Part shown: piece by piece, positions 1-64,000 of the stretch
How positions within the stretch are numbered: the stretch's first letter is position 1
Layout: each line of letters begins with the position of its first letter
Translations under genes and position numbers: made by a program
Notes under the pieces: generated by a model
Told to the model about the DNA's origin: nothing
Seen by the model: the letters and a program-made list of their open reading frames with translations, nothing else
Database searches by the model: none
NCBI GenBank assembly: GCA_965116925.1
Contig: OZ220744.1
Location: 1,792,001 to 1,856,000, forward strand
Origin: Candidatus Poribacteria bacterium
GTDB taxonomy: Bacteria > Poribacteria > WGA-4E > PCPOR2b
Direction of reading: 5' to 3'
Length of the DNA: 64,000 nucleotides

Positions 1-384
1 AGCACGGCGTGTCCCTTCTAAGACAAGAAGCAGTCCCAATAATCCGATGACATAATCCGTGGTGGTTCCCATTCCCGCCCGATCTCCAAGCCGTTGACCG
101 TCAATCCAAAACTGCTTGAATACAGGTTCTGTTTGAATGAGAATATAACCGAAGCAGACCACCACTGCAAGAGCGAAAACAAAGTCAAGTGCTTGGAAAA
201 TGATATGTTTTTCAAACCGGCGGTGGATGGGATATTTGAGGAAAACGAGGACCAAGCCCAACATGGCGAAGATCGCTAGTTGGGCTTGGGGCGAAAGTTG
301 GGGATAGTTGACCTCTGCCAGGATAAATACGCTGAGAAGGGCGGCACACGTCCGAAAAAGGGTTCGCCGGATATGTTGGAGCAT
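1..384 (-). CDS. TRAP transporter fused (4TM/12TM) permease, N-terminal part, runs off window edge
   Basis: Not in the ORF track. Translated by hand from the ATG at 384: MLQHIRRTLF...FLKYP...LGDRAG...DYVIGLLGLLLVLEGTRRA. Hydrophobic, with the LLVLExTRR motif of fused DctQM permeases. Confidence 0.75.
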   Translation of the reverse strand, partial: MLQHIRRTLFRTCAALLSVFILAEVNYPQLSPQAQLAIFAMLGLVLVFLKYPIHRRFEKHIIFQALDFVFALAVVVCFGYILIQTEPVFKQFWIDGQRLGDRAGMGTTTDYVIGLLGLLLVLEGTRRA

Positions 385-417
385 AATGGTGGAAGTTGGA
401 ACGGATGTTGTGGTCCG

Positions 418-1155
418 CTAGAGGGTACGAATCCAAATGTTACGGTATCGGACAGGATCGCCGTGGTCTTGGAGCATTATCGGTCCTTGAGCGGGATGCG
501 GCTCGTCATAGGAGGGAGCCCGTCTGTGACCTGTTGGGCCCATGGCTGCTCGGTGGTTCTGTACCAATACGCCGTTGTGGACAACAGTGATGTACGCCGG
601 GCTGATCAGTTTCTGTCCCCCAAAGCGCGGTGCTGTGAAGAAGATGTCGTATGTCTGCCATTCGCCGGGTTTGCGGCAGGCGTTGACCAGTGGTGGATAC
701 TGACCATAGATTGCTGCGGTGATTCCATCTGCATAGGTCGGATTGTCGTAACCATCAAGCACTTGAATCTCGTAGTTGCCCATCAGAAACACGCCGCTAT
801 TGCCCCGTCCCTGACTATCTCCTTTTACCTCTACCGGTGCAGCCCATTCGATGTGTAGTTGGCAGTCACCGAAGTGCGCTTGGGTCTCGATGTTGCCGGT
901 GCGGGTGACTTCCATGTAACCGTTTTCGACCTTCCACTCGGCATCTCCATCACGTCCCGTCCATTTTGATAGATCAGTACCATCAAAGAGAACGATTGCA
1001 TCTGACGGCGGTTCATCCGCCGAGCTTTCGGCCCCAGGGGTAATGATTCGTGGTTGAGGTCGGGTCCCATCATGCACCCGCCACTTTGAACCGGGTATGA
1101 ATGGTGTGTCGTCATAGCCGATGGGAGCTTTATTTGCCGGTGATTGTTGTGCCAT
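418..1155 (-). CDS. DUF1080 family (3-keto-disaccharide hydrolase-like) protein
   Basis: LFDGTDLSKW, GNSGVF, YEIQVLD, GEWQTYDI and LQDHGDPVRYRNIWIR motifs. Confidence 0.9.
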   Translation of the reverse strand: MAQQSPANKAPIGYDDTPFIPGSKWRVHDGTRPQPRIITPGAESSADEPPSDAIVLFDGTDLSKWTGRDGDAEWKVENGYMEVTRTGNIETQAHFGDCQLHIEWAAPVEVKGDSQGRGNSGVFLMGNYEIQVLDGYDNPTYADGITAAIYGQYPPLVNACRKPGEWQTYDIFFTAPRFGGQKLISPAYITVVHNGVLVQNHRAAMGPTGHRRAPSYDEPHPAQGPIMLQDHGDPVRYRNIWIRTL

Positions 1156-1443
1156 AGTTGAATCTCCTTGTATGATATGTATAATGCAAGTCGCGATTTA
1201 GAAGGTACGCTTTCAATTTGAACCATCACCTTACTTTACTTTTTTATTGAAACGTATAACTCATTATATCTGAAATCAATATATTTCGCAAGCGTTCTAT
1301 CGTGTAAGTAGAAATCTCCAATTGACGGGAATTTTCGCGAGGAATCTTTGTTCTGTCAACTTTTGCCTTGTTATTACAGTCATCGTGTGATAAGATGAGA
1401 AAACTATACCTAGCAAAAAATCCAGCCAATTGAGGGTTCAATC

Positions 1444-2118
1444 ATGGCAAAACGCAATGGGTTTTCGGAATTGGCAAGATTGCTGGTTCGTTACCCCTCC
1501 CAAGGGCAGAGAGAAAAGCTGAAACAGCTGTTACTACAGAATTATACGCAAGAAGATCTCGTCGGCTACTTAACGCATGAAGTCGCTCCAACACGGCAGG
1601 CAGCAGCTTACGCGCTCGGTATAATTGGCGACACGGCAGCAATCCCTCCTTTGGTGAAAGCACTTCAGCATAGCGATCCGGATATGCGATCCAATGCAGA
1701 GCAGGCGTTGTGGGCTATTTGGTTCCGTTCTGGCGATCCATCTGTCGATGATATGCTTCAAAAAGGTGCCGAATATATCAAGCAAGAACAGTATGCAGAA
1801 GCAGTTGATCTTTTAACGGAAGTCACTCAAGTAGCCCCCCAATTCGCCGAAGGATATAACCAAAGGGCGATCGCATATTTTATGTTGGAAGAGTGGGAAC
1901 AGTCTATTGATGATTGCAAGAAGGTGATTACGCTCAATCCGGTACATTTCGGTGCGCTTGCCGGAATGGGACAATGCTATCTACGGCTTGGAAATCTCCG
2001 CGAAGCACTAAAGGCATTTCAGCGGACGCTAGAAATTCATCCAGGGCTTTATGGTGTCGCACACACGGTTTTACAAATTCAGGATGCATTGCAAGAGCAA
2101 ATTAGACAGAGGCGTTAG
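1444..2118 (+). CDS. HEAT-repeat plus TPR protein
   Basis: RQAAAYALGIIGD...LVKALQH HEAT repeat followed by TPRs (AEGYNQRAIAYF, HFGALAGMGQCY). Confidence 0.85.
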   Translation: MAKRNGFSELARLLVRYPSQGQREKLKQLLLQNYTQEDLVGYLTHEVAPTRQAAAYALGIIGDTAAIPPLVKALQHSDPDMRSNAEQALWAIWFRSGDPSVDDMLQKGAEYIKQEQYAEAVDLLTEVTQVAPQFAEGYNQRAIAYFMLEEWEQSIDDCKKVITLNPVHFGALAGMGQCYLRLGNLREALKAFQRTLEIHPGLYGVAHTVLQIQDALQEQIRQRR

Positions 2119-2123
2119 GGAGT

Positions 2124-2921
2124 GTGATGCACCATATACGCCGCTTTGAAAATCTAATCCTCAGTCAAGTTATACACCAGCAATGGAAATTCGGCAAGAT
2201 CTGTTTTGCCCTGATTGTACAGAGCCTCCTATTGCTGGTTATCTGTCAACTCCTGTTTCTCGCAAAGCTAGGGCGGCACACAGATCTCATCTTTCTGTCA
2301 GAAACGCTGCTCGTCCTGATTGTCTCGCCATATTTGGCATGTAGGGGGCTCAACAGACATTTTGCACCTCTCCTATCAAGGGGGCTTTTCCAATTGAGTC
2401 GAATGCGCCCCCGATGGATCTGGTTGAGCATTATAGTGGGGAGTCAGATTTGCACCTTTTGCTTCCTTAGCCTCGCATCAATTGTCTTTACAATTCTGAT
2501 ACCATCAATCAGCAACATCACCCACCTTCGCGTGATTCAATTGCAACTGGTTTTTGGACTTTACATCATTGTGGCTGCCTTAGTTGGCGGATTGTGGTGG
2601 CGCGTGTTTCGTCATGAAGTCTTTGCAACAGAGGTGACATATCTAGGCTGGATCCTCCTGATCGGCGGTGTGTTCCTGTTAGCACCGTTGGATCGTTATG
2701 TGGAGAATCTCGAACCGATCATCCCGCCGTTTCTACATCTCAACCCGCTAATGGCTGTGTGTCACCTACTTGAGATCGATGTGTTTAGAACACCACACTT
2801 ATACGAACTGACACCGATTCCATCATACAGAGTCGTCTATCCGTCATGGTACATTGTTTGCACTTGGCAGATACTGATTGGAATCTGTTGTGTTGTACTA
2901 GCACGGTGGAATCGTGCCTGA
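2124..2921 (+). CDS. Hypothetical integral membrane protein
   Basis: 265 aa with several hydrophobic segments, tightly spaced between co-oriented genes. Confidence 0.6.
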   Translation: MMHHIRRFENLILSQVIHQQWKFGKICFALIVQSLLLLVICQLLFLAKLGRHTDLIFLSETLLVLIVSPYLACRGLNRHFAPLLSRGLFQLSRMRPRWIWLSIIVGSQICTFCFLSLASIVFTILIPSISNITHLRVIQLQLVFGLYIIVAALVGGLWWRVFRHEVFATEVTYLGWILLIGGVFLLAPLDRYVENLEPIIPPFLHLNPLMAVCHLLEIDVFRTPHLYELTPIPSYRVVYPSWYIVCTWQILIGICCVVLARWNRA

Positions 2922-2947
2922 ATTTTTGAGCAATAGGAGCTTGCAGA

Positions 2948-4339
2948 TTGAATGAATCGAAATCTTATGAAGATCTCATTATCAGTGCATCCGGTGTTAG
3001 AGGAACAGTCGGTAGTGCATTGGATCCGAGCCAATTAACTCGGTTTGCAGTCGCATTTGGGACGTTAGTTGAGGGGCAACCTGTCGTGGTCGGGAAAGAT
3101 ACACGGACATCGGGTCCAATGGCGCATCATGCTATCCTCGCGGGACTCATCGCGACCGGCTGCAAGGTGATTGACGTGGGGGTATGTCCAACACCAACTG
3201 TTTTACTTGTGTCGAAGAAATTGAGTGCCGGTGGTAGTCTCGTGATTACAGCGAGCCACAACCCAATTGATTGGAATGGCATCGAATTTGCATCTGAATC
3301 TGGTCGCCTGCTGAGTGAGTCAGAACGCACACGTCTGATGGAGATTTACGAGTCTGGAGACTTTCAGCTAGCAACTTGGGACAAACAGGGCAGCGTTAAG
3401 GTAATTGATACTGCTATCGATCAACATATTGCTAGCGTACTCAACTGTGATTGGGTTGTACACGGTCAAACGCAGTCTCACGCGCTAAAGGTTGTCATCG
3501 ACTGCGGCAACGGCGCGGGAAGCGTGATTAGCCCCCACTTGTTGAGAGCGTTGGGGTGTGAGGTGGTCGAACTGAACTGTGTTCCTGATGGTTATTTTCC
3601 TCGCCCGGCTGAACCGACGCCAGATGCGTTAGATCAACTCTGTGAAACCGTGAAATCGGAAGGTGCGAATCTCGGTTTCGCACACGACGGTGATGCAGAC
3701 CGACTGGTACTTGTCTCGGAGGAAGGCACACCGTTGAGCAGCGAATACACCTTCGCCCTTGCAGCGGATTTTCTGCTGAATAGGCGCAAAGGGGATATCG
3801 TTGCCACAGTATCAACTAGCCGTATGTTAGATGATGTGGCGGATCGGCACGGCGTCCAACTGCACCGGACGCCAGTGGGTGTCGGATTCGTCGTTGAGAA
3901 AATGCGAGAAATAGGTGCCATCATCGGCGGTGAAGGAACGGGCGGCGTGATTTATCCGGAACTCCAATACACGACTGACGGGATTGCCTCGATAGCTGCA
4001 ATTGTCCAACTTCTCTCTGAATCAAGCGCATCGACGATTTCAGAGGTTATCGCCTCAATCCCAAGTTATGCGATATGTAAGGAGAAATTGGAAGTGCCCT
4101 CCCAGCAAATCGCGGATGCGGTGCTTCAACTTGCGATTGAAACCTATACAGATGAGACACTTGATCTGGCTGATGGGATAAAACGGGTTTGGGAGGACCG
4201 ATGGGTCAATATTCGGAAGTCCGGCACAGAGCCGGTCATTCGCGTTTTTAGCGAAGCGCACACCCTTAAAGAGGCACAGGAACTGTGCAATTCAACGCTT
4301 GACACACTGAAATCTTTGATACAACAAGTCTCCAAGTAA
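2948..4339 (+). CDS. glmM: Phosphoglucosamine mutase / alpha-D-phosphohexomutase
   Basis: TASHNP catalytic Ser, DGDADR metal loop, GGEGTGG and RKSGTEP motifs. Same operon as glmS. Confidence 0.8.
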   Translation: MNESKSYEDLIISASGVRGTVGSALDPSQLTRFAVAFGTLVEGQPVVVGKDTRTSGPMAHHAILAGLIATGCKVIDVGVCPTPTVLLVSKKLSAGGSLVITASHNPIDWNGIEFASESGRLLSESERTRLMEIYESGDFQLATWDKQGSVKVIDTAIDQHIASVLNCDWVVHGQTQSHALKVVIDCGNGAGSVISPHLLRALGCEVVELNCVPDGYFPRPAEPTPDALDQLCETVKSEGANLGFAHDGDADRLVLVSEEGTPLSSEYTFALAADFLLNRRKGDIVATVSTSRMLDDVADRHGVQLHRTPVGVGFVVEKMREIGAIIGGEGTGGVIYPELQYTTDGIASIAAIVQLLSESSASTISEVIASIPSYAICKEKLEVPSQQIADAVLQLAIETYTDETLDLADGIKRVWEDRWVNIRKSGTEPVIRVFSEAHTLKEAQELCNSTLDTLKSLIQQVSK

Positions 4340-4461
4340 TCGCCAAACTCTGTTTCTGATCGTGAGGAGTTTCACGCACCACAATTTTTCTTGAAACGCA
4401 AACGTCCTCGCAGCGTCAACTTTAATAGATTATTGTTGTGCTGTATTGATGGAGGTTTATC

Positions 4462-5715
4462 ATGGTAGATGCACTAAAACTAGTCTGTATAGGTGGCGGC
4501 ACAGGCTTATCATCCCTACTGAGCGGTATTAAACAACACACGAGCCACAGACGCTTAGGTTCAGAGATTATTGATATAGATAATCTGGCGGCGATCGTTT
4601 CCGTATCTGACGACGGTGGCAGTTCTGGACGGTTGGTCGAAGAGTTCGATGTGATTCCACCGGGTGACATTCGCCAACTACTAGTCGCCCTCTCTAACGA
4701 CGATGGGTTACTAGCCAAGCTCTTTGGATATCGCTTTTCAAGTGATGGCGATCTCGGTGGACATACGGTTGGAAATCTCCTTCTCATTGCACTCACCGAA
4801 TTAAATAACGGCAGCTTTCCAAAAGCTATCCAAGAGGCGTCCAAATTGCTGTCCACGCGGGGCAGGATCATACCAGTTAGCCTAGACGGCACCACCCTAT
4901 GCGCTCAACTAGTCGGTGGTGATATTGTGTGCGGTGAGTCCAACATCCCAGAACGATCCAATCGAGAACCCATTCAACGCGTCTTTCTGAAACCGCGTGA
5001 GAATGGCAAACAGCATCACGACGAACCTTATGAATGTGCTGCACATACGGAGGCTGTGGAGGCCATCGCTAATGCAGACGCTATCATCATCGGACCCGGA
5101 AGTTTATACACCAGCATTATGCCTAACCTTGTAATCAACGAAATCGCTGAAACGATCCAGTCGTCAGATGCGATGAAAATCTATATCTGCAACGTGATGT
5201 CGCAGCCCGGTGAAACGGATGGATACTCTGTGACCGACCACGTCGAAGCGATCTTCGCTCACGCCCCCGGAATATCATTAGATTATGTCATCGTTAACAA
5301 TCAGCCGGCACCGGAAAAAATCATCGAACGGTATAGACAGAAAGAGCTATCAGGTAAGTTTGCACAGATGAAAATGCTTATGGAGGACGTGCTCTCGATG
5401 CTTGAAACGAAACAGGTGGAAGATTTCGCCGAGGGAAAAACCGTGGATTCCGTGTTATATCAAGCAGAGCATATCTCTCAGCTTACCAATGAAATCAAGC
5501 AGATGGCAGGTCCTACTAATGTGCAAATCTTCTATAATCCGGGACGGGATCATCTCGGCGATATGCGGATTGTAGAGGCGGAACTCATTCGGGAAGCTAA
5601 GCTCATTGATAGCGGAGAACCTCAACCCGTGATCCGTCACCACCCCGAAAAGCTCGCACAAACGTTAGTCAAGGTATTGAGCGATCATCCAAAGTTTCAT
5701 GAACCGATCTCGTAA
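4462..5715 (+). CDS. yvcK: YvcK/GlmR family UDP-GlcNAc-binding protein
   Basis: IGGGTGLS, DDGGSSG, PPGDIR, GPGSLYTS and NVMSQPGET motifs. Confidence 0.9.
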   Translation: MVDALKLVCIGGGTGLSSLLSGIKQHTSHRRLGSEIIDIDNLAAIVSVSDDGGSSGRLVEEFDVIPPGDIRQLLVALSNDDGLLAKLFGYRFSSDGDLGGHTVGNLLLIALTELNNGSFPKAIQEASKLLSTRGRIIPVSLDGTTLCAQLVGGDIVCGESNIPERSNREPIQRVFLKPRENGKQHHDEPYECAAHTEAVEAIANADAIIIGPGSLYTSIMPNLVINEIAETIQSSDAMKIYICNVMSQPGETDGYSVTDHVEAIFAHAPGISLDYVIVNNQPAPEKIIERYRQKELSGKFAQMKMLMEDVLSMLETKQVEDFAEGKTVDSVLYQAEHISQLTNEIKQMAGPTNVQIFYNPGRDHLGDMRIVEAELIREAKLIDSGEPQPVIRHHPEKLAQTLVKVLSDHPKFHEPIS

Positions 5716-5788
5716 TAGAGAAACACCTAGTTTTCATTCCTTCCCCAACCAAACATACCCTTGATAGAAAATTGAGAAAGGAAAAGCT

Positions 5789-7612
5789 ATGTGTGGAATT
5801 GTCGGATACATCGGAGATAAATATGCTGACTCTGTCTTGTGGACAGGATTGGAGAGACTTCAGTACCGGGGATATGACTCAGCGGGTATGGCTGTCATCA
5901 GTGATGGGGAACTAGATCTGCGGAAGCGGGCGGGCAAATTACGTGAATTGGACGAATGCCTCCGTCAGAATCCGATGCGGGGCGCGATCGGTATCGGTCA
6001 TACCCGATGGGCAACACACGGGGAGCCGAACGAACGCAATGCCCATCCACACACCGACGAGGGCAAGACCGTGGCAGTTGTGCATAACGGAATCATTGAA
6101 AACTATCTCCCACTCAAGCGGGAGCTGCAGGCGCGAGGACACCTGTTTGAATCCGATACCGATACAGAAGTGCTAGCACACCTTGTTGAGGAAGCCATGG
6201 AGACGGATTTTCTTGATGCTGTCTGTCGTGCACTCCAGCGGGTCGAAGGCACATTCTCCGCTGCTTTTATTCATCAACAATTTCCGGATTGCATCGTGGT
6301 TGCACGACGTGGCAGCCCACTCATTTTAGGGCTTGGGGAAGGAGAGAACTTCGTCGCTTCGGATGTGCCGGCATTGCTGCCGCACACTCAACGGATGGTC
6401 TATCTGGAGGATGATCAGATTGCGGTGCTTACACGGAAACAGGTTGAGGTTCAAACCATGGCGGGAGAGCGGGTGGAACCCCGCATCCATCAAATCGACT
6501 TGAGTCCTGACGTTGCCGATAAGGGTGACCATCCACACTTCATGCTCAAGGAGATCCACGAACAGCCTAATGTCTTACGGCGTTTGCACAATATCTATGT
6601 CACCGACGAAATGGAGGTCGATTTCGGCGAATTGGGATTGAGCGATGCGTTTTTCGCCCGTGTGAATCGGATCGTCATCCAAGCGTGTGGCACATCGTGG
6701 CACGCTGGACTGATCGGCAAATATCTGCTAGAGCAGTATGCGTACATCCACACCGAAGTGGACATCTCCTCCGAGTTTCGTTACCGCAACCCAGTTCTGG
6801 AGGGAGATACGCTAGTCATCGCTATTTCTCAATCCGGTGAGACCGCTGATACGCTTGAAGGCCTACGCAAAGCAAAGAGCAAGTTCATGCGTGTGTTAGC
6901 CTTATGCAACGAGATCAATAGCACCATCGCACGGGAGGCGGATGCGGTTATCGAACTTCACGCCGGACTGGAGATTGGTGTCGCTTCCACCAAAGCGTAT
7001 ACCGCCCAAATTGCAGTGCTTGGGTTACTCGCTATGCACCTCGGCAAGCTAAAGGGGATATTAACCCCTGAAGATATACAGGAATTTCTCCAGAACCTTA
7101 AAAAGGCACCGTCCCTCATGGAACGAGCCCTCCAGCAGGGACAGATTTGTGCCTGTGCGGAAAAATACAGTGATGTAGGCGCGTTCATGTTTATCGGACG
7201 CAGCTACAACTATCCCAACGCCCTAGAAGGTGCGCTCAAACTCAAGGAAATCGCATATATTCATGCAGCAGGGCATCCCGCAGGCGAATTAAAGCACGGA
7301 CCTATCGCTCTGATTAACGAAGAAGTGCCGGTGGTGTGTATTGCTACTAATAGCAGCATCTACCCCAAAATTGTGAGCGCAATCCAAGAGATCCGAGCGC
7401 GTGACGGAGTTGTCATCGCTATTGCGACTGAGGGGAATACAGAGATCCAAGAATATGCACAGGAGGTGCTTTACATCCCGGACATTGCTGAGGAGCTTTC
7501 CCCACTACTTGCTGCGATCCCGCTCCAACTGCTTGCATACTATACCGCAGTGCATCGAGGTTGCGATGTTGACCAACCCCGCAACCTCGCAAAAAGTGTC
7601 ACCGTTGAGTAG
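5789..7612 (+). CDS. glmS: Glutamine-fructose-6-phosphate transaminase
   Basis: N-terminal MCGIVG, GHTRWATHG, SQSGETAD and C-terminal PRNLAKSVTVE. Confidence 0.98.
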   Translation: MCGIVGYIGDKYADSVLWTGLERLQYRGYDSAGMAVISDGELDLRKRAGKLRELDECLRQNPMRGAIGIGHTRWATHGEPNERNAHPHTDEGKTVAVVHNGIIENYLPLKRELQARGHLFESDTDTEVLAHLVEEAMETDFLDAVCRALQRVEGTFSAAFIHQQFPDCIVVARRGSPLILGLGEGENFVASDVPALLPHTQRMVYLEDDQIAVLTRKQVEVQTMAGERVEPRIHQIDLSPDVADKGDHPHFMLKEIHEQPNVLRRLHNIYVTDEMEVDFGELGLSDAFFARVNRIVIQACGTSWHAGLIGKYLLEQYAYIHTEVDISSEFRYRNPVLEGDTLVIAISQSGETADTLEGLRKAKSKFMRVLALCNEINSTIAREADAVIELHAGLEIGVASTKAYTAQIAVLGLLAMHLGKLKGILTPEDIQEFLQNLKKAPSLMERALQQGQICACAEKYSDVGAFMFIGRSYNYPNALEGALKLKEIAYIHAAGHPAGELKHGPIALINEEVPVVCIATNSSIYPKIVSAIQEIRARDGVVIAIATEGNTEIQEYAQEVLYIPDIAEELSPLLAAIPLQLLAYYTAVHRGCDVDQPRNLAKSVTVE

Positions 7613-7644
7613 ATGAATTACAGATGCTAGGAATCGGGGCAACT

Positions 7645-8043
7645 TTAACGAAGGGAATTCCACGGTGCTTCATCGGCAACATCAACCAACTGATAACCTT
7701 CATCACTAACACATGGGCCCAAGATAGCCAGCAGCTTCGCAGAAGCGGACGAGGTGTTGAACGAAGCGTGTACTACGTCAGCGGGAATGAATATCGAATC
7801 ACCTGAACTCAGCATCTGTTTTTCGTCGCGCAGCCACTGCTCTACAGTCCCCTCAATAACGTAAATAACCTCTTCCTGTTCCGGATGCTTGTGGAAGTTG
7901 TGTCCACCACCGGGCGATAGGCTCACCTCGATGACCACCAGATCCTTTGCACCTGTTGTTTCGGGACGACTCAACCACGCCAAGGCACCCCAATCGAGTT
8001 GTTCACGTTCTGCTTCTGCTGCAGGGATAAATTTTCCACTCAT
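7645..8043 (-). CDS. Cupin domain protein
   Basis: HNFHKHPEQEEVIYVIEG and GDSIFIPADVVH cupin motifs. Confidence 0.9.
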   Translation of the reverse strand: MSGKFIPAAEAEREQLDWGALAWLSRPETTGAKDLVVIEVSLSPGGGHNFHKHPEQEEVIYVIEGTVEQWLRDEKQMLSSGDSIFIPADVVHASFNTSSASAKLLAILGPCVSDEGYQLVDVADEAPWNSLR

Positions 8044-8159
8044 GATTAATTCTCCTTCAAAATTATGTTTACGTATTGCGGATTACGTATTATCCTAATT
8101 ATAGCGTTCTTACCGTATCTGTGTCTATAGTTTAATTGCGAAAAGAAAGGAAGATTGAC

Positions 8160-8963
8160 ATGACCGATAATGAGAAATTTCTGTTTGATCTCTGGGGTTA
8201 CGTCGTGATTGAGGATGTACTTACATCGGATGAGGTCGAGCTGGCAAATGAAGCGGTTGAGCGTCACACACATCTTATCGCCAACCGGGACCCAGGATTA
8301 TCCCACGGATCTAAGCAGTTGGAAGGTGCTACAGGTCGCGGGGAGTTCCATCAAAATCCATTGACCTTTGATCGGCCGTGGTGTGAACCGTTTCGACGTA
8401 TGTTGACGCATCCGCGGGTTATTGACATCTTTAACGAGATATTGGGTCCCGGCTTTCGGCTTGATCACGGTCCCGGACTTATTCAGATGGTCAAGGGAAC
8501 CGAGGGACATTGGCTGCACGGCGGGATGACCTTCGATCCAAGCCAATATCACCGATTTGAGCATGGACGGATGCAGTGTGGGCTCTGCGTCGCTGCTTGG
8601 CAGTTGACAGAGGTCCGTGAGGGGGATGGCGGATTTGCATGTGTGCCGGGCAGCCACAAATCGAATTATCGTCCGCCTCAGCATGTTCTCTCTACAAAAG
8701 ATGATATGGGGTGTATTCGACAGGTCGTTGCCGGACCGGGTTCCGTCGTTATATTTAACGAAGCGTTGGTGCACGGTACGCTTCCTTGGCAGCCGACCGA
8801 CCGCGAGCGTCGTTCAATCCTGTTCAAATGCTCGCCCGGATTCCTGTCATGGGGTTCACCTCATGCCGAATGCCCGATCCCCGATCCAACGCCGGAGGAA
8901 TTGGCTATCTACGAACCGCCCCACCGTACCGGACGCACAACGCTAGGGGAAGATGGGAATTGA
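8160..8963 (+). CDS. Phytanoyl-CoA dioxygenase family Fe(II)/2OG enzyme, HxG variant
   Basis: GYVVIEDVL, GGFACVPGSHK, GSVVIFNEALVHG and RRSIL motifs. The ATG at 8160 follows AAGGAAG. Confidence 0.85.
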   Translation: MTDNEKFLFDLWGYVVIEDVLTSDEVELANEAVERHTHLIANRDPGLSHGSKQLEGATGRGEFHQNPLTFDRPWCEPFRRMLTHPRVIDIFNEILGPGFRLDHGPGLIQMVKGTEGHWLHGGMTFDPSQYHRFEHGRMQCGLCVAAWQLTEVREGDGGFACVPGSHKSNYRPPQHVLSTKDDMGCIRQVVAGPGSVVIFNEALVHGTLPWQPTDRERRSILFKCSPGFLSWGSPHAECPIPDPTPEELAIYEPPHRTGRTTLGEDGN

Positions 8964-9163
8964 TCTATGAAGCGTGAAATGTGATGTATAAACGCTCATT
9001 GGTTTATGGTAATGCTTCTCGGTTCGCATTTTGGTGAGCCTGTTGACACACAGATGTCGAAATGATCTTTTTTATGCCTTACGTTTCACGCATTATCCTT
9101 CATTGTGTTGCCCTTGATTTTTGTAACGTAATAGAAAAAAACATATCAAGAGAGGACCTAAAG

Positions 9164-9748
9164 ATGTTTAGACAAATAGTTGTTAGCCTGTTTATGGGGT
9201 TTTTCGGGATTTGTGGAATTATCGGAGTCATTAGCTGCGCGGATCTTGACGTATTGATTATTGATCTTACAGCTCCTGACCCGATTGAACCGGCAGAGAA
9301 CGAATGGATTGGCACATGGGCACTTGAAAGCTATCAGGGACTCAGTCTGCTAGAAACCCTTGCCGAATATGACGATTATGACGATGAGGACTGGACTTTT
9401 TTGGACGCTGATGGTTCGGCTGTGGATGGTGTTCTTCTAGAACAGGCTATCGCAGCGTTTTGGTCTGGTGATGGCGTTACTGGTTATGATGGATCCATTG
9501 CTTATACTTTTTCTGACGATGGAATCGTGGAGATAGAGATCGTCATTCAGTTAAGGCTGCAGGTGGAAGCTATGCAGGGGGTACTCGTCGGTAGGGATCA
9601 AATACCGGGTAGCTACTCTCTGATTGGGTCCGCTTACACAACGGAGATAGCTGGTGAGGTAGAAACGGGCACGTGGCAGCTGACAGGGGATGCGCTTATA
9701 CTCAATCCTGAAGGGGCGGATGGTTTGACCATTTTGAACAAACTATAG
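9164..9748 (+). CDS. Hypothetical exported or lipoprotein with lipocalin-like domain
   Basis: Hydrophobic N-terminus ending ISC, then WIGTWALESY and GTWQLTGDALIL. GAGGA RBS before 9164. Confidence 0.6.
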   Translation: MFRQIVVSLFMGFFGICGIIGVISCADLDVLIIDLTAPDPIEPAENEWIGTWALESYQGLSLLETLAEYDDYDDEDWTFLDADGSAVDGVLLEQAIAAFWSGDGVTGYDGSIAYTFSDDGIVEIEIVIQLRLQVEAMQGVLVGRDQIPGSYSLIGSAYTTEIAGEVETGTWQLTGDALILNPEGADGLTILNKL

Positions 9749-9787
9749 GTAACCCGAGTTGCCACCTAAATACCTTTCCGGCAGTTT

Positions 9788-9856
9788 GTAGGGCGGGCAT
9801 CTTGCCCGGCTCATTTGTTTCTGCCAATACCCGTAGGCCGAGATTCATATCTCGAC
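9788..9856. repeat. Two GTAG-type REP-like hairpins
   Basis: gtagggcgggcatcttgcccggc (near copy of 40275-40297) and gtaggccgagattcatatctcgac. Confidence 0.75.
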
Positions 9857-10097
9857 ACTTTTGAAAGTACGATTTCCCCACTGGATGCTCTTTTGTTCAA
9901 TACGACATTGCGTTACAGTACAGGTACTCTATTATTGAACAGACGCAATACACCGATATCTGGGCAAGTGATAATTACCTCCAATTGCAGATGGCTGCGG
10001 GGGCTGTGATCGCTGGGCGTTTTGTGGATATTTGGAAGTGGGAGTAAACTCGTATTGATTTCTCGATTGGGGCGAGGACCGGTTTATGGTAGTGATT

Positions 10098-11786
10098 TCA
10101 GAATAGACCTTTGAATTGCATCTGCTCATTAGCAGGAATATTACGCCACTTGGCGGCAGACCACGGGGAAATGTCCCACAATTTGATGGTTCCATCAATT
10201 GCCCCCGATGCGAGCATATCTCCAGTTGGTGAATATGTTATAGAGCAAATCCAACCTTCATGTTTCTCAAATGTAGCTATCTCCTGTCCGGCTTCAACTG
10301 ACCAAAGTTTGATGACATAGTCATTAGTTCCCCAAGCAATCACATCTCCAATTGGCGAAATAGCTACCTCCCAGCCCAAATCTTGGTATCCGTTAAATGT
10401 AACTATCTCCTGTCCTGTTTTTGTTGACCACAGTTTGACAGTATCATCCTCTGATCGTGACGCAATTATATCTCCAGTTGGCAAAAATGCTACCCACCAG
10501 ATCCAATCTTCGTGTCCATAAAATGTAGCTATTTCCTGCCCTGTCTTAATTGACCATAGTTTTATGGCTCCATCCTGTGCCCCCGATGCAAGCATGTCTC
10601 CAGTTGGTGAATACGTTACGCAGTTAATTCGACTCTCGTGTCCGTAAAATGTAGCTATTTCCTGTCCTGTCTTAATTGACCACAGTTTTATGGCTCCATC
10701 CTCTGCTCCTGATGCAATCATATCCTCAGTTGGAGAAAAAGCCACAGGCCAGACACCGTATCTGTATCCCTCAAATGTAGCTATCTCCTGTCTTGTCTTA
10801 ATTGACCATAGTTTGCCGGTGCCTCCTGCAACCAAAGCAATCGTATCCCCGGTTGGCGAAAAGCCTGTCCACCAGACCCTACCTTTCGGTCTCTCAAATG
10901 TAATTATTTCCCGTTCTGCTTCAATTGACCACAGCCTGACAGTTCCATCATCCGCCCCTGATGCAATCGCATCTCCGACTGGCGAAAAGGCTACTGAATA
11001 CACCCGCTTTCCGTGTCCCTTAAATGTAACTATCTCCTGTCCTGTTTTAGTTGACCACAGTTTGACAGTTCCATCCTCCGCTCCTGATGCAAGCATATCT
11101 CCTGTTGGTGAATATGCTACCGAACTGACCCTAGCTTCATGAGAGAAGATAGCGATTGGTCGTTTAGCTACAGCCCGTCGTCTTTGTTCGACCTTCTCTT
11201 TCTGTTTTTCGGTTTCAATCCATCTTTCGTATTCGCTAAGAATTTGTAATGCTACACTACTTGAGCTGCCTTTAAGAAATTCGACAGCTATCTGTTTGAT
11301 AAGTCCATCATCGAAACCATTTTGACTATATAGGAGATATTGAATAAGGGGAAGGAATTGATCAAATGAATCAGGATAAATCTGGAGTTGGACAAACAGT
11401 TGATAAACTGCTCTGTTCCTTACGTTCGGATTGTTTAATTTTAACCGAGGTTCAAGATAAGCGGACAATTTACCGTTAAGTCGCTTTAGTTGGTCAGCAG
11501 TTCGCATGTCAGGTTTCTTGGTAGCTGCTTCTATAATTGTCTGAAGGTTGGTGCTTTCTTCTTTCCCCCTCAAAAGAGCATGGCAGTTTCCACAGAGGGT
11601 CATGCCGTTGTCAATCTCGGTAGCAAAATCAGGATATTTTTCTAACGGTTTGATATGGTGTATATGAAGGTTGAGATGTACTCCACATACACGACAGGCA
11701 TCTCCATCGCGCTTTCTGACATCTAGTTTCCACCGTTTATATTCTGGTGATTTGCGGATATCTTGCATAAGGGTTGCCCATTTCAT
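10098..11786 (-). CDS. HNH endonuclease fused to an 8-repeat WD40 beta-propeller
   Basis: RDGDACRVCG...HHIKP...NGMTLCGNCH zinc-binding HNH domain, a helical linker, and about 42-aa WD repeats ending in LW. Confidence 0.9.
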   Translation of the reverse strand: MKWATLMQDIRKSPEYKRWKLDVRKRDGDACRVCGVHLNLHIHHIKPLEKYPDFATEIDNGMTLCGNCHALLRGKEESTNLQTIIEAATKKPDMRTADQLKRLNGKLSAYLEPRLKLNNPNVRNRAVYQLFVQLQIYPDSFDQFLPLIQYLLYSQNGFDDGLIKQIAVEFLKGSSSSVALQILSEYERWIETEKQKEKVEQRRRAVAKRPIAIFSHEARVSSVAYSPTGDMLASGAEDGTVKLWSTKTGQEIVTFKGHGKRVYSVAFSPVGDAIASGADDGTVRLWSIEAEREIITFERPKGRVWWTGFSPTGDTIALVAGGTGKLWSIKTRQEIATFEGYRYGVWPVAFSPTEDMIASGAEDGAIKLWSIKTGQEIATFYGHESRINCVTYSPTGDMLASGAQDGAIKLWSIKTGQEIATFYGHEDWIWWVAFLPTGDIIASRSEDDTVKLWSTKTGQEIVTFNGYQDLGWEVAISPIGDVIAWGTNDYVIKLWSVEAGQEIATFEKHEGWICSITYSPTGDMLASGAIDGTIKLWDISPWSAAKWRNIPANEQMQFKGLF

Positions 11787-11834
11787 AAAGGGATAACAAT
11801 CGTTATCCTAGACTTGCCTCTGATTGTATCATTT

Positions 11835-12620
11835 TCAAATCTGTTTACGTGAATCAATAATCCGCAGCAGATGGCTTGCAAAAATTATCATTTCGGCTGC
11901 TTCTTCTGCGGTGACATTAACATCTCGGTGACTGAAGGGATTTTTATAATAGCCGATTGCCCCGCTAAACAAGGCCGATACAGCTCGCCTTTCTGCTTCC
12001 GGTTGATCAGGATCGGTTAAATTACCATTTTCAACATGAAATGCTTTACGCATTAAATCAGTCCCATAATCCGTCTCTGCATATTCCCCGGCTTCACGGA
12101 CGGCGATTTCGACCTCTTTGAATCCTTGAAAGACTGCAACATCATAGTCACCTCGCAAGAACAGCGGCCACACCTTTTGAGCAATTATAGAATGAAGTTG
12201 GGGTTGCGGTAAAAGGGCTGCTTTGCGATAGGCTTCTAAGTCCTTGTTCGTCTTAATGCCTTTGCCTCGTCTGGTAACGAAATATGTGGTTACTAGACCT
12301 GCGGACCGTTCACGCGATAAGTTAGTTGGTCTTGGAGCAACAAACCCTTCATGTTCCAACCACTGCCAAGCTTCCTTGAGTGCAAAGAGAATCTCATCGC
12401 CTTGTTTGGGTGGGTATTTTTGACGCATTTCTTGACATTTTTCGCTTGGCATTTCCTCGAATAACCTTGACATGGGATCAGATGATATGACATTCTCTAT
12501 GATTATGTTTTGACTGCCCTCTAAAGATACTAAAAGGTGTCCGGCGAGTTCCTCTAGTTCAGCATCTAATAAAGATTCTGCATCTGGAAATGTTTCAAAT
12601 AGCTTTGGGAATATTTGCAT
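11835..12620 (-). CDS. TIGR02391 (Hypoth_Ymh) family protein
   Basis: AVFQGFKEVEIAVRE...GTDLMRKAF...LFSGAIGYYKNPFSH...ASHLLRIID. Confidence 0.85.
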   Translation of the reverse strand: MQIFPKLFETFPDAESLLDAELEELAGHLLVSLEGSQNIIIENVISSDPMSRLFEEMPSEKCQEMRQKYPPKQGDEILFALKEAWQWLEHEGFVAPRPTNLSRERSAGLVTTYFVTRRGKGIKTNKDLEAYRKAALLPQPQLHSIIAQKVWPLFLRGDYDVAVFQGFKEVEIAVREAGEYAETDYGTDLMRKAFHVENGNLTDPDQPEAERRAVSALFSGAIGYYKNPFSHRDVNVTAEEAAEMIIFASHLLRIIDSRKQI

Positions 12621-12626
12621 AATCTG

Positions 12627-13124
12627 TTACCTTCCTTCACTACCCCTACCATTTTGATACATCCAGCTAAGATTATCTTGAGCTGCAGAGTAACCTTGTT
12701 CAGCAGCTTTTTGATACCACCTGACAGCCTCCACATCGCTTTGGGGGACACCCTTACCATTTTGATACATCCAGCCGAGATTGTCTTGGGCTTTGGCGAG
12801 ATTGCCGTCTTGTGCAGCTTTACGATACCACTTGACCGCTTTCACATCGTCTTGCGTAACACCCCTACCATTTTGATACATCCAGCCGAGGTTATCTTGG
12901 GCTATGGCGTAATCTTGTTCGGCAGCTTTACGATACCACTTAATTGCCTCTTCATCATCTTGTGGGACACCCCTGCCATTTTGATACATCCAACCCAAGT
13001 CATTTTGGGCTGCCGGATCTCCACCTTCGGCAAGTTCTTGCAATTGCTTTAATGTTTCTGTTTCCGGTGTTTGTTTATCGGCTTTAAGCTGTGGATGTGT
13101 TGATGATGTGGGGTCATCTGGCAT
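12627..13124 (-). CDS. Sel1-repeat protein
   Basis: Four AQxxLGWMYQNGxG repeats, the last incomplete. Confidence 0.9.
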   Translation of the reverse strand: MPDDPTSSTHPQLKADKQTPETETLKQLQELAEGGDPAAQNDLGWMYQNGRGVPQDDEEAIKWYRKAAEQDYAIAQDNLGWMYQNGRGVTQDDVKAVKWYRKAAQDGNLAKAQDNLGWMYQNGKGVPQSDVEAVRWYQKAAEQGYSAAQDNLSWMYQNGRGSEGR

Positions 13125-13151
13125 GGGACTTTTCCTTAAAATTTGCGGTAA

Positions 13152-13928
13152 TTACTCTTGACCAATCATGCCTTCCAAAGGACTCGACGCTGTCGCGTAG
13201 AGTTTTCTCGGAATCCGTCCCGCCAGAAATGCTGCCCTGCCTGCCTCGACCGCCTTTCGCATGGCGGTTGCCATCAGTACCGGTTGACGCGCTTTGGCAA
13301 CCGCGGTGCTGAGGAGGACGCCGTCGCAGCCGAGTTCCATCGCGATTGCTGCATCGGAGGCGGTTCCGACTCCCGCATCGACAATCACGGGGACGCTGAC
13401 GATGTCGCGGATGATTTGTATATTGTACGGATTGCGGATACCCATGCCTGAACCGATCGGTGCCCCCAACGGCATGACTGTGGCGCACCCGATGTCTTCC
13501 AACTTCTTGCACGTAATCGGATCATCGTTGCAGTAGGGCAGCACGGTGAACCCATCTTTGACAAGCGTCGCTGCGGCGGATAACAACTGTTCAACATCGG
13601 GAAATAGGGTCTGGTCGTCGCCGATAACTTCCAACTTGATGAGTGAGGTTTCGAGTGCCTCACGTGCGAGTTGCGCTGTCAACACGGCATCCTTGGCTGT
13701 GAAACAGCCGGAGGTATTTGGTAAAATTGTATATCCCTTCTCGCGGAGGAGGTTGAACAGATTTTCCCCTGAAGCGTCGCTGAGTTTCACCCGGCGCATG
13801 GCGACGGTAGCGATTTCTGCACCGCTCGCTTCAAGTGACCGCATCATCAGGTCGAAATTGGGGTAACCGGCTGTGCCGATTAGCAGTCGTGATTGATAAA
13901 CGGTATCACCAATTTTTAGTCCTTCCAT
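13152..13928 (-). CDS. thiG: Thiazole synthase
   Basis: [37 protein letters not shown] and ATASSP motifs. Confidence 0.98.
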
Positions 13929-13979
13929 CTTTTTCCTCTTTCGTATTCTTTCATCAATTTCTATAGCTATAAGGCAAGT

Positions 13980-15098
13980 TCAGGTAGTATCAGCCGGTTC
14001 TTCATAGTTAAACTCGACTTTACTTTGTTTAATTACCTCATCGAGAATACCTTGTAAGTAACCTTCCTGCACTGCTTCATTAAACCTGTTTTTCAGAACA
14101 GGAAGATTGATAATTTCTTCAACACAGTTCATGTATTTCCTAACTATAGCCGTTATGAGGTATTGTTTCTCTGCTCCGGCCTGAAGTCTTTGTCTGAGAA
14201 CACTAACAGATTCTTCGGACTTGATAACGAAGGATATAGGATACCGTTCGATTTTATCGATATCCAAGAAGTATTTTCTTACGTCTAGGGTTTCTGTCAC
14301 CTGAAAGAATCTGCCCAAGGGACGCATAACAAAGTCTATACCGCCATCATTGGCATTGGTGCGACCAGTTTTGTAGAGTTTGAGGTTTTCTTCCTCGACG
14401 CTCTCCAGATTGAAACCGAAATAAATGGTTTGATTGCTGTAGTAATATTTTAGGATGGCGTAACTGACAATTTCAAAGATACGCGCGTCCACGTTTGGTC
14501 CGAGGAGGCTTATAATAAATACTTCTACATTTTCTGTGCTTTCTTCATTAATGCTTTTCAAACGTTCGCATGTTTGAATAAACGCCTCAAATGCACTCCG
14601 CTTCGTCTCTATATAGCGATCCACAATATTGATAATAGAGTTTGCGATATTGTAGGAATCGCCTATAGCGGAAATCTTTAGAAGATTTTCGTTGATCCAA
14701 TAACGCTTTGTTTCAACATCGCGTAAAATTGGAATATACTCGGTTTGTGGAAAATACTTCCGAAAATCGCTGTTCATGCGGTGGTTAAGTGCATGATTTT
14801 GTAGCTTGTTACCAAAAGGCAATTCTCTTTGACGTTTGAATAAGTCTGTAAATGCCGCCCCTCGATAATTTGAGTAGCCACTGTGTTGATCGAATCCGTG
14901 GTTGAGATAATCTTCAATCAGCACATAGAGCGCGTAAAGATTGGCAAAGCTACCTCTTGCTTTTGACCCACGCGTTGCAGATATGGTTTTGATGTTTAGA
15001 TATTGCAAAAGCTCACTTTTTTCAAAAATATCTTCTGCTGCTTCACCAAAATCAGAGCGTAAAACAGCTTGAATTTGCTGCGTAAATTCGTGTTCCAT
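13980..15098 (-). CDS. Putative type II restriction endonuclease
   Basis: Directly abuts the MTase gene. RIFE...NANDGGIDF...FFQVT resembles a PD-(D/E)xK core. Visibly AT-rich. Confidence 0.7.
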   Translation of the reverse strand: MEHEFTQQIQAVLRSDFGEAAEDIFEKSELLQYLNIKTISATRGSKARGSFANLYALYVLIEDYLNHGFDQHSGYSNYRGAAFTDLFKRQRELPFGNKLQNHALNHRMNSDFRKYFPQTEYIPILRDVETKRYWINENLLKISAIGDSYNIANSIINIVDRYIETKRSAFEAFIQTCERLKSINEESTENVEVFIISLLGPNVDARIFEIVSYAILKYYYSNQTIYFGFNLESVEEENLKLYKTGRTNANDGGIDFVMRPLGRFFQVTETLDVRKYFLDIDKIERYPISFVIKSEESVSVLRQRLQAGAEKQYLITAIVRKYMNCVEEIINLPVLKNRFNEAVQEGYLQGILDEVIKQSKVEFNYEEPADTT

Positions 15099-15962
15099 CT
15101 AGTTTCCCTCGAATAATTTGAGGGTCTGTTGAGTTGGGGGCACTTGTTCCTCATAGGAGCGAGGTTCTCGTTTCAATTCTTCCCCTCTATAATGTGTCAT
15201 TATTTGAAGCCTTCTCAGTCCAATTTTAACGTAATCTTCCTCTATCTCTATCCCAATTGATTGACGCCCTAATTTCTTCGCAACGAAACATGTAGTGAAT
15301 GTACCAGCGAAAGGGTCCAGAACAAGATCGCCGGGGTTTGAACTTGCGCGAACAATTCGCTCAAGCAGAGCAACAGGTTTCTGAGTCGGATGTTGTTCGT
15401 ACTCATCCATTCTGTAGCGGACACGCGGAAATTCCCAAACATTGCCCGGCACTTTTCTTGAGCTATATTGTGTAGGGACCGGCTTTCGGTAATCGATTAA
15501 TTTGCGCTTTGCACCTGTCTTTGCCTCAACAAGGATGTCATCTGCGTTGAAAGTGTATTGCTGCTTATCTTTTACACAAAAAAGGATGGGTTCATACAGG
15601 GAACCGTAATATTTTTTCGCTTGGACCCCCGAACTATCATAAGACCAAACAATGCGAGAAAGAATGCGGATTTTACCCCGAAGGTAGATGTCAAAGTAGG
15701 GCATATTCTGGGTGGCAGCCATGAGATAGAAACTACCTCTGTCTTTCAGTTTACGGAGGCAAAGGTCAATCCACTTGTAGCACCATTCGAGATACACTTT
15801 TTCAGAAGTCCACTTGTCTTTTCTACCGTTGAAGTTTTTACCGATGTTGTAGGGAGGATCTGCAAAAATTAAGTCTACTGAGCTATCAGGAATTTTGCTC
15901 GACAAAGCATCAAGTGCATCTCCCCAAATTATCAGATGATTCCCTTTTTCCAAGGCTTCCAT
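15099..15962 (-). CDS. yhdJ: Beta-class adenine DNA methyltransferase, YhdJ-like
   Basis: DPPY motif before HPTQKP and DPFAGTFTT. Segments SRIVWSYDSSGVQAK and LVEAKTG match E. coli YhdJ as I recall it. Confidence 0.9.
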   Translation of the reverse strand: MEALEKGNHLIIWGDALDALSSKIPDSSVDLIFADPPYNIGKNFNGRKDKWTSEKVYLEWCYKWIDLCLRKLKDRGSFYLMAATQNMPYFDIYLRGKIRILSRIVWSYDSSGVQAKKYYGSLYEPILFCVKDKQQYTFNADDILVEAKTGAKRKLIDYRKPVPTQYSSRKVPGNVWEFPRVRYRMDEYEQHPTQKPVALLERIVRASSNPGDLVLDPFAGTFTTCFVAKKLGRQSIGIEIEEDYVKIGLRRLQIMTHYRGEELKREPRSYEEQVPPTQQTLKLFEGN

Positions 15963-15987
15963 AACATCCTCATCTCGGATTGAATTC

Positions 15988-16194
15988 CTATCCCCCTTGC
16001 GCTGCTCGAATAATCTCGATTTCGCTTTCCGGTTGAATTTCTATTTCCGTCCACTGTGTTCTAGGGATCACCTCTTGTTCGATTGCGACAGCAATCCCCG
16101 GTCGGGAGGGGTCTATTTCTAGACTCAAGAGCAACTGATGGAGGGTGAGCCCCGGTGAAACTTCTTTGGTTTCGCCGTTTACTTTTATGTTCAT
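15988..16194 (-). CDS. thiS: Sulfur carrier protein ThiS
   Basis: 68 aa, MNIKVNGE N-terminus and C-terminal GG. Confidence 0.95.
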   Translation of the reverse strand: MNIKVNGETKEVSPGLTLHQLLLSLEIDPSRPGIAVAIEQEVIPRTQWTEIEIQPESEIEIIRAAQGG

Positions 16195-16209
16195 GTGTTC
16201 CCTCCGAGA

Positions 16210-17367
16210 TCAAAAAAAACGAGATAGTTGAAAAGGTGCGATGGTTTCTGAAGTTTCGCCTCTCAAGATGAGTGAGGCGATTTCACGGGCGGTGACGGGG
16301 GTGAGTAGGATGCCGTTGCGGTAGTGTCCGGTTGCCATGATGAGATTTTTGACACTGGTTTCGCCGAGAATTGGTGCGTTGTCTCGACTACCGGGACGCA
16401 AGCCGGTCCATGTCTCTAGCACAGGGAGGTCATATATCCCCGGAACAGCTTCCCAAGAACCTCTGAGGAGTTCAAATAAGCCACCTGCCGTGAGTCGCGT
16501 GTCAAAATCCATTTCTTCGTTCGTTGCACCGATTACCAAGCGTCCGTCATCTTTTGGAACCAAATAGACATCTGTTGGATACTTAGCACGCGGTGCGCGG
16601 ATAACTTTTTCCAGAACAATTCCTTCTTCCATCTGCAATGCAAGCATCTGTCCCTTGACTGGACGGACCGGTGGTTGCACAGTTTTCGGCAAGCCGTCAA
16701 TATCGTTTGACCAGCAGCCCGCCGCTAGCACAATGACATCGGCTTCTTCTAAATTACCTTTGACCCAAATGCCCGCTGCTTTTCCGTCCACGACCTCAAT
16801 TTTGTTGACGGGTGTGTTTTCGTGAAGTATCCCGTTCGCGTTTCGATATGCCTCAATCAGTGCATCAACCATCCCTCGATTGTCAACTTGATGGTCATCC
16901 CTACTCCAGATGGCTGCGGTGATTTTAGGGGAGAGCAGCGGCTCCATCTCACGCGCTTCTGCACCTGTGAGCCACTCAACTTTCAGGTTTAAGAGTTGTT
17001 GAGATTCGTAGAGGTGTTCCAACTCGCGTGCGTCGTCCCGATCTACTCCGACGATGAGTGTTCCTTCTGCCCGGTAGCCGACGCTCATCTGACTATCGGC
17101 TTCTAACTCGGCGACCCATTCTGGATACATTCGGCAGCTTTGAACGCCCAATCTGAGGAGTGCGCGTTCCTCAAAATGGACTTCCGCGTGGGGTGCTAGC
17201 ATTCCCGCTGCCGCCCACGACGCGGCACGTCCGGCTTGATCGCGTTCATAAATTGAAACGGTGCAACCAGTCTTCGCTAGCTGCCAGCCGATACCGAGTC
17301 CGATTACCCCGCCGCCGACGATGATGACCCGTTTATTTGAGTATGGGTTGTAGATTGGCATAGTCAT
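16210..17367 (-). CDS. thiO: Glycine oxidase
   Basis: GGGVIG FAD motif, ASWAAAGML, RPVKGQ and GHYRNGILL. Start codon uncertain. Confidence 0.93.
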   Translation of the reverse strand: MTMPIYNPYSNKRVIIVGGGVIGLGIGWQLAKTGCTVSIYERDQAGRAASWAAAGMLAPHAEVHFEERALLRLGVQSCRMYPEWVAELEADSQMSVGYRAEGTLIVGVDRDDARELEHLYESQQLLNLKVEWLTGAEAREMEPLLSPKITAAIWSRDDHQVDNRGMVDALIEAYRNANGILHENTPVNKIEVVDGKAAGIWVKGNLEEADVIVLAAGCWSNDIDGLPKTVQPPVRPVKGQMLALQMEEGIVLEKVIRAPRAKYPTDVYLVPKDDGRLVIGATNEEMDFDTRLTAGGLFELLRGSWEAVPGIYDLPVLETWTGLRPGSRDNAPILGETSVKNLIMATGHYRNGILLTPVTAREIASLILRGETSETIAPFQLSRFF

Positions 17368-17500
17368 AGACAGAAGTCCAAGCCGTTTTTTAATCAAAGG
17401 AGCCGTCCCCAGAAAGGGGTTTATTGCAGATGGTAGTCTGTCTAATTTTATCGCACTTTTACCCCCTCTGCAATGAAAAAATATCTATTTGGAAATTCCG

Positions 17501-17529
17501 TTGCGTCTTTCTGCCATTTGTGCTATACT
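17501..17529 (+). promoter_or_regulatory. Sigma70-type promoter for rpsA
   Basis: TTGCGT-N17-TATACT with a TG extension. Confidence 0.55.
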
Positions 17530-17661
17530 ATATGTGTTTAACCTATGTCAGAAATTTCGATCTATCTAGGTCATTAGTCACCTTGAAAAAAGGAGGAGCT
17601 GGTGAATCAAATCTATCGAATCTAATGCCGTCATCGGGTTTTGAATAGAGCCAGTTACGTG

Positions 17662-19746
17662 ATGAACGAGGATTCAAAAAAGGAACAGGAAACAACAGAT
17701 CAGCCCACAGCCGAAGTGGAAGCCACCGATGCAGTTGAGACTGAAGAGGAGCTGGGCTCTTCTCCAGTGGAGGACAATGACACTCAGTCAGACGAGCAAC
17801 CTGCGGAAGCGGATCCGGCACAGGGGGCACAACCAACGGAGGAGACGGAGGAAAGGGACGAGGAGATTCCTCTGTCTGAAGGCGAATCGGGCGAAACCGA
17901 GACGACCGATGCGACCGCCTCTGTTGATGAATCGACAACAGTAGAAGCATCTGCCGATGCGCCGGAAGCGACACCGGAGCTTACAGAAATCGAATCCCTT
18001 GAAGAGGCTTATGATAATTCTCTTAAAGCTTTTTCAGAAGGAGAAATTGTCAAGGGAACGGTGATTAACGTCGATCATGACGAAGTTATGGTTGATATTG
18101 GATTCAAGTCAGAGGGATATATCCCGATATCGGAATTTCCAGTTAGTGACGAGAGGACACCCACTGTAGATGTTGGTGACCAGATTGATGTGTACATTGT
18201 CCGTAGAGAAGATTCCGAAGGTCAGCTTGTTTTATCGAAAGAGATTGCTGACCAGAAATTGGTTTGGGATGAAATCACTGTGGCTTACGAAGCGGGACGA
18301 GTTGTGACAGGAACCGTCGTGCAGCGCATTAAGGGCGGGCTGCAGGTAGACCTCGGTAAGTTACGGGCTTTCCTGCCGGCATCTCAAGTTGAATTGCGGC
18401 CTCCACAAGATTTTGAGCAATATATCGGTCAGACACTTGAGGCGAAAGTTGTTAAACTGAGCAAGCGTCGCCGCAATATTGTCTTGTCACGCCGTGTGAT
18501 TCTCGAAGAGGAGTTAGCCGCACAAAAGACTGCTCTCTTTGAGAACATTGAAACGAACCAAATCCGACCCGGGGTTGTAAAGAGCATCACGACTTTTGGT
18601 GCGTTTGTTGATCTCGGTGGTATTGATGGCTTGCTCCACAAAACAGATATGTCGTGGCGTCGAGTGAACCATCCGTCCGAAGTCGTTACCGTGGGAGATG
18701 AGATAGAGGTAATGGTTATCTCCGTTGACCGTGACACGGAGAAGGTCTCTCTCGGATTAAAGCAGAAGACGCTGGATCCATGGGAATCGGTTGAAGAGAA
18801 ATACCCCATTGATTCGACCGTTACAGGAAAAGTGGTAGGCATTGTCAACTATGGGGCATTTCTGGAGTTGGAAGAGGGGGTTGAAGGACTCATCCATATA
18901 TCAGAGATGTCGTGGACACGGCGAAACATTGCGCCGTCAAAAGTTGTTGCAAAAGACGATGTCATTGACGCAGTTGTTCTGGATATTGACAAAGGCAACC
19001 AGAAGCTATCCCTTGGATTGAAGCAACTCCATCCCAACCCTTGGGAGCTTTTGGAGACAAAATATCCTGTCGGCACAAAGCTCACGGGGCGTGTACGCAA
19101 TCTGACCAATTTTGGTGCGTTCGTTGAAATTGAAGAGGGAATTGATGGCTTGATCCATATTTCGGATCTCTCTTGGTTAAAGCGAATTGTTGATCCGCGC
19201 GAGGTTCTTAGGGAAGGTGATGAAGTTGAGGTCATGGTCTTAAGCATCGATTCGGCGCAACAGAAGATTTCGTTAGGGCTCAAGCAGATCGAGCCTGATC
19301 CGTGGATAGAAGTTCCGAATAAGTACAAAGTTGGATCTGTGGTTCGTGGTAAAGTTGTGAATATCACCAGTTTTGGTGTGTTTGCACAGCTCGAAGATGA
19401 TATTGAAGGCTTAATCCATATTTCGGAGCTCGCTGAACAGCGCATTGAAAAGCCAGAAGATATCGTTTCGGTTGGAGAGGAATTGAATCTGAAAGTGATT
19501 CACTTAGATCCAACTGAACGGCGAATTGGCTTGTCTTTGAAAGCCGCACAGGCTGAACAAGAGCGTGCAACCATTACTCAGTATCAGCAAGAGCAGGAAG
19601 AACGCTCGCAGCCGCAAGAAAAAGACCGGGAGGAACTGACTGCGTTTGGAGGCCTATTAAGGCAAGAACTAAATAAATCCGGGTCTGAAGAGGATTCTGA
19701 AGAGAGTTCCGAAGAAAATTCGGAGGAAACCTCTGAAGAAAAATGA
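17662..19746 (+). CDS. rpsA: 30S ribosomal protein S1 with acidic terminal extensions
   Basis: Six S1 domains (VDIGFKSEG, AFLPASQ, repeated GAFVx...GLxHISE). Start is 17641 or 17662. Confidence 0.97.
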   Translation: MNEDSKKEQETTDQPTAEVEATDAVETEEELGSSPVEDNDTQSDEQPAEADPAQGAQPTEETEERDEEIPLSEGESGETETTDATASVDESTTVEASADAPEATPELTEIESLEEAYDNSLKAFSEGEIVKGTVINVDHDEVMVDIGFKSEGYIPISEFPVSDERTPTVDVGDQIDVYIVRREDSEGQLVLSKEIADQKLVWDEITVAYEAGRVVTGTVVQRIKGGLQVDLGKLRAFLPASQVELRPPQDFEQYIGQTLEAKVVKLSKRRRNIVLSRRVILEEELAAQKTALFENIETNQIRPGVVKSITTFGAFVDLGGIDGLLHKTDMSWRRVNHPSEVVTVGDEIEVMVISVDRDTEKVSLGLKQKTLDPWESVEEKYPIDSTVTGKVVGIVNYGAFLELEEGVEGLIHISEMSWTRRNIAPSKVVAKDDVIDAVVLDIDKGNQKLSLGLKQLHPNPWELLETKYPVGTKLTGRVRNLTNFGAFVEIEEGIDGLIHISDLSWLKRIVDPREVLREGDEVEVMVLSIDSAQQKISLGLKQIEPDPWIEVPNKYKVGSVVRGKVVNITSFGVFAQLEDDIEGLIHISELAEQRIEKPEDIVSVGEELNLKVIHLDPTERRIGLSLKAAQAEQERATITQYQQEQEERSQPQEKDREELTAFGGLLRQELNKSGSEEDSEESSEENSEETSEEK

Positions 19747-20193
19747 CTCTGAGCATTTATCGAAAAACCCTTTAGGTCTAAACCCCAAACATTTATGTTT
19801 GGAGCAGTTGGAGCGAAGTCTATACAGAATTTTTCTGTAAATATATCTTAAGACCTTACCGTTATCCTTCCCCTGATGCTTAAAGCCTTTCGTGGCTAGT
19901 AACAAGTGGTTCTCATCTTTTCACCATGGTACGCCTTTGTTGATGCGTATCGCTTACCACGCCTCATGCTAGTCCGTCTGCGTGCTAGATTAAGCAGGCA
20001 AGTCAACGGATGCAGAATTGGCAAACTTCCTCAAGGGTTGAGTGATAGGGTGCTATCCTCAGCAATACTCCGGTAAAATTCTTGCGAAATCTCTAATAAT
20101 TGATAAGGATTTCCATGCCTATAGACCGGAGGATAAGAATGTATTTAGCAGGGGCACAGATTCGGTATGGTTAGTCTGAGCCTTTTTGCTGCT

Positions 20194-20414
20194 TATAGTA
20201 GATTTTAGAATTAATGGGACACGCTAAACCGGTGCGGTTACATGAAAATTAAAAAAACAGTTCGGTAATTTGCTAGCGACGCCGGCGCGGTGGAAAACCG
20301 CGCCTACCGTGTGTTTCGAGGAAAATAGGGATTACCGATTTAAATACTTAAATCTCATCAAACCGCACCTACCGGGGGCGCGCAAGTGTTTCTTTATTTT
20401 TTGAATTCACTATA
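20194..20414. mobile_element. TATAG-ended MITE-like element carrying a REP, with a second element nested at 20241-20358
   Basis: Ends tatagtagattttagaattaatg and tttattttttgaattcactata are shared with 32240-32347. Confidence 0.8.
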
Positions 20415-20548
20415 AAAACAGGGCTTGTGAAGGATTTTTCATGCACTGAAAGGGTTGGCTGCATTGAGCTTCGGACAAGATTTTCGCTCATAATTACAAG
20501 TTGAATCTTAGCCCCAATTTCTTCCCTTTTGCAGTGTATAATGGTATT

Positions 20549-20675
20549 TATAGCGAATCAGAGAAATAAGTGGACATTTACCAATAACCCCAACCCCCTA
20601 AATCCCCCTGATCAGGGGGATTTAGGGGGTTGGCTGTGTATTGAGAGTGTCTCATGACTTCTAACATCTACTCTA
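20549..20675. mobile_element. Inverted copy of the same MITE shell carrying a perfect 44-bp palindrome (20590-20633)
   Basis: The reverse complement begins tagagtagatgttagaagtcatgagacactc, against tatagtagattttagaattaatgagacactc at 32240. Confidence 0.75.
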
Positions 20676-20691
20676 ATCAGGAGAAACTCAA

Positions 20692-21846
20692 TTGGCTCAA
20701 AATTATGTATTTACATCTGAATCTGTAACGGAAGGACACCCTGATAAGCTTGCAGATCAGATTTCTGATGCCGTGCTTGACGCGGTTATGGCAGAGGATC
20801 CGATGGGGCGTGTCGCCTGCGAAACGTTGGTGACAACAGGACTCGCGCTCATCACAGGTGAAATGACGACCTCCGCGAATTTCATTGATATTCCCGCACT
20901 GGTTCGGCACACTATCCAACAGGTTGGCTATATCAGGGCAACTTATGGATTTGACTATGAACACTGCGCGCTCCTGACTGCAATTGACGAGCAATCCGCC
21001 GATATTGCGATGGGAGTAGATCGGCTCGGTGCTGGCGATCAAGGGATGATGTTCGGCTATGCGTGTCGTGAGACGCCGGAGCTAATGCCAATGCCAATTA
21101 TATTGGCACATAGACTGACGCGCCGGCTTGCACAGGCACGGAAAGAGGGTATATTGGACTTCCTAAGACCTGATGGCAAGTCGCAGGTCACTGTTGAATA
21201 TGCTGATGGACAGCCTGTAGGCGTTGATACCGTTGTGATTTCGACCCAACATGATCCTGAAGTTACGAATGAAGAGTTAAGAGAAGCCATCATCGAAGAA
21301 ATTATCAAACCTATCATTCCTGAAGAACTACGTCAAAGGCAATCCGACATCACCTACCATGTCAATCCAACAGGGCGTTTTGTCGTCGGCGGACCGCAAG
21401 GCGATTGTGGATTAACGGGTCGAAAGATTATTGCTGATACCTATGGTGGGATGGGACGGCACGGTGGCGGGGCATTTTCTGGTAAAGATCCGACGAAGGT
21501 GGATCGGAGCGCAGCGTATGCAGCGAGGCATGTTGCGAAAAACATCGTTGCCGCCGGATTGGCAGATCGATGTGAAGCCCAACTCTCTTATGCAATTGGT
21601 GTTGTTGAGCCGATTTCAATTATGCTTGATACTTTTGGCACAGGTGCAATCCCTGATGAGAAACTGACACAGCTCGTGACAAAGCATTTTGATCTAACAC
21701 CAGCCGGAATTATCGAACGGCTTGAACTCCGGAAACCGATTTACTCAGCGACGGCGGCTTATGGGCATTTCGGACGTGAAGAGCCGGGCTTCACATGGGA
21801 GTTGACGGACTATGCAGACTTGCTGAAGTCAGAGGCAGGGGTGTAG
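20692..21846 (+). CDS. metK: S-adenosylmethionine synthetase
   Basis: [19 protein letters not shown] and GGGAFSGKD motifs. Confidence 0.99.
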
Positions 21847-21857
21847 GAGACGAAACT

Positions 21858-23120
21858 ATGAATCACGACATTAAAGACCAAGAATTTGCAGACGATGGAA
21901 AGCGGCGAATCGACTGGGCAGACCGTTTCATGCCTGTCCTGCGTTTGATTCGCCAACGGTTTGAACAGGAACGGCCACTCGAAGGTGTGCGGATTTCTGC
22001 CTGTTTGCATGTCACTACGGAAACAGCGAACTTAGTTCGAGCACTGAAAGCGGGCGGTGCTGAGGTACTCCTGTGTGCCTCTAACCCGCTGAGTACGCAG
22101 GACGATGTTGCTGCGTCGCTTGTGGTGCATGATGGTATCCCCATTTTTGCAATCAAAGGGGAGGATACCGAGACCTATTACCAACATATTGATGAAGCGG
22201 TCAACTTCAAACCGGCGATCACCATGGATGATGGTGCGGATTTGGTTTCTCGGCTGCACGCTGAGGATGCAAACCCTGCTTACGTGGAGAATGTGCTCGC
22301 TGGAACAGAGGAAACAACAACGGGAGTTATTCGTCTTAGGAGCATGGCAGCCGAAGGCGTGTTAAAGTATCCGATCATCGCTGTGAACGATGCCAAAACC
22401 AAACATTTTTTTGATAATCGCTACGGGACCGGGCAGAGCACGCTGGACGGCATCATTCGTGCGACCAATCTGCTTGTTGCCGGTACGACTGTTGCGGTCG
22501 CAGGCTACGGTTGGTGCGGACGCGGTTTTGCTGACCGGGCGCGGGGATTAGGCGCGAATGTCATCGTTACAGAGGTTGATCCGTTAAACGCATTGGAAGC
22601 GGTAATGGATGGCTTCCGGGTTTTACCTATGATCCAAGCGGTTGCTGAAGCCGATCTCGTTGTTACGTTAACGGGCAATATTCATGTCTTGCGCCGTGAG
22701 CATTTTGAGGCAATGAAGGATGGCGCGATTATTTGTAATTCGGGGCATTTCAATGTCGAAATTAACATCCCTGATCTCAAGGATTTGAGCACCGAGGTGA
22801 GAACGACACGGGAGTTGGTTGAAGAATACTCTCTCAAGGATGGGCGCAAGCTTTATCTGCTCGGTGAAGGAAGACTTATCAATCTCGCTTCGGCGGAGGG
22901 GCATCCTGCTAGCGTCATGGATATGAGTTTTGCGAATCAGGCGTTGTCTGCGGAGTATGTTGTTAAGAACCATGAGCAGATGGAAAACCGTGTTTATGAC
23001 GTGCCGGAAGAACTGGATGATTCTATCGCAAAACTGAAGTTGCAAGCCATCGGTGTTGCAATTGATGAACTGACGGAAGAGCAGGAGACCTATCTCAATT
23101 CTTGGACAATGGGAACGTAA
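21858..23120 (+). CDS. ahcY: Adenosylhomocysteinase
   Basis: [24 protein letters not shown] and [11 protein letters not shown] at 21858 after AGGAG. Confidence 0.98.
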
Positions 23121-23241
23121 CGTAAAACGTGAGATGCTAAGGATTGCCACAAAAAGTGGGCATTTTATTCAACAAGATCAGCCCGATCTCGTTGTTGATG
23201 CCATCCGATGGGTAGTGAAAAAAGTACGGGAGGCTTGACCT

Positions 23242-23478
23242 ATGAAAAATTCGGACCTCTGGGAAAATATCATTTTGCTCTTGTCGGCGATTTTACTCGT
23301 ACCAATCTGGATGTACGCTTCCAACCAACACGCATTATCTGATGGAACCCTCAAACTTTTACAGGTATTGCAATTTGTGTTGGTGGTTGTCCTTGTAGCT
23401 ATTTTTGTTCGGCGGTTGCGGCGCGTGGTTTCCGCGCTGCGTGAAAACAAAAACCGTCAGGGGCCCCCTTCTTTCTAA
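23242..23478 (+). CDS. Small two-helix membrane protein
   Basis: GGAGG RBS and two hydrophobic segments. Confidence 0.7.
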   Translation: MKNSDLWENIILLLSAILLVPIWMYASNQHALSDGTLKLLQVLQFVLVVVLVAIFVRRLRRVVSALRENKNRQGPPSF

Positions 23479-23532
23479 TCCACTTTCACGCGCTAGCCTG
23501 ACTCTCATCAGATTTGGTTGTGAGGTTGATTC

Positions 23533-24438
23533 ATGAGTATTTTAGTCGTCGGATCCGCGGGGTTGGACGATGTTAAAACCCATGCCGGCGAAGTCGAAAA
23601 TGTACTTGGCGGATCGGCTATCTACTTTTCGACTGCGGCAAGTTTCTTCTACGATTCTATCCGGCTAGTCGCTGTTGTCGGAGATGATTTTCCCCAAGCG
23701 CATCTCGATTTTTTGGAAGCGCGCGGGATTGGACTCGAAGGGTTGGAGCAGATCCAAGGTGGTAAAACCTTCCGTTGGGGCGGAGACTACACCAGCGACC
23801 TCAACGCTGCAACGACGCTCTTTACCGATCTGAATGTCTACGGTGACTTCGATCCGAAACTGCCGGAAACGTATAAAGATACCCCTTACGTTTTCTTAGC
23901 TAATATCAATCCTGAATTGCAGCTGAATGTGCTTCGGCAAGCGACAACCCCAGAATTGATCGTGTGCGACACGATGAATCTCTGGATTAATAACAGTCTT
24001 GATGCACTGATGCAGACTTTGGGCGAAGTGGATATCTTAATCCTAAATGATGGGGAAGCGCGTCTATTGACCGGTGAAGACAACTTGATCCGCGCTGGAA
24101 AGCAGATTCTCACCTATGGTCCGGATCGAGTTGTTATCAAAAAAGGGGAACATGGGGCGATTACCCTGACCGATTCCACATTCTTTGCTGCGCCCGCTTA
24201 TCCGTTGGAGTCGGTATCGGATCCAACCGGGGCCGGCGACAGCTTTGCTGGCGGATTTTTAGGGTATCTCGCCTCTGTCGGAGAGACCTCGGAGGCGGTG
24301 ATCCGCAAAGCAATTATCTACGGAACGGTTATCGCCTCCTTCAATGTTGAAGATTTCAGTTTGAACCGTCAACGTCGCCTGACGCAATCTGAGATTGAAG
24401 ATCGCTATCGTCAACTATACGAAGCTGCCCTATTCTGA
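23533..24438 (+). CDS. PfkB family sugar or nucleoside kinase
   Basis: LGGSA, KKGEHG and DPTGAGDSFAGG motifs. Confidence 0.92.
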   Translation: MSILVVGSAGLDDVKTHAGEVENVLGGSAIYFSTAASFFYDSIRLVAVVGDDFPQAHLDFLEARGIGLEGLEQIQGGKTFRWGGDYTSDLNAATTLFTDLNVYGDFDPKLPETYKDTPYVFLANINPELQLNVLRQATTPELIVCDTMNLWINNSLDALMQTLGEVDILILNDGEARLLTGEDNLIRAGKQILTYGPDRVVIKKGEHGAITLTDSTFFAAPAYPLESVSDPTGAGDSFAGGFLGYLASVGETSEAVIRKAIIYGTVIASFNVEDFSLNRQRRLTQSEIEDRYRQLYEAALF

Positions 24439-24487
24439 ACCCACCACCCCTGCATCATACCTCGTTATAGCAATAAGCAATTTGAGA

Positions 24488-25519
24488 CTAACTTACCCCT
24501 TTTGTGATAAGCACCCACCACGGTTCCTTGCCCACGTCGTAAGTTTCCAACGGATAGAGATAACCGCCATCTGCATCAATGCGGTACACGATTAGCCGGT
24601 CAGCAGATTGACCTGCACTAATTAAAAATTTGCCATTCGGGTCGATTCTGAAGGAGCGTGGGATCTTTTCTGTCGGGAAGTAGCCGATGGAGTTCAATGA
24701 GCCGTCGGAATTGATAGCGTAACCGGCGATGCTATCGTGACCACGATTCGCAGCGTACAGGAATTTTCCCGATGGGTGCATTTCCAAGCGGGCGCAGGAA
24801 TTACTGCCATCATAATTTTCCGGCAGCGTTGGGAGCGTTTGGAAAGTGCTAAGTGTGCCATTTGAGGCGTTGAATTTATAGGCGGTGACACTGCTACCCT
24901 GCTCGTTGTCGGCATAGATGAAGGGTTGGCTCGGATGAAAGCAGATGTGACGGGGGCCATCTTCGCCTTCAGGGATAACTTGGGGTGTTGTATTAGGAGA
25001 AAGGGTGCCGGCACTGGCGTCAAACTGAAATTGAAAAATCGAATTGGTAGGACATGTGTGGGAGACAAATACAGATCTGTTTAATGGATCGATAGCGACT
25101 CCGTGTGCGTGTTCACCGGTTGAGTGTGTATCGCTCGGTTCGCTTTGAAGCGTCCCGTCGTCCCGAAGCGGGTAAACGGTCACCTTACCGGGAACGTAGT
25201 AAGGGGTTATCAAGAAGTCCCCCGTCTTGTCGATCTCAAGGTAAGCTGGGTCCTCCCAACCTGTCACCGTTGTGTCCATCAATTCGAGTTGACCTGTGCT
25301 TCGGTCAAGATGGAAACTGATGATGTCTCCAGTGGCGCGAATTGCTGCGTAGAGGACCTCCCGCATCGGATGGACGGTGAGTATGCTAGGAGGACTATAG
25401 ACCGAGACCTCCCCGTGGGAAGTTAGTTCTGCCGTTTCAGGTGACATTTTGAAAATGGAGATTTTGCTCTCACCTGCGATGGAAACGTATACGTAGAGAT
25501 TTGATTGGGTTGAATCCAT
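24488..25519 (-). CDS. Lactonase family (6-phosphogluconolactonase-like) beta-propeller
   Basis: HAHG, GPRH, LYAANRGHDSIA and PRSF motifs. Confidence 0.9.
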   Translation of the reverse strand: MDSTQSNLYVYVSIAGESKISIFKMSPETAELTSHGEVSVYSPPSILTVHPMREVLYAAIRATGDIISFHLDRSTGQLELMDTTVTGWEDPAYLEIDKTGDFLITPYYVPGKVTVYPLRDDGTLQSEPSDTHSTGEHAHGVAIDPLNRSVFVSHTCPTNSIFQFQFDASAGTLSPNTTPQVIPEGEDGPRHICFHPSQPFIYADNEQGSSVTAYKFNASNGTLSTFQTLPTLPENYDGSNSCARLEMHPSGKFLYAANRGHDSIAGYAINSDGSLNSIGYFPTEKIPRSFRIDPNGKFLISAGQSADRLIVYRIDADGGYLYPLETYDVGKEPWWVLITKGVS

Positions 25520-25715
25520 TGTGTTCCTCGTTAATCCAGAGATGTGTTGTTTTGGCAAGTTGGTATGATAATATAGAAAAGCGATGCTGGGATTTTATTC
25601 AATCCTACTATGCCTGTCAAGTATTTTCACATAGGGTTTTTACACTTCTTGTTTACTGTGGAGTCTAGTGCTATAATATGATAGAAATCAAGTCACCATT
25701 GAGGGAGTATTAACC

Positions 25716-26240
25716 ATGAATGCAAAATCCGTCACCCTCGAAGAATTCTTGGCAAACGACTATGAATCTTATGAATACATAAAGGGAAACCTTGTACCGA
25801 TGGGCGACCCAACTATGGAACATGGAGAATTGAGTTCCAATCTCGTTATTTTACTCGGAACCTACATACGTCAGCATCAATTGGGGCGAATTTATACGGC
25901 AGAAACTACGTTCCAAATCGGACAAGGTGGACGTAAACCGGATGTGGCGTTTATTTCACAGGATCGGCTCCCTGAAAACAGACGTCAAACCAGTCCTATC
26001 CCGCCAAATCTTGCCATTGAAGTTGTTTCGCCGATTGATAAGACCTACGAGATTCAAGAAAAGGTATCGGAATACCTCAACGCTGGTGCCCAGATGGTTT
26101 GGGTTGTTGAACCTGTTTTAAGGACAGTTACTGTTTATCGTTCATCAAATGACATCAAAACGCTTACTATCAATGATTCTCTCACCGGGGAAGATGTCAT
26201 TGAAGGGTTTCAGTGTTCGGTTACAGAAATCTTTGACTAA
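25716..26240 (+). CDS. Uma2 family putative endonuclease
   Basis: RKPDVAFI, PNLAIEVVSP and YLNAGAQMVWVVEP motifs. Confidence 0.92.
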   Translation: MNAKSVTLEEFLANDYESYEYIKGNLVPMGDPTMEHGELSSNLVILLGTYIRQHQLGRIYTAETTFQIGQGGRKPDVAFISQDRLPENRRQTSPIPPNLAIEVVSPIDKTYEIQEKVSEYLNAGAQMVWVVEPVLRTVTVYRSSNDIKTLTINDSLTGEDVIEGFQCSVTEIFD

Positions 26241-26278
26241 ACAATTTTTGCGAAAACAAGCTAACTCCGGGGTGTGCA

Positions 26279-27319
26279 ATGAAAGCAGCACGATTTTATG
26301 GTGGGAAAGATATACGACTTGAGACGCTGCCCAATCCAATGCCGGGACCGGGCGAAGTGTTGGTTCAGGTGGAGGCAACGGGTATCTGCGGCAGCGACCT
26401 GCACGGCTACCATGCGGAAAATCCGAGGACGGTTTCACCTCGAATAGCGGGACATGAATTGACGGGTCAGGTGGTTGACCTCGGAACAGGGGATGTCAAG
26501 CATGAAGTAGGTGCCCGCGTTGCTGTTGAACCAACTATCCCTTGCAACGAGTGTCCGGAGTGTCTCAGCGGCAACTATAATATCTGTTCCAAATTGGTGC
26601 ATATCGGTGGCACGGCTCGCGGAGGCGGATTTGCCGAGTACATGGTGGCTCCTGAGGATAATGTTTACACCCTCCCGGACAATGTCTCTTTTGAAGCCGG
26701 TGCGCTTGCAGAAGTTTACGCTGTGGCTGTCCATGCGTTGTCAATGGTTCCGGTGCAGCCCGGCGATCAGGTTGCCGTGATCGGGAGCGGACCTATCGGC
26801 CTGACTATCGCTCAGATGGCGAGTTTGGCAGGCGCGGAATCGGTTGTCATTTTGGGCAAGCCCGACGGTCCCTTGGGGATTGCCGAACAGATGCTTGGTG
26901 CGATTCCGATAAATGTTGATACGACCGATCCGGTGGAGGAGGTAATGGCGTGGACCAAGGGGCGAGGGGCGACCGTTGTCTTTGAGGCAGTAGGTGGCCG
27001 GTCAAACACGCTGATGCAGGCGACTGAAATTGCTGCCAAGCGCGGGAAGATCTGCATGGTAGGCGGTCATGTTGCCCCCCTCACACTGGATGCCCGATAC
27101 GCTCGTAGCCGTGAGTTGACGGTTACGTGGGCTTTCTGTTATGGGCGTCGTGGAGGGGAGAAGGAGTTCCAGATTGCCCTGAACTTGATGGGAGCCGGTA
27201 AACTTGACCCCGCACCGCTAATCACCCATCGCTTTCCTCTTGATGCGATTAGGGAAGCGTTTGCTGTTGCTGATGGACGGGAGACATACGGTTCAGTGAA
27301 GGTGTTGGTGTTTCCATAA
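26279..27319 (+). CDS. Zinc-dependent alcohol or polyol dehydrogenase
   Basis: GICGSDLH, GHE, CxxCxxC...C and GSGPIG motifs. Confidence 0.93.
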   Translation: MKAARFYGGKDIRLETLPNPMPGPGEVLVQVEATGICGSDLHGYHAENPRTVSPRIAGHELTGQVVDLGTGDVKHEVGARVAVEPTIPCNECPECLSGNYNICSKLVHIGGTARGGGFAEYMVAPEDNVYTLPDNVSFEAGALAEVYAVAVHALSMVPVQPGDQVAVIGSGPIGLTIAQMASLAGAESVVILGKPDGPLGIAEQMLGAIPINVDTTDPVEEVMAWTKGRGATVVFEAVGGRSNTLMQATEIAAKRGKICMVGGHVAPLTLDARYARSRELTVTWAFCYGRRGGEKEFQIALNLMGAGKLDPAPLITHRFPLDAIREAFAVADGRETYGSVKVLVFP

Positions 27320-27389
27320 AGGGGACAACGAATTTTCCCATTTTACCCGCGAATTCATGTGTTCATCGCGCTGATGAATTCTCTACATT

Positions 27390-27495
27390 GCACTCCTCTG
27401 GAGTGCGGGATTTGGGGTGCTGTTATTCTATAGACATATCGCTCCTCTGGAGCGAAAAGCGAAATCCTTGATAGGCGAGGGAATTCGTCTCTACA
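27390..27495. repeat. Cluster of short palindromic repeats between convergent genes
   Basis: gcactcctctggagtgc and ttctatagacatatcgctcctctggagcga, whose reverse complement resembles 40302-40330. A degenerate CTAC-ended hairpin follows. Confidence 0.7.
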
Positions 27496-27549
27496 GAAAA
27501 ACCGATGGTTTATCAATAGGTAGGAGCTTAAGTTATAGTATCCATTTCC

Positions 27550-28416
27550 TCACAGTCTAGCTGCTGATCCCTCTGCGCCAACTAACTCCGCCTTTTGTAA
27601 CAGCCAGCCACGTTCGATAGCGTTTACAACAACCAAAGTCAGTGTTATGTCGTACGACCCTGGTCCCGTGATGATTTCTGACACATCGGTTTCTCCGGTG
27701 ATGACTATCCTTTCGGGGAGATCTACCGCTCCGATTGCCGCTTCTTCGACAAGCAAAACTCCATTGACATCAACACTCAGAAAAGCACCGGTTCTGGCTT
27801 CATCCTGAACAATATCATATTGCAGTATTACGGGCTGATGCAAGATCTGCGTGACATTTACCTGATATTTCAACATAAGCGTTTCACCTTGAGCTGCCCA
27901 ATAGGTATCAGTATCTATCAAGAGTGACTGTTGTGCGAGCACCTCAACTGTGATGGCGTGTTCAGCCATTGCAAACCCGTCGGTCAACTGCAGCGTGACT
28001 GTGTGTGCGCCGGGTGTGTCCGACGCAACGTAGGTCACGGTTGACGCTTCCCCAATGATCTGTCCGCTGCTTGCCTCCCATCTGAAGATTAGATCTGCTT
28101 CGTCACCCGAATAATCAAAGGTTGCACTAATCGTGGTAGTGCCACCCGCTTCTAGCGTCTGATTTGTCAGGTTTAGGTTGCTGATTTCTACGGTATGCCG
28201 TATCGGAGGAGTAAGGGTTTGATCGGTCTCGCAGCCGATTAGTATCAAGATGAGAATGCAGATTAGGGAGAGCCATATCCAGCCTGTGAACGACTTAAAA
28301 CGCTTGAGGAATTTCAGCCGGTTTGGTGCTAGCCTCTTGCTGCAAGATGTTGTTTCGGAATACATATCTTCGGTTTCCATACCATTCGATTCGCCATTGA
28401 TCAAAACCACGCTCAA
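27550..28416 (-). CDS. Putative lipoprotein with PKD/Ig-like domain (true start probably downstream)
   Basis: Hydrophobic stretch ending LIGC, then FRWEASSG...PGAHTVTLQLTDG. Confidence 0.6.
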   Translation of the reverse strand: MSVVLINGESNGMETEDMYSETTSCSKRLAPNRLKFLKRFKSFTGWIWLSLICILILILIGCETDQTLTPPIRHTVEISNLNLTNQTLEAGGTTTISATFDYSGDEADLIFRWEASSGQIIGEASTVTYVASDTPGAHTVTLQLTDGFAMAEHAITVEVLAQQSLLIDTDTYWAAQGETLMLKYQVNVTQILHQPVILQYDIVQDEARTGAFLSVDVNGVLLVEEAAIGAVDLPERIVITGETDVSEIITGPGSYDITLTLVVVNAIERGWLLQKAELVGAEGSAARL

Positions 28417-28645
28417 ACTGGGTCACACGCTCCGGGGGACCGAGTTTGGCATGAAGTGATTCGACAGTCCCTTGATCCCGTCCAACGAGGTATTTGGTCA
28501 GGATTGCAACGCCGCCTAGAATTGCTACAAGCACCAATTTTCCCTGTGTTTTCACACTGATACTGTGTGCGTTTGAAATGGGACTCAGCAATAAAACAGC
28601 CACCACTAGGTAGCAGGTAAGTTTTTTTGTAGGATTGAAATGCAC
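28295..28645 (-). CDS. Hypothetical exported or membrane protein
   Basis: GTG start. Signal-like segment, TM helix and KLGPPE motif. Confidence 0.5.
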   Translation of the reverse strand: MHFNPTKKLTCYLVVAVLLLSPISNAHSISVKTQGKLVLVAILGGVAILTKYLVGRDQGTVESLHAKLGPPERVTQFERGFDQWRIEWYGNRRYVFRNNILQQEASTKPAEIPQAF

Positions 28646-28682
28646 TATTCTAGGAGAAATAGCGCGTTTCAATCCAGTATCT

Positions 28683-30419
28683 CTACTGTTCATACAGGTC
28701 AACCGCTGTTTCACCTCGTGCGAATCGCTGGGCAGTTCTTGCAGCGGAATCGCTATTGGTATTTTTGCGCACATCGGTTGTCCAACGTGCCAATCCAACG
28801 AGTAACTGATTTCGAGCAGGATGTCCTTCGCACAGTTTCCACTCATCAAAGGTGGTCCGCAGTGTGTTGAGAATATCCCAACCGTTGTCGTCTTTGAGGA
28901 TGCTTTGTCCCAGTTCGGACAATAGCCGGTCGTCGGAAAAACTACTGTTGAGGTATTGTCGCGTCATACGCCCGACCTCTTGAATCTGAATCGTTTCGAT
29001 AGCGTTGATAACGTCTGCAATTGCCTCATCTTCGTTTGATGCATCCGACGGGGTTGTACTTCTCTGCGTACTGAGCGGCATCTGCCTGATGTTGAGCCAG
29101 CGGTTACTGAAGAATTCCCACGCTACGTGGTAAAGCGCTTTAGCGGCAATCTCAAAACCAGCGAACCGCAACGTTGTACGGATGGACGAAGCGAGGGAAA
29201 TCTCCCGTCCCAACTCCCACCAACCCGGACTCATACTTGCTGGCGTGCGTGCCATCCGATCTGCGCCTATAAGCACCATCGTCGAAGCGATGCGGTTTAT
29301 CTCGACACCGTTTTTCAGGGCGTCGGTAATTGTATCAAATGTGTCGTCAAGGTCTCCGCTGACAAGCCCTGCGGCAAATACGTCCTCGTCAAAATCAGTT
29401 GTTTGAGTGGGCGGATTGGCGGCTAAATCCGCGATAAAATCCTCTAACGACTCCAGCTTGCTGATTGCCTCCCGCCGAATTTCGTCCGGCGCACCACGCC
29501 CCCGGCCGAGTATTTTCGCTGTGAGATTGCAAACCAACTCCTCGGCAACCTCCCAACCGAACTGTTCGAGCAATTCGGCGAGATAGCCGATGTAGAGCAA
29601 GCTATCGTTATGTCCCAAGAAGAACGGCTCAACCACACATTCATACGCTAACGGGATGATTTTATCGTCGTGTCCACCAAGACGGCGTGCAGTGATGAGG
29701 CATTTTTCGATGCCTTCCCATTCCCGATCAGCAGAGAATACGCGAATCCATCGTTCTAATTTTTCCCACGTAATCTCTCCGGGCAAGAGGGTGACAGCCG
29801 GACGGTCACCTGCCCGTCCCGACGCGCCCGATGCCGCCATCATCAGTGGGATGAGCCGGTCTTCCGGTTCATACTGGTTGGCAACTTTAACACCGTTAAC
29901 TAGATACGCAAGTTGCCATCCCCCGTTTCCAGCATCAAGTTCGGTTACAAAGTGTCGTCCTCCATGTCGCACCAATCGGTTTAGGACATCGGCTTCGGAA
30001 ACTCCTCTCGCGAGCATAATTGCAACCGCCTTTGAGAGGGTCCAATTATCGCCACTCAACAACCCTTCTTGGAGGAGGAGAAAGTGGGCATCGTCCCGCT
30101 TGTTTCCACCCCCGGCAATATCAATGTATATTTCGTCCTCGCGTACTTCGACAGGGAAGGTTGATAGGTCGTCGCAACCGCCGGTAAAGCAGCCACCGCC
30201 TCCCATATCGTAACTCCAACCGTGCCAATCACAGGTCAATACGCCGCCACGGACGCGCCCTCGTGTCAGCGGGTAGCCCATGTGTGGACACTGATTATCG
30301 GTAGCGTAGATGTTCCCGTTGTGCTTAAATAGGGCAACGCTCTGTCCTTCGACTCTGACAGCCCTTGGCTTTCCTTCAGCTAGGTCATCCAGATTACCGA
30401 CTTTGACAAAGTTTGACAT
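28683..30419 (-). CDS. Rieske [2Fe-2S] protein with large uncharacterised C-terminal region
   Basis: CPH...CDWH Rieske ligands followed by about 470 aa of unassigned sequence. Confidence 0.88.
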   Translation of the reverse strand: MSNFVKVGNLDDLAEGKPRAVRVEGQSVALFKHNGNIYATDNQCPHMGYPLTRGRVRGGVLTCDWHGWSYDMGGGGCFTGGCDDLSTFPVEVREDEIYIDIAGGGNKRDDAHFLLLQEGLLSGDNWTLSKAVAIMLARGVSEADVLNRLVRHGGRHFVTELDAGNGGWQLAYLVNGVKVANQYEPEDRLIPLMMAASGASGRAGDRPAVTLLPGEITWEKLERWIRVFSADREWEGIEKCLITARRLGGHDDKIIPLAYECVVEPFFLGHNDSLLYIGYLAELLEQFGWEVAEELVCNLTAKILGRGRGAPDEIRREAISKLESLEDFIADLAANPPTQTTDFDEDVFAAGLVSGDLDDTFDTITDALKNGVEINRIASTMVLIGADRMARTPASMSPGWWELGREISLASSIRTTLRFAGFEIAAKALYHVAWEFFSNRWLNIRQMPLSTQRSTTPSDASNEDEAIADVINAIETIQIQEVGRMTRQYLNSSFSDDRLLSELGQSILKDDNGWDILNTLRTTFDEWKLCEGHPARNQLLVGLARWTTDVRKNTNSDSAARTAQRFARGETAVDLYEQ

Positions 30420-30488
30420 GATTAATCTCCATTGTTGTTCTGTGTAAAGTGTTTTTCAAGAAGTTTCATAGCCGTTTGAAAGATTGAT

Positions 30489-32222
30489 CTAATCCTCAAA
30501 TACCTCTACCGTCGTTCGGCCTTCCGCGAAGCGCATCGCCGTGGTTGTAGCAGATTCGCTATCCTTGTTGGTGCGGATGTCGGTGGCATAGCGGGCAAGT
30601 GCAACGAGTAGTTGATTACGAGCAGGGTGTCCAGCGCAGTTGTTCCACTCATCGAAAACGGTGCGAAGCGTGGGGAGGATTTCAGTGGCGGTATCGTTCC
30701 AGAGGATGGCTTTACCGAGCGCGTGTAGCAAGGTATCACCGGAATAGCCAGCATTCAGATATGCGAGCACCTGTCCGCCGATCGATTGGACATTGAGGGT
30801 CTCAATGGTATTGATAATTTGTCCGATGCCTTCCTCCTCGTTGACAGCATCGAACGCCCCTTTGACCGGCGGTGGGGTCAGTGCGCGTGACGGGATGTTA
30901 AGCCAACGGTCGTCGAAAATAAGCCATGCTGCATGGAAGATTCCCTTTACTGCAGCATCCTCACCGGCGATACGTTGTACCGTGCGGAGTGAGGCAGCGA
31001 GGTTGAGCTCTGTTGTCAAACACTCCCAACCGGCATCTACATTCACCGGTGTCCGTGCCATCCGGTCAGCGGCAAGGATCACTAGTGTTGAGATGAGTTG
31101 ATCAATTGAAACACCACCTTTCAGGACATCGGTGACAGCGTCGAATGACCTCTGAATATCCACACTCGTCAGTGCGCTGACTAAGGCATCTTCATCGTAA
31201 TCTGTCTCTGTGTGATCCCCGGCATCCAGTTCGCTGAGTTTCTCCCGCATGATACCGATGGCGTCTCGACGGAAGCGTTGCGGCTCACCTCGTCTACGCC
31301 CGACTAGCTTCGCCCCGAGATTAAAGACCAGCTCAAAGGCTTTCTCCCAGCCAAATTCATCGACTGCTTCGGAGAGGTAGCCAAGCGAGATGAGGTTATC
31401 CGGGAAGCCGAGAAAGTGTGGCTCAGCGGTACATTCAAGGAGGAGGGGCAGAATTTTATCCGCATCGCCAAGTGTGTAGGCAGTGAAAAGACACCGCTCA
31501 ATGCGCCCGGAGTGCCCGTCGCGTGAAAAACTACGGATCCACGGCTCGATATTCTCCCAAGCTACCGGCTCCGGCAACGGGACGACCTCAAGACGTTCCG
31601 CTGCGCCCCCGGAAGCGGCACAAGCCGCGGTTGTCATTGCAATCAGCCGGTCGGCATCTTTGTATCGTCGTCCAACCGAAAGACCGTTCATCAGTCGGGC
31701 GACATCCCAACCAGCCTCTGAGTCGTGTGAGCTAGCGATATGTCGCCCAAGATGCCGCAGGATCAACTCGACAATCTCTCCCTCTGGCACGCCTCCCTTG
31801 AGGAGTAGGGCAATCGCCTTTGACATTGTCCAACGGTCTCCACTCAGAAGTCCTTCCCACAGTAGACTGAGATGCTCTGCCTTTCGTCTGTAGGTTAAAT
31901 CGCCGAGTTGGACCCAGATCTCACCGTCTCGTACCTCCGCCGGAAAGGTTTGTAGGTCATCGCACTCGACGTTAAAGCATCCGCCGCCTTCAAGGTCAAA
32001 ACTCCGTTCATGCCAATCGCAGGTGAGAATACCGTGTCGAATGCGCCCACGTGTCAACGGATAGCCCATGTGGGGGCATTGGTTATCGGTTGCGTAGATT
32101 TTGTCGTCAACATTGAATAGTGCGATGCTCCGTCCTTCGCCCAACCGCACCGCTTTTGCTTCTCCAGCGGGGACTTCGCTCAAATCCGCCAATTTCGTCC
32201 ATTCTGCTTCTTGGGTTGCCAT
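30489..32222 (-). CDS. Rieske [2Fe-2S] protein, full-length paralog of the neighbouring gene
   Basis: Shares YATDNQCPHMGYPLTRGR, ADRMARTP and GHPARNQLLV with 28683-30419. Confidence 0.88.
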   Translation of the reverse strand: MATQEAEWTKLADLSEVPAGEAKAVRLGEGRSIALFNVDDKIYATDNQCPHMGYPLTRGRIRHGILTCDWHERSFDLEGGGCFNVECDDLQTFPAEVRDGEIWVQLGDLTYRRKAEHLSLLWEGLLSGDRWTMSKAIALLLKGGVPEGEIVELILRHLGRHIASSHDSEAGWDVARLMNGLSVGRRYKDADRLIAMTTAACAASGGAAERLEVVPLPEPVAWENIEPWIRSFSRDGHSGRIERCLFTAYTLGDADKILPLLLECTAEPHFLGFPDNLISLGYLSEAVDEFGWEKAFELVFNLGAKLVGRRRGEPQRFRRDAIGIMREKLSELDAGDHTETDYDEDALVSALTSVDIQRSFDAVTDVLKGGVSIDQLISTLVILAADRMARTPVNVDAGWECLTTELNLAASLRTVQRIAGEDAAVKGIFHAAWLIFDDRWLNIPSRALTPPPVKGAFDAVNEEEGIGQIINTIETLNVQSIGGQVLAYLNAGYSGDTLLHALGKAILWNDTATEILPTLRTVFDEWNNCAGHPARNQLLVALARYATDIRTNKDSESATTTAMRFAEGRTTVEVFED

Positions 32223-32239
32223 GCGTTATATTTCCTTTC

Positions 32240-32347
32240 TATAGTAGATTTTAGAATTAATGAGACACTCTAAATCGGCGCAGTTACAAACAGCGCCTAC
32301 CAAACATGGGGAGCGAAAGTGCCCGTTTATTTTTTGAATTCACTATA
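32240..32347. mobile_element. TATAG-ended MITE-like element with an internal REP
   Basis: 108 bp with the same ends as 20194-20414. Cargo is cggcgcagttacaaacagcgcctacc. Confidence 0.8.
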
Positions 32348-32471
32348 AATTAAGTCGTCCCCCAAATGACGTTATGAACGTTATTTTATCATAACATATG
32401 TTAAGTATCAAGGGCAAATTTCAAAAAAAATCACTTGTCCTTATTTTTTAAGCGTTTAGCGAGCGTAATTC

Positions 32472-32548
32472 GTAGGGAACGCAGATTTGCGTTCCTTACA
32501 CAGGAATTGGTTCTAGCGACCCATCGGGCGAGGGGACCTCGCCCCTAC
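32472..32548. repeat. Two oppositely oriented GTAG REP-like hairpins
   Basis: gtagggaacgcagatttgcgttccttac and gggcgaggggacctcgcccctac. Confidence 0.75.
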
Positions 32549-32641
32549 GATTTGCCATGATAACTTTGTCTGATGTGAAAAATGGGGAGACGTCAAATGT
32601 TAATCCACAATAAGTTGGGGCATACGAATCTTAGAAACCGA

Positions 32642-32679
32642 TTGACAATACGGTATAAATTCGCTATCATAATTGTCAA
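32642..32679 (+). promoter_or_regulatory. Sigma70 promoter of sat with an overlapping inverted repeat
   Basis: TTGACA-N17-TATCAT, framed by TTGACAAT...ATTGTCAA. Confidence 0.6.
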
Positions 32680-32755
32680 GAGGACAAACCCAAAATCTCT
32701 TGCAACAAATAAGATAACAACTGAGGTATTCTATTGCCTACTAAAGGAGCACTGA

Positions 32756-33946
32756 ATGATTAAACCACACGGTTCTGATACTTTGAATCCCCTTTACGTC
32801 TCCGACGATGCCGAGCGCGCGGCGTTGATTAGAGAAGCTGAAAACTTACCCGCTATCCTAATTTCTTCGGGGGCTGCTGCATCTGCGGTGATGCTCGGTT
32901 CTGGCTATTTTAATCCGCTCACCGGCTATATGAATCTCGCTGAAGCCACGAGTGTCGCTCAAAACATGACGCTGCCGAACGGTCAATTTTGGCCCGTTCC
33001 GGTGATGAATATTGTCAAATCGGAACAGGTTACCGATACGATTAAAAACGCTGAACGAATCGCCCTGCTCGATCCAAATGTAGACGGTCAGCCGCCCATC
33101 GCTGTCATGGAGGTTTCAGGGATTGAAGAGATCTCTGACGACCAGCGAACGTACCTGATTGAGCAGATCTTTCGGACGACGGATCCGACCCACCCCGGTG
33201 TGGAAGCCTTTACTGAGATGGGAGATCAGGTAATTTCTGGCCCCATCCAGGTCCTCAACTATTCCTATTTCAGATCTGATTTTCCTGACACCTTCCGCAC
33301 CGCCTCTGAAATCCGAGCGGATATTGAGGAGCGGGGGTGGAATACGGTTGTTGCGTTTCAGACACGGAACCCGATGCATCGCGCACATGAGGAGCTATGC
33401 AAAATTGCACAAAATGAGGTTGGTGCTGATGGAATTCTGATTCATATGCTGCTTGGCAAGCTGAAGCCGGGAGATATCCCTGCCGATGTCCGCGACGCCT
33501 CCATCCGCAAAATGGTCGAGTTGTATTTCCCTGAAAACACTGTCTCGATTACCGGTTACGGCTTTGATATGCTCTACGCCGGTCCCCGCGAGGCTGTGTT
33601 GCACGCGGTGTTCCGTCAGAATTGTGGATCCACACATCTAATTGTTGGGCGCGATCACGCGGGGGTTGGGGATTACTATGGGCCCTTTGACGCACAGACA
33701 ATTTTTGATGAGATCCCTGAAGGTGCACTCGAAATCGAAATTTTTCGGGGCGATCATACCGTTTGGTGTAACCAGTGTGGTGAGATTGTGATGATGCGTG
33801 ACTGTCCGCACGGACCGGAAGACTACCTATTCCTGTCAGGAACCAAGGTCAGGGATATGTTGGCAGCAGGTGAAATGCTGCCGCCGGAGTTTTCGCGTCC
33901 TGAAGTCGCCGAAATCTTGATGAAGTTTTATCAAGAGGAGGGGTAG
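32756..33946 (+). CDS. sat: Sulfate adenylyltransferase
   Basis: VAFQTRNPMHRAHE, GRDHAG and SGTKVR motifs. Confidence 0.97.
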   Translation: MIKPHGSDTLNPLYVSDDAERAALIREAENLPAILISSGAAASAVMLGSGYFNPLTGYMNLAEATSVAQNMTLPNGQFWPVPVMNIVKSEQVTDTIKNAERIALLDPNVDGQPPIAVMEVSGIEEISDDQRTYLIEQIFRTTDPTHPGVEAFTEMGDQVISGPIQVLNYSYFRSDFPDTFRTASEIRADIEERGWNTVVAFQTRNPMHRAHEELCKIAQNEVGADGILIHMLLGKLKPGDIPADVRDASIRKMVELYFPENTVSITGYGFDMLYAGPREAVLHAVFRQNCGSTHLIVGRDHAGVGDYYGPFDAQTIFDEIPEGALEIEIFRGDHTVWCNQCGEIVMMRDCPHGPEDYLFLSGTKVRDMLAAGEMLPPEFSRPEVAEILMKFYQEEG

Positions 33947-33989
33947 ACCTGCAATCCCCTTAAACAAGCAGCTGTCCTGGAGGTCTTCG

Positions 33990-34781
33990 TTACCATTTCA
34001 TATTCAGCGCGAATCGCGGTTGATTGCTGACATTCTTACTTCCTGAGTGGATACACAGATTATGTAGGAATAGCACATCGCCACGCCGAAGGGTCATGCC
34101 AACTGGGTCACCGAGATCGAGATCGGGGAGATCGGCATTCAGCGTGTTGCGGTATTCATAACGGACTGGATTCTTTCGCACTACGCGCTCCAGTTCGTGA
34201 TGCGATCCGGGCCAGACGAATGTGCCGCCGCCGTGCGGATCGATGTCGTTCAGATAAATCAGCGCACCGATTCGGAAGACGGGTGGGAAGGTTTTGTGAT
34301 AGTGTTCCTCAAGGGAGTGGTCTAGGTGCCCTCCCGATGTGATTGTTGGGGATTCCCATTCATCTGAGGTTGGATAGATATTGATGGTGTAAGCACAATC
34401 CCACCTGAAAAATTTGGAGATATCTTCTTTTGCTTCTTGTGCTGCTAGGAAGTCAGGGGCACAATAGGTCTTCGGATGTCGATGTAACTTGCTAAACGTG
34501 GACGGGTCTTCGCCGGTCAACTGCGCTGCTGCGGCGAGGCATTGCGGGGTGAAGCAGTCCACGAGATCCGCGCCGTTGTATAGACAGATCCCTCCTTGGA
34601 TATCGTCCCAAGAGGAGGGCGGATTATCAGGATCGATTCCCGCACAACGCCACATTGCAGCTTCCGCCTTTGCAGCGATGTCTTCAGGGATCAATCCAGA
34701 GACGAGCAGGTAGCCGTCGCGGTGATATTGCTCAATTTGGGCTTCTGAGATAGGAGAATTGTTTTTACTTGGATTGGTCAT
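33990..34781 (-). CDS. Phytanoyl-CoA dioxygenase family protein
   Basis: YHRDGYL, HLD, GGTFVWPGSH and GDVLFLH...HSG...N...PR motifs. Confidence 0.88.
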   Translation of the reverse strand: MTNPSKNNSPISEAQIEQYHRDGYLLVSGLIPEDIAAKAEAAMWRCAGIDPDNPPSSWDDIQGGICLYNGADLVDCFTPQCLAAAAQLTGEDPSTFSKLHRHPKTYCAPDFLAAQEAKEDISKFFRWDCAYTINIYPTSDEWESPTITSGGHLDHSLEEHYHKTFPPVFRIGALIYLNDIDPHGGGTFVWPGSHHELERVVRKNPVRYEYRNTLNADLPDLDLGDPVGMTLRRGDVLFLHNLCIHSGSKNVSNQPRFALNMKW

Positions 34782-34885
34782 GTCGATTCCTCCGTGGAGC
34801 CTTCAGTCATTTCGGTCAACTGTTATCAAGCAAGATAACACATTCTCGGAAGTTAGGCAATACAAAAAATGAGATTGCATAATTG

Positions 34886-35635
34886 ATGAAGCCATATCTT
34901 TTTATTTTTCTGAGTTTTGCTTTTCTGTTGATCGGGTGCTCAGGCGAGGAGTTGGTTATCTTTGGCGCGATGAGCCTGACAGACGCGCTTACAGAGGTCA
35001 GCCAGCGTTTCGGCACAGCCCAGAATGTCAAGGTGTATTGTAACTTTGCGGGTTCTTCAACTTTACAACGCCAAATTGAGAAAGGTGCACCGGCGGATGT
35101 GTTCATCTCTGCTAGTCCCAAGCAGATCGATGCGTTACAGCAGAAGGGGTTTCTTTATGAAGGGTCGCGTCGAGCAATCTTGAATAACCGGTTGGTATTG
35201 ATCGCACCTGTCGACAGTTGGCTTTCCATGACTGATGTGGGTATGCTCCCCCAAGACTCGATTCGACGGATTGCTATTGGCGAACCGAATTCGGTCCCTG
35301 CCGGCATTTATGGGAGAGAGGCTTTGACGCACTTGGGAGTCTGGGACGCTGTACAGCCCAAATTGATCCCGAGCACCGATGTTCGATCCACTCTGGCGTA
35401 TGTGGAATCTGGCGAGGTGGATGTCGGGGTTGTCTATCAAACGGACGCGAGGTTCAGTAAGAAGGTCAGGATTATCTATCAGTTTCCTGATTCAAGTCAT
35501 TCTCCAATCGTGTACCCTGCAGCAGTGCTCCGAGATACCGGGAGTAAAATTCTCGCTCAAGCGTTTCTGGATTACCTACAAACCACCAAAGTTGCAACAA
35601 TCTTTGAAAAATATGGTTTCTCTGTGGTGAAATAA
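34886..35635 (+). CDS. modA: Molybdate ABC transporter binding protein
   Basis: AMSL, FAGSSTLQRQIEKGAPADVFISA and VPAGIYG motifs. Confidence 0.95.
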   Translation: MKPYLFIFLSFAFLLIGCSGEELVIFGAMSLTDALTEVSQRFGTAQNVKVYCNFAGSSTLQRQIEKGAPADVFISASPKQIDALQQKGFLYEGSRRAILNNRLVLIAPVDSWLSMTDVGMLPQDSIRRIAIGEPNSVPAGIYGREALTHLGVWDAVQPKLIPSTDVRSTLAYVESGEVDVGVVYQTDARFSKKVRIIYQFPDSSHSPIVYPAAVLRDTGSKILAQAFLDYLQTTKVATIFEKYGFSVVK

Positions 35636-36300
35636 TGTTAACAGGAGCGGAAGTCAGTGCGTTGGTTTTATCTATCAAAGTCGCCTCGTTGAGTCTGCTT
35701 TTTATCCTGCCTCCGGGACTCCTCATCGGCTGGCTACTCGCCAAGTTCTCATTCCCCGGCAAATCGCTTCTCAATACTATTGTCATGCTGCCGATGGTAT
35801 TGCCACCGGTCGTCAGCGGATTTTTTCTTCTGATTCTCCTTAGCAAGCGAGGACCAATCGGGGGACTGCTCTACCGTCTTTTCGGGCTTGAGATTGTCTT
35901 TTCGTGGATGGCGGTGGTGTTGGCGATCTCTGTGCTTTCGTTTCCGCTGTTGGTGCGCGGCATCGTTACGGCGATGGAGGGTGTGGACCCACGGTTAGAA
36001 AATGCTGCAAGGACGCTGGGCGCATCGCCGTTGAAGGTGTTTTTTACTGTCACGCTGCCTCTATCTTATCGTGGAATTATCGGGGGAGCAATCATGGGAT
36101 TTTCTCGGAGTCTCGGCGAATTTGGTGCGACCATGATGGTGGCGGGAAACATTCCGGGAAAAACGCAGACATTGCCGTTGGCAATCTATAACTTTGTGCA
36201 GATCGGTCAAGATATGAGTGCGTACCGTTTGGTGTTTCTATCTACATTGATTGCTTTCGCTACGCTCTGGATAGCGGAGCGTCTTTATATCAAGAGATGA
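35635..36300 (+). CDS. modB: Molybdate ABC transporter permease
   Basis: LPMVLPPVVSG and RSLGEFGAT...AGNIPG motifs. Confidence 0.95.
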   Translation: MLTGAEVSALVLSIKVASLSLLFILPPGLLIGWLLAKFSFPGKSLLNTIVMLPMVLPPVVSGFFLLILLSKRGPIGGLLYRLFGLEIVFSWMAVVLAISVLSFPLLVRGIVTAMEGVDPRLENAARTLGASPLKVFFTVTLPLSYRGIIGGAIMGFSRSLGEFGATMMVAGNIPGKTQTLPLAIYNFVQIGQDMSAYRLVFLSTLIAFATLWIAERLYIKR

Positions 36301-36309
36301 AGCAAAGAA

Positions 36310-36374
36310 GGGCAGGCACAAGGGTTGCCCCTACAAAAATCGATCCAATGTAGGGGCAACCCTTGTGCCTGCCC
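36310..36374. repeat. Inverted REP doublet (REPIN/BIME-like) inside the mod operon
   Basis: Perfect 26-bp arms (gggcaggcacaagggttgcccctaca) with a 13-bp spacer. Confidence 0.85.
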
Positions 36375-36406
36375 AAAACGCAAACTGTTATTAGGGATTA
36401 GGTCCC

Positions 36407-37486
36407 ATGCTAAAACTCAATTTTCGCAAGCAACTTGGCGATTTTCAACTTGAGATGGATCACACCATCACGGAGAAGGTAACGGCGTTTCTGGGCCCGT
36501 CGGGCAGCGGCAAAAGTACGCTGCTCAACTGTGTTAGTGGAATCCTGAACCCCGATGAGGGGGAGCTCCTGTTTTCCGGTCAAACGTTGTATTCTTCCCA
36601 TCAGAAAAAATGTCTGCCGCCGGAAAAACGTCATTTTGGATATGTCTTTCAGGAAGGGTATCTTTTTCCGCACCTGACGGTTAGCCAGAATATTTCGTAT
36701 GGTCGTCCCCGCCGCCCTAATGGTAATCACCAAATTGACTTCAATACAATAATCGACATCCTTGAAATCGGGGAATTATTGGATCGGTATCCGAGCCAGC
36801 TTTCCGGCGGTCAACGGCAGCGGGTCGCCATTGCGCGTGCTTTGGGGATGTCGCCGCGCTTGCTATTAATGGACGAGCCGCTTACCTCTCTAGATGCCGG
36901 CTTGAAAAACCGCATTCTGCCCTACCTTTATCACATCAAGGGGGCGTTTGATATTCCCCTCCTTTATGTCACCCATTCTATCTCAGAGGTGATGGCACTT
37001 GCAGATGAAGCGTTTTTGCTCTCCGATGGTCGGATCGCGGCGCGTGGAGAACCCCACCAACTGCTCGCTTCCCCTTCGGCGTTGCCCGTCGCCCAGATGA
37101 CGGGTGTGGAGAATATCCTCGCTTTGCCGGTGGTCGTTGCGTCGGAGGAGCGCGGCGTAACAGAATTGGCGTTGGGGGAACAGCGATTGATGGTTTCGTA
37201 TACGGAGACGGTGCCCGGTGCAACGATGCCGATCGCTATCCGGGCGCGGGATATCATTGTTGCGATGGACCCAGATCTACGGCTGAGTGCGCGGAATATT
37301 TTACGTGGGACGATCCGGGGGGTCGCTGTTCAAGCGGGGCGTGTGATGCTGTCGGTCGATATTGAGGGGCATCTGTTGTCGGTGGAGGTTACGAGTGATG
37401 CGCGTGAGCAGCTTGGGCTTGTGGAGGGGACGGTGTGTTACTTTATAATAAAGGCGAGTGCGGTTAATTTGTTATGGGAGGGTTGA
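36407..37486 (+). CDS. modC: Molybdate ABC transporter ATPase
   Basis: GPSGSGKST and LSGGQ motifs, with a C-terminal TOBE region. Confidence 0.95.
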   Translation: MLKLNFRKQLGDFQLEMDHTITEKVTAFLGPSGSGKSTLLNCVSGILNPDEGELLFSGQTLYSSHQKKCLPPEKRHFGYVFQEGYLFPHLTVSQNISYGRPRRPNGNHQIDFNTIIDILEIGELLDRYPSQLSGGQRQRVAIARALGMSPRLLLMDEPLTSLDAGLKNRILPYLYHIKGAFDIPLLYVTHSISEVMALADEAFLLSDGRIAARGEPHQLLASPSALPVAQMTGVENILALPVVVASEERGVTELALGEQRLMVSYTETVPGATMPIAIRARDIIVAMDPDLRLSARNILRGTIRGVAVQAGRVMLSVDIEGHLLSVEVTSDAREQLGLVEGTVCYFIIKASAVNLLWEG

Positions 37487-37508
37487 GGGGACCTATGACT
37501 TTGCTGTG

Positions 37509-37537
37509 TTGACATTCTGAAGTTACTGTGTCAGAAT
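37509..37537 (+). promoter_or_regulatory. Sigma70-type promoter
   Basis: TTGACA-N17-CAGAAT upstream of the gene at 37580. Confidence 0.5.
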
Positions 37538-37579
37538 GTCTTCTATCCAATCAAAAGATTTTACTATAAGGAGATTTTC

Positions 37580-38656
37580 ATGGCACTGATACCCTGTCCG
37601 GAATGTAGACGACGAACGATTGAGACTGCCGAGAGTTGTCCAAACTGCGGCTATACACTAACACTAGAGGAAGTTACTAAGATTAAGGAGATTAGGAAAA
37701 AACGTTCAAAGTGGATAATAGGTTTTCTGGCTTTTCTAGCTTCCTTTGTTGTAATCGCTATCCTTGTCGACTTATATTCACGGAAATCAACAATAACGGA
37801 AACATGGCAAGAGCCAGTTAAAAGTTCAATGGCCCCCTCTACGTACGGCTCTCAACCTGCCCCCCCCAAGACTATCGAAACTCAACCACCATCAGTGCCG
37901 ATGATGTCCGTGCCCAAGCCCTCTGAACATCCAGAAACCGCCGGAACTCAACAAAAGCAAATGGCAGAGAACGAAGCGTGGTTAGGCACATGGTCTCTTG
38001 AGCTCATCGGTGGCCAGTCTACGGAAGATAATTTGGCAGGAGATCTGCAATCTGATATTTTTCTATCAGGGGACCATACATTTTATGCGGATGGACGATT
38101 TGAGTCAAAACTACGCCAAGATACAGGCAAGGGAATTCCTACAACTACTGCCTACGGGACTTACGAGGTATTTGGTAACAGGTACAATACTGTGCTAATG
38201 GGGGTAACCACGTCCATCGGGTCAACAAGCATTCCTGTACCTGATATAACGAGCTATCAGTCTGGGACGTGGTCAAGAACAGGAGATATGCTAACCATGA
38301 TTCCTGTAGATTCTTCCACTAAGGTATTCAAATTATTAGAAGTGCTGCAAACAACACCGCCTGCTGAAGCCTCAACGGAATACGACGAAATACCACGCCT
38401 CCTCAAACAGGTCTTCATACAGTATCCTGAGGCTGCGCGTCGCGCTGGGAGGGAAGGTCTTGTTAAACTTGAGTTTACTGCTGGTGTGGACGGAAGAGCA
38501 ACGGACACTAAGGTGGTAAAGGAAGAACCGAAAGGGTTCGGCTTCGGTGAAGCGTCGATGGAAGCCGTGAAAAAAATGCGTTTTAGGCCAGCTAGGAAAG
38601 ATGGAGAAAATGTCCCCATGCGGGTGCAACTTCCAATTCGATTTACCCCTGAATAA
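37580..38656 (+). CDS. Zinc-ribbon, TM, lipocalin-like and TonB C-terminal domain protein
   Basis: CPEC...CPNCG, a TM helix, a Pro-rich linker, WLGTWSLE, and YPEAARRAGREGLV...FRPARKDG. Confidence 0.85.
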   Translation: MALIPCPECRRRTIETAESCPNCGYTLTLEEVTKIKEIRKKRSKWIIGFLAFLASFVVIAILVDLYSRKSTITETWQEPVKSSMAPSTYGSQPAPPKTIETQPPSVPMMSVPKPSEHPETAGTQQKQMAENEAWLGTWSLELIGGQSTEDNLAGDLQSDIFLSGDHTFYADGRFESKLRQDTGKGIPTTTAYGTYEVFGNRYNTVLMGVTTSIGSTSIPVPDITSYQSGTWSRTGDMLTMIPVDSSTKVFKLLEVLQTTPPAEASTEYDEIPRLLKQVFIQYPEAARRAGREGLVKLEFTAGVDGRATDTKVVKEEPKGFGFGEASMEAVKKMRFRPARKDGENVPMRVQLPIRFTPE

Positions 38657-38665
38657 TAGTTCGGT

Positions 38666-38804
38666 ACTTACGCAAATTTAGCACATGGGGGGTAGATTTT
38701 TGATTTTTAACCCCCTAAATCCCGCTCCCGATTTTATCCCCGATACATCGGGACAGGCGGGATGTACCACTTATCAGGGGGACTTATGAATGTGCTGCGT
38801 AAGT
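38666..38804. mobile_element. MITE-like element with ACTTACGCA ends and nested palindromes
   Basis: Terminal inverted repeat acttacgca/tgcgtaagt. An internal aaccccctaaatccc...cttatcagggggactt is split by a further hairpin. Confidence 0.65.
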
Positions 38805-38860
38805 CCTAAGTTTATTTTTTTCTCCACCTACCGTATTAACCCGAATGTTAGTATTTTTAC

Positions 38861-40223
38861 TAAAGTTTAGACAATTTTTATTTTCTTGATGTAGCCGTAT
38901 CAAGGGTTTGTTGAATATCGTCGGCATTGATGTTTTTACCGAACATCGCAGAAACTAATCGGTTTTCCATTAAAGCCCGTAGATACCGCACCATCAACCC
39001 GCGTGTCAACTTAGCGGGTCGATACCAATCAATGCCCAATGTCTGAGTTACCTGCTCGATGGTTACCGGCGTGTCAGTATGGGAAGTGACAGCGAATAAC
39101 AGTTGGGTCATGCAACTGGCTATGAAACTGAGTTGGACAAACCGATTGATACTTTTTCGACACTTGACCCGATAGGTGTCAAATCCGAAGTGTTGCTTGG
39201 TGTCCCGAAAGGCGGTCTCAATCAACCATCTCTTTTGGTAGTATCGCACAATCTGCGGTAAATCTAGGGTTAAGTCAGTGGTAAAGACACAGAAGTATCG
39301 AAACGGCTTACGCCTTTTGTCACGCGTTCGCATCACCACGACACGAACGGGTTGTGGACACATTTTGGTTCGGGCGACTATACTTGCTATGGCATACTGT
39401 TTGTCGTCAATGTCAGTCGTTTTATACCGCAGATACGGCAGATGAATCCGTTTGCCGTATCTCTTAGGTCTGCCGGGTTTGGATTGCTTGGCAGCGGTAG
39501 GTAACCGATAGAACACTGCATTCGACTTGGCACGACACAACAGGTGATGTCCCGCTTTAAGGACACAGCCAAACACTTTCTGTCGAGCGAATCCCCGGTC
39601 AAAGATAATCAGTCCCGCAGGGAGGCGGCTGCACATCCGTTTGAGGACTGACTCACTAGTGTCGCGCTTTGTCTGTGGACACATCAACTTGACAAACACC
39701 GGAAACAGTATCGTCTCGTGGACGGTGCTACAAAGTAATCCCAATGCACCAAACTGATGACCATGGTGAAACTTCGATTGATTCGTGTTGCGTGTGTGAT
39801 AGCGATGGTTCCTGAAAAAATGAAGTCCAAATTGTGTCTCGCCGGTCTTTCGTGCGTGCGTCTCATCGTAAACGTAGACCCAGTTATCGAAACACCTCTG
39901 TAACAACTTCAGCAGATGGTGACCGACTCTATCGGCGTCCCACTTGCCACGCGAAAGGAACTTCACCAGCGAGTGGTAACCCGTTTTCGGACGAACCGCT
40001 TGATAAATGCCGGTCAGCGTCGCACCTTCGCGCTGTGTGATAAGTCCCACAACAAAGACACAAAACAGATGAAAGTTTTGAGACTTGAATAACGGACGAA
40101 AATCGGTTAAAATAGCATTCAGGCAGAATATGAGGTACATAACTTCTCCTTTCAAAATTGTGATGGATTTCTGAAAGGATAACCTCTTTTCTGCCTTTTT
40201 GCATTAAAATTGTACTAACTTTA
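38861..40223 (-). mobile_element. IS701/IS4-like insertion sequence (ends approximate)
   Basis: Imperfect inverted repeats taaagtttagacaatttt and aaaattgtactaacttta flank the transposase. Confidence 0.65.
38878..40140 (-). CDS. DDE transposase, IS701/IS4-like
   Basis: YDET, FDRGF and YQKRWLIETAFRDTKQHFG (YREK-like) motifs. Confidence 0.9.
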   Translation of the reverse strand: MYLIFCLNAILTDFRPLFKSQNFHLFCVFVVGLITQREGATLTGIYQAVRPKTGYHSLVKFLSRGKWDADRVGHHLLKLLQRCFDNWVYVYDETHARKTGETQFGLHFFRNHRYHTRNTNQSKFHHGHQFGALGLLCSTVHETILFPVFVKLMCPQTKRDTSESVLKRMCSRLPAGLIIFDRGFARQKVFGCVLKAGHHLLCRAKSNAVFYRLPTAAKQSKPGRPKRYGKRIHLPYLRYKTTDIDDKQYAIASIVARTKMCPQPVRVVVMRTRDKRRKPFRYFCVFTTDLTLDLPQIVRYYQKRWLIETAFRDTKQHFGFDTYRVKCRKSINRFVQLSFIASCMTQLLFAVTSHTDTPVTIEQVTQTLGIDWYRPAKLTRGLMVRYLRALMENRLVSAMFGKNINADDIQQTLDTATSRK

Positions 40224-40419
40224 ACGCAAGTTGCTAGTTATATGCGAGGCAGTAAAAGGCGACTCCCAATATCCGTAGGTCGGGCATCTTGCCCGACTCA
40301 TAGCCCCAGCGGGGCGACATGTGTATAGAAAACAGGATAAAACCAGCCTTAAAGCCCCAGCGGGGCGACATGTATGTGGTATCGTAACACAACTAGCAAC
40401 TTAGGTTAACTTTAGTATA
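40211..40419. mobile_element. MITE-like element with 29-bp inverted ends carrying three REP-type hairpins
   Basis: Ends tgtactaactttaacgcaagttgctagtt and aactagcaacttaggttaactttagtata match at 24/29 by eye. Cargo is one GTAG REP and two copies of agccccagcggggcgacatgt. Confidence 0.75.
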
Positions 40420-40848
40420 ATTAAGGGTAATTCATAAATAATCTTAACAAATTTTAGTTCACTATAGTTTCCATTGTAACCCCCCAAATCGCAAACCCAG
40501 AAGCTAGAAAATCCTGCGACATAACTCACCCTGAATCCCCAAGGGTCCCCTTTTTCATCAAGCTGTAATTATTTTGAACACGAACTTTTTTTTGCGCCAG
40601 AAATCGTTTTCAACCTTTATCAATCCCTCCTGTCGTCTGGTTTTCTAACAATTTTAAGCCTATACTTGCTTCGCCGCTTCCTTGAATTCCATCCTTTCAT
40701 ATGTTATTATTTCTTATAGAAAATAATAAGCACGCCGTTACTTGCTATACTCCGGTTAGAAAGAACTCACTAAATTTACATCAATTTGGTTGCCGCCGGC
40801 GAACAGGAGAATCTTGGAACGGTAAAGAGTTAGCAAGGAGATATTTAT

Positions 40849-41364
40849 ATGACTCATGAGCATCAAGAGACGCACGATGCTGTACTCATTTCTTTGAGAC
40901 GCATCATCCGCGCGATTGATCTCCGCTCAAAGAACCTCGCGCAACATCACGGACTCACCGTGCCACAACTGGTTGTTCTTCAAGAGGTTAACCGATCAGG
41001 AGAGATACCAGCCGGTCAGTTGGCGAAGAACGTTAGCCTCAGCAACGCAACCGTCACAGGAATTCTCGACCGGCTTGCAAAGCGCGAACTGGTGGACAGA
41101 AGGCGTAGCGGTAATGATAAACGCCGCGTGCTCGTAAAACTCACCAGGAAAGGGACAGAGATGCTTTCCAAGGCACCTTTGTTACTTCAAGACCGTTTTG
41201 TGTCCGAATTCAGCAAACTTGCCGATTGGGAACAAAACCTAATTCTCTCGTCGCTGCAAAGAGTCGCTCACATGATGGAAGCAAAAGACCTTGATGCGGC
41301 GCCTCTGCTTGTCAGTGGAGAGATTTCCGGAACAACCGAAGCCCAAAAGGATCTACTACTATAA
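40849..41364 (+). CDS. MarR family regulator, EctR/CosR-like
   Basis: VLISLRRIIRAIDL...GLTVPQL...DKRRV...WEQNLILSSLQRVAHMM...AAPLL, typical of the EctR/CosR subfamily. Confidence 0.88.
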   Translation: MTHEHQETHDAVLISLRRIIRAIDLRSKNLAQHHGLTVPQLVVLQEVNRSGEIPAGQLAKNVSLSNATVTGILDRLAKRELVDRRRSGNDKRRVLVKLTRKGTEMLSKAPLLLQDRFVSEFSKLADWEQNLILSSLQRVAHMMEAKDLDAAPLLVSGEISGTTEAQKDLLL

Positions 41365-41426
41365 TTCAAAGTCCGCTAGTTCCTATACGAAAATCGATGC
41401 AAACTATTCATGCCAAGGAGGTAAAA

Positions 41427-42695
41427 ATGGACGATAAAGAAGCTCAGTTCACTTACAAGGCGGCAGTCGCTGATGGATTCTATCAGCGTAATATCGGGGG
41501 ACTGACGGGCAAGTACGACAACGTGCGTCGTTATTGGGAAGACCAGATTACCCGCTATGTTCTGCACGATTTCATTGAGGGATTTGTCAATGAGAAACGG
41601 CAGCTACTCACCCGTATCCGCGTGCTCGATCTCGGCTGCGGCGCGGGGGAAGGCTACGAGATTTTGACGAATCCGAGCCAGAGGACGCTCTGTCTGGCAA
41701 CCAAAGAGGTCGATGTAATGCCCGCCGAGATGTTGGACTGCTACAAGGGGATTGATATCAGCGAGGCAATGGTCGAGCAAGGGCGTAAGACATACAATGA
41801 TAGTCCTAAAATGACGTTTGAGATCGGGGATCTCAGCCAAGGGCTTTCGACAGCGACGGATGATCCCCCTTATGATATTTACTTTTCGTCCTACGGTTCT
41901 CTCGCTCACCTCAAAGACGACGACTTTCGGCGATTGGTAAAAGAGATTTGCAACCATTTTCAGGACAGATGCGTTTTTGTCGCTGACATGCTTGGGCGTT
42001 ATTCCTATGAATGGCAGTGTTATTGGGATGAACAAGGCTCAGACGAAACCAACATGCGGCAGTATTCGATGTCCTACCTCTATCCACCGGAGATAATCGA
42101 TCAGATTGAGGTCGAACGGTTCCCGATGCGCTATTGGGGCGGGAAAGAGTTTGACGAGGCCATGTCAGAGATCGCTGTTGAAGCAGGTGTTGAGATTACT
42201 CGACGAACACTTAACGATCGTTCCATCATCGTCGGGCGACACATGGACACCGCAGAATACAATCCCTACGCTCAACCGCTTCGTGATGTAGTGAATCAAT
42301 TACACGAATTCAACTATCGAACCGACCTGCAAGGACTGATATTCGATTATTCACCGCTCCCCGACCATCCAGAACTAAACACCTTTTTCGAGCAGTTTCA
42401 AATGGCGTGGAACGCTGTTGTCTATGCGTGCATTGAAGCCCTGGAATATGGGGAAAATGGTGACTGGCAACCGCCAGAGATTCCAGCCGAATATCCCGAT
42501 GTTCTTACCGAGGCGATTCATACGATTCGGGATGTCATACGGAATCTAAAATGGTTCCGCATGGGCGACCCACTTGCAAACATCGTTGAACCACAGCTTG
42601 GGTATATTCTTCGTAATCTGGAGCAAGGTCTTCAAAGCGGACTCGGTGCCGGGCATGGATTGCTTGCGGTGTATGAACTCTCGAAGGAGAAATAG
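41427..42695 (+). CDS. Class I SAM-dependent methyltransferase, substrate unknown
   Basis: RVLDLGCGAGEG and GIDISEAM motifs, AAGGAGG RBS, long C-terminal extension. Confidence 0.85.
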   Translation: MDDKEAQFTYKAAVADGFYQRNIGGLTGKYDNVRRYWEDQITRYVLHDFIEGFVNEKRQLLTRIRVLDLGCGAGEGYEILTNPSQRTLCLATKEVDVMPAEMLDCYKGIDISEAMVEQGRKTYNDSPKMTFEIGDLSQGLSTATDDPPYDIYFSSYGSLAHLKDDDFRRLVKEICNHFQDRCVFVADMLGRYSYEWQCYWDEQGSDETNMRQYSMSYLYPPEIIDQIEVERFPMRYWGGKEFDEAMSEIAVEAGVEITRRTLNDRSIIVGRHMDTAEYNPYAQPLRDVVNQLHEFNYRTDLQGLIFDYSPLPDHPELNTFFEQFQMAWNAVVYACIEALEYGENGDWQPPEIPAEYPDVLTEAIHTIRDVIRNLKWFRMGDPLANIVEPQLGYILRNLEQGLQSGLGAGHGLLAVYELSKEK

Positions 42696-42700
42696 ATCCG

Positions 42701-43678
42701 ATGATTGTGCTTCGAGACTTGAGCAAATCTTTCGATGGCAGGACGACGTTTGCTGTCCACAATCTCTCGCTAGAGGTGCAGGAGGGAGAAACGCTTGTAC
42801 TGCTCGGATCTTCAGGCTGTGGCAAGACCACGACGCTGAAAATGATCAATCGCCTCATCGAACCGACTTCGGGAGAAATCGAGGTCGATGGTGTCAATGT
42901 GCTCCAGAAGGACGTGGTTGAATTGCGTCGTTCAATCGGTTACGTATTTCAGAGCATCGGTCTCTTTCCACACATGACGATTGAGGAAAACGTGACAATC
43001 GTCCCACGACTGCTCGGTTGGTCTGAGGAACAAAAGCAGAACCGAGCCAAAGAACTGCTTGCGCTTGTCCAACTCGATCCTGACCAATATGCGTCTCGCT
43101 ATCCGCATGAACTTTCAGGTGGTCAACAGCAGCGCGTCGGCGTCGCACGGGCACTCGCCGCCGATCCGGATTACCTACTGATGGACGAGCCCTTCGGTGC
43201 ACTCGACCCAATTACCCGCGAGGCGGTTCAGGAGGAGTTTGCCCAACTCGAAGCAATAATTCAGAAAACGATCGTGTTCGTCACCCATGACGTGTTTGAA
43301 GCTGTAACGCTCGGTGACCGTATTGCCATCATGGAAGCGGGCGAAATCGTCCAACTCGGAACGCCAACGGAGTTACTGACACAACCGGCGAATGTTTTCG
43401 TCAGCAACTTTTTCAGCAAACACCACTTCCAATTGCAGTTCAATGCCCTGTCTGTTGGAGACTTTATCCGTCTTGATGCCGGCGTACAGACGGCTGTCGA
43501 TTCGACGGCAGTCTCCGTATCCCCAATGGAAAATCTCGGTGGTGCGGTGGATTTGATGCGAAAACACCAGCTTTCAGAGTTGCCCGTTGTGGATGGTCAA
43601 GTTGTTGGTGTATTACGCAGTACTGACTTGGTGGAGGCACTTGTCGGGAAACGGAATCAATCATACGGTCGAGAATAA
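42701..43678 (+). CDS. Osmoprotectant ABC transporter ATPase (OpuCA/OsmV-like) with CBS-like tail
   Basis: GSSGCGKTT, LSGGQQQR and MDEPFGALDP motifs. Confidence 0.93.
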   Translation: MIVLRDLSKSFDGRTTFAVHNLSLEVQEGETLVLLGSSGCGKTTTLKMINRLIEPTSGEIEVDGVNVLQKDVVELRRSIGYVFQSIGLFPHMTIEENVTIVPRLLGWSEEQKQNRAKELLALVQLDPDQYASRYPHELSGGQQQRVGVARALAADPDYLLMDEPFGALDPITREAVQEEFAQLEAIIQKTIVFVTHDVFEAVTLGDRIAIMEAGEIVQLGTPTELLTQPANVFVSNFFSKHHFQLQFNALSVGDFIRLDAGVQTAVDSTAVSVSPMENLGGAVDLMRKHQLSELPVVDGQVVGVLRSTDLVEALVGKRNQSYGRE

Positions 43679-43683
43679 TCATA

Positions 43684-44319
43684 ATGAGGTCATTTGTCAA
43701 TTTTCTCCAAGAACGTGGTAACGAAATTCTATCGTTGACAGTTGAGCACTTGTATCTCACCGGAATCACGATGGTATTCGCGATTATCGTCGGTGTATTA
43801 TTGGGCCTCCTTCTGACGCGGTTTGAATGGCTTGCGACGCCGATTCTCGGCGGGGCAAACGTCATTCAAACCGTGCCAAGCCTCGCTATTTTGGGGTTTA
43901 TGATTCCCCTGTTTGGGATCGGCGCGACACCGGCAATTGTAGCGCTCTTTCTGTACGCGCTGCTGCCAATTATTCGGAACACCTACACCGGCATTGTTGG
44001 CGTTAATCCGGCAACCGTCGAAGCCGCCCTTGGTGTGGGCATGACGCAACGACAGGTGCTGAGGTTGGTCAGATTGCCGCTGGCACTCTCCGTTATTATG
44101 GCGGGGATTCGCACCTCAACAGTCATTTGCGTCGGCATCGCTACTCTCTGTGCCTTTATTGGCGCAGGGGGTTTAGGTGAGTTAATCTTCAGCGGGATTT
44201 CAATGGTAAACGCAAGCATGATTCTCGCGGGAGCGATTCCTTCGGCGTTGCTAGCGTTGATTTTGGATTTTGGGTTAGGATTGATTGAGAAACTGCTCAC
44301 ACCAAAGGGACTTAGGTGA
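43684..44319 (+). CDS. Osmoprotectant ABC transporter permease
   Basis: QTVPSLA, LYALLPIIRNT, EAA loop and IGAGGLG motifs. Confidence 0.93.
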   Translation: MRSFVNFLQERGNEILSLTVEHLYLTGITMVFAIIVGVLLGLLLTRFEWLATPILGGANVIQTVPSLAILGFMIPLFGIGATPAIVALFLYALLPIIRNTYTGIVGVNPATVEAALGVGMTQRQVLRLVRLPLALSVIMAGIRTSTVICVGIATLCAFIGAGGLGELIFSGISMVNASMILAGAIPSALLALILDFGLGLIEKLLTPKGLR

Positions 44320-44458
44320 AATGATTGGCACTGTTGTGGTGCCATCATCGAACACCTCCGTCCTGATAGGAAAGGGGCGCCATCCTCTCAAATTGTTCAA
44401 CAGTCCTCAAATCGAGATGCGATTTGAGAGGGGAGTAGATAAACGGGAGGGACTTTAG

Positions 44459-45343
44459 ATGTTAAAACAGAGGCTAACTATTTTCATCCTAATTGCACTA
44501 TTCGGTATCACTGCTTGTGGTGATGGCGAAAAGAAAGTCGTTATCGGCTCAAAAGAATTCACAGAATCAGTGATTTTACGCGAGATGATGGCGGCGTTAA
44601 TCGAAGCCAACAGCGACATCAAAGTCGAGCAGAAATTCCTCGGCGGTACGCTAATCTGTTTCAATTCGCTCACGAGTGGTGACATCGATCTTTACGCAGA
44701 ATATACCGGAACAGCGTTGATGGCGATTCTGAAGCAAGCACCGATGACCGACTCACAGAGAGTCTACGATACAGTTAAGGAGAACTTCAAAAATCTGTAT
44801 CAGCTTGAGTGGCTGGCACCTTTCGGTTTCAACAACACTTATGTCTTGACAATGCGAAAAGATCATGCTCAAGCACTCGGCGTTGAAAAAATCTCCGATT
44901 TGGACACCCATCTTGATACCCTGAAAGCCGGTTTTACGCATGAGTTTTTGGAACGCCCGGACGGTTATCCCGGTTTGACGGAGCACTACGGTCTAAAATC
45001 GACACAGAAGCCGAAAGGGATGGACCCCGGCTTGATGTACAAAGCCATCGCCGAAAAACAAATCGATCTAACCTCTGGGTTTGCGACGGATGGGCGCATT
45101 CCCGCCTTCGATCTCGTGATGCTTTCTGACGACGAGGGGTTCTTTCCGCCCTACTACGCTGCTCCCGTCGTGCGGTCAGATACTTTGGGTAAATATCCTG
45201 AACTTAAGGGCATTTTGGGCAAACTCGCGGAGAGAATCGATGATGCAACGATGGCGCAACTCAACTATGAAGTTGATGAAAAAGAACGGGCTGCCGCCGA
45301 AGTTGCGAAGGATTTTCTGCAAAAACAAGGACTAATTCCATAG
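44459..45343 (+). CDS. Osmoprotectant (betaine-type) ABC substrate-binding lipoprotein
   Basis: ITAC lipobox, GSKEFTE, EYTGT, GFNNTY and FFPPY motifs. Confidence 0.93.
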   Translation: MLKQRLTIFILIALFGITACGDGEKKVVIGSKEFTESVILREMMAALIEANSDIKVEQKFLGGTLICFNSLTSGDIDLYAEYTGTALMAILKQAPMTDSQRVYDTVKENFKNLYQLEWLAPFGFNNTYVLTMRKDHAQALGVEKISDLDTHLDTLKAGFTHEFLERPDGYPGLTEHYGLKSTQKPKGMDPGLMYKAIAEKQIDLTSGFATDGRIPAFDLVMLSDDEGFFPPYYAAPVVRSDTLGKYPELKGILGKLAERIDDATMAQLNYEVDEKERAAAEVAKDFLQKQGLIP

Positions 45344-45357
45344 GAGGAAAATCAACG

Positions 45358-46872
45358 ATGTGTGGAATTGCAGGAATCTGGGGGATGGAGGATGTCACGC
45401 TAGTGAAAGAAATGAACGAGAAGCTGTCCCATCGCGGGCCGGACGCTGAGGGGTTGTATCGCTGCCCACACGGACACGGTACCCTCGGACATCGAAGACT
45501 TTCAATTATGGATCCTGAAGGTGGGAATCAACCGCTGTATAACGAGGAAAAATCCAAAGCCATTGTCGCAAACGGTGAAATCTACAATTTCCCGGTGTTG
45601 CGGAAGCAGTTAGCGGAAGCCCATACCCTTCACACAGGCAATGACAGCGAAGCCATTCTGCACCTGTACGAAGACCATGAGCAGACCGTCGTTGATCACC
45701 TTGAGGGTATGTTTGCTTTTGCTATCGCCGATGGTGAAAACTTATTCGCTGCACGCGACCCTATCGGTATCAAACCACTGTACTATGGTCAAAAGGAAGG
45801 GGCGTTCTACTTTAGCTCGGAATTGAAGGCGTTCCCCAAGCAGATGGAAGCGGTCAATGAATTTCCGCCGGGGACGTGGTATCACTCCGACAAAGGTTTC
45901 GTGTCTTTCTATGAGATTCCCAATCACCGTCCACTAGAAGTACCGCTTGCTCTTTGTCTTTCTGCCTTGCGAGAGAAGCTTGAAAAATCGGTGACCAAAC
46001 GCTTGATGAGCGACGTGCCGCTAGGGACTTTCCTTTCAGGTGGGCTTGATAGCAGCATCATCGCCGCAATCGTCCGACAGCACATGGACGAACTGCACTC
46101 TTTCTCAGTCGGTATTGAGGGAAGTCGTGATTTAGAAGCAGCGCGCATGGTCGCTCGACATCTGGACACTGTCCACCATGAGTACATCTTCACCCCCAAA
46201 GAAGTTCTAGAAATCCTTCCTGACGTGATTTATTATCTTGAATCGTTCGATCAAGATCTGGTGCGGAGCGCGATTCCCTGCTATTTCGTCTCCCGGTTGG
46301 CGAGCGAAAAAGTGAAGGTCATCCTGACAGGGGAGGGTGCCGACGAACTTTTCGCTGGCTACACCTATTACAAGAACATTTTTGACAACGAAACGTTACA
46401 TCGCGAATTACGCCGATCTGTAGCGGCACTACATAACATCAACCTTCAGCGCGTCGATCGGTTGACGATGGCGCACGGACTCGAAGGGCGTGTGCCGTTT
46501 CTTGATCTGGAAATGATTAATCTCTCGCAGACCGTTCCACCTTCGCTCAAATTGTACGATGATGGAAAGGGACGACGAATTGAAAAATGGATTTTGCGAA
46601 AGGCGACAGAAGATCTGTTGCCTAAAGAGATTGTTTGGAGAGACAAAGCGCAGTTTGACGAGGGCAGCGGCACAGTTGATCTCCTGCAAAGCGCAATTGC
46701 CGAGAAAATGACATCTGAAGAAGCGGACGAATACCGTTCGGCACATCCAGAAATCCGTCTGCGGTCGCCAGAGGAATGCTTTTACCATCGAATTTTCACT
46801 GACGCCTTTGAGTGTCCAAAGCTAATTAGCCAAAATGTCGGACGGTGGGGAGAGCGTCCTGCGTTTGAATAA
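45358..46872 (+). CDS. asnB: Asparagine synthetase family glutamine amidotransferase
   Basis: MCGIAG, HRGPD, NGEIYN, LSGGLDSS, GEGADE and RVPFLD motifs. Confidence 0.9.
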   Translation: MCGIAGIWGMEDVTLVKEMNEKLSHRGPDAEGLYRCPHGHGTLGHRRLSIMDPEGGNQPLYNEEKSKAIVANGEIYNFPVLRKQLAEAHTLHTGNDSEAILHLYEDHEQTVVDHLEGMFAFAIADGENLFAARDPIGIKPLYYGQKEGAFYFSSELKAFPKQMEAVNEFPPGTWYHSDKGFVSFYEIPNHRPLEVPLALCLSALREKLEKSVTKRLMSDVPLGTFLSGGLDSSIIAAIVRQHMDELHSFSVGIEGSRDLEAARMVARHLDTVHHEYIFTPKEVLEILPDVIYYLESFDQDLVRSAIPCYFVSRLASEKVKVILTGEGADELFAGYTYYKNIFDNETLHRELRRSVAALHNINLQRVDRLTMAHGLEGRVPFLDLEMINLSQTVPPSLKLYDDGKGRRIEKWILRKATEDLLPKEIVWRDKAQFDEGSGTVDLLQSAIAEKMTSEEADEYRSAHPEIRLRSPEECFYHRIFTDAFECPKLISQNVGRWGERPAFE

Positions 46873-47025
46873 CTTGCCTGCCGAAGGAGATATCCATATT
46901 ATATGATTGAAGTCAAGGTGTCACCAAACGAATCGTTTCACAGAAATTGTGATCGATTTAAGAAAAAAACAGAAAACGCATCGAAAACATCCCTTAATCA
47001 TATCAAACAATAGGGTTGAAATTCC

Positions 47026-48042
47026 ATGAATGCCGCATTACTTCCATTCCATTACACCCACTCACCAACGCTACCCAAACTGCTCTGGGAATTGCGGTGT
47101 ACGCTGGTGTTCAGCACCTACCAAGCGGGCAAGGTTATCTTTATCCGCGCCACCAGCCCGGAGACGATTGAGCAGCGCGCCCTGGACTTTCCCAGACCGA
47201 TGGGATTGGCGGTCTCCGATCAGCGGATCGCAGTCGCTACGCGGGAGGAGGTGGTGGTGCTTACCAATACTTCGGCAGAAGGCTCCACTGAGTCCCTGCA
47301 TGTTGATTCCGGATCTGTGATTAGAGCGGCAGCACACTCCTATGTGCAGGAGAAGACGTACTTTAGCGGAGAGGTTGACACTCATGACCTCGCTTGGGGA
47401 AAGGATGGACTGTGGGCAATCAACACCCTCCTTTCATCCGTAGCTTTGACAGACGAAAAATCTGATTTCGAGGCAGAATGGCGTCCTCCGTTCGTCAGTG
47501 ACGTAGTGCCAGAAGACCGCTGTCATTTGAACAGTATGGCGATGGTGGACGGTCAACCTGAGTATGTGACGGCATTTGGGAAGGTGAACACCTTTGAGGG
47601 TTGGCGCGAGAACAAGGTATCAGGCGGGATTTTGATGGATGTTCCCAGCGGAGAGATTGTATTGGAAGGATTACCGATGCCACACTCCCCACGGGTGTAC
47701 GATGGGAAACTCTATCTGCTGCTCTCCGCGACTGGGGAGTTAGTGTGTGCCGAACCCGAAACGGGGGGGTACGAAGCGGTTGCTCAGTTGCCCGGCTTTG
47801 TGCGTGGAATGGCACGTTGTGGTGATTATCTGTTTGTGGGATTGTCAAAGCTGCGAAAGACAAGCTCGACCTTCGCAGCGCTGCCAATCTCCGAGCAAGC
47901 GGCGTTCAGCGGCATTGTAGTCGTGTCTCTATCCGAAGGACGTATCGTTGAGCACCTCAGATATGAGACAGGTGTTGAGGAGATTTATGATGTGCAGGTT
48001 TTGACGGAGGGGTCAGCCAGTGACACTGTTCCTCCGTCGTAA
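47026..48042 (+). CDS. TIGR03032 (DUF4915) family protein
   Basis: STYQAGK, WRPPF...PEDRCHLN, GWRE, MPHSPR and EEIYDVQVL motifs. Confidence 0.88.
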   Translation: MNAALLPFHYTHSPTLPKLLWELRCTLVFSTYQAGKVIFIRATSPETIEQRALDFPRPMGLAVSDQRIAVATREEVVVLTNTSAEGSTESLHVDSGSVIRAAAHSYVQEKTYFSGEVDTHDLAWGKDGLWAINTLLSSVALTDEKSDFEAEWRPPFVSDVVPEDRCHLNSMAMVDGQPEYVTAFGKVNTFEGWRENKVSGGILMDVPSGEIVLEGLPMPHSPRVYDGKLYLLLSATGELVCAEPETGGYEAVAQLPGFVRGMARCGDYLFVGLSKLRKTSSTFAALPISEQAAFSGIVVVSLSEGRIVEHLRYETGVEEIYDVQVLTEGSASDTVPPS

Positions 48043-48046
48043 TCCG

Positions 48047-48772
48047 CTATAGCTTTTCTATCGGTTGTGCGTTCCCGAAGACAGGTTGTGGACCATCAAC
48101 CGGTGCAGCCCAGCCCGCTGCATTAGCGATAACGCGTAGCACGTCCGGATTGTGATAGATCGGGTAGGTTTCGTGCCCGGGGCGGAAATAGAATATCTTG
48201 CCTTTACCACGGTGGTAGCAACAGCCGCTGCGGAAAACCTCACCGCCGGGAAACCAACTAATGAAAATCAGTGTGTCCGGTTCAGGAATATCGAAAGGTT
48301 CTCCGTACATCTCGGCGTGTTCGATCTCAAAGTATTCGCCAATCCCTTCGACAATCGGGTGCCCGTGCTCTATAACCCAGAGCCGTTCCTTCTCACCTGA
48401 TTCACGCCATTTGAGGCTGCACGATGTCCCCATCAATTTGGTAAAGATTTTTGAGTAGTGAGACGAGTGCAAGCAGATTAAACCCATGCCATCTAGAATG
48501 CGGACGTGCATTCTATCAACAACTTCATCCGCTACCTCTCCATGTGCCCCGTGTCCCCACCAGATCAGAACATCCGTATTGGAGAGGACTGCCTCTGTCA
48601 ACCCATGTTCCGGCTCATCCAATGTTGCGGTGTGCACCGCAAACCCCGGCTGTTCTCTAAGATAATTTCCAATTGCGTTGTGCATCCCGTCGGGGTAGAT
48701 TTGTGCGATTTGCTCATTGGTCTTTTCGTGGCGATATTCATTCCATACTGTCACTCGAACTGTTTTACTCAT
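48047..48772 (-). CDS. thuA: ThuA-like (trehalose utilization) protein
   Basis: [26 protein letters not shown] and FRPGHETYP motifs. Confidence 0.9.
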
Positions 48773-48791
48773 ATAGTCATTCCTTTATCGT

Positions 48792-49577
48792 TTAGGCATC
48801 ATCTTGGATTGCACTGATTTCATCTTTGGAGATCTTGTGGACGCTTTTGGGATTAAATGTCTGCGTTGTTCCGGATCTCAGTGCGACTTCAATCCTTCCG
48901 CCCGTCAACACAAAAAACTGAATTAGAAATCCGCCTCCTTGCATCGACTCGACTTGATATTGATCTGCCGCTAATCCATCAACCCATGTCGGGAGTGCAT
49001 CCGCAAAGTCGGGGTGATCCATCACCTCTTGCGGCAATGCGATGATCAGTGTTCCGGGTTCGTCGCCTATGGCATCTGCAATCACTGTTCGGGTGCCGAC
49101 CATAAAACGCACAACTATGTCTGCGTAATCAAAATCGCTTACACCGGCGTGATCCGGTGGGACAATTCCCCATGTCAAATGATGGATGAACGGATTGCCG
49201 TACCCCTGACTCAGCATGTGGTTTAACGCTTGATCGTCAACAGGATGGACGACCGCAACATAATCGAACCAACCGTTGCCGCGCTCTAGACTATCTTCTG
49301 GTAACCTTGCTGAAACGTTGATGTAGTCGCACTCATCTACCGGCGAGGGATAGCAACGGGCATCCCAACCGGAGACATAGCCGAGTTGTTTTAAGGGGCC
49401 CGCGACAATATACGGTGGGTCACAAAAGATTGCTGCGTGATCCAGATTGGGATGTAATTGAACCCCCGCCGCCGTGACTTTTTGGGCGACTTCTGACGCT
49501 TCTGTAAATCGCTGTGGTGCATTTTCGATGGTGAGGTAATCTCCGAAATCATCAGGTAGAATCGCTGAATTTCCCAT
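48792..49577 (-). CDS. Hypothetical protein, possible VOC/HPPD-like metalloenzyme
   Basis: LDHAA, IHHLT and FLIQFF...RIEVALR pattern. AAGGAGG RBS. Confidence 0.55.
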   Translation of the reverse strand: MGNSAILPDDFGDYLTIENAPQRFTEASEVAQKVTAAGVQLHPNLDHAAIFCDPPYIVAGPLKQLGYVSGWDARCYPSPVDECDYINVSARLPEDSLERGNGWFDYVAVVHPVDDQALNHMLSQGYGNPFIHHLTWGIVPPDHAGVSDFDYADIVVRFMVGTRTVIADAIGDEPGTLIIALPQEVMDHPDFADALPTWVDGLAADQYQVESMQGGGFLIQFFVLTGGRIEVALRSGTTQTFNPKSVHKISKDEISAIQDDA

Positions 49578-49684
49578 GATAAACCTCCTTGGTAAATTAT
49601 TGATTGATATTGGTAATTTTCAGCATAATACCACAAAATTAGAACCTTTGCAAGTTTCACTTGCCCCCATTTTTTTGTGAGGGG

Positions 49685-50431
49685 TTATTGTGAGACGTAC
49701 CGACTATACCAGTCGAGTATCGCCACCAGATACATAAACCCGTTGCTCATCAGGATATAAGTAATGTCAGCCGACCAAACCTCATTGGCAGCGGTCACCT
49801 CATAATCCCGTAATAGGTACGGGTAAACCCGATGCTCACTGTCAATGGCTGAGCGTTTCGGTTTGGGATAAATTGCTTCTATCCCCATCAAACGCATCAG
49901 TCGTTGGATACGTTTGCAATTCACACGATAGCCAAGCTGCTTGAGATGTTCTGTCATTCGACGACTCCCATAGAAGGGGGTTTGCGTATACTGCTGATCT
50001 ATTAGCCTCATCAGATGCAGATTCTCTACTGACTCTGTAGCCGGTTGACAGTAGAGGATCGACCGGGAAAAACCGAGCAACTCACACTGACGACGAATAC
50101 TCAATTGGGGGTGGTCGGGTTCAACGAGTTTACATCTCTGTTCAACCGCTTGAGGCAGCTTTTTTTTCAACCAATCCAATTCCATATTCAGCCGACCGAT
50201 TTGCTCATACAGACTGGACTCTCTGTCATTTTGCTCACGCTGTCGCTTGGTGGGGGTAGTCGCGAAAATATCGCTCCCCTGTCGAAGCAACTGTTTCTTC
50301 CATTGGCTGATTTGACTGGGATGCAACTGGTGCTCACTTGCCAATTGGTTGATAGTTTTATCCGACTTGATAGCTTCGATGGCTATTTGAAACTTGAACT
50401 TCGCTGTATGACGAATCCGTTGGGTTGACAT
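49685..50431 (-). pseudogene. IS3 family transposase, OrfA-OrfB in frame, truncated in the integrase core
   Basis: HTH OrfA, LDWLKKK junction, YGSRR, and WSADITY...YLVAILDWYSR followed by a stop. Confidence 0.9.
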
Positions 50432-50630
50432 ATTCAGACCTCCATGTCTGGCTGTCAGTTAGACGGTAAATCTTACTTAACTCATGGCCCGAATATTGGG
50501 GTCCATTATACTGTTTGTAACCAAGCTCTTGCGCTATGGGAGTAAAAGATGGTAAACTTGCTGCGCTATCATCCATGCAAGTATTACACATTTCATACGG
50601 AATCCGGCTAACGACTAAAGGAGAATTGAT

Positions 50631-51626
50631 ATGGCATTACGGGTGGCAGTTATCGGGATGCGGGGGATTGGGAACACACACGCTAACGTCTATCAGGAAC
50701 ACGCAGAGACATCATTGGTCGCTGTGTGCGATATGGTCAAAGAGCGTGCAGACGAATCGGCACAAAGGCTTGGAGTCAAAGCATATTACAGCGTTCCATC
50801 GCTCTTAGAAAATGAGACACTTGACGCTGTCAGTGTTGCGACAGGGGGTTTTGAAAACGGTGGGGCGCATTTCGAGCCAACGATGCAGGCACTTGAGGCT
50901 GGACTGCATGTGCTATGTGAAAAGCCGCTGTCTAACGATGTCGCTCGCGCACGGGAGATGGTCAACAAGGCAAAAGAGAAGAACGTCTGTTTGGGAACGA
51001 ATCTCAATCACCGCTTCACGCCGTTAGCGTTGCAAGCGAAGGAATGGGTAACGGACGGCAAGCTAGGGGATTTGCTCTTCATAAACATGGCGCTGTGGAT
51101 CGAAAATCCGAATGAGACCTCCCCGTTCTTCCATTTCAGAGCCTTACACCCGCATTCGCTCGACGTGATGATGTACTTCTGCGGTGAGGTGGAGAAGGTA
51201 CATGCCTTTGCAGTACGCGCACCGGGACGGCAAAATTGGAGCAACGCTTCGATTAATCTCAAGTTTAAGAACGGTGTAGTTGGACACCTCAGTGGTAGTT
51301 ATGATGCGGGACGTCTGAATGAGCGGTGTGAGGTCGCGGGAACAAATGGACAGTTTGTCCTTGATGGGGTGTTTGAGAAGCTAACTTTCTTCCCTCGACA
51401 GGGTGACGAAGTTGAAGAGTATTTCAATCCACCGTTGGGAGCGGAGGGACACATGGACTCTTTCGCGGATACCTTCTCAACACGAATTGGTGCGTGGATT
51501 CAACAGCTTGTGGATGGGGTTTCGCCCGATGAAATTGATGCTTCCGGTGCCGCGGGACTTGCGGCGCAGGAAATCATCGAGGCAGCCATTAAATCGTTTC
51601 AGACCGATACGGTCGTAACTCTATAG
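50631..51626 (+). CDS. Gfo/Idh/MocA family oxidoreductase
   Basis: N-terminal Rossmann fold, HVLCEKP and HSLD motifs. Confidence 0.9.
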   Translation: MALRVAVIGMRGIGNTHANVYQEHAETSLVAVCDMVKERADESAQRLGVKAYYSVPSLLENETLDAVSVATGGFENGGAHFEPTMQALEAGLHVLCEKPLSNDVARAREMVNKAKEKNVCLGTNLNHRFTPLALQAKEWVTDGKLGDLLFINMALWIENPNETSPFFHFRALHPHSLDVMMYFCGEVEKVHAFAVRAPGRQNWSNASINLKFKNGVVGHLSGSYDAGRLNERCEVAGTNGQFVLDGVFEKLTFFPRQGDEVEEYFNPPLGAEGHMDSFADTFSTRIGAWIQQLVDGVSPDEIDASGAAGLAAQEIIEAAIKSFQTDTVVTL

Positions 51627-51647
51627 CCACCGATTGGGCAGCCTTAC

Positions 51648-52337
51648 CTAAACTGTAAATTCTAGCTTGCTCTCTTCTCCGTCACGTATCGCTGCATAGT
51701 GTTCCTCGAAATTCAACATCTCGAACAGGCTGGCACCTGCTGCCATCTGCTCTAGCATCAAATCTTCCTTCCGCTGAATTTCCTCAGCAATTGGAATCGC
51801 TGCTGCCAGTTCGCCAATAGATCCGACAATAAGCCCATCGTCGTCCCCGAAGATAATATCCCCCGGATTCACGATAACGCCGCCGCAGGTAACCGAAATT
51901 TGCGTCTCGAAGATCTTATGAGTTGTGCCCGCTATTGGATTGAAGGATCGCGCATAGTAGGGGACATCTAAAGTTCTAATCGTTTTGGTATCACGGCAGG
52001 GACCATCTATGACGATGCCCGCTAACCCCTTCCGCGCTGCTTCTGTGGGGAACAGTTCACCCGCCACCGCACGACGACTCCCCTGAGTATCAATCACAAG
52101 TACCTCCCCCGGCTCGGCGTCCCGCAATCCTTTGATTACTGTAAGAAAGTCTTCATGGCAGGTCACCGTGTGTGCCCGCCCGACAAGTTTGAGTCCGGTT
52201 CGGACAGGACGAATGGCGGGATCGATAACCCTTAATTCTGTAACCGCGGGGTCAGCAGATTGCCCTGCCTTATTACCATCACATACGCAGGCGGTATCGA
52301 GTGCCAACAGACGCCGCTTAATCTCTTCAAAGTTCAT
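51648..52337 (-). CDS. RraA family protein (HMG aldolase-like)
   Basis: PGEVLVID, GEL, GIVIDGPCRD and PGDIIFGDDDG motifs. Confidence 0.9.
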   Translation of the reverse strand: MNFEEIKRRLLALDTACVCDGNKAGQSADPAVTELRVIDPAIRPVRTGLKLVGRAHTVTCHEDFLTVIKGLRDAEPGEVLVIDTQGSRRAVAGELFPTEAARKGLAGIVIDGPCRDTKTIRTLDVPYYARSFNPIAGTTHKIFETQISVTCGGVIVNPGDIIFGDDDGLIVGSIGELAAAIPIAEEIQRKEDLMLEQMAAGASLFEMLNFEEHYAAIRDGEESKLEFTV

Positions 52338-52440
52338 TAAAATTTTCGCAGTGGGGATCCCCTTTTTTGGCTGGGGGAGAAAACTGCGTCTCCTTTCTTC
52401 ATGTTGTGTCTACATAAACAACTGCTGTTGTTCTTCGTAC

Positions 52441-53695
52441 TAGGGCAATCGCATATAAAAAAATCTTGACAATGTAGTGAATAGAGGTAATGTATAGGGT
52501 ATCCCATAAAGCAAAGGAGTGTTTGAAATGTCTGATACCCCCATTGCCTCAATTGAATCCCATTTTTCTGAGTTACCCGACCCCCGAACCGACACGCACC
52601 GCATTCGTCATAAACTAACGGATATGGTTGTGATAGCCATCAGTGCGGTTATCTGTGGTGCCGATAGCTGGGTGACGGTTGAATCGTTTGGACACGCGAA
52701 GTTTAAGTGGCTATCGGGTTTATTGAACTTACCCAACGGTATCCCGTCGCATGACACGTTTAGTCGCGTGTTTGGTTTACTTGACTCGGTCGCCTTTGAG
52801 CACTGTTTCATCAATTGGATAAAGCAAGTTATCGAAATGACAGATGGTCAAGTGGTTGCTGTTGATGGTAAATACCTCCGTCGGTCTTATGATACGGCGA
52901 CCGACCCAAGTCTGATTGGCTTGGTCAGTGCATGGGCATCGTCACAATCGGTGACCTTGGGACAACTGAGAGTCGCTGACCATTCCAATGAAATCCCCGC
53001 CATTCCGCAATTACTGGAGATGTTAGCCATCTCCGGGTGTATTGTGACTACCGATGCGATGGGGTGTCACCCACGAATTGCTCAACAGATTGTGGATGCC
53101 GATGCCGATTATGTATTGGCATTGAAAGCGAATCAAGGCCAACTCCATGAAGATGTCAAACTGCTGTTCGATGGCATTGCCGATAATCAGTTACCCGATG
53201 TGCAGACCGACACCACTCAGACCATTGATGGCGACCACGGTCGGATTGAGACCCGAACTGCTATCACTGTTTCTGACCCTGAAGTGATTGCACCATTGAG
53301 AGGCAGTGAGACCTTTGTCAATCTCAACTCAGTGGTCAAGGTCATCGCAGAACGGGAACAGAATGAAAAGACAACGGTCAAGACCCGATACTATATCTCC
53401 TCGTTATCGGCAGATGCCGTCCAATTGCTTGACGCTATCCGCACCCACTGGTCTATTGAAAACTCATGCCATTGGGTGTTAGATGTCGCATTTGATGAAG
53501 ATGGCTGTCGTATCCGTAAAAACAATGGCAGTCAAAACTTTGCCATACTCCGACGCATTGCACTCAACTTACTCAAGGGAGAACCAACAGCCAAGGTTGG
53601 TGTTGCCGCCAAAAGGTTGAAAGCCGCATGGGACACCGACTACTTAACTACCGTGCTCGCTACCCTCTTCTAAAATCTTATATGCGATTGCCCTA
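52441..53695 (+). mobile_element. ISAs1 family insertion sequence, complete
   Basis: Perfect 18-bp TIR TAGGGCAATCGCATATAA. 10-bp TSD TTCTTCGTAC at 52431-52440 and 53696-53705. Confidence 0.97.
52528..53673 (+). CDS. ISAs1 family transposase
   Basis: DPR, GIPSHDT, VDGK, SNEI, DAMGC, HGRIE and HWSIEN...HWVLDV motifs. Confidence 0.97.
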   Translation: MSDTPIASIESHFSELPDPRTDTHRIRHKLTDMVVIAISAVICGADSWVTVESFGHAKFKWLSGLLNLPNGIPSHDTFSRVFGLLDSVAFEHCFINWIKQVIEMTDGQVVAVDGKYLRRSYDTATDPSLIGLVSAWASSQSVTLGQLRVADHSNEIPAIPQLLEMLAISGCIVTTDAMGCHPRIAQQIVDADADYVLALKANQGQLHEDVKLLFDGIADNQLPDVQTDTTQTIDGDHGRIETRTAITVSDPEVIAPLRGSETFVNLNSVVKVIAEREQNEKTTVKTRYYISSLSADAVQLLDAIRTHWSIENSCHWVLDVAFDEDGCRIRKNNGSQNFAILRRIALNLLKGEPTAKVGVAAKRLKAAWDTDYLTTVLATLF

Positions 53696-53830
53696 TTCTT
53701 CGTACCCTTTAGTGATTCTATTTGAGTCTGTTTTATGATATACTAAAAGTTGATAAATGGAAGAAGTTATTCCCATATTGATATCTATGACAACAGAACT
53801 CCAGTGGCAATCGCCAAAGGAGGTGGAGCC

Positions 53831-54367
53831 GTGTCGTTCAATCATCTGCTTGATATATATTTCTTCGTTTCTTTTCTCTTTGTCTTGGTGATGTTTCCGC
53901 CCTATCTCTTCTGGCGGAGGAGAACCAGAGGGCAGATTTTGTACCACCTACCTAGATCAAGATTCTACAGAGGATTCTTGGGCTTTGTAGTCGTGGTCTC
54001 AACAATTGGCATACTTGTGCGAATTATTTTGATGCCAAACGATAGCGGAGTGTCTGCATTGGAGTTATCGCCCACATTATTGGGGCTAACATTCGGCCTA
54101 TATTCTCTGTTCCCTGCAAACCGATTTGAAATTAGAGAGGCAGGTATTTCCTTACAGGAACGCTTTATAAAGTGGAAAGACCTATACGCCTTCCAATGGA
54201 AAGAGGAAGGGGACTATAAACTCGGCTTGGGGGTAGAGGCGTATATCCTCGGCTTGAATGTGTCAGGCGACAGGTTCCCACAGTGGCTTGAGGGGTACAA
54301 ATTTCAACCGAATCAACGTGAAGACATTGATAAGCTATTGTCCCAATACCTCCCGAAAGCGGCTTGA
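53831..54367 (+). CDS. Hypothetical membrane protein
   Basis: AGGAGG RBS before GTG. Three TM segments, then EIREAGI...IKW. Confidence 0.6.
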   Translation: MSFNHLLDIYFFVSFLFVLVMFPPYLFWRRRTRGQILYHLPRSRFYRGFLGFVVVVSTIGILVRIILMPNDSGVSALELSPTLLGLTFGLYSLFPANRFEIREAGISLQERFIKWKDLYAFQWKEEGDYKLGLGVEAYILGLNVSGDRFPQWLEGYKFQPNQREDIDKLLSQYLPKAA

Positions 54368-54384
54368 CGTGCCATATTGGTTTC

Positions 54385-55224
54385 TCAAGAAATTGGGCGA
54401 AGGTTTGAATAAGCCTCCCGAGCGTATTGTGGAAACAGTTCATCGTGGATCTCGACGCACTGCCAAAGATGAACCTTCCGTTTCTCATCGGCGGTATCGA
54501 GTATGAGCGGATGATACATGCTGGCACCGGTATCGACGTTGTAACCACCGGGGGAATGAATACTCAAATACTGGCGCAAGGTCTTAAGATCTGGCTCGGT
54601 TGTACAGTGACGGGTCAGGTTCATGGTGAACATCCGTCGCCGTTTGCCACCACCGAAGGACGCATGATAGGTGTCGTGGTTGAAGATGACTAGATCACCC
54701 GGATTCGTCTCCAACGCAACGCTGCCGGGAAAGTCCTGTGGTGGAACACCGAAAAGTTCTTCCGATTCGTTCGGATTTATCTTTTCCGCTCTCACAAAAT
54801 GCTCCGGACACTGGCTGCCGGGGATAACTCGCAGACAACCGGTGTCCGCTGTCAACGGATCAAGGTAAAATGCAATCTTGCAGGAAAAGAGCTGCCCCCA
54901 ATTGCCATCCGGGTGCCAACCTGTGTCACCGGTATAGTAATTACCGTCTCCGCTGGCGTAGTTAAAATCCTCCCCCAAAACCCCACCAGCAACACCAAGC
55001 ACGCGCGGATCGTCTAGCAACGAGCAAAGCCTTGGGCGATGCTCGATAGGTCCGCCGAACATAGTTCGCTTTGAGCCATCGTGCGCCTTACCTTCCCCGA
55101 AATTTTGGATGGAGAAATCAAATTCTTCGGTAATCCAAGCGACCTCGTCGGACGAAAAGAGGCTAGGAAACGCTAGGTAGCCAAAGGTATTAAAAAAATT
55201 GACCTGTTGTTCGGTGAGTTTCAT
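54385..55224 (-). CDS. Phytanoyl-CoA dioxygenase family protein
   Basis: FGYL, WHPD, GCLRVIPGS and PGDLVIFNH...H...RR motifs. Confidence 0.88.
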   Translation of the reverse strand: MKLTEQQVNFFNTFGYLAFPSLFSSDEVAWITEEFDFSIQNFGEGKAHDGSKRTMFGGPIEHRPRLCSLLDDPRVLGVAGGVLGEDFNYASGDGNYYTGDTGWHPDGNWGQLFSCKIAFYLDPLTADTGCLRVIPGSQCPEHFVRAEKINPNESEELFGVPPQDFPGSVALETNPGDLVIFNHDTYHASFGGGKRRRMFTMNLTRHCTTEPDLKTLRQYLSIHSPGGYNVDTGASMYHPLILDTADEKRKVHLWQCVEIHDELFPQYAREAYSNLRPIS

Positions 55225-55290
55225 GGAATCCCTCCAGAGTATGAAGTCAAGGCTCATATAAAAAGAAAGTGCAAAATACCGAAAGAAACC

Positions 55291-55320
55291 GTAGGCGGGG
55301 CATCTGGTTTCCCCGCCTGC
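55291..55320. repeat. GTAG REP-like hairpin
   Basis: gtaggcggggcatctggtttccccgcctgc. Confidence 0.65.
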
Positions 55321-55379
55321 CTGTGCCAAAAACTAGTTTCTGTTACACGCTTTCTTAATATCAGCCAAAGTCAATGGGT

Positions 55380-56441
55380 TTATGTGCGTTTCTCCTGTTC
55401 TGGGAACGGTCTCCGGATATCGTAAGGGTCTTCCGTCAGTTCAGGGAAAACACCCTCCTTTATCAGCAGCTCAAGTGGCGATTCGCTGGTTTCGAGCGGC
55501 ATCGTGACCACATTTTTGATCCGCAGTGACTCGTAGATCGCCATCATGATCTCCATCGTATACCGTCCCTGTCGACCTGTGCTTCGATGTGAATCAATTT
55601 TTCCCTCCATCCAATCAATTAACTCCTGGTACTGATCTATCGGCTCCGGGCGCGGCTGAATCTCCTGCCAACCGCCCGCTCGGTTGTTCTGAAGCAGCAC
55701 AGTCCCATCGTCTCCCATTTTGATTTGTCCATCTGTACCTGCCACTACTGCTGCCGAGACTACCGGTTCAGGCAGGTCGCTTTCATAGATACCACGCGCG
55801 CCGCCTTCAAAGCAGATCAATCCCATACATAGATCTTCGCACAGTGTGCGACGTTCCCATCGGTTGGTAGTGCGAGAAACCTGACCAATCACCCAGAGCG
55901 TTTCCGGATCTGACAGATAGTATCGCATCCGATCAATGGCGTGCGTACCGATATTGAGCAAACCAGCATTCGGTTTTGACCTCTGATGGAGCAACGTCGG
56001 TTGACCGATAGCACCGTCTTGGATAAGCCTTCGGATCTCGGTGTTTGCCGGGCTGAAGCGTCCATTATGCCCGATGACTAGCTTCGCACCATACTCCTCG
56101 CACACAGCAATCATAGTATCCGCTTCCCCTAAAGACGCGGCCATCGGTTTTTCACCAAGAATCCCTTTGACTCCTGCTTTTGCCGCGGCAACGGTGATCT
56201 CAGCGCGAACTCCCTGCCATGTCGTGATGCTCACAATATCGAGCGCTTCTTTTTCTAGCATCTGATTATAGTCGGTATATACAGCGGGAACAGAGAATTC
56301 ATCGGCAAGGCGTTTTGCTGATTCCGCGTTCACATCCATTGCTGCAACCAATTCTGTCGCTGGATTTTGGTTGTAAGCAGTTGAATGAGCACGTCCCATC
56401 CCGCCACAGCCAATAATGCCAGTACGATAAGTTTTAGCCAT
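55380..56441 (-). CDS. Gfo/Idh/MocA family oxidoreductase
   Basis: GCGGMG, GEKP and GTHAID motifs. Confidence 0.9.
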   Translation of the reverse strand: MAKTYRTGIIGCGGMGRAHSTAYNQNPATELVAAMDVNAESAKRLADEFSVPAVYTDYNQMLEKEALDIVSITTWQGVRAEITVAAAKAGVKGILGEKPMAASLGEADTMIAVCEEYGAKLVIGHNGRFSPANTEIRRLIQDGAIGQPTLLHQRSKPNAGLLNIGTHAIDRMRYYLSDPETLWVIGQVSRTTNRWERRTLCEDLCMGLICFEGGARGIYESDLPEPVVSAAVVAGTDGQIKMGDDGTVLLQNNRAGGWQEIQPRPEPIDQYQELIDWMEGKIDSHRSTGRQGRYTMEIMMAIYESLRIKNVVTMPLETSESPLELLIKEGVFPELTEDPYDIRRPFPEQEKRT

Positions 56442-56544
56442 TGGTTTACCTCATCTTTCGGTGATTTCTTGTTAGGATTTGCGAAAAATGTCTACTCTCT
56501 CTTTATCTGAATGGTGGATGCCATCCTTCCAAAGGGCAGTCAGT

Positions 56545-57663
56545 CTAGCCAAAGCGATCTAGTCGGAATTTTTCGATCGGATAATCTGTTTTGCCGTCAG
56601 CAGCAAGTTCAGCGAGAATCTTGCCGACAATGGTTGAAAACTTGAAGCCGTGTCCTGAGAACCCTGCTCCGACAAAGATGTTTGAATTCAGCGGATGATG
56701 CCCGATAAGAAAGTCATTGTCTGGAGTGAGCGTATACATACAAGTCGAGCCTTGGACGAAGGAAGGGTTGACGCCGGGCATAATTGTCCTGAGCCACTGC
56801 TCCAACGCATCCTGTACATCCAAGTCCAGCTCCCGATCAACCGTTTCAGGGGAGGTCACGGGTCCATGCCCGTCATCAGCTATCTTGATTCCGGGGCCAT
56901 AGTAGGGGAAGCCGTAGTAGTGCAGGTCGTAGTCCGCGTAGACAGGCAGACGGTCTGGTTGATACAACGCCTCTCCGTCCTGCGGCTGGAAGTAAAATTT
57001 CTGCTGCCGTGTCACCTCAAGCGGCAGCGAAAGATCTTTGAGCAGCTGTGAAGCCCACGGTCCGGGGGCAACAATAAGTCTTTTGCAGCGATAGGTGCCT
57101 GCTGATGTTTTAATTTCAGGCTGTTCTTTGCTGATGTCGATATGATGCACGCTCACCCCACTATGAACTGTCCCCCCAAAACGTTCAGCTTGCGATACAT
57201 GGGTGCGAACACAACGGCTTGGGTTCAGGAAGCCTGAGTCCGGTGTTAGGCAGGCGACTGTGCCTGTCGGGAGTTGAAGTGCTGGAAATCGGGTGGCAAC
57301 CTCTTCAGTCGTCAATACCTCGTGTAACGTTTTCGTTTCCTCCATGACACGGAAATTCTGATCAAGTCGCTCATTCCCCGGTTTGGCAAAGGCTAGCATA
57401 CCGTTAGGGATAAGCAGTTGCTCACCAGAAAGCGTCTCTAATTCCTGCCACAGCGGAAGGGCAGCTTTTACCAAGGTCACATATGTGGGGTCGTCATAAA
57501 AGACTCGGAATGCCCGTGAGTGGCCGTGAGAACTGCCGTGCGTATGACCAACGGAGTATTGATCTATGCCAACCGGTGCTGCACCTTGACGAGCAAGATG
57601 ATACAGAGCAGCACTCCCCATTGCACCCAAGCCGACGACCAGAATTTCCGCATCTCGGTACAT
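56545..57663 (-). CDS. solA: Monomeric sarcosine oxidase / N-methyl-amino-acid oxidase family
   Basis: GLGAMG, GSSHGHSR, CMYT (FAD-linking Cys) and GFSGHGFKF motifs. Confidence 0.9.
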   Translation of the reverse strand: MYRDAEILVVGLGAMGSAALYHLARQGAAPVGIDQYSVGHTHGSSHGHSRAFRVFYDDPTYVTLVKAALPLWQELETLSGEQLLIPNGMLAFAKPGNERLDQNFRVMEETKTLHEVLTTEEVATRFPALQLPTGTVACLTPDSGFLNPSRCVRTHVSQAERFGGTVHSGVSVHHIDISKEQPEIKTSAGTYRCKRLIVAPGPWASQLLKDLSLPLEVTRQQKFYFQPQDGEALYQPDRLPVYADYDLHYYGFPYYGPGIKIADDGHGPVTSPETVDRELDLDVQDALEQWLRTIMPGVNPSFVQGSTCMYTLTPDNDFLIGHHPLNSNIFVGAGFSGHGFKFSTIVGKILAELAADGKTDYPIEKFRLDRFG

Positions 57664-57689
57664 CTGATTACCCCTCCTTACTGACCAAT

Positions 57690-58616
57690 TTAATCAAAGC
57701 CGTAGACACGCATCGCATTTTCTCCGAGGATCATCGCTTGTTCATCGGGGGACAATGACTGTGTATGCAGTTTTGCCAATCTAAGCAGTTGTGGATAGTT
57801 TAAGTGACGCAGCAATCCCGGCAGATCCGTGCCCCATAAGATTTTTGAAGGTCCAATCCGTTCAAGCGCAAGATGGAGATACCGCTCCGCAGCTGGATAG
57901 GGAAAATCCTCGTCCGGCAGATAGGCTGGCAAAGCGGCGGTATCAAACCACACATTGGGCAGCTGTCCGAGATCAATCTGTTCCTGCCATAAGCCCCAGT
58001 GTTTCATATCTACTTCTGCCGATGGATTCGGCTGCCCCAGATGCGCAATAACAATCCGCAGATCCGGATGCCCCTCTGCAATGGTTCGCACGGCACCGGT
58101 CTGATAAGAGCGGCTGCCTATAGCTCCCAAGTCGAGGGTCAGCACCAATCCGCAGCCTTCAAGTTCGTTCCAGAGCCAAGCAATATCGGGCATATCAAGC
58201 CTAGCATTGGGGTGCAAGCCACAAAGTCCAGTCGGCTCAGAACATTCTAGTTTGACCACTCGAAAGCCCGAAGACGCGATAAGGTTCTCAAAATCTTGGC
58301 GAACCTTCGTCTCCCATGGATCGAAATATGCTGCGCCGACGAGGCGGTCTGGGTAGCGGTCCAGTGCCTCGAGCACATACGAATTGCACTCCCCATAAAA
58401 CGGTCCTTGGAGCAGCACCGCTTTGTCAACACCCGCCCAATCCATGTTTGCTATAAGCATTTCAGGGGTGAATACGGTTTTTTCGTTATATGGTGGCAGC
58501 AGTTGAGTTTCTTCATCACCGACAGTAATGCGGCCATAACCCGGTCCACGGGTGGAACCCCTACCCGTTGCACCGCGGACTTCGGGAAAAATGTGGGCAT
58601 GTGCGTCAATAATCAT
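57690..58616 (-). CDS. Amidohydrolase_2 family protein
   Basis: IDAHAH, AHLG and WGTD motifs. Confidence 0.88.
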   Translation of the reverse strand: MIIDAHAHIFPEVRGATGRGSTRGPGYGRITVGDEETQLLPPYNEKTVFTPEMLIANMDWAGVDKAVLLQGPFYGECNSYVLEALDRYPDRLVGAAYFDPWETKVRQDFENLIASSGFRVVKLECSEPTGLCGLHPNARLDMPDIAWLWNELEGCGLVLTLDLGAIGSRSYQTGAVRTIAEGHPDLRIVIAHLGQPNPSAEVDMKHWGLWQEQIDLGQLPNVWFDTAALPAYLPDEDFPYPAAERYLHLALERIGPSKILWGTDLPGLLRHLNYPQLLRLAKLHTQSLSPDEQAMILGENAMRVYGFD

Positions 58617-58636
58617 GGGCAAGCCTATCCTTACTT

Positions 58637-59197
58637 CTATTCCAGATTGGCGTGTCTCGTAAACATTGACTCCGGCGTTTTTCCGGTTTTCCTCATTAGC
58701 AGGAGGACGACCGCATCCAAAGTCAGCAGCAGACTCTGTTCAAACAGAGATCCCATTGGCTGCACTGAGCGAAAACCGAGATCTCTGTTGACTTTTGGTG
58801 AGGGGGCAGGGATGGTAAGAACCACTTTTGCCAGTTTCCCAATCGGTGAGTTTTCGTCGATGGTGATAAGGCAGATGGTCGCACCGATTGCATGTGCTTT
58901 GTTGGCACTAGTCACCAAGCTGTCAGTGGAACCCGAACCCGAACCAATCAGCAGCACATCCTTATCCGTGATGCTAGGGGTTACGGTTTCTCCCACGACA
59001 TAAATATCAAAGCCCATGTGCATCAAGCGCATCGCAAAACTCTTCATCGCCAAACCGGATCTGCCAGCTCCCGCGACAAAGATTGTTTCGGCAGCCAAGA
59101 TCGCATCAGCTAATTTTTCCGCCGAATCATTGCAGACATGCCCCACAGTTTCGCCAAGTTCGTCAAGTATCTGGCTGATATATGCCTGTAGCTTCAC
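58637..59197 (-). CDS. hxlB: 6-phospho-3-hexuloisomerase
   Basis: GAGRSG, FAMRLMH, QPMGSLFEQ and C-terminal RHANLE. Confidence 0.95.
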   Translation of the reverse strand: MKLQAYISQILDELGETVGHVCNDSAEKLADAILAAETIFVAGAGRSGLAMKSFAMRLMHMGFDIYVVGETVTPSITDKDVLLIGSGSGSTDSLVTSANKAHAIGATICLITIDENSPIGKLAKVVLTIPAPSPKVNRDLGFRSVQPMGSLFEQSLLLTLDAVVLLLMRKTGKTPESMFTRHANLE

Positions 59198-59209
59198 CGA
59201 TGTCCCTTT

Positions 59210-59836
59210 TTAAGTCAAAAATTCCCTGATTTCGAGAGCCGCCTGACGGGGGTCTGGATGGTTGGTGATGAAACCACCCACAATGACGACCGCCGGACGA
59301 TATGCGAGAATATCTGGCAAGATCTCCGGATTGATCCCGCCCGCCACCGCCATCTCAGTCCGCTTCAGGGCAGATTGAACAAGCTGAATCTCTCGCAGGG
59401 GGTGCACACCGTGATCTTGGAGGTCGAAGGCGGTGTGGACACAGCAATAATCTGGGGCGATGGGGTCAATCTGATCGATACGCGCCCAAACATCACCGAC
59501 CGCTATCAGGTCTACCATTACCTTCTTATTGAGAGTACGGGCTTGGTTCACAGCGCGACGAATCGTAACGTCGTGTGCCACGCCAAGCACGGTTACAATA
59601 TCCGCACCCGCTTCAAACCCAATGCTTGCCTCAATATCACCGGCATCCATGATTTTGAGATCGGCGAGCACCTCAAGTTGAGGATAGGCATTTTTAACCT
59701 CCGTGACGACCTTTACCCCCTCTTTCATGAGTAGAGGAGTGCCGATTTCGACAATATCCACCAGATCACTAACTTTTTCAAGGATGCTTTTGGCTTCCCG
59801 ACTATTGCTTGAGTCCAAAGCGAGTTGCAATTTCAT
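59210..59836 (-). CDS. hxlA: 3-hexulose-6-phosphate synthase
   Basis: MKLQLALD, EIGTP, ADLKIMDAG and AVAGGI motifs. Adjacent to hxlB. Confidence 0.93.
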   Translation of the reverse strand: MKLQLALDSSNSREAKSILEKVSDLVDIVEIGTPLLMKEGVKVVTEVKNAYPQLEVLADLKIMDAGDIEASIGFEAGADIVTVLGVAHDVTIRRAVNQARTLNKKVMVDLIAVGDVWARIDQIDPIAPDYCCVHTAFDLQDHGVHPLREIQLVQSALKRTEMAVAGGINPEILPDILAYRPAVVIVGGFITNHPDPRQAALEIREFLT

Positions 59837-59931
59837 ATTATCGTGTCCATTTTTTTAGTCCGTCTACTACGCTTCGGCATTTTATCACGGATGGGGTTCA
59901 CTGTCAAAACAAGAAAGGTGCAAAAGAGCAT

Positions 59932-59962
59932 AAAAAAAGCGCCTCGGTTGCCCGAGACGCTT
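59932..59962 (-). terminator. Rho-independent terminator after the efflux operon
   Basis: Minus-strand hairpin aagcgtctcgggcaaccgaggcgc followed by a T-run. Confidence 0.75.
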
Positions 59963-59980
59963 CTGTTTTGAACTGGTGGA

Positions 59981-61903
59981 TTAAGAAGGTCTACCCGGTC
60001 CCCCTGGAGCTCCTTTCCGTTCAGGTAAAATTACCCGATCGCCTTCCACCAATCCACTCTTGATGATGACATCAGTTTCGTTCTGCTCACCCGTCTCAAT
60101 AGAAACGCGCTTTCCCTGCTGCCCTTTTGAGTTGCCGTTCCCTTTTTCAGAACCACCTTGTGCATCAAGCATGACGAACTTATCTTTCGTGATCTTAATA
60201 TTTGTCGAAACCCCATCCGCCTTCTGCTTGCCATTTACGAGGAGCGTGAAGGTGCGTTCACCGTCACGTAATCCTCGTTGTGAGCTGTCAAGACTGATTG
60301 TCAATCGGTCCCCGCTAATGCTAGTTATCTTTCCGTTGAAGCTCTTCCCTGTTAGAGTTTTTAGCTCAACCGCTTGGTCTGTTTTGAAAGCATCTGCAGC
60401 GGCACCAACCTGCGCTGTGGCAATTGCCGATGTTTCATCTTGGACCGCATCGATCGGCAGCATCAAGACATCTTTCTCCTCATAGGTAACAACATCGACA
60501 TCGGCACTCATACCAGGACGTAATTCAGACGGCGAGCCGACTACCTCGACCATTACCTCAAAAGTGATGATATTATCCCGCTCCTCTCCACTCGGAGAAA
60601 TTTCTGCGACGCGACCCTCATATATTTTGTTTTTATATGCGTCAACTTTGATGTTTGCCTGCTGATCCATCCTAAGTCGTTCCATGTCGACTTCGTTGAT
60701 GTAGGTTTTCACCACCATTTTTGACAAATCTGCTATCGTCATCAATGGGGGGCTTTGCGAGAATGCCGAACGACCAGAGGTTACAATCTCACCCTCTTCA
60801 ATTTCGAGTAGGGTCACAGTGCCAGCCATCGGAGCCTTGATAACTGTCCATTCTAACTGTTCCTCTTGGTTCTTCAGGCTACTCCGACGGCGCAGGAGAT
60901 TTGCTTCTGCGCTCACCGCCCCTTGCTTGGTGACGGTTTTTTCATTTTCAAGCGTTTCCAGAATCTCGGTAAGGCGGGTTCGACTGATTTGTAGCTGAAG
61001 TCTTTTCTCCTCCTCCTCCGCCTCTCTCATTTTACGGAGTTCCTGCAAATTCAGGTCTTGGTACGTCTTAGTTAGTTTACGGTTTGCGATTGCAGTCTCT
61101 CTTGTGGCGATAGTTTTCTTTTGAGAATTTACCGTTTGCTCCTGAGATTTCAATCGCTGTTCAGCTGTCTTGTATTGCGAGTCTGCACTAGCATATCTCG
61201 ATTCCGCCTCTTCCAATGATTTCTTGGAAACCAGTTTCTTCTCAAACAGTTCTTTGTTCCGATTCCACTCAGATTCGGCGTTAGCCCGATCTACTTTTAT
61301 AGACTCAAGTTCTGTCTCAAGTTCCGCAAACCTTATTTCTGCTCGGTTGAGCTCAATCGTCGCCTGATCCAGCGCAATGTTATCTTGAGCCAATTGGTTT
61401 AGCGTTGTTTGGATGTCCGTTTCTAACGAAGTAATCTGTGTTTGTGAAGAGGCTAACGTTGTCTTCAAATTTGATGCGGCGATTTTGACATTATCTTCCG
61501 CTTGCTGGCGGGCACTTTCAAGTTCTTCAGTTTTCAATATGATGTTGAGTTGTGACTGCATCAGTTGTGCTTTAGCAGCATCGACATCGGCTTCAGCCTG
61601 CTTCCTTTCTTCGAGGTACTGTTCCGGGTCAATCTTTAACAGTACCTGATCCTTCTCAACGTAATGCCCATCATCTACATACAGTTCAATAATTTCGCCC
61701 GCAACGTTTGCCTTGACCTCGACATCAATGAGTGCTTCGAGATTTCCTGTCGCGCTAATCAGCTTCTGAAAATCTCCACTCCTGACCACTTCAACCCGCT
61801 TCGCAGCTGCGTCCTCTTTTTTTCCGCGCCCTTGAATCCACCCACATGATGCGAGGGTTGCCGCTAAAATGAAAATTGCAACAGTTCCTACTATCTTTTT
61901 CAC
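59981..61903 (-). CDS. MacA/HlyD-like periplasmic adaptor with long coiled coil
   Basis: Lipoyl halves VKANVAGEI and IKAPMAGTV, then LRPGMSA. Lipobox LASC. Confidence 0.9.
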   Translation of the reverse strand: MKKIVGTVAIFILAATLASCGWIQGRGKKEDAAAKRVEVVRSGDFQKLISATGNLEALIDVEVKANVAGEIIELYVDDGHYVEKDQVLLKIDPEQYLEERKQAEADVDAAKAQLMQSQLNIILKTEELESARQQAEDNVKIAASNLKTTLASSQTQITSLETDIQTTLNQLAQDNIALDQATIELNRAEIRFAELETELESIKVDRANAESEWNRNKELFEKKLVSKKSLEEAESRYASADSQYKTAEQRLKSQEQTVNSQKKTIATRETAIANRKLTKTYQDLNLQELRKMREAEEEEKRLQLQISRTRLTEILETLENEKTVTKQGAVSAEANLLRRRSSLKNQEEQLEWTVIKAPMAGTVTLLEIEEGEIVTSGRSAFSQSPPLMTIADLSKMVVKTYINEVDMERLRMDQQANIKVDAYKNKIYEGRVAEISPSGEERDNIITFEVMVEVVGSPSELRPGMSADVDVVTYEEKDVLMLPIDAVQDETSAIATAQVGAAADAFKTDQAVELKTLTGKSFNGKITSISGDRLTISLDSSQRGLRDGERTFTLLVNGKQKADGVSTNIKITKDKFVMLDAQGGSEKGNGNSKGQQGKRVSIETGEQNETDVIIKSGLVEGDRVILPERKGAPGGPGRPS

Positions 61904-61949
61904 TGTTTGATTACTCCTTTGCTGAAAATAGTTACTTAGACCTAACGCT

Positions 61950-63665
61950 TTATGTAACTCTGACTACCAATGTCTTTGAAAGTTTATCACCCAACCGCTG
62001 CTTTTTCTCCCCTAAGATAAAGATACAATCAATCACGCTGAGTATCGGCAGCGACAAGTTACGAAGAATAGATTGCCACAAATTGCAAGGCAACCCACTC
62101 TTTGAATCAATAACTCTTATTTTCATAAGTCGTTTGCCAATACTTCGCCCGTTTAGTGCATCTTGAAGGAGTAGATACAGCAACGCAACAGAGACAGCGA
62201 CCCAGAGCACAATATTGGTGCCTTCTAATCCGATACGCATCCACACACCGAACGGGATAGCGACGATGGCAGCGTAGACCAAGCTGTCCAATAACTGTCC
62301 CCAAAATCTCACGGAAAGCGAGGCAAGCTTAAATTCTTGTCCATCAATCCTGAAGCTTTCATCTCCGGGCACCTCCCGCAAGGCCTCTATCGGCATTAAA
62401 ATTGCCGCTCTGTAAGCGGGATACAATCCGAAGATAACCCCAATGCCGACAGAGACACCCATGGCAATGACCATGGTAGAGTATGAAATGATCGAGGGCC
62501 AATTGCTGCCTTCCCACACAAATTTAGCGATCAATGCGGCACTACCCTTCCCCAGAAAAATACCGAGAATCGCCCCTAGGATACCGCCCGTTATACTCAA
62601 GACCAACGCCTCGATCAAAAATTGCATCAAAATGTCACGCCGTTTTGCCCCAAGTGCCTTACGCAAACCAATCTCCTTTGTGCGTTCTGTGACCGAAACC
62701 AGCATGATATTCATGATGCCGATGCCTGCCACAAAGAGGGCAATCAGCGCAATCCCACCCATTAAGGCTTTCATCGTATTCCCGATCTTTTCAGCGGTTG
62801 CCAGTTCCTCCTGTGCTGTCCAGTATTGATATTCCTCTCCAGAATTGTTGTGCATCCGTCCCAAGATGTGCTTCGCATCTTCTTTTGCGTTTTCAACCTC
62901 ATCAAGACTGGTTGCCTCCACACGAATGCGCTCGACCTCCTTCCGTCCAGTAAAGCGCTGCTGAAAGGTTGTAAGGGGGATGATAAAACGCTCATCCCAA
63001 CCTTCGGTATCCATCGCGTCGCCTTTTTCTTCCATCACACCAATCACCGTCAAGCGCACGTCGTATCGGGGACCCCAACTCGTTGTCCGGGTCGCCTTCA
63101 TCTCCTTGCCGATTGGATCCTCACCTTTGAAAACTTCATCATAGATTTTATAGCCGATAACGGTGACCGTGCTCGCTCTTTCAACCTCTTCCTCAGTGAA
63201 GAAGCGTCCCATGATGGGATACCAGTTGTGTGATCGATCATAACCTGCGGTCCCCGCAACCACTCTAGAGTTCCTACTAGCTCCCTCATGGTATACATTC
63301 CAGCCGGGCATGTCATCTTCACCGACTACATGAACAACACCTCTCCCTTTTTCCATAATTTCATATATATCTTGGGTTTCTAGATGTTCTGCGCGGTTTC
63401 TACGCCAACGCCTCAGGGTTCGTCCCGCCCTTCTGCTGAATGTCCCTGATTGCCGATCCCAATCATCTCGAGTAATCTCAATCATGGTCAATCCGCCGGT
63501 ACGCTCAATTTCGCCTAAGACCAGTGCGCGTGAGCCATCACCAACTGAAACCATGCTCACCACCGCACCGACACCGATGGCGATACCCAAGATAGTCAAT
63601 CCAGAACGAAGTGGATGACGCCGTAAGCTAGCAAGTCCAATCATAATACATTCGATGAGATTCAT
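61950..63665 (-). CDS. MacB/FtsX-type ABC permease fused to a C-terminal RDD domain
   Basis: RSGLTILGIAIG and GIMNIMLVSVTERTKEIG, then LASLSVRFWGQLLD...SIGKRLMKIRV...QRLGDKL. Confidence 0.9.
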   Translation of the reverse strand: MNLIECIMIGLASLRRHPLRSGLTILGIAIGVGAVVSMVSVGDGSRALVLGEIERTGGLTMIEITRDDWDRQSGTFSRRAGRTLRRWRRNRAEHLETQDIYEIMEKGRGVVHVVGEDDMPGWNVYHEGASRNSRVVAGTAGYDRSHNWYPIMGRFFTEEEVERASTVTVIGYKIYDEVFKGEDPIGKEMKATRTTSWGPRYDVRLTVIGVMEEKGDAMDTEGWDERFIIPLTTFQQRFTGRKEVERIRVEATSLDEVENAKEDAKHILGRMHNNSGEEYQYWTAQEELATAEKIGNTMKALMGGIALIALFVAGIGIMNIMLVSVTERTKEIGLRKALGAKRRDILMQFLIEALVLSITGGILGAILGIFLGKGSAALIAKFVWEGSNWPSIISYSTMVIAMGVSVGIGVIFGLYPAYRAAILMPIEALREVPGDESFRIDGQEFKLASLSVRFWGQLLDSLVYAAIVAIPFGVWMRIGLEGTNIVLWVAVSVALLYLLLQDALNGRSIGKRLMKIRVIDSKSGLPCNLWQSILRNLSLPILSVIDCIFILGEKKQRLGDKLSKTLVVRVT

Positions 63666-63728
63666 GCGATTTCTCCTTTGGTTCGTACCCCCGGTTGTCC
63701 GCCGGTTCCTTACAATTTACGAATGTTT

Positions 63729-64000
63729 CTATTCTGTCCTCAGTGCTTCAATGGGCGAAAGTTGTGCGGCTTTTACCGCAGGATAGACGCCGAAGATAAT
63801 ACCGATAAATGCCGAGAAGGCAACAGAGATAATTATCCATTGCGTGGAAATGGTAGCGGGCCACTCCGGGACAACCTTAACAATCTTTACCGCAATATTC
63901 GCCATACCGTAACCTGCACCAATCCCCAATCCAATCCCAAGCAATCCGCCAACGCTACACATCACCACCGCTTCGACGAGAAACTGAAAGAGGATGTCCC
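63729..64000 (-). CDS. MacB/FtsX-type ABC permease, C-terminal part
   Basis: DILFQFLVEA...FGVYPA...PIEALRTE. Continues beyond the window. Confidence 0.88.
   Translation of the reverse strand, partial: DILFQFLVEAVVMCSVGGLLGIGLGIGAGYGMANIAVKIVKVVPEWPATISTQWIIISVAFSAFIGIIFGVYPAVKAAQLSPIEALRTE

What the first reader, a model, noticed from the sequence alone, without database searches (positions are those of the whole stretch)
10098..11786. HNH nuclease-WD40 protein with conserved scaffold and variable patch: candidate immune receptor-effector
Seen: eight roughly 126-bp WD repeats keep a near-identical DNA scaffold (compare 10519-10600 with 10645-10726). One segment varies strongly: EARVSS, GKRVYS, KGRVWW, RYGVWP, ESRINC, EDWIWW, QDLGWE, EGWICS. 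Known: fungal HET-E-type NLRs have internally conserved WD repeats with a diversified top face for recognition. Inference: the propeller senses a phage or host protein and controls the N-terminal HNH nuclease. No NTPase domain is present.
Basis: partly seen in the sequence, partly recalled or inferred. Interest (0 to 1): 0.75.

Follow-up and report, generated by a model that had tools for sequence, protein, structure and literature searches.

The report
HNH nuclease with swappable repeat sensor
This gene joins a predicted DNA-cutting domain to a ring-shaped binding domain that related bacteria replace with other binding domains at the same chromosomal spot, so it is likely a modular anti-virus sensor-nuclease, but its "variable patch" is nearly the same in relatives rather than rapidly diversifying.

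Summary
The ORF is real: an HNH nuclease, a helical domain and an 8-bladed WD40 propeller, with no NTPase. The patch is the most variable stretch between blades, but this is ordinary: 32 of 32 WD40 ORFs in this genome show it, and the repeats average only 68% DNA identity. The HET-E analogy fails. Between orthologues each blade keeps its own patch (35 of 35 patches closest to the same-position blade; dN/dS 0.25 against 0.23 for the scaffold).

The better finding is the family. The HNH-plus-helical head, found only in this phylum's genomes among those searched (relatives are named Poribacteria), keeps its catalytic residues and is predicted to dimerise. It carries interchangeable tails: Sel1 in 104 of 120 listed relatives, WD40 in 8, TPR in 5. 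At one chromosomal slot, sister species carry two different propellers, Sel1 arrays, or no gene. Defence-type neighbours occur at 8 of 18 sites against 1 of 20 control windows.

Best reading: an NTPase-free sensor-nuclease that changes specificity by swapping whole sensor domains. No activity, ligand or protection was tested. This scan's earlier notes held no look-alike.

The parts
10098..11786 (-). HNH-helical-WD40 gene, 562 codons from the first ATG; probable start at 11768 (556 aa). Residue numbers below count from 11786.
   Evidence: relatives start at the second Met
11580..11696 (-). HNH nuclease domain with Zn-binding cysteines (C31, C34, C65, C68) and the H43/H44, N60, H69 motif
   Evidence: Pfam PF01844; C31, C34, H44, N60, C65, H69 invariant in 120 aligned sequences; profile hits IscB, maturase, McrA and a phage-type HNH in PDB
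11262..11576 (-). Helical HEAT/ARM-like domain (about residues 71-175); predicted homodimer interface
   Evidence: model pLDDT 81.5; only unspecific HEAT/ARM fold matches, best Z 9.2; dimer score 0.60, best control 0.00
11166..11258 (-). Long helix (residues 177-207) joining head and propeller; the region where tails are exchanged
   Evidence: identity to Sel1-tailed relatives ends and identity to G044's propeller begins here
10173..11156 (-). Eight-bladed WD40 propeller ('type A')
   Evidence: model matches the 8-bladed Tako8, rmsd 2.3-2.4 A, TM(target) 0.90-0.91
10242..11138 (-). The eight blade-specific patches: 11138-11121, 11012-10995, 10886-10869, 10763-10746, 10637-10620, 10511-10494, 10385-10368, 10259-10242; rich in Arg and Trp
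11835..12620 (-). Ymh / TIGR02391 gene (HEPN-family predicted RNase, Kx4H variant of the motif), 48 bp upstream; frequent but not obligatory partner
   Evidence: Ymh is listed as a HEPN family in PMC3710099 (passages); directly upstream at 3 of 18 sites; absent from the slot in G039, G045, G050, G051
12627..13124 (-). Small Sel1-repeat gene; slot resident that also occurs where the HNH gene is absent
13152..13928 (-). thiG, conserved anchor of the variable slot
13980..15962 (-). Type II restriction enzyme (13980-15098) and methyltransferase (15099-15962); the restriction gene is present in some sister genomes and absent in others
   Evidence: PADLOC E 3e-156 and 6e-136
9987..10046 (+). 60-bp copy of the 3' end of leuC; marks the far edge of the slot (att-like; inferred)
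   Evidence: 92% identical to G000:C1:2232567-2232508; sister genomes have the whole leuC here

Best explanation
The gene encodes an HNH domain with intact catalytic residues, a helical domain predicted to dimerise and an eight-bladed WD40 propeller, and it likely works as a one-gene, NTPase-free sensor-nuclease against phage or other invading DNA. Shown: the domain order, the conserved catalytic residues, purifying selection on both head and patch, exchange of whole tails (two WD40 types, Sel1, TPR) on the same head, patchy presence at a fixed slot, and enrichment of defence-type neighbours. Predicted by a model: a head-to-head dimer, which would pair two single-strand-cutting HNH sites. Inferred: the protein is cytoplasmic; the propeller's Arg/Trp-rich top face binds one fixed asymmetric ligand, most likely a phage protein or a guarded host protein; binding is relayed through the long helix and unmasks or aligns the HNH pair, which would cut DNA and abort infection. 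New specificities would arise by swapping the tail, not by mutating the patch.
For: Head conserved and under purifying selection whatever the tail: catalytic residues invariant in 120 sequences; both motifs in 119 of 121 proteins; dN/dS 0.04 over residues 1-94 against two Sel1-tailed genes. Tails among the 120 listed hits: Sel1 104, WD40 8, TPR without Sel1 5, DUF7669 1, none annotated 2 (counted by hand from its Pfam column). At the thiG slot 10 genomes of the genus carry the gene: type A propeller (G000, G044), a second 7-blade propeller (G052), Sel1 arrays (G039, G045, G047, G048, G050, G051) or a mainly coiled-coil tail (G049). It is absent in 5 of 5 further genomes, chosen because one search showed no hit there. 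Modules have different histories: G044 shares the propeller (dS 0.36) but not the helical domain; G039 has HNH dS 0.29 against 0.91-1.05 for thiG and thiO. Defence-type Pfam family within two genes: 8 of 18 sites, or 11 of 18 counting Ymh, against 1 of 20 evenly spaced control windows (Fisher p 0.007 and 0.0003). Dimer model: score 0.60, best of 3 controls 0.00; the mark was reached by 20 of 30 solved homodimers and 1 of 23 single chains; runs agree in at least 87% of contacts, pLDDT at least 84. The interface includes nearly invariant residues 77, 79, 80, 135, 137, 138. Effector-first, repeat-last order matches bacterial NLR-related proteins (bioRxiv 2022.07.19.500537, passages).
Against: No activity, ligand, expression or protection data. 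Seven of 18 sites have no defence-type or Ymh neighbour by Pfam, and two of these sites are shared by several genomes. The neighbour test is weak by design: the family list was fixed after seeing the hits, controls come from one genome, sites are not fully independent, and any accessory gene tends to sit in such slots. No PADLOC system model covers the protein; its hits are a WD40 stretch and weak HNH matches. There is no known switch domain, so how an ungated nuclease is kept quiet is unexplained. Homologues were collected by similarity to the head, which favours conserved heads. dS values on 60-90 codons are noisy.
Confidence: 0.55

Rival explanations
1. A non-immune accessory nuclease: a phage-derived, homing-type HNH that captured repeats from this lineage's large repeat-protein pool and is either selfish or is recruited by a host partner for DNA processing or repair.
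For: The HNH part is up to 49% identical over about 62 residues to free-standing phage HNH genes (24 records, none covering the helical domain). One site lies between uvrA and a UvrD-type helicase. The genome has 32 WD40 ORFs to draw on. One copy is split by inserted ORFs and others are truncated.
Against: No DNA-binding module of homing enzymes in the head. Tail and patch are under purifying selection. A repair role fits poorly with presence in only 35 of 176 genomes and with interchangeable tails.
Confidence: 0.2
2. A modification-dependent (McrA-like, type IV) restriction enzyme in which the propeller reads modified or sugar-decorated DNA directly.
For: The HNH profile matches McrA weakly (E 0.009). 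Top-face positions are rich in Arg and Trp. A type II restriction-modification pair is 2.2 kb away. A predicted dimer suits double-strand cutting.
Against: The commonest tails are Sel1 and TPR, which are protein-binding folds (own knowledge). No known base-reader domain was found.
Confidence: 0.13
3. One reading: a HET-E-like receptor whose blades are homogenised and reshuffled while top-face residues diversify under positive selection, giving many alleles.
For: The patch is at the HET-E-like position. Short scaffold tracts are more alike between blades of one gene (0.93-0.98) than between orthologues (0.76-0.90), which suggests some gene conversion (no formal test). Column 28, a second top-face position, is variable between orthologues (identity 0.39).
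Against: Patch dN/dS 0.25; 9 of 48 patch codons against 46 of 280 scaffold codons change residue (p 0.68). 35 of 35 patches and 33 of 35 whole blades are closest to the same-position orthologue. Eight blades in the same order in the three complete type A proteins. Contigs of a run from another study show no differences across the propeller. No NACHT domain.
Confidence: 0.07
4. An exported toxin or host-directed eukaryote-like protein of a sponge symbiont.
For: WD40 and Sel1 proteins of Poribacteria are discussed as eukaryote-like, often surface-located proteins (PMC3909097, passages).
Against: The protein starts directly with the charged HNH head, whereas most other WD40 ORFs of the genome begin with a hydrophobic leader (judged by eye, no predictor run). 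The propeller is followed by only about 24 residues, too few for a sorting domain. No constant downstream immunity gene was seen.
Confidence: 0.05

Closest known systems
Fungal HNWD NLRs HET-D/HET-E (PMC1805685 and PMC12222747; passages seen)
   Same: N-terminal effector, C-terminal WD40 propeller; variable residues in the d-a loop and b-c turn.
   Different: No NACHT domain; blades only 55-78% identical; blades group by position; patch under purifying selection; constant 8 blades in the complete copies.
Bacterial NLR-related NACHT/STAND defence proteins (bioRxiv 2022.07.19.500537; passages seen)
   Same: Effector first, repeat sensor last; HNH is among their listed effectors; modular exchange between relatives.
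   Different: No NTPase switch; a small helical domain predicted to dimerise sits in its place. In that paper effectors vary on related NACHT-sensor cores; here the effector is constant and the sensor varies.
HNH endonucleases of the McrA / IscB / phage HNH type (PF01844; PDB 6ghc, 9k2z, 5h0m)
   Same: Zn-binding HNH motif with all catalytic positions.
   Different: Fused to a lineage-specific helical domain and repeat tails. The full head scores below E 1e-30 in only 40 of 1.84 billion cluster representatives, against thousands for HNH alone.
Repetitive prokaryotic WD40 (WRAP) propellers linked to innate immunity (PMC9218822; passages seen)
   Same: Bacterial propeller with visibly related blades, attached to an effector-type domain.
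   Different: Blades here are older and differentiated; the partner is HNH, not TIR or caspase.
Poribacterial eukaryote-like WD40 proteins (PMC3909097; passages seen)
   Same: Same lineage (by the names of two homologues) and same repeat type.
   Different: Those often carry a sorting domain and sit at the surface; this one has a nuclease head and no leader. 'HNH' does not occur in that paper's main text; its supplementary tables were not read.

Membership tests
HET-E-type HNWD NLR | Central NACHT NTPase | tested here: not met
   Residues 1-208 give only HNH; the rest is propeller
HET-E-type HNWD NLR | Concerted evolution: repeats group by gene, not by position | tested here: not met
   33 of 35 blades nearest to the same-position orthologue, 1 tie, 1 other; only short scaffold tracts look converted
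HET-E-type HNWD NLR | Positive selection on top-face codons | tested here: not met
   Patch dN/dS 0.25 on 48 codons in one orthologue pair; 7 of 31 HET-E-equivalent positions against 48 of 297 others change, p 0.45. Column 28 alone is unresolved (7 codons).
HET-E-type HNWD NLR | Many alleles differing in repeat number and order within a species | tested here: inconclusive
   No differences in X2 contigs over 9923-11567 or in the short X3 and X5 pieces, but these are few samples and contigs hide rare variants; P0002 has one substitution and a truncated end
HET-E-type HNWD NLR | Variable residues on the propeller top face | tested here: met
Bacterial NLR-related / STAND defence proteins | STAND NTPase between effector and sensor | tested here: not met
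Bacterial NLR-related / STAND defence proteins | N-terminal effector and C-terminal repeat sensor | tested here: met
Bacterial NLR-related / STAND defence proteins | Protection against phage | not testable with these tools
   needs phage challenge
HNH endonuclease (PF01844) | HH...N...H motif with Zn cysteines, above Pfam cut-off | tested here: met
   33 bits against cut-off 21.4; conservation
HNH endonuclease (PF01844) | DNase activity | not testable with these tools
   needs an assay
Type IV (McrA-like) restriction enzyme | Domain that reads modified DNA | tested here: inconclusive
   No known reader found by Pfam or fold search; the propeller's ligand is unknown
Secreted Poribacterial WD40 proteins | N-terminal leader and C-terminal sorting domain | tested here: not met
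   Sequence inspection; no signal-peptide predictor was available

The most novel reading that the evidence does not exclude
An undescribed family of NTPase-free bacterial immune receptors: a constant dimeric HNH head that takes plug-in WD40, Sel1 or TPR sensors and is switched directly by ligand binding. Sister species would build a recognition repertoire by swapping whole sensors at fixed chromosomal slots, while each sensor's binding face stays fixed.
Probability: 0.35. Interest if true: 0.75.

Novelty: new variant of a known kind. Interest (0 to 1): 0.52.

Why it matters
Known repeat-sensor immune proteins use an NTPase between sensor and effector. A nuclease head that accepts folds as different as a beta-propeller and an alpha-solenoid without one would show a simpler way to couple sensing to killing, and nature has already supplied the tail-swap series needed to test it. 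It would also give some of the sponge-symbiont 'eukaryote-like' repeats a cytoplasmic anti-phage role instead of a host-interaction role. The negative result matters too: a conserved scaffold with a variable top-face patch is the default for WD40 repeats and is not by itself a sign of immune diversification.

Tried and rejected
HET-E-like hypervariability: rejected. 'Near-identical scaffold' as a special feature: rejected by the genome-wide control. Frameshift or misassembly artefact: rejected; the ORF is intact, is matched without differences by contigs of another study, and has full-length orthologues. Two metagenome scans for more type A propeller DNA found nothing or only generic WD40 at 48% identity or less, so dN/dS rests on one pair. 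No RNA holder was listed, which says nothing about expression. Foldseek gave no significant match for the head; the wide search gave only common helical folds and barely tested the HNH part. The protein atlas returned no result. The promoter/terminator scan was at chance level (9 against 6.9 and 5 against 4.5). NCBIfam has no model for the head. Ymh as an obligatory partner: rejected, it is absent in four genomes that have the HNH gene at the slot. Literature searches listed no paper describing an HNH-WD40 or HNH-Sel1 family in Poribacteria; I saw listings only for most hits, the library lacks most subscription papers, and no supplements were read, so a mention in a supplementary table cannot be excluded.

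Full report
1. The observation. The window carries an intact minus-strand ORF at 11786..10098. Pfam finds HNH at residues 31-69 and WD40 behind it. Eight repeats are spaced 41-42 residues apart. A single-sequence AlphaFold model (mean pLDDT 69, head unreliable, propeller mostly 80-90) matches the eight-bladed Tako8 with rmsd 2.3-2.4 A. The quoted six-residue segments occupy blade columns 8-13, the end of the d-a loop and start of strand a, and are the least conserved 6-column window of 37. The cited DNA pair is 89% identical, but all 28 blade pairs span 55-78%, so 'near-identical' overstates it.

2. Is the patch special? No. With a profile built from these blades I collected 32 WD40 ORFs with at least four blades from the genome. 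In 32 of 32 the patch is more variable than the scaffold, and this gene ranks 22nd for scaffold identity; its patch identity (0.20) is among the lowest.

3. Does the patch diversify between relatives? No. Four orthologous type A propellers were available (P0003, P0013, P0020 as proteins, the first two incomplete; G044 with DNA). P0002, from the window's own cluster, was left out of the counts. Same-blade identity is 0.72-0.81 in the patch and 0.79-0.87 in the scaffold. All 35 patches, and 33 of 35 whole blades, are closest to the same-position blade of another orthologue. For G000 against G044, dN/dS is 0.25 in the patch and 0.23 in the scaffold; residue changes are 9 of 48 and 46 of 280 (p 0.68). 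Contigs of run X2, from a different study than the top holder X1, cover 9923-11567 with no differences; run X4 has one contig collinear over the whole gene with 233 differences. Two results lean the other way. Some 14-codon scaffold tracts are more alike between blades of one gene (0.93-0.98) than between orthologues (0.76-0.90), suggesting local gene conversion that spares the patch (not formally tested). Column 28 is only 0.39 identical between orthologues. HET-E repeats, by contrast, exchange units and carry four positively selected codons (PMC1805685, passages), with alleles that differ in repeat number and order (PMC12222747, passages). Mapping their codons 7, 9, 25, 27 to my columns 10, 12, 28, 30 is my inference. 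Rapid divergence between repeats followed by fixation is reported as universal (PMC5120217, abstract and section 10). The patch is therefore best read as a fixed, asymmetric binding face.

4. The family. Searching with residues 1-208 gave 134 relatives of 308-982 aa, 120 listed; two are named Candidatus Poribacteria. Their tails are Sel1 (104), WD40 (8), TPR without Sel1 (5), DUF7669 (1) or unannotated (2). The WD40 members include several unrelated propellers. The head occurs in 35 of 176 genomes of the phylum and scores below E 1e-30 in 40 of 1.84 billion cluster representatives; some shorter HNH-TPR proteins follow at weaker scores. C31, C34, H44, N60, C65 and H69 are invariant in 120 aligned sequences. 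The genome has one paralogue, with a Sel1 tail, behind a toxin-antitoxin-type pair. With that alignment the head folds at pLDDT 81.5 into HNH plus a HEAT/ARM-like helical domain and a long helix. Two copies are predicted to dimerise: score 0.60, best of 3 controls 0.00, a mark reached by 20 of 30 solved homodimers and 1 of 23 single chains; runs agree in at least 87% of contacts, pLDDT at least 84. This supports binding but does not show it.

5. The slot. In the genus the gene lies behind thiG, facing leuC. Ten genomes carry it there with a type A propeller (G000, G044), a different seven-blade propeller (G052), Sel1 arrays (G039, G045, G047, G048, G050, G051; in G047 split by inserted ORFs) or a mainly coiled-coil tail (G049) (G047 and G051 tails judged by inspection and BLAST). 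Five more genomes, picked because one search showed no hit there, have thiG and leuC with no HNH gene. Five fragmented genomes of the genus were not examined. The gene is a mosaic: its first 94 codons are 93-98% identical in DNA to Sel1-tailed G047 and G048 (dN/dS 0.04), while its propeller is 78-93% identical to G044, whose linker is unrelated. G039's HNH (dS 0.29) is much closer than its thiG and thiO (0.91, 1.05). In G000 itself only a 60-bp copy of leuC's 3' end remains at 9987-10046, the real leuC lying 430 kb away.

6. Neighbours. Directly upstream is Ymh, a HEPN family associated with restriction-modification operons (PMC3710099, passages); a type II restriction-modification pair follows beyond thiG. 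I grouped 41 fetched family loci plus the window into 18 sites by flanking genes and scanned two genes on each side of one representative per site (71 genes), and of the central gene of 20 evenly spaced windows of G000 (80 genes). Pfam found restriction-modification, toxin-antitoxin, FRG, DUF4238 or DUF4268 families at 8 of 18 sites (11 with Ymh) and defence-type families in 1 of 20 controls. PADLOC on the 71 site neighbours agreed for six of the eight and added a methyltransferase fragment; it also hit housekeeping UvrA and UvrD and an IS-type protein, which I did not count, and it was not run on the controls. The limits of this test are given in the Against line.

7. Mechanism. Shown: architecture, conserved catalytic residues, purifying selection, tail exchange, patchy occupancy, neighbour enrichment. 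Predicted: dimer. Inferred: cytoplasmic location; a fixed ligand, probably a phage or guarded host protein, binds the propeller top face; the long helix relays this to the paired HNH sites; DNA cutting aborts infection. I put this at 0.55, a selfish or housekeeping accessory nuclease at 0.20, modified-DNA restriction at 0.13, the HET-E-like model at 0.07 and an exported effector at 0.05.

8. Comparison and verdict. It is built like bacterial NLR-related receptors (bioRxiv 2022.07.19.500537, passages) but is not a member, lacking the NTPase, and it is not an HNWD protein. Eight literature searches listed no description of the family, and this scan's notes held no look-alike; supplements were not read.

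Noticed in passing
window 9987-10046; G000:C1:2232508-2232567; L035:7307-7366 and 7986-8045: A 60-bp duplicate of the last codons of leuC. In G048 the two copies flank a roughly 620-bp insert, like attL/attR; in G000 they are 430 kb apart, which suggests a rearrangement at this site. leuC is named from recall of its sequence, not from a family scan.
   Followed up: partly
L177:4484-13530 (G000:C1:2278484-2287533): A defence island with two tandem phosphorothioate-DNA restriction endonucleases (NF045808, above cut-off), a second Ymh gene, a TIR-domain protein and a 1186-aa ATPase weakly like BrxC.
   Followed up: partly
window 13980-15962: The type II methyltransferase beside thiG is kept in most sister genomes while its restriction enzyme is present in only some.
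   Followed up: no
window 11792-11809: A perfect 7-bp inverted repeat with a 4-base spacer just upstream of the gene, partly kept in relatives; possibly an operator or hairpin.
   Followed up: no
window 11835-12620 and 8 homologues: All nine Ymh copies next to the HNH gene have Lys in place of the usual Arg of the HEPN Rx4H motif (motif as recalled).
   Followed up: no
L044:6137-18316: An HNH-Sel1 member lies between a type ISP restriction enzyme and a SIR2-like gene followed by a 1337-aa protein with a P-loop-like start and no Pfam hit.
   Followed up: no
L041:7822-8220: A short HNH-head ORF without a repeat tail lies just downstream of a full HNH-Sel1 gene in G028; possibly a spare cassette for head exchange.
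   Followed up: no
G000:C1:2338915-2341701: A 928-aa WD40 ORF whose start looks like an ECF sigma factor (by eye).
   Followed up: no

Follow-up and report, generated by a model that had tools for sequence, protein, structure and literature searches.

Organization of the locus

Six genes lie in one orientation on the + strand of the window (the whole 64,000-nucleotide stretch of Candidatus Poribacteria DNA that was analysed), as the initial annotation had described. The first (40849-41364) encodes a 171-aa EctR/CosR-like MarR repressor (PF01047). It is followed by genes for a class-I SAM methyltransferase (MT; 41427-42695, 422 aa, Methyltransf_25, PF13649), an Opu/ProV-type ABC ATPase with a CBS domain (42701-43678; PF00571, above the cut-off of proV TIGR01186), an Opu-type ABC permease (43684-44319; PF00528, with best NCBIfam matches to ProW/ChoW, below cut-off), an OpuAC/ProX-type substrate-binding protein (44459-45343; PF04069) and an AsnB-clade glutamine-dependent amide synthetase (AsnB; 45358-46872, 504 aa, NF006949 above cut-off). 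The intergenic gaps, in gene order, are 62, 5, 5, 139 and 14 bp, and the spacings first reported, 5 bp from MT to the ATPase and 14 bp from the binding protein to AsnB, are correct. An ATG behind AGGAGG gives the 422-aa MT, and an upstream ATG would give 432 aa. Scans of the region for promoters (9 vs 6.7) and terminators (5 vs 6.3) were at chance level, and Rfam gave no match there.

The stretch is present in 20 of 24 listed public runs, mostly sponge metagenomes, of which 7 are RNA. When contigs from four runs were compared, the best RNA contig was identical to the DNA contig and extended evenly across the neighbouring genes, and therefore does not demonstrate transcription or co-transcription. 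In contigs from one study the MT frame is broken by a 17-bp deletion.

The host genome is 99% complete and was searched as a whole with profiles. Neither ectoine synthase (positive control detected) nor any betA above cut-off was found, and the NAGGN acetyltransferase TIGR03103 was absent from the window and, at 1e-10, from the genome, with a weak control that fell below cut-off in the control genomes. The initial annotation had likewise noted no ectABC, betAB or NAGGN acetyltransferase here, and ectoine was rejected as the product. MttB is also absent from the entire host genome.

The methyltransferase

The predicted structure of MT (pLDDT 87.9) has a Rossmann core with a helical insertion at about residues 270-410. 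A sequence search yielded 1053 homologues. The SAM motif DLGxGxG and many Arg, Trp and Tyr residues are invariant. DLGxGxG and PF13649 place the protein among class-I Rossmann SAM-binding enzymes, a fold common to many unrelated methyltransferases. Nothing specific was found among solved structures with the single sequence (E up to 1) or a 46-sequence profile (E up to 0.01), and the fold search returned only generic class-I methyltransferases at 10-18% identity. The glycine betaine enzyme GSMT (5gwx) is Foldseek rank 1 at 14% identity (Z 15.8, rmsd 3.7, 226 aligned), yet other class-I methyltransferases score equal or higher. MT has no sequence match to GSMT or SDMT, though GSMT structures were present in the bank searched, and no GSMT/SDMT match in NCBIfam at 1e-3, in agreement with the earlier remark that it is not recognisable as a glycine/sarcosine methyltransferase. 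Judged by sequence, MT belongs to an uncharacterised class-I family.

Of 176 genomes from the host phylum just 1 has this family, which is nevertheless present in at least 16 other phyla. Its distant relatives (28-34% identity) lie in operons of folate genes, in prophages and in dioxygenase clusters of Streptomyces, and the wider family is therefore not restricted to osmolytes. Ergothioneine synthesis (EgtD/EgtB, EanA/EanB) was rejected, since MT does not match Methyltransf_33 (PF10017) at 0.01 and no sulfur-insertion gene (sulfoxide synthase, rhodanese) occurs among the annotated neighbours at MT loci.

Conservation of the linkage

Gene neighbourhoods were compared at 88 MT loci, made up of the best 80 of 400 genome hits and 8 metagenome loci; counts over these loci are not independent, because 27 are cyanobacterial kin and because best hits were sampled. 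An AsnB of the same clade lies within 7 kb of MT and on the same strand in 40 of the 88 loci, from 8 named phyla, and in 21 loci the distance is under 400 bp. The Opu importer adjoins MT in 31 loci, AsnB and Opu occur together in 10, and 68 loci have at least one of AsnB, Opu or the ligase described below. Two complete proteins, P0369 (934 aa) and P0372 (901 aa), are AsnB-MT fusions. Conservation across phyla and gene fusion place the MT-AsnB-Opu linkage far beyond chance, and the operon, of which the window holds one copy, is widespread and uncharacterised. The linkage on which the initial annotation relied is thus conserved.

Among 40 genomes with an AsnB-less locus, 10 hold a 59-67% identical AsnB copy elsewhere, in 3 of them beside a second MT. 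In a 121-genome sample of the Calothrix parasitica family the AsnB clade occurs in 4 genomes, all carrying MT. Photoautotrophic Rivularia and Calothrix have asnB-MT with no transporter in the locus, and Mastigocoleus genomes have MT with neither partner module. A complex prediction for AsnB with MT scored 0.00 and counts neither way.

The AsnB-like amidotransferase

AsnB is annotated as asparagine synthase B, is the sole protein of that kind in the host genome, and scores 588.9 bits against NF006949 (cut-off 499). Its closest solved relative is asparagine synthetase B (E. coli 1CT9, human ASNS; E 4.6e-100), with which it shares the Cys2 glutaminase site, the SGGLDS loop and, as E326/D329/E330/R365/K430, the equivalents of human E364/D367/E368/R403/K465; the roles of E364/D367/E368 are described in the accessible text of PMC6748925. 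The pocket for the amino group is altered. Measured against the E. coli and human references, the aspartate amino-group pocket (human E364, D367, D400) is incomplete, with N362 at the D400 position, and D300/L301 stand at the T336/T337 positions. Of the linked AsnB proteins, 42 of 43 have N or A at the D400 position and most have D/L at the T336/T337 positions, and these changes are common to all 120 top homologues, compared by sequence irrespective of gene context. Some AsnB paralogues lack Cys2.

The initial annotation had allowed that AsnB might be the housekeeping asparagine synthetase. None of 60 host relatives carries it (search at 1e-60), GatB is present in the host genome, and no AsnRS scores above cut-off there; for these reasons AsnB is not the housekeeping enzyme in this host. 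Its patchy, MT-tied distribution and N362 agree, and that reading was rejected. It is barely credible that an unrelated methyltransferase merely happens to adjoin an everyday betaine importer and an asparagine synthetase with a housekeeping role. The annotation of AsnB and its being the only one of its kind would fit this, but the cross-phylum linkage and the fusions contradict it.

In NAGGN synthesis an AsnB-family amidotransferase (TIGR03104) neutralises a carboxylate. The asnO-ngg system resembles the operon in having such an enzyme for the carboxylate of an amino-acid osmolyte. The operon's AsnB differs in its 504-aa length, in a TIGR03104 score of 283.5 bits (cut-off 570.1) and in having a methyltransferase as partner; together with the lack of TIGR03103 in the genome at 1e-10 (weak control), this led us to reject NAGGN as the product.

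An alternative partner module

At 18 of the 88 loci the place of AsnB is taken by a glutamate-cysteine-ligase-like enzyme together with a specialised paralogue of ProA, and some of these loci add an aldehyde reductase. No locus among the 88 has both modules, and C. parasitica carries both at separate loci. By fold the ligase-like enzyme is a glutamate-cysteine ligase of the plant type. The linked ProA proteins group in a separate clade (FastTree 0.999), with NASTM for NASTRF in 15 of 15, and in 15 of 21 genomes the linked ProA is additional to another copy; it passes the family cut-off and keeps the E383-equivalent glutamate (compared with the accessible part of PMC8763031). The C. parasitica cluster runs from ProA-ligase to an Ahr aldehyde reductase and an SDR joins ProA-ligase in 3 loci, a reductase being present in only 4 of 19 ligase-ProA clusters. 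No ProC was seen in these clusters. In four Ignavibacteria/Bacteroidota MAGs the linked ProA is the only one and ProB was not found, so that proline synthesis may be all that the module does in them.

On the MT tree, a quick tree on which several partner-swap forks have support of only 80-89, AsnB- and ligase-linked proteins interleave, and at no column of the MT alignment do 16 AsnB-linked proteins differ consistently from 14 ligase-linked ones. For both reasons the MT substrate looks, from sequence, to be common to the two modules. Each module would activate a side-chain carboxylate.

Transporter, regulator and other neighbours

The ProV ATPase with CBS domain, the permease and the OpuAC binding protein constitute an Opu importer. 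The closest solved relatives of the binding protein, with similar scores, are OpuBC-derived sensors, A. fulgidus ProX, EgtUC and OpuCC, and its aromatic residues Y82, Y128, Y194 and F208 align with those of betaine/choline binders. In such binders these residues form the trimethylammonium cage.

The MarR protein is 42-49% identical to MarR genes adjoining ectABC or proVWX in three of three annotated plasmid regions. EctR/CosR regulators at ect/bet/opu clusters span about 25-50% identity in the accessible parts of PMC13342039 and 10.1101/845297. The fold and identity of the operon's MarR fall within this class when it is compared with cluster-borne MarR genes, not with EctR1 or CosR themselves. 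In 7 of the 88 loci a MarR gene is found no more than 7 kb from MT, and MarR genes also head further clusters. According to the accessible parts of the same sources, ectABC and betIBA-proXWV clusters share this MarR subfamily beside solute synthesis and ProU/Opu uptake; the operon differs in having no ect or bet genes and in its co-oriented regulator at the operon head. The EctR/CosR label given earlier is apt in sequence and gene position, with the caveat of a host-genus paralogue (61-66% identity) that precedes a DEAD-box helicase instead.

MscS lies near MT in 3 loci, and MetK or MetK with AhcY adjoins it in 2. Glycine-betaine methylation (GSMT/SDMT) clusters likewise hold SAM-cycle genes and betaine transporters, as far as the accessible text of PMC7824335 goes. 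In Coleofasciculus (5 loci) MT has a tandem glutaminase as its neighbour, as it does in an unrelated cyanobacterium (67% identical), and in the 121-genome sample the clade of this glutaminase, at 79% or more, is present in 3 of 4 genomes with MT and AsnB and in 0 of 117 others. GgpS is absent in 4 of 5 MT-carrying cyanobacteria tested. The locus L071 has a nitrilase-family amidase.

MttB occurs near MT in 32 of 88 loci, some of which also encode a corrinoid protein, a methyl-THF methyltransferase and a domain for B12 activation. One clade of MT is accompanied by a pair of MttB paralogues of the non-pyrrolysine type, together with a methyl-THF methyltransferase and a corrinoid protein. This set resembles the MtgB/MtgC/MtgA betaine:THF methyltransferase systems (MttB superfamily), which differ in being catabolic and having no SAM enzyme. 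Because the window's genome has no MttB, MT can work without such systems.

Proposed function

We think it probable, if by no wide measure, that the operon makes a compatible solute, an acidic amino-acid betaine with its spare carboxylate amidated, and that Opu recaptures it. MT would N-methylate an acidic amino acid with SAM, probably to a trimethylammonium betaine and most likely starting from L-glutamate, less likely L-aspartate. The AsnB-clade enzyme would then activate the spare side-chain carboxylate as acyl-AMP and amidate it with glutamine-derived ammonia, to yield glutamine betaine or asparagine betaine, each of them a neutral zwitterion. Opu would recapture leaked product or import related betaines, and the EctR/CosR-like MarR may repress the operon at low salt. 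In other bacteria the same carboxylate would be taken by the ligase-like enzyme to an acyl phosphate, by the specialised ProA to an aldehyde and by the aldehyde reductase to an alcohol.

The initial annotation's methylated and amidated amino-acid osmolyte gains support, at the level of sequence, from the conserved linkage, the fusions and a non-housekeeping AsnB; we also count Opu, the EctR/CosR-like MarR, MscS, the MetK/AhcY neighbours and the absence of GgpS in its favour. Counting against the proposed function are the generic fold matches of MT, the AsnB pocket changes common to all 120 top homologues, the two modules at separate loci in C. parasitica, the four MAGs with linked ProA only, the small share of ligase-ProA clusters with a reductase, the Mastigocoleus genomes with neither partner, the varied surroundings of distant MT relatives and the broken MT frame in contigs of one study. 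Within the osmolyte reading we give glutamate about two thirds of the weight and aspartate one third or less: ProA, the glutamate-cysteine-ligase-like enzyme and the co-distributed glutaminase favour glutamate, and the closeness of AsnB to true asparagine synthetase B argues for aspartate. Glycine betaine synthesis by GSMT/SDMT (Halorhodospira, Aphanothece, Methanohalophilus) and Trichodesmium homoserine betaine are likewise cases of SAM-dependent amino-acid N-methylation to a betaine, as proposed here; no Trichodesmium record is among the 80 genome MT loci kept (best 80 of 400). MT differs from GSMT/SDMT in lacking a sequence match, in its 422 aa with a large helical insertion and in its obligate-looking carboxylate-acting partner.

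The partners may instead act before MT and supply precursors, AsnB making asparagine (or glutamine) and ligase with ProA making proline, either of which a broad MT would methylate to asparagine betaine or proline betaine; the operon would still be an osmolyte operon. The family scores of AsnB and linked ProA, their retained E364/D367/E368 and E383 equivalents and the four MAGs with linked ProA only are in keeping with this. We consider it unlikely, however, since partners are exchanged between close MT relatives that no residue sets apart, so that one pocket would have to fit both Asn and Pro, the clusters contain aldehyde reductases and no ProC was seen in them, and ProA as well as AsnB has an altered pocket.

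Rather unlikely, in our view, is a non-osmotic methylated small molecule (an antioxidant, a cofactor/pterin derivative or a nitrogen store) that Opu serves as EgtU serves ergothioneine. The nearness of the binding protein to EgtUC, the distant MTs among folK/folP-like/SDR genes and in prophages, the regulation of other genes by the EctR-like paralogue in the host genus, and some carriers from non-saline sites (going by record titles) point that way. Against it, the neighbours of the close MT family still include Opu, MscS and EctR-like genes in different phyla, folate-linked copies are less than 35% identical, and no annotated locus has a sulfur-insertion gene.

The initial annotation had also allowed for import followed by modification, in which Opu takes up an environmental betaine or amine (e.g. 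from a sponge host), MT and AsnB remodel it and the anaerobe MttB pair demethylates it for carbon and energy. Although Opu (31/88 loci), MttB with its corrinoid, methyl-THF and B12-activation partners and the amidase of L071 suit such a scheme, we regard it as quite improbable: the host genome has no MttB, and SAM- and ATP-consuming steps with MetK/AhcY neighbours suit synthesis. Making is favoured over importing because Rivularia and Calothrix have asnB-MT with no transporter in the locus.

Significance

A search of the openly accessible literature, main texts only, found neither an account of an MT-AsnB-Opu operon nor genes named for glutamate betaine. Glutamate betaine was reportedly obtained from Calothrix strains. 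The accessible parts of PMC4390839, PMC6753628 and PMC7824335 report it as a cyanobacterial osmolyte since 1984 and name no genes for it. The operon may point to these genes, for which it offers a two-enzyme, directly testable candidate, and marine Nostocales without GgpS need another solute. If the reading is true, methyltransferases would gain a new family, homologues of AsnB, ProA and glutamate-cysteine ligase that now carry housekeeping annotations would acquire new roles, and the marine and sediment cycles might include new methylated nitrogen compounds.

A bolder version, possible but doubtful, has MT as a glutamate-betaine synthase heading a modular osmolyte family that ends in an amide (glutamine betaine, by AsnB, as here) or an alcohol (5-hydroxynorvaline betaine, by the ligase homologue as kinase, the re-tuned ProA and aldehyde reductase). 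In anaerobes the B12/MttB pair would add or recover methyls via methyl-THF, a dedicated glutaminase would reverse the amide, and the product would be a main osmolyte of marine Rivularia, Calothrix, Coleofasciculus and many sediment anaerobes. The simplest version to reconstitute is the window's MttB-free copy, and cultured carriers of MT are Calothrix parasitica NIES-267, Calothrix sp. CCY 0018, Phormidium sp. CCY1219 and Mastigocoleus testarum BC008.

Operon structure and acquisition

The operon at 40849..46872 of the window is real, conserved and mobile. Its six co-oriented genes, separated by gaps of 62, 5, 5, 139 and 14 bp, encode an EctR/CosR-like MarR regulator, a 422-aa class-I SAM methyltransferase (MT, 41427..42695), a ProV-type ATPase with a CBS domain, a permease and an OpuAC binding protein of a betaine-type ABC importer (Opu), and a 504-aa AsnB-family enzyme (AsnB, 45358..46872); the co-orientation and the 5- and 14-bp spacings reported in the initial annotation were confirmed. 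An IS701-family transposase gene (38878-40155, minus strand; NF049999 over the cut-off) lies 700 bp upstream, and two copies of a short GC-rich, REP-like repeat, the 22-base core of which has 28 exact copies in the genome, occupy 40292-40373. A TIGR03032/DUF4915 gene (47026-48042, plus strand) begins 153 bp after asnB and was not seen in the related loci.

The operon is a unit that the host genome, a single 6.47-Mb contig of 99% completeness, has acquired. None of 60 host relatives gave an MT match, and a profile search placed it in 1 of 176 genomes of the host phylum, that one being the host; AsnB was found in none of the same 60 relatives at E 1e-60. The sole other AsnB-like gene of the host is 29% identical. 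Where GatB occurs without AsnRS, Asn-tRNA can be made without free asparagine, and since the host genome contains GatB and no AsnRS over the cut-off, the host has this route. Near-identical DNA is present in sponge metagenomes. In DNA- and RNA-library contigs from one study (X6, X8), a 17-bp deletion at window 42194 breaks the MT frame near codon 256, and the operon may therefore be dispensable in the symbiont; the deletion is absent from contigs of two other studies (X13, X18).

The methyltransferase family and its gene neighbourhood

MT belongs to a large, uncharacterised family, with 1053 homologues carrying generic names only in a protein search. Relatives are encoded in 400 of 422 candidate stretches of the genome collection; the best 80 of the 400 were kept and, with 8 metagenome loci, make up the 88 loci compared here, in which 16 named phyla are represented. 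No solved structure matches MT in sequence beyond the SAM motif. The structural model (pLDDT 87.9) is a Rossmann methyltransferase with a helical insertion; glycine/sarcosine methyltransferase is the top Foldseek match, at 14% identity, and ranks eighth in VIA-align (Z 15.8, rmsd 3.7, 226 residues aligned), and because such fold matches are generic they do not name the substrate. In one relative, P0398, a universal-stress-protein-like domain, as read from sequence, is fused at the N-terminus.

Conservation of the MT-AsnB-Opu linkage was borne out: AsnB occurs in 40, Opu in 31 and both together in 10 of the 88 loci. These counts take in genes up to 7 kb from MT. The AsnB clade is found across 8 phyla, always on the same strand and, in 21 loci, less than 400 bp away (a looser count, with no score or distance limits and with the window included, gives 42), and an Opu permease or binding protein is found across 10 phyla; MarR and MscS lie within this distance in 7 and 3 loci. 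Two proteins, P0369 (934 aa) and P0372 (901 aa), are AsnB-MT fusions in which both parts are complete. The 88 loci include non-independent kin, 27 being cyanobacterial, and neither the cross-phylum spread nor the fusions depend on these. In a family sample, 121 genomes from the family to which Calothrix parasitica belongs, MT is matched in 12 (8 closely) and the AsnB clade in 4, all of them MT carriers.

AsnB and the alternative ligase module described below are both missing from 30 loci, many of which end at contig edges. Ten of 40 genomes with an AsnB-less MT locus hold an AsnB copy of 59-67% identity elsewhere. In the three of these genomes that were looked at more closely, the copy shares a second operon with a further MT, a pair of MttB genes and a corrinoid protein gene. 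Four Mastigocoleus-like loci (L029, L031, L032, L048) have MT upstream of a putative mycosporine cluster, read from N-terminal sequences, with no AsnB or ligase in the locus. By alignment, four loci encode circularly permuted OpuAC binding proteins with the C-terminal lobe first (L067:6162-7103, L069:11564-12574, L072:11646-12602 and L076:7257-8219).

In the version of the system associated with anaerobes, MttB accompanies MT. It lies nearby in 32 of the 88 loci, and all but two of these (30) fall in a single MT clade; some of these loci add a corrinoid protein, a methyl-THF methyltransferase and a B12 activation domain. The two MttB proteins may remove methyl groups after down-shock, or may supply the first methyl groups from methyl-THF. 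MttB was not found in the host genome, so MT needs no B12 partner. Desulfomonilaceae and Syntrophales (L109, L110, L111) carry two MT paralogues, the second in an operon with two MttB genes, a corrinoid protein and two AsnB paralogues, one of which is without Cys2.

Exchange of AsnB for a ligase-ProA module

A protein with the plant-type glutamate-cysteine ligase fold is present in 18 of the 88 loci (7 phyla), accompanied in 16 by a ProA paralogue, and in no locus together with AsnB. The 61 non-cyanobacterial loci divide into 20 with AsnB only, 18 with the ligase only, 23 with neither and none with both. No AsnB above 49% identity was found in the 18 ligase-locus genomes, and the module occurs at a separate place in 1 of 28 AsnB-locus genomes, that of C. 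parasitica, as a stand-alone unit away from the asnB-MT pair with the order ProA, ligase, Ahr aldehyde reductase (L106:278-4170, minus strand). Three other loci add an SDR. On a quick tree, AsnB-linked and ligase-linked MTs interleave (for example L064/L074, L067/L076/L072, L087/L078, and L049 amid AsnB-linked proteins), and within the MttB clade 16 AsnB-linked MTs cannot be told from 14 ligase-linked ones by any single column of the alignment.

The ProA proteins of the module group in one clade (0.999). Their NASTRF motif is changed to NASTM in 15 of 15, the arginine being kept in 14 of 16 others; of the two that lack it, one is itself a member of the linked clade. The changed arginine stands 12 residues before the glutamate equivalent to E. 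coli E383, a residue that PMC8763031 places in the active site and describes as governing substrate choice. A further ProA is present in 15 of 21 ligase genomes and ProB in 17 of 21; its absence from the other four speaks against a special role for the linked ProA.

AsnB chemistry converts a carboxylate to an amide via an acyl-AMP. The other module would yield an alcohol, by way of a ligase-type acyl phosphate followed by ProA and an aldehyde reductase. Two interchangeable ways of removing one negative charge suggest that the substrate of MT is an acidic amino acid; as a betaine, this would have a net charge of minus one.

A predicted osmolyte pathway

On the best reading, the operon makes an amino-acid betaine in amidated form and recaptures it. 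The methylated and amidated amino-acid osmolyte proposed in the initial annotation is supported as the best reading by the linkage, the fusions and the module exchange, from which the chemistry is inferred. We consider it somewhat more likely than not that an acidic amino acid is both methylated and amidated, and the wider reading probable once it includes a variant in which AsnB, or the ligase with ProA, makes ordinary amino acids before MT acts. The operon is predicted to work in the manner of GSMT-type betaine synthesis and NAGGN-type amidation, although MT and AsnB are not members of those respective families. No ectoine synthase was found anywhere in the host genome, in a search whose positive control gave a match, nor was betA over the cut-off or an NAGGN acetyltransferase, in agreement with the absence of ectABC, betAB and the acetyltransferase noted earlier. 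We found no description of an MT-AsnB-Opu operon or of glutamate-betaine genes in the openly accessible literature.

In all three annotated regions read, the regulator next to ectABC or proVWX shares 42-49% identity with the operon MarR; this is the position that 10.1101/845297 and PMC13342039 describe for EctR/CosR. The subfamily is not exclusive to solutes, since the host and 10 of 18 genus members have a paralogue that, in the genomes read, precedes a DEAD-box helicase gene (L089:10477-11007, corresponding to host genome 110515-111006, and L117-L121); in the host it is also upstream of a fatty-acid-desaturase-like gene, these genes being named from sequence. The operon binding protein is equally like ProX, OpuBC/OpuCC and EgtUC. 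MetK, or MetK with AhcY, adjoins the MT cluster in two loci, paralleling the SAM-cycle genes of glycine-methylation clusters (PMC7824335). GgpS is absent from 4 of 5 MT-carrying cyanobacteria tested. Many MT record titles name marine, soda-lake and salt-lake sources, and groundwater, reactors and hot springs also appear. Elsewhere in the host genome there is another Opu system, in which the binding protein is fused to the permease (L090:5843-8223; host genome 881917-884183).

Glutamate or aspartate as substrate

Several observations favour glutamate. Both ProA and the ligase belong to glutamate enzyme families. Five Coleofasciculus loci have a tandem glutaminase gene placed between asnB and MT, and a 67% identical one is near a more distant MT in another cyanobacterium. 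The close glutaminase clade (at least 79% in the second domain) is present in 3 of the 4 family-sample genomes with both MT and AsnB, and in none of the 117 others, whose best matches reach 64-66%. Glutamate betaine is also reported as a cyanobacterial solute in PMC4390839, PMC6753628 and PMC7824335. Aspartate is favoured by the close kinship of the amide enzyme with asparagine synthetase B, and reduction would in that case give homoserine betaine, a compound already known (PMC6753628).

In the AsnB pocket, the residues corresponding to human E364, D367 and E368 are retained. The position of D400, one of three residues modelled around the charged amino group in PMC6748925, is N or A in 42 of 43 linked AsnB proteins, and the T336/T337 positions are D/L in most. 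Such a pocket would fit an altered amino group on the substrate; it is no proof of one, because all 120 top homologues, their gene context unseen, have the same changes.

Distant relatives of the methyltransferase

More distant MT relatives (28-34%) are found within folate-gene operons, alongside AsnB-like synthetase domains in prophage-like regions, and in clusters of Streptomyces, and given these other contexts the proposed function should not be extended to them. Phage- or prophage-like regions with a 32-34% relative are found at L113:5004-7361 and 10512-11153 and at L159:6404-7597; in L113 the relative faces AsnB-like synthetase-domain genes next to a terminase-like gene. These genes are possibly a nucleic-acid or metabolite modification system. 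A cyanobacterial operon adjoining folK (L160:3897-9344, L163:5354-9467) combines a 29-32% relative with Nudix, SDR, DHPS-like and HAD proteins, a possible pterin-modifying pathway. A Streptomyces plasmid cluster (L114:11962-16229, L115:11917-16239) contains a distant MT, a LysE exporter, a HAD phosphatase and two probable 2-oxoglutarate dioxygenases, one of which has a Pfam match.
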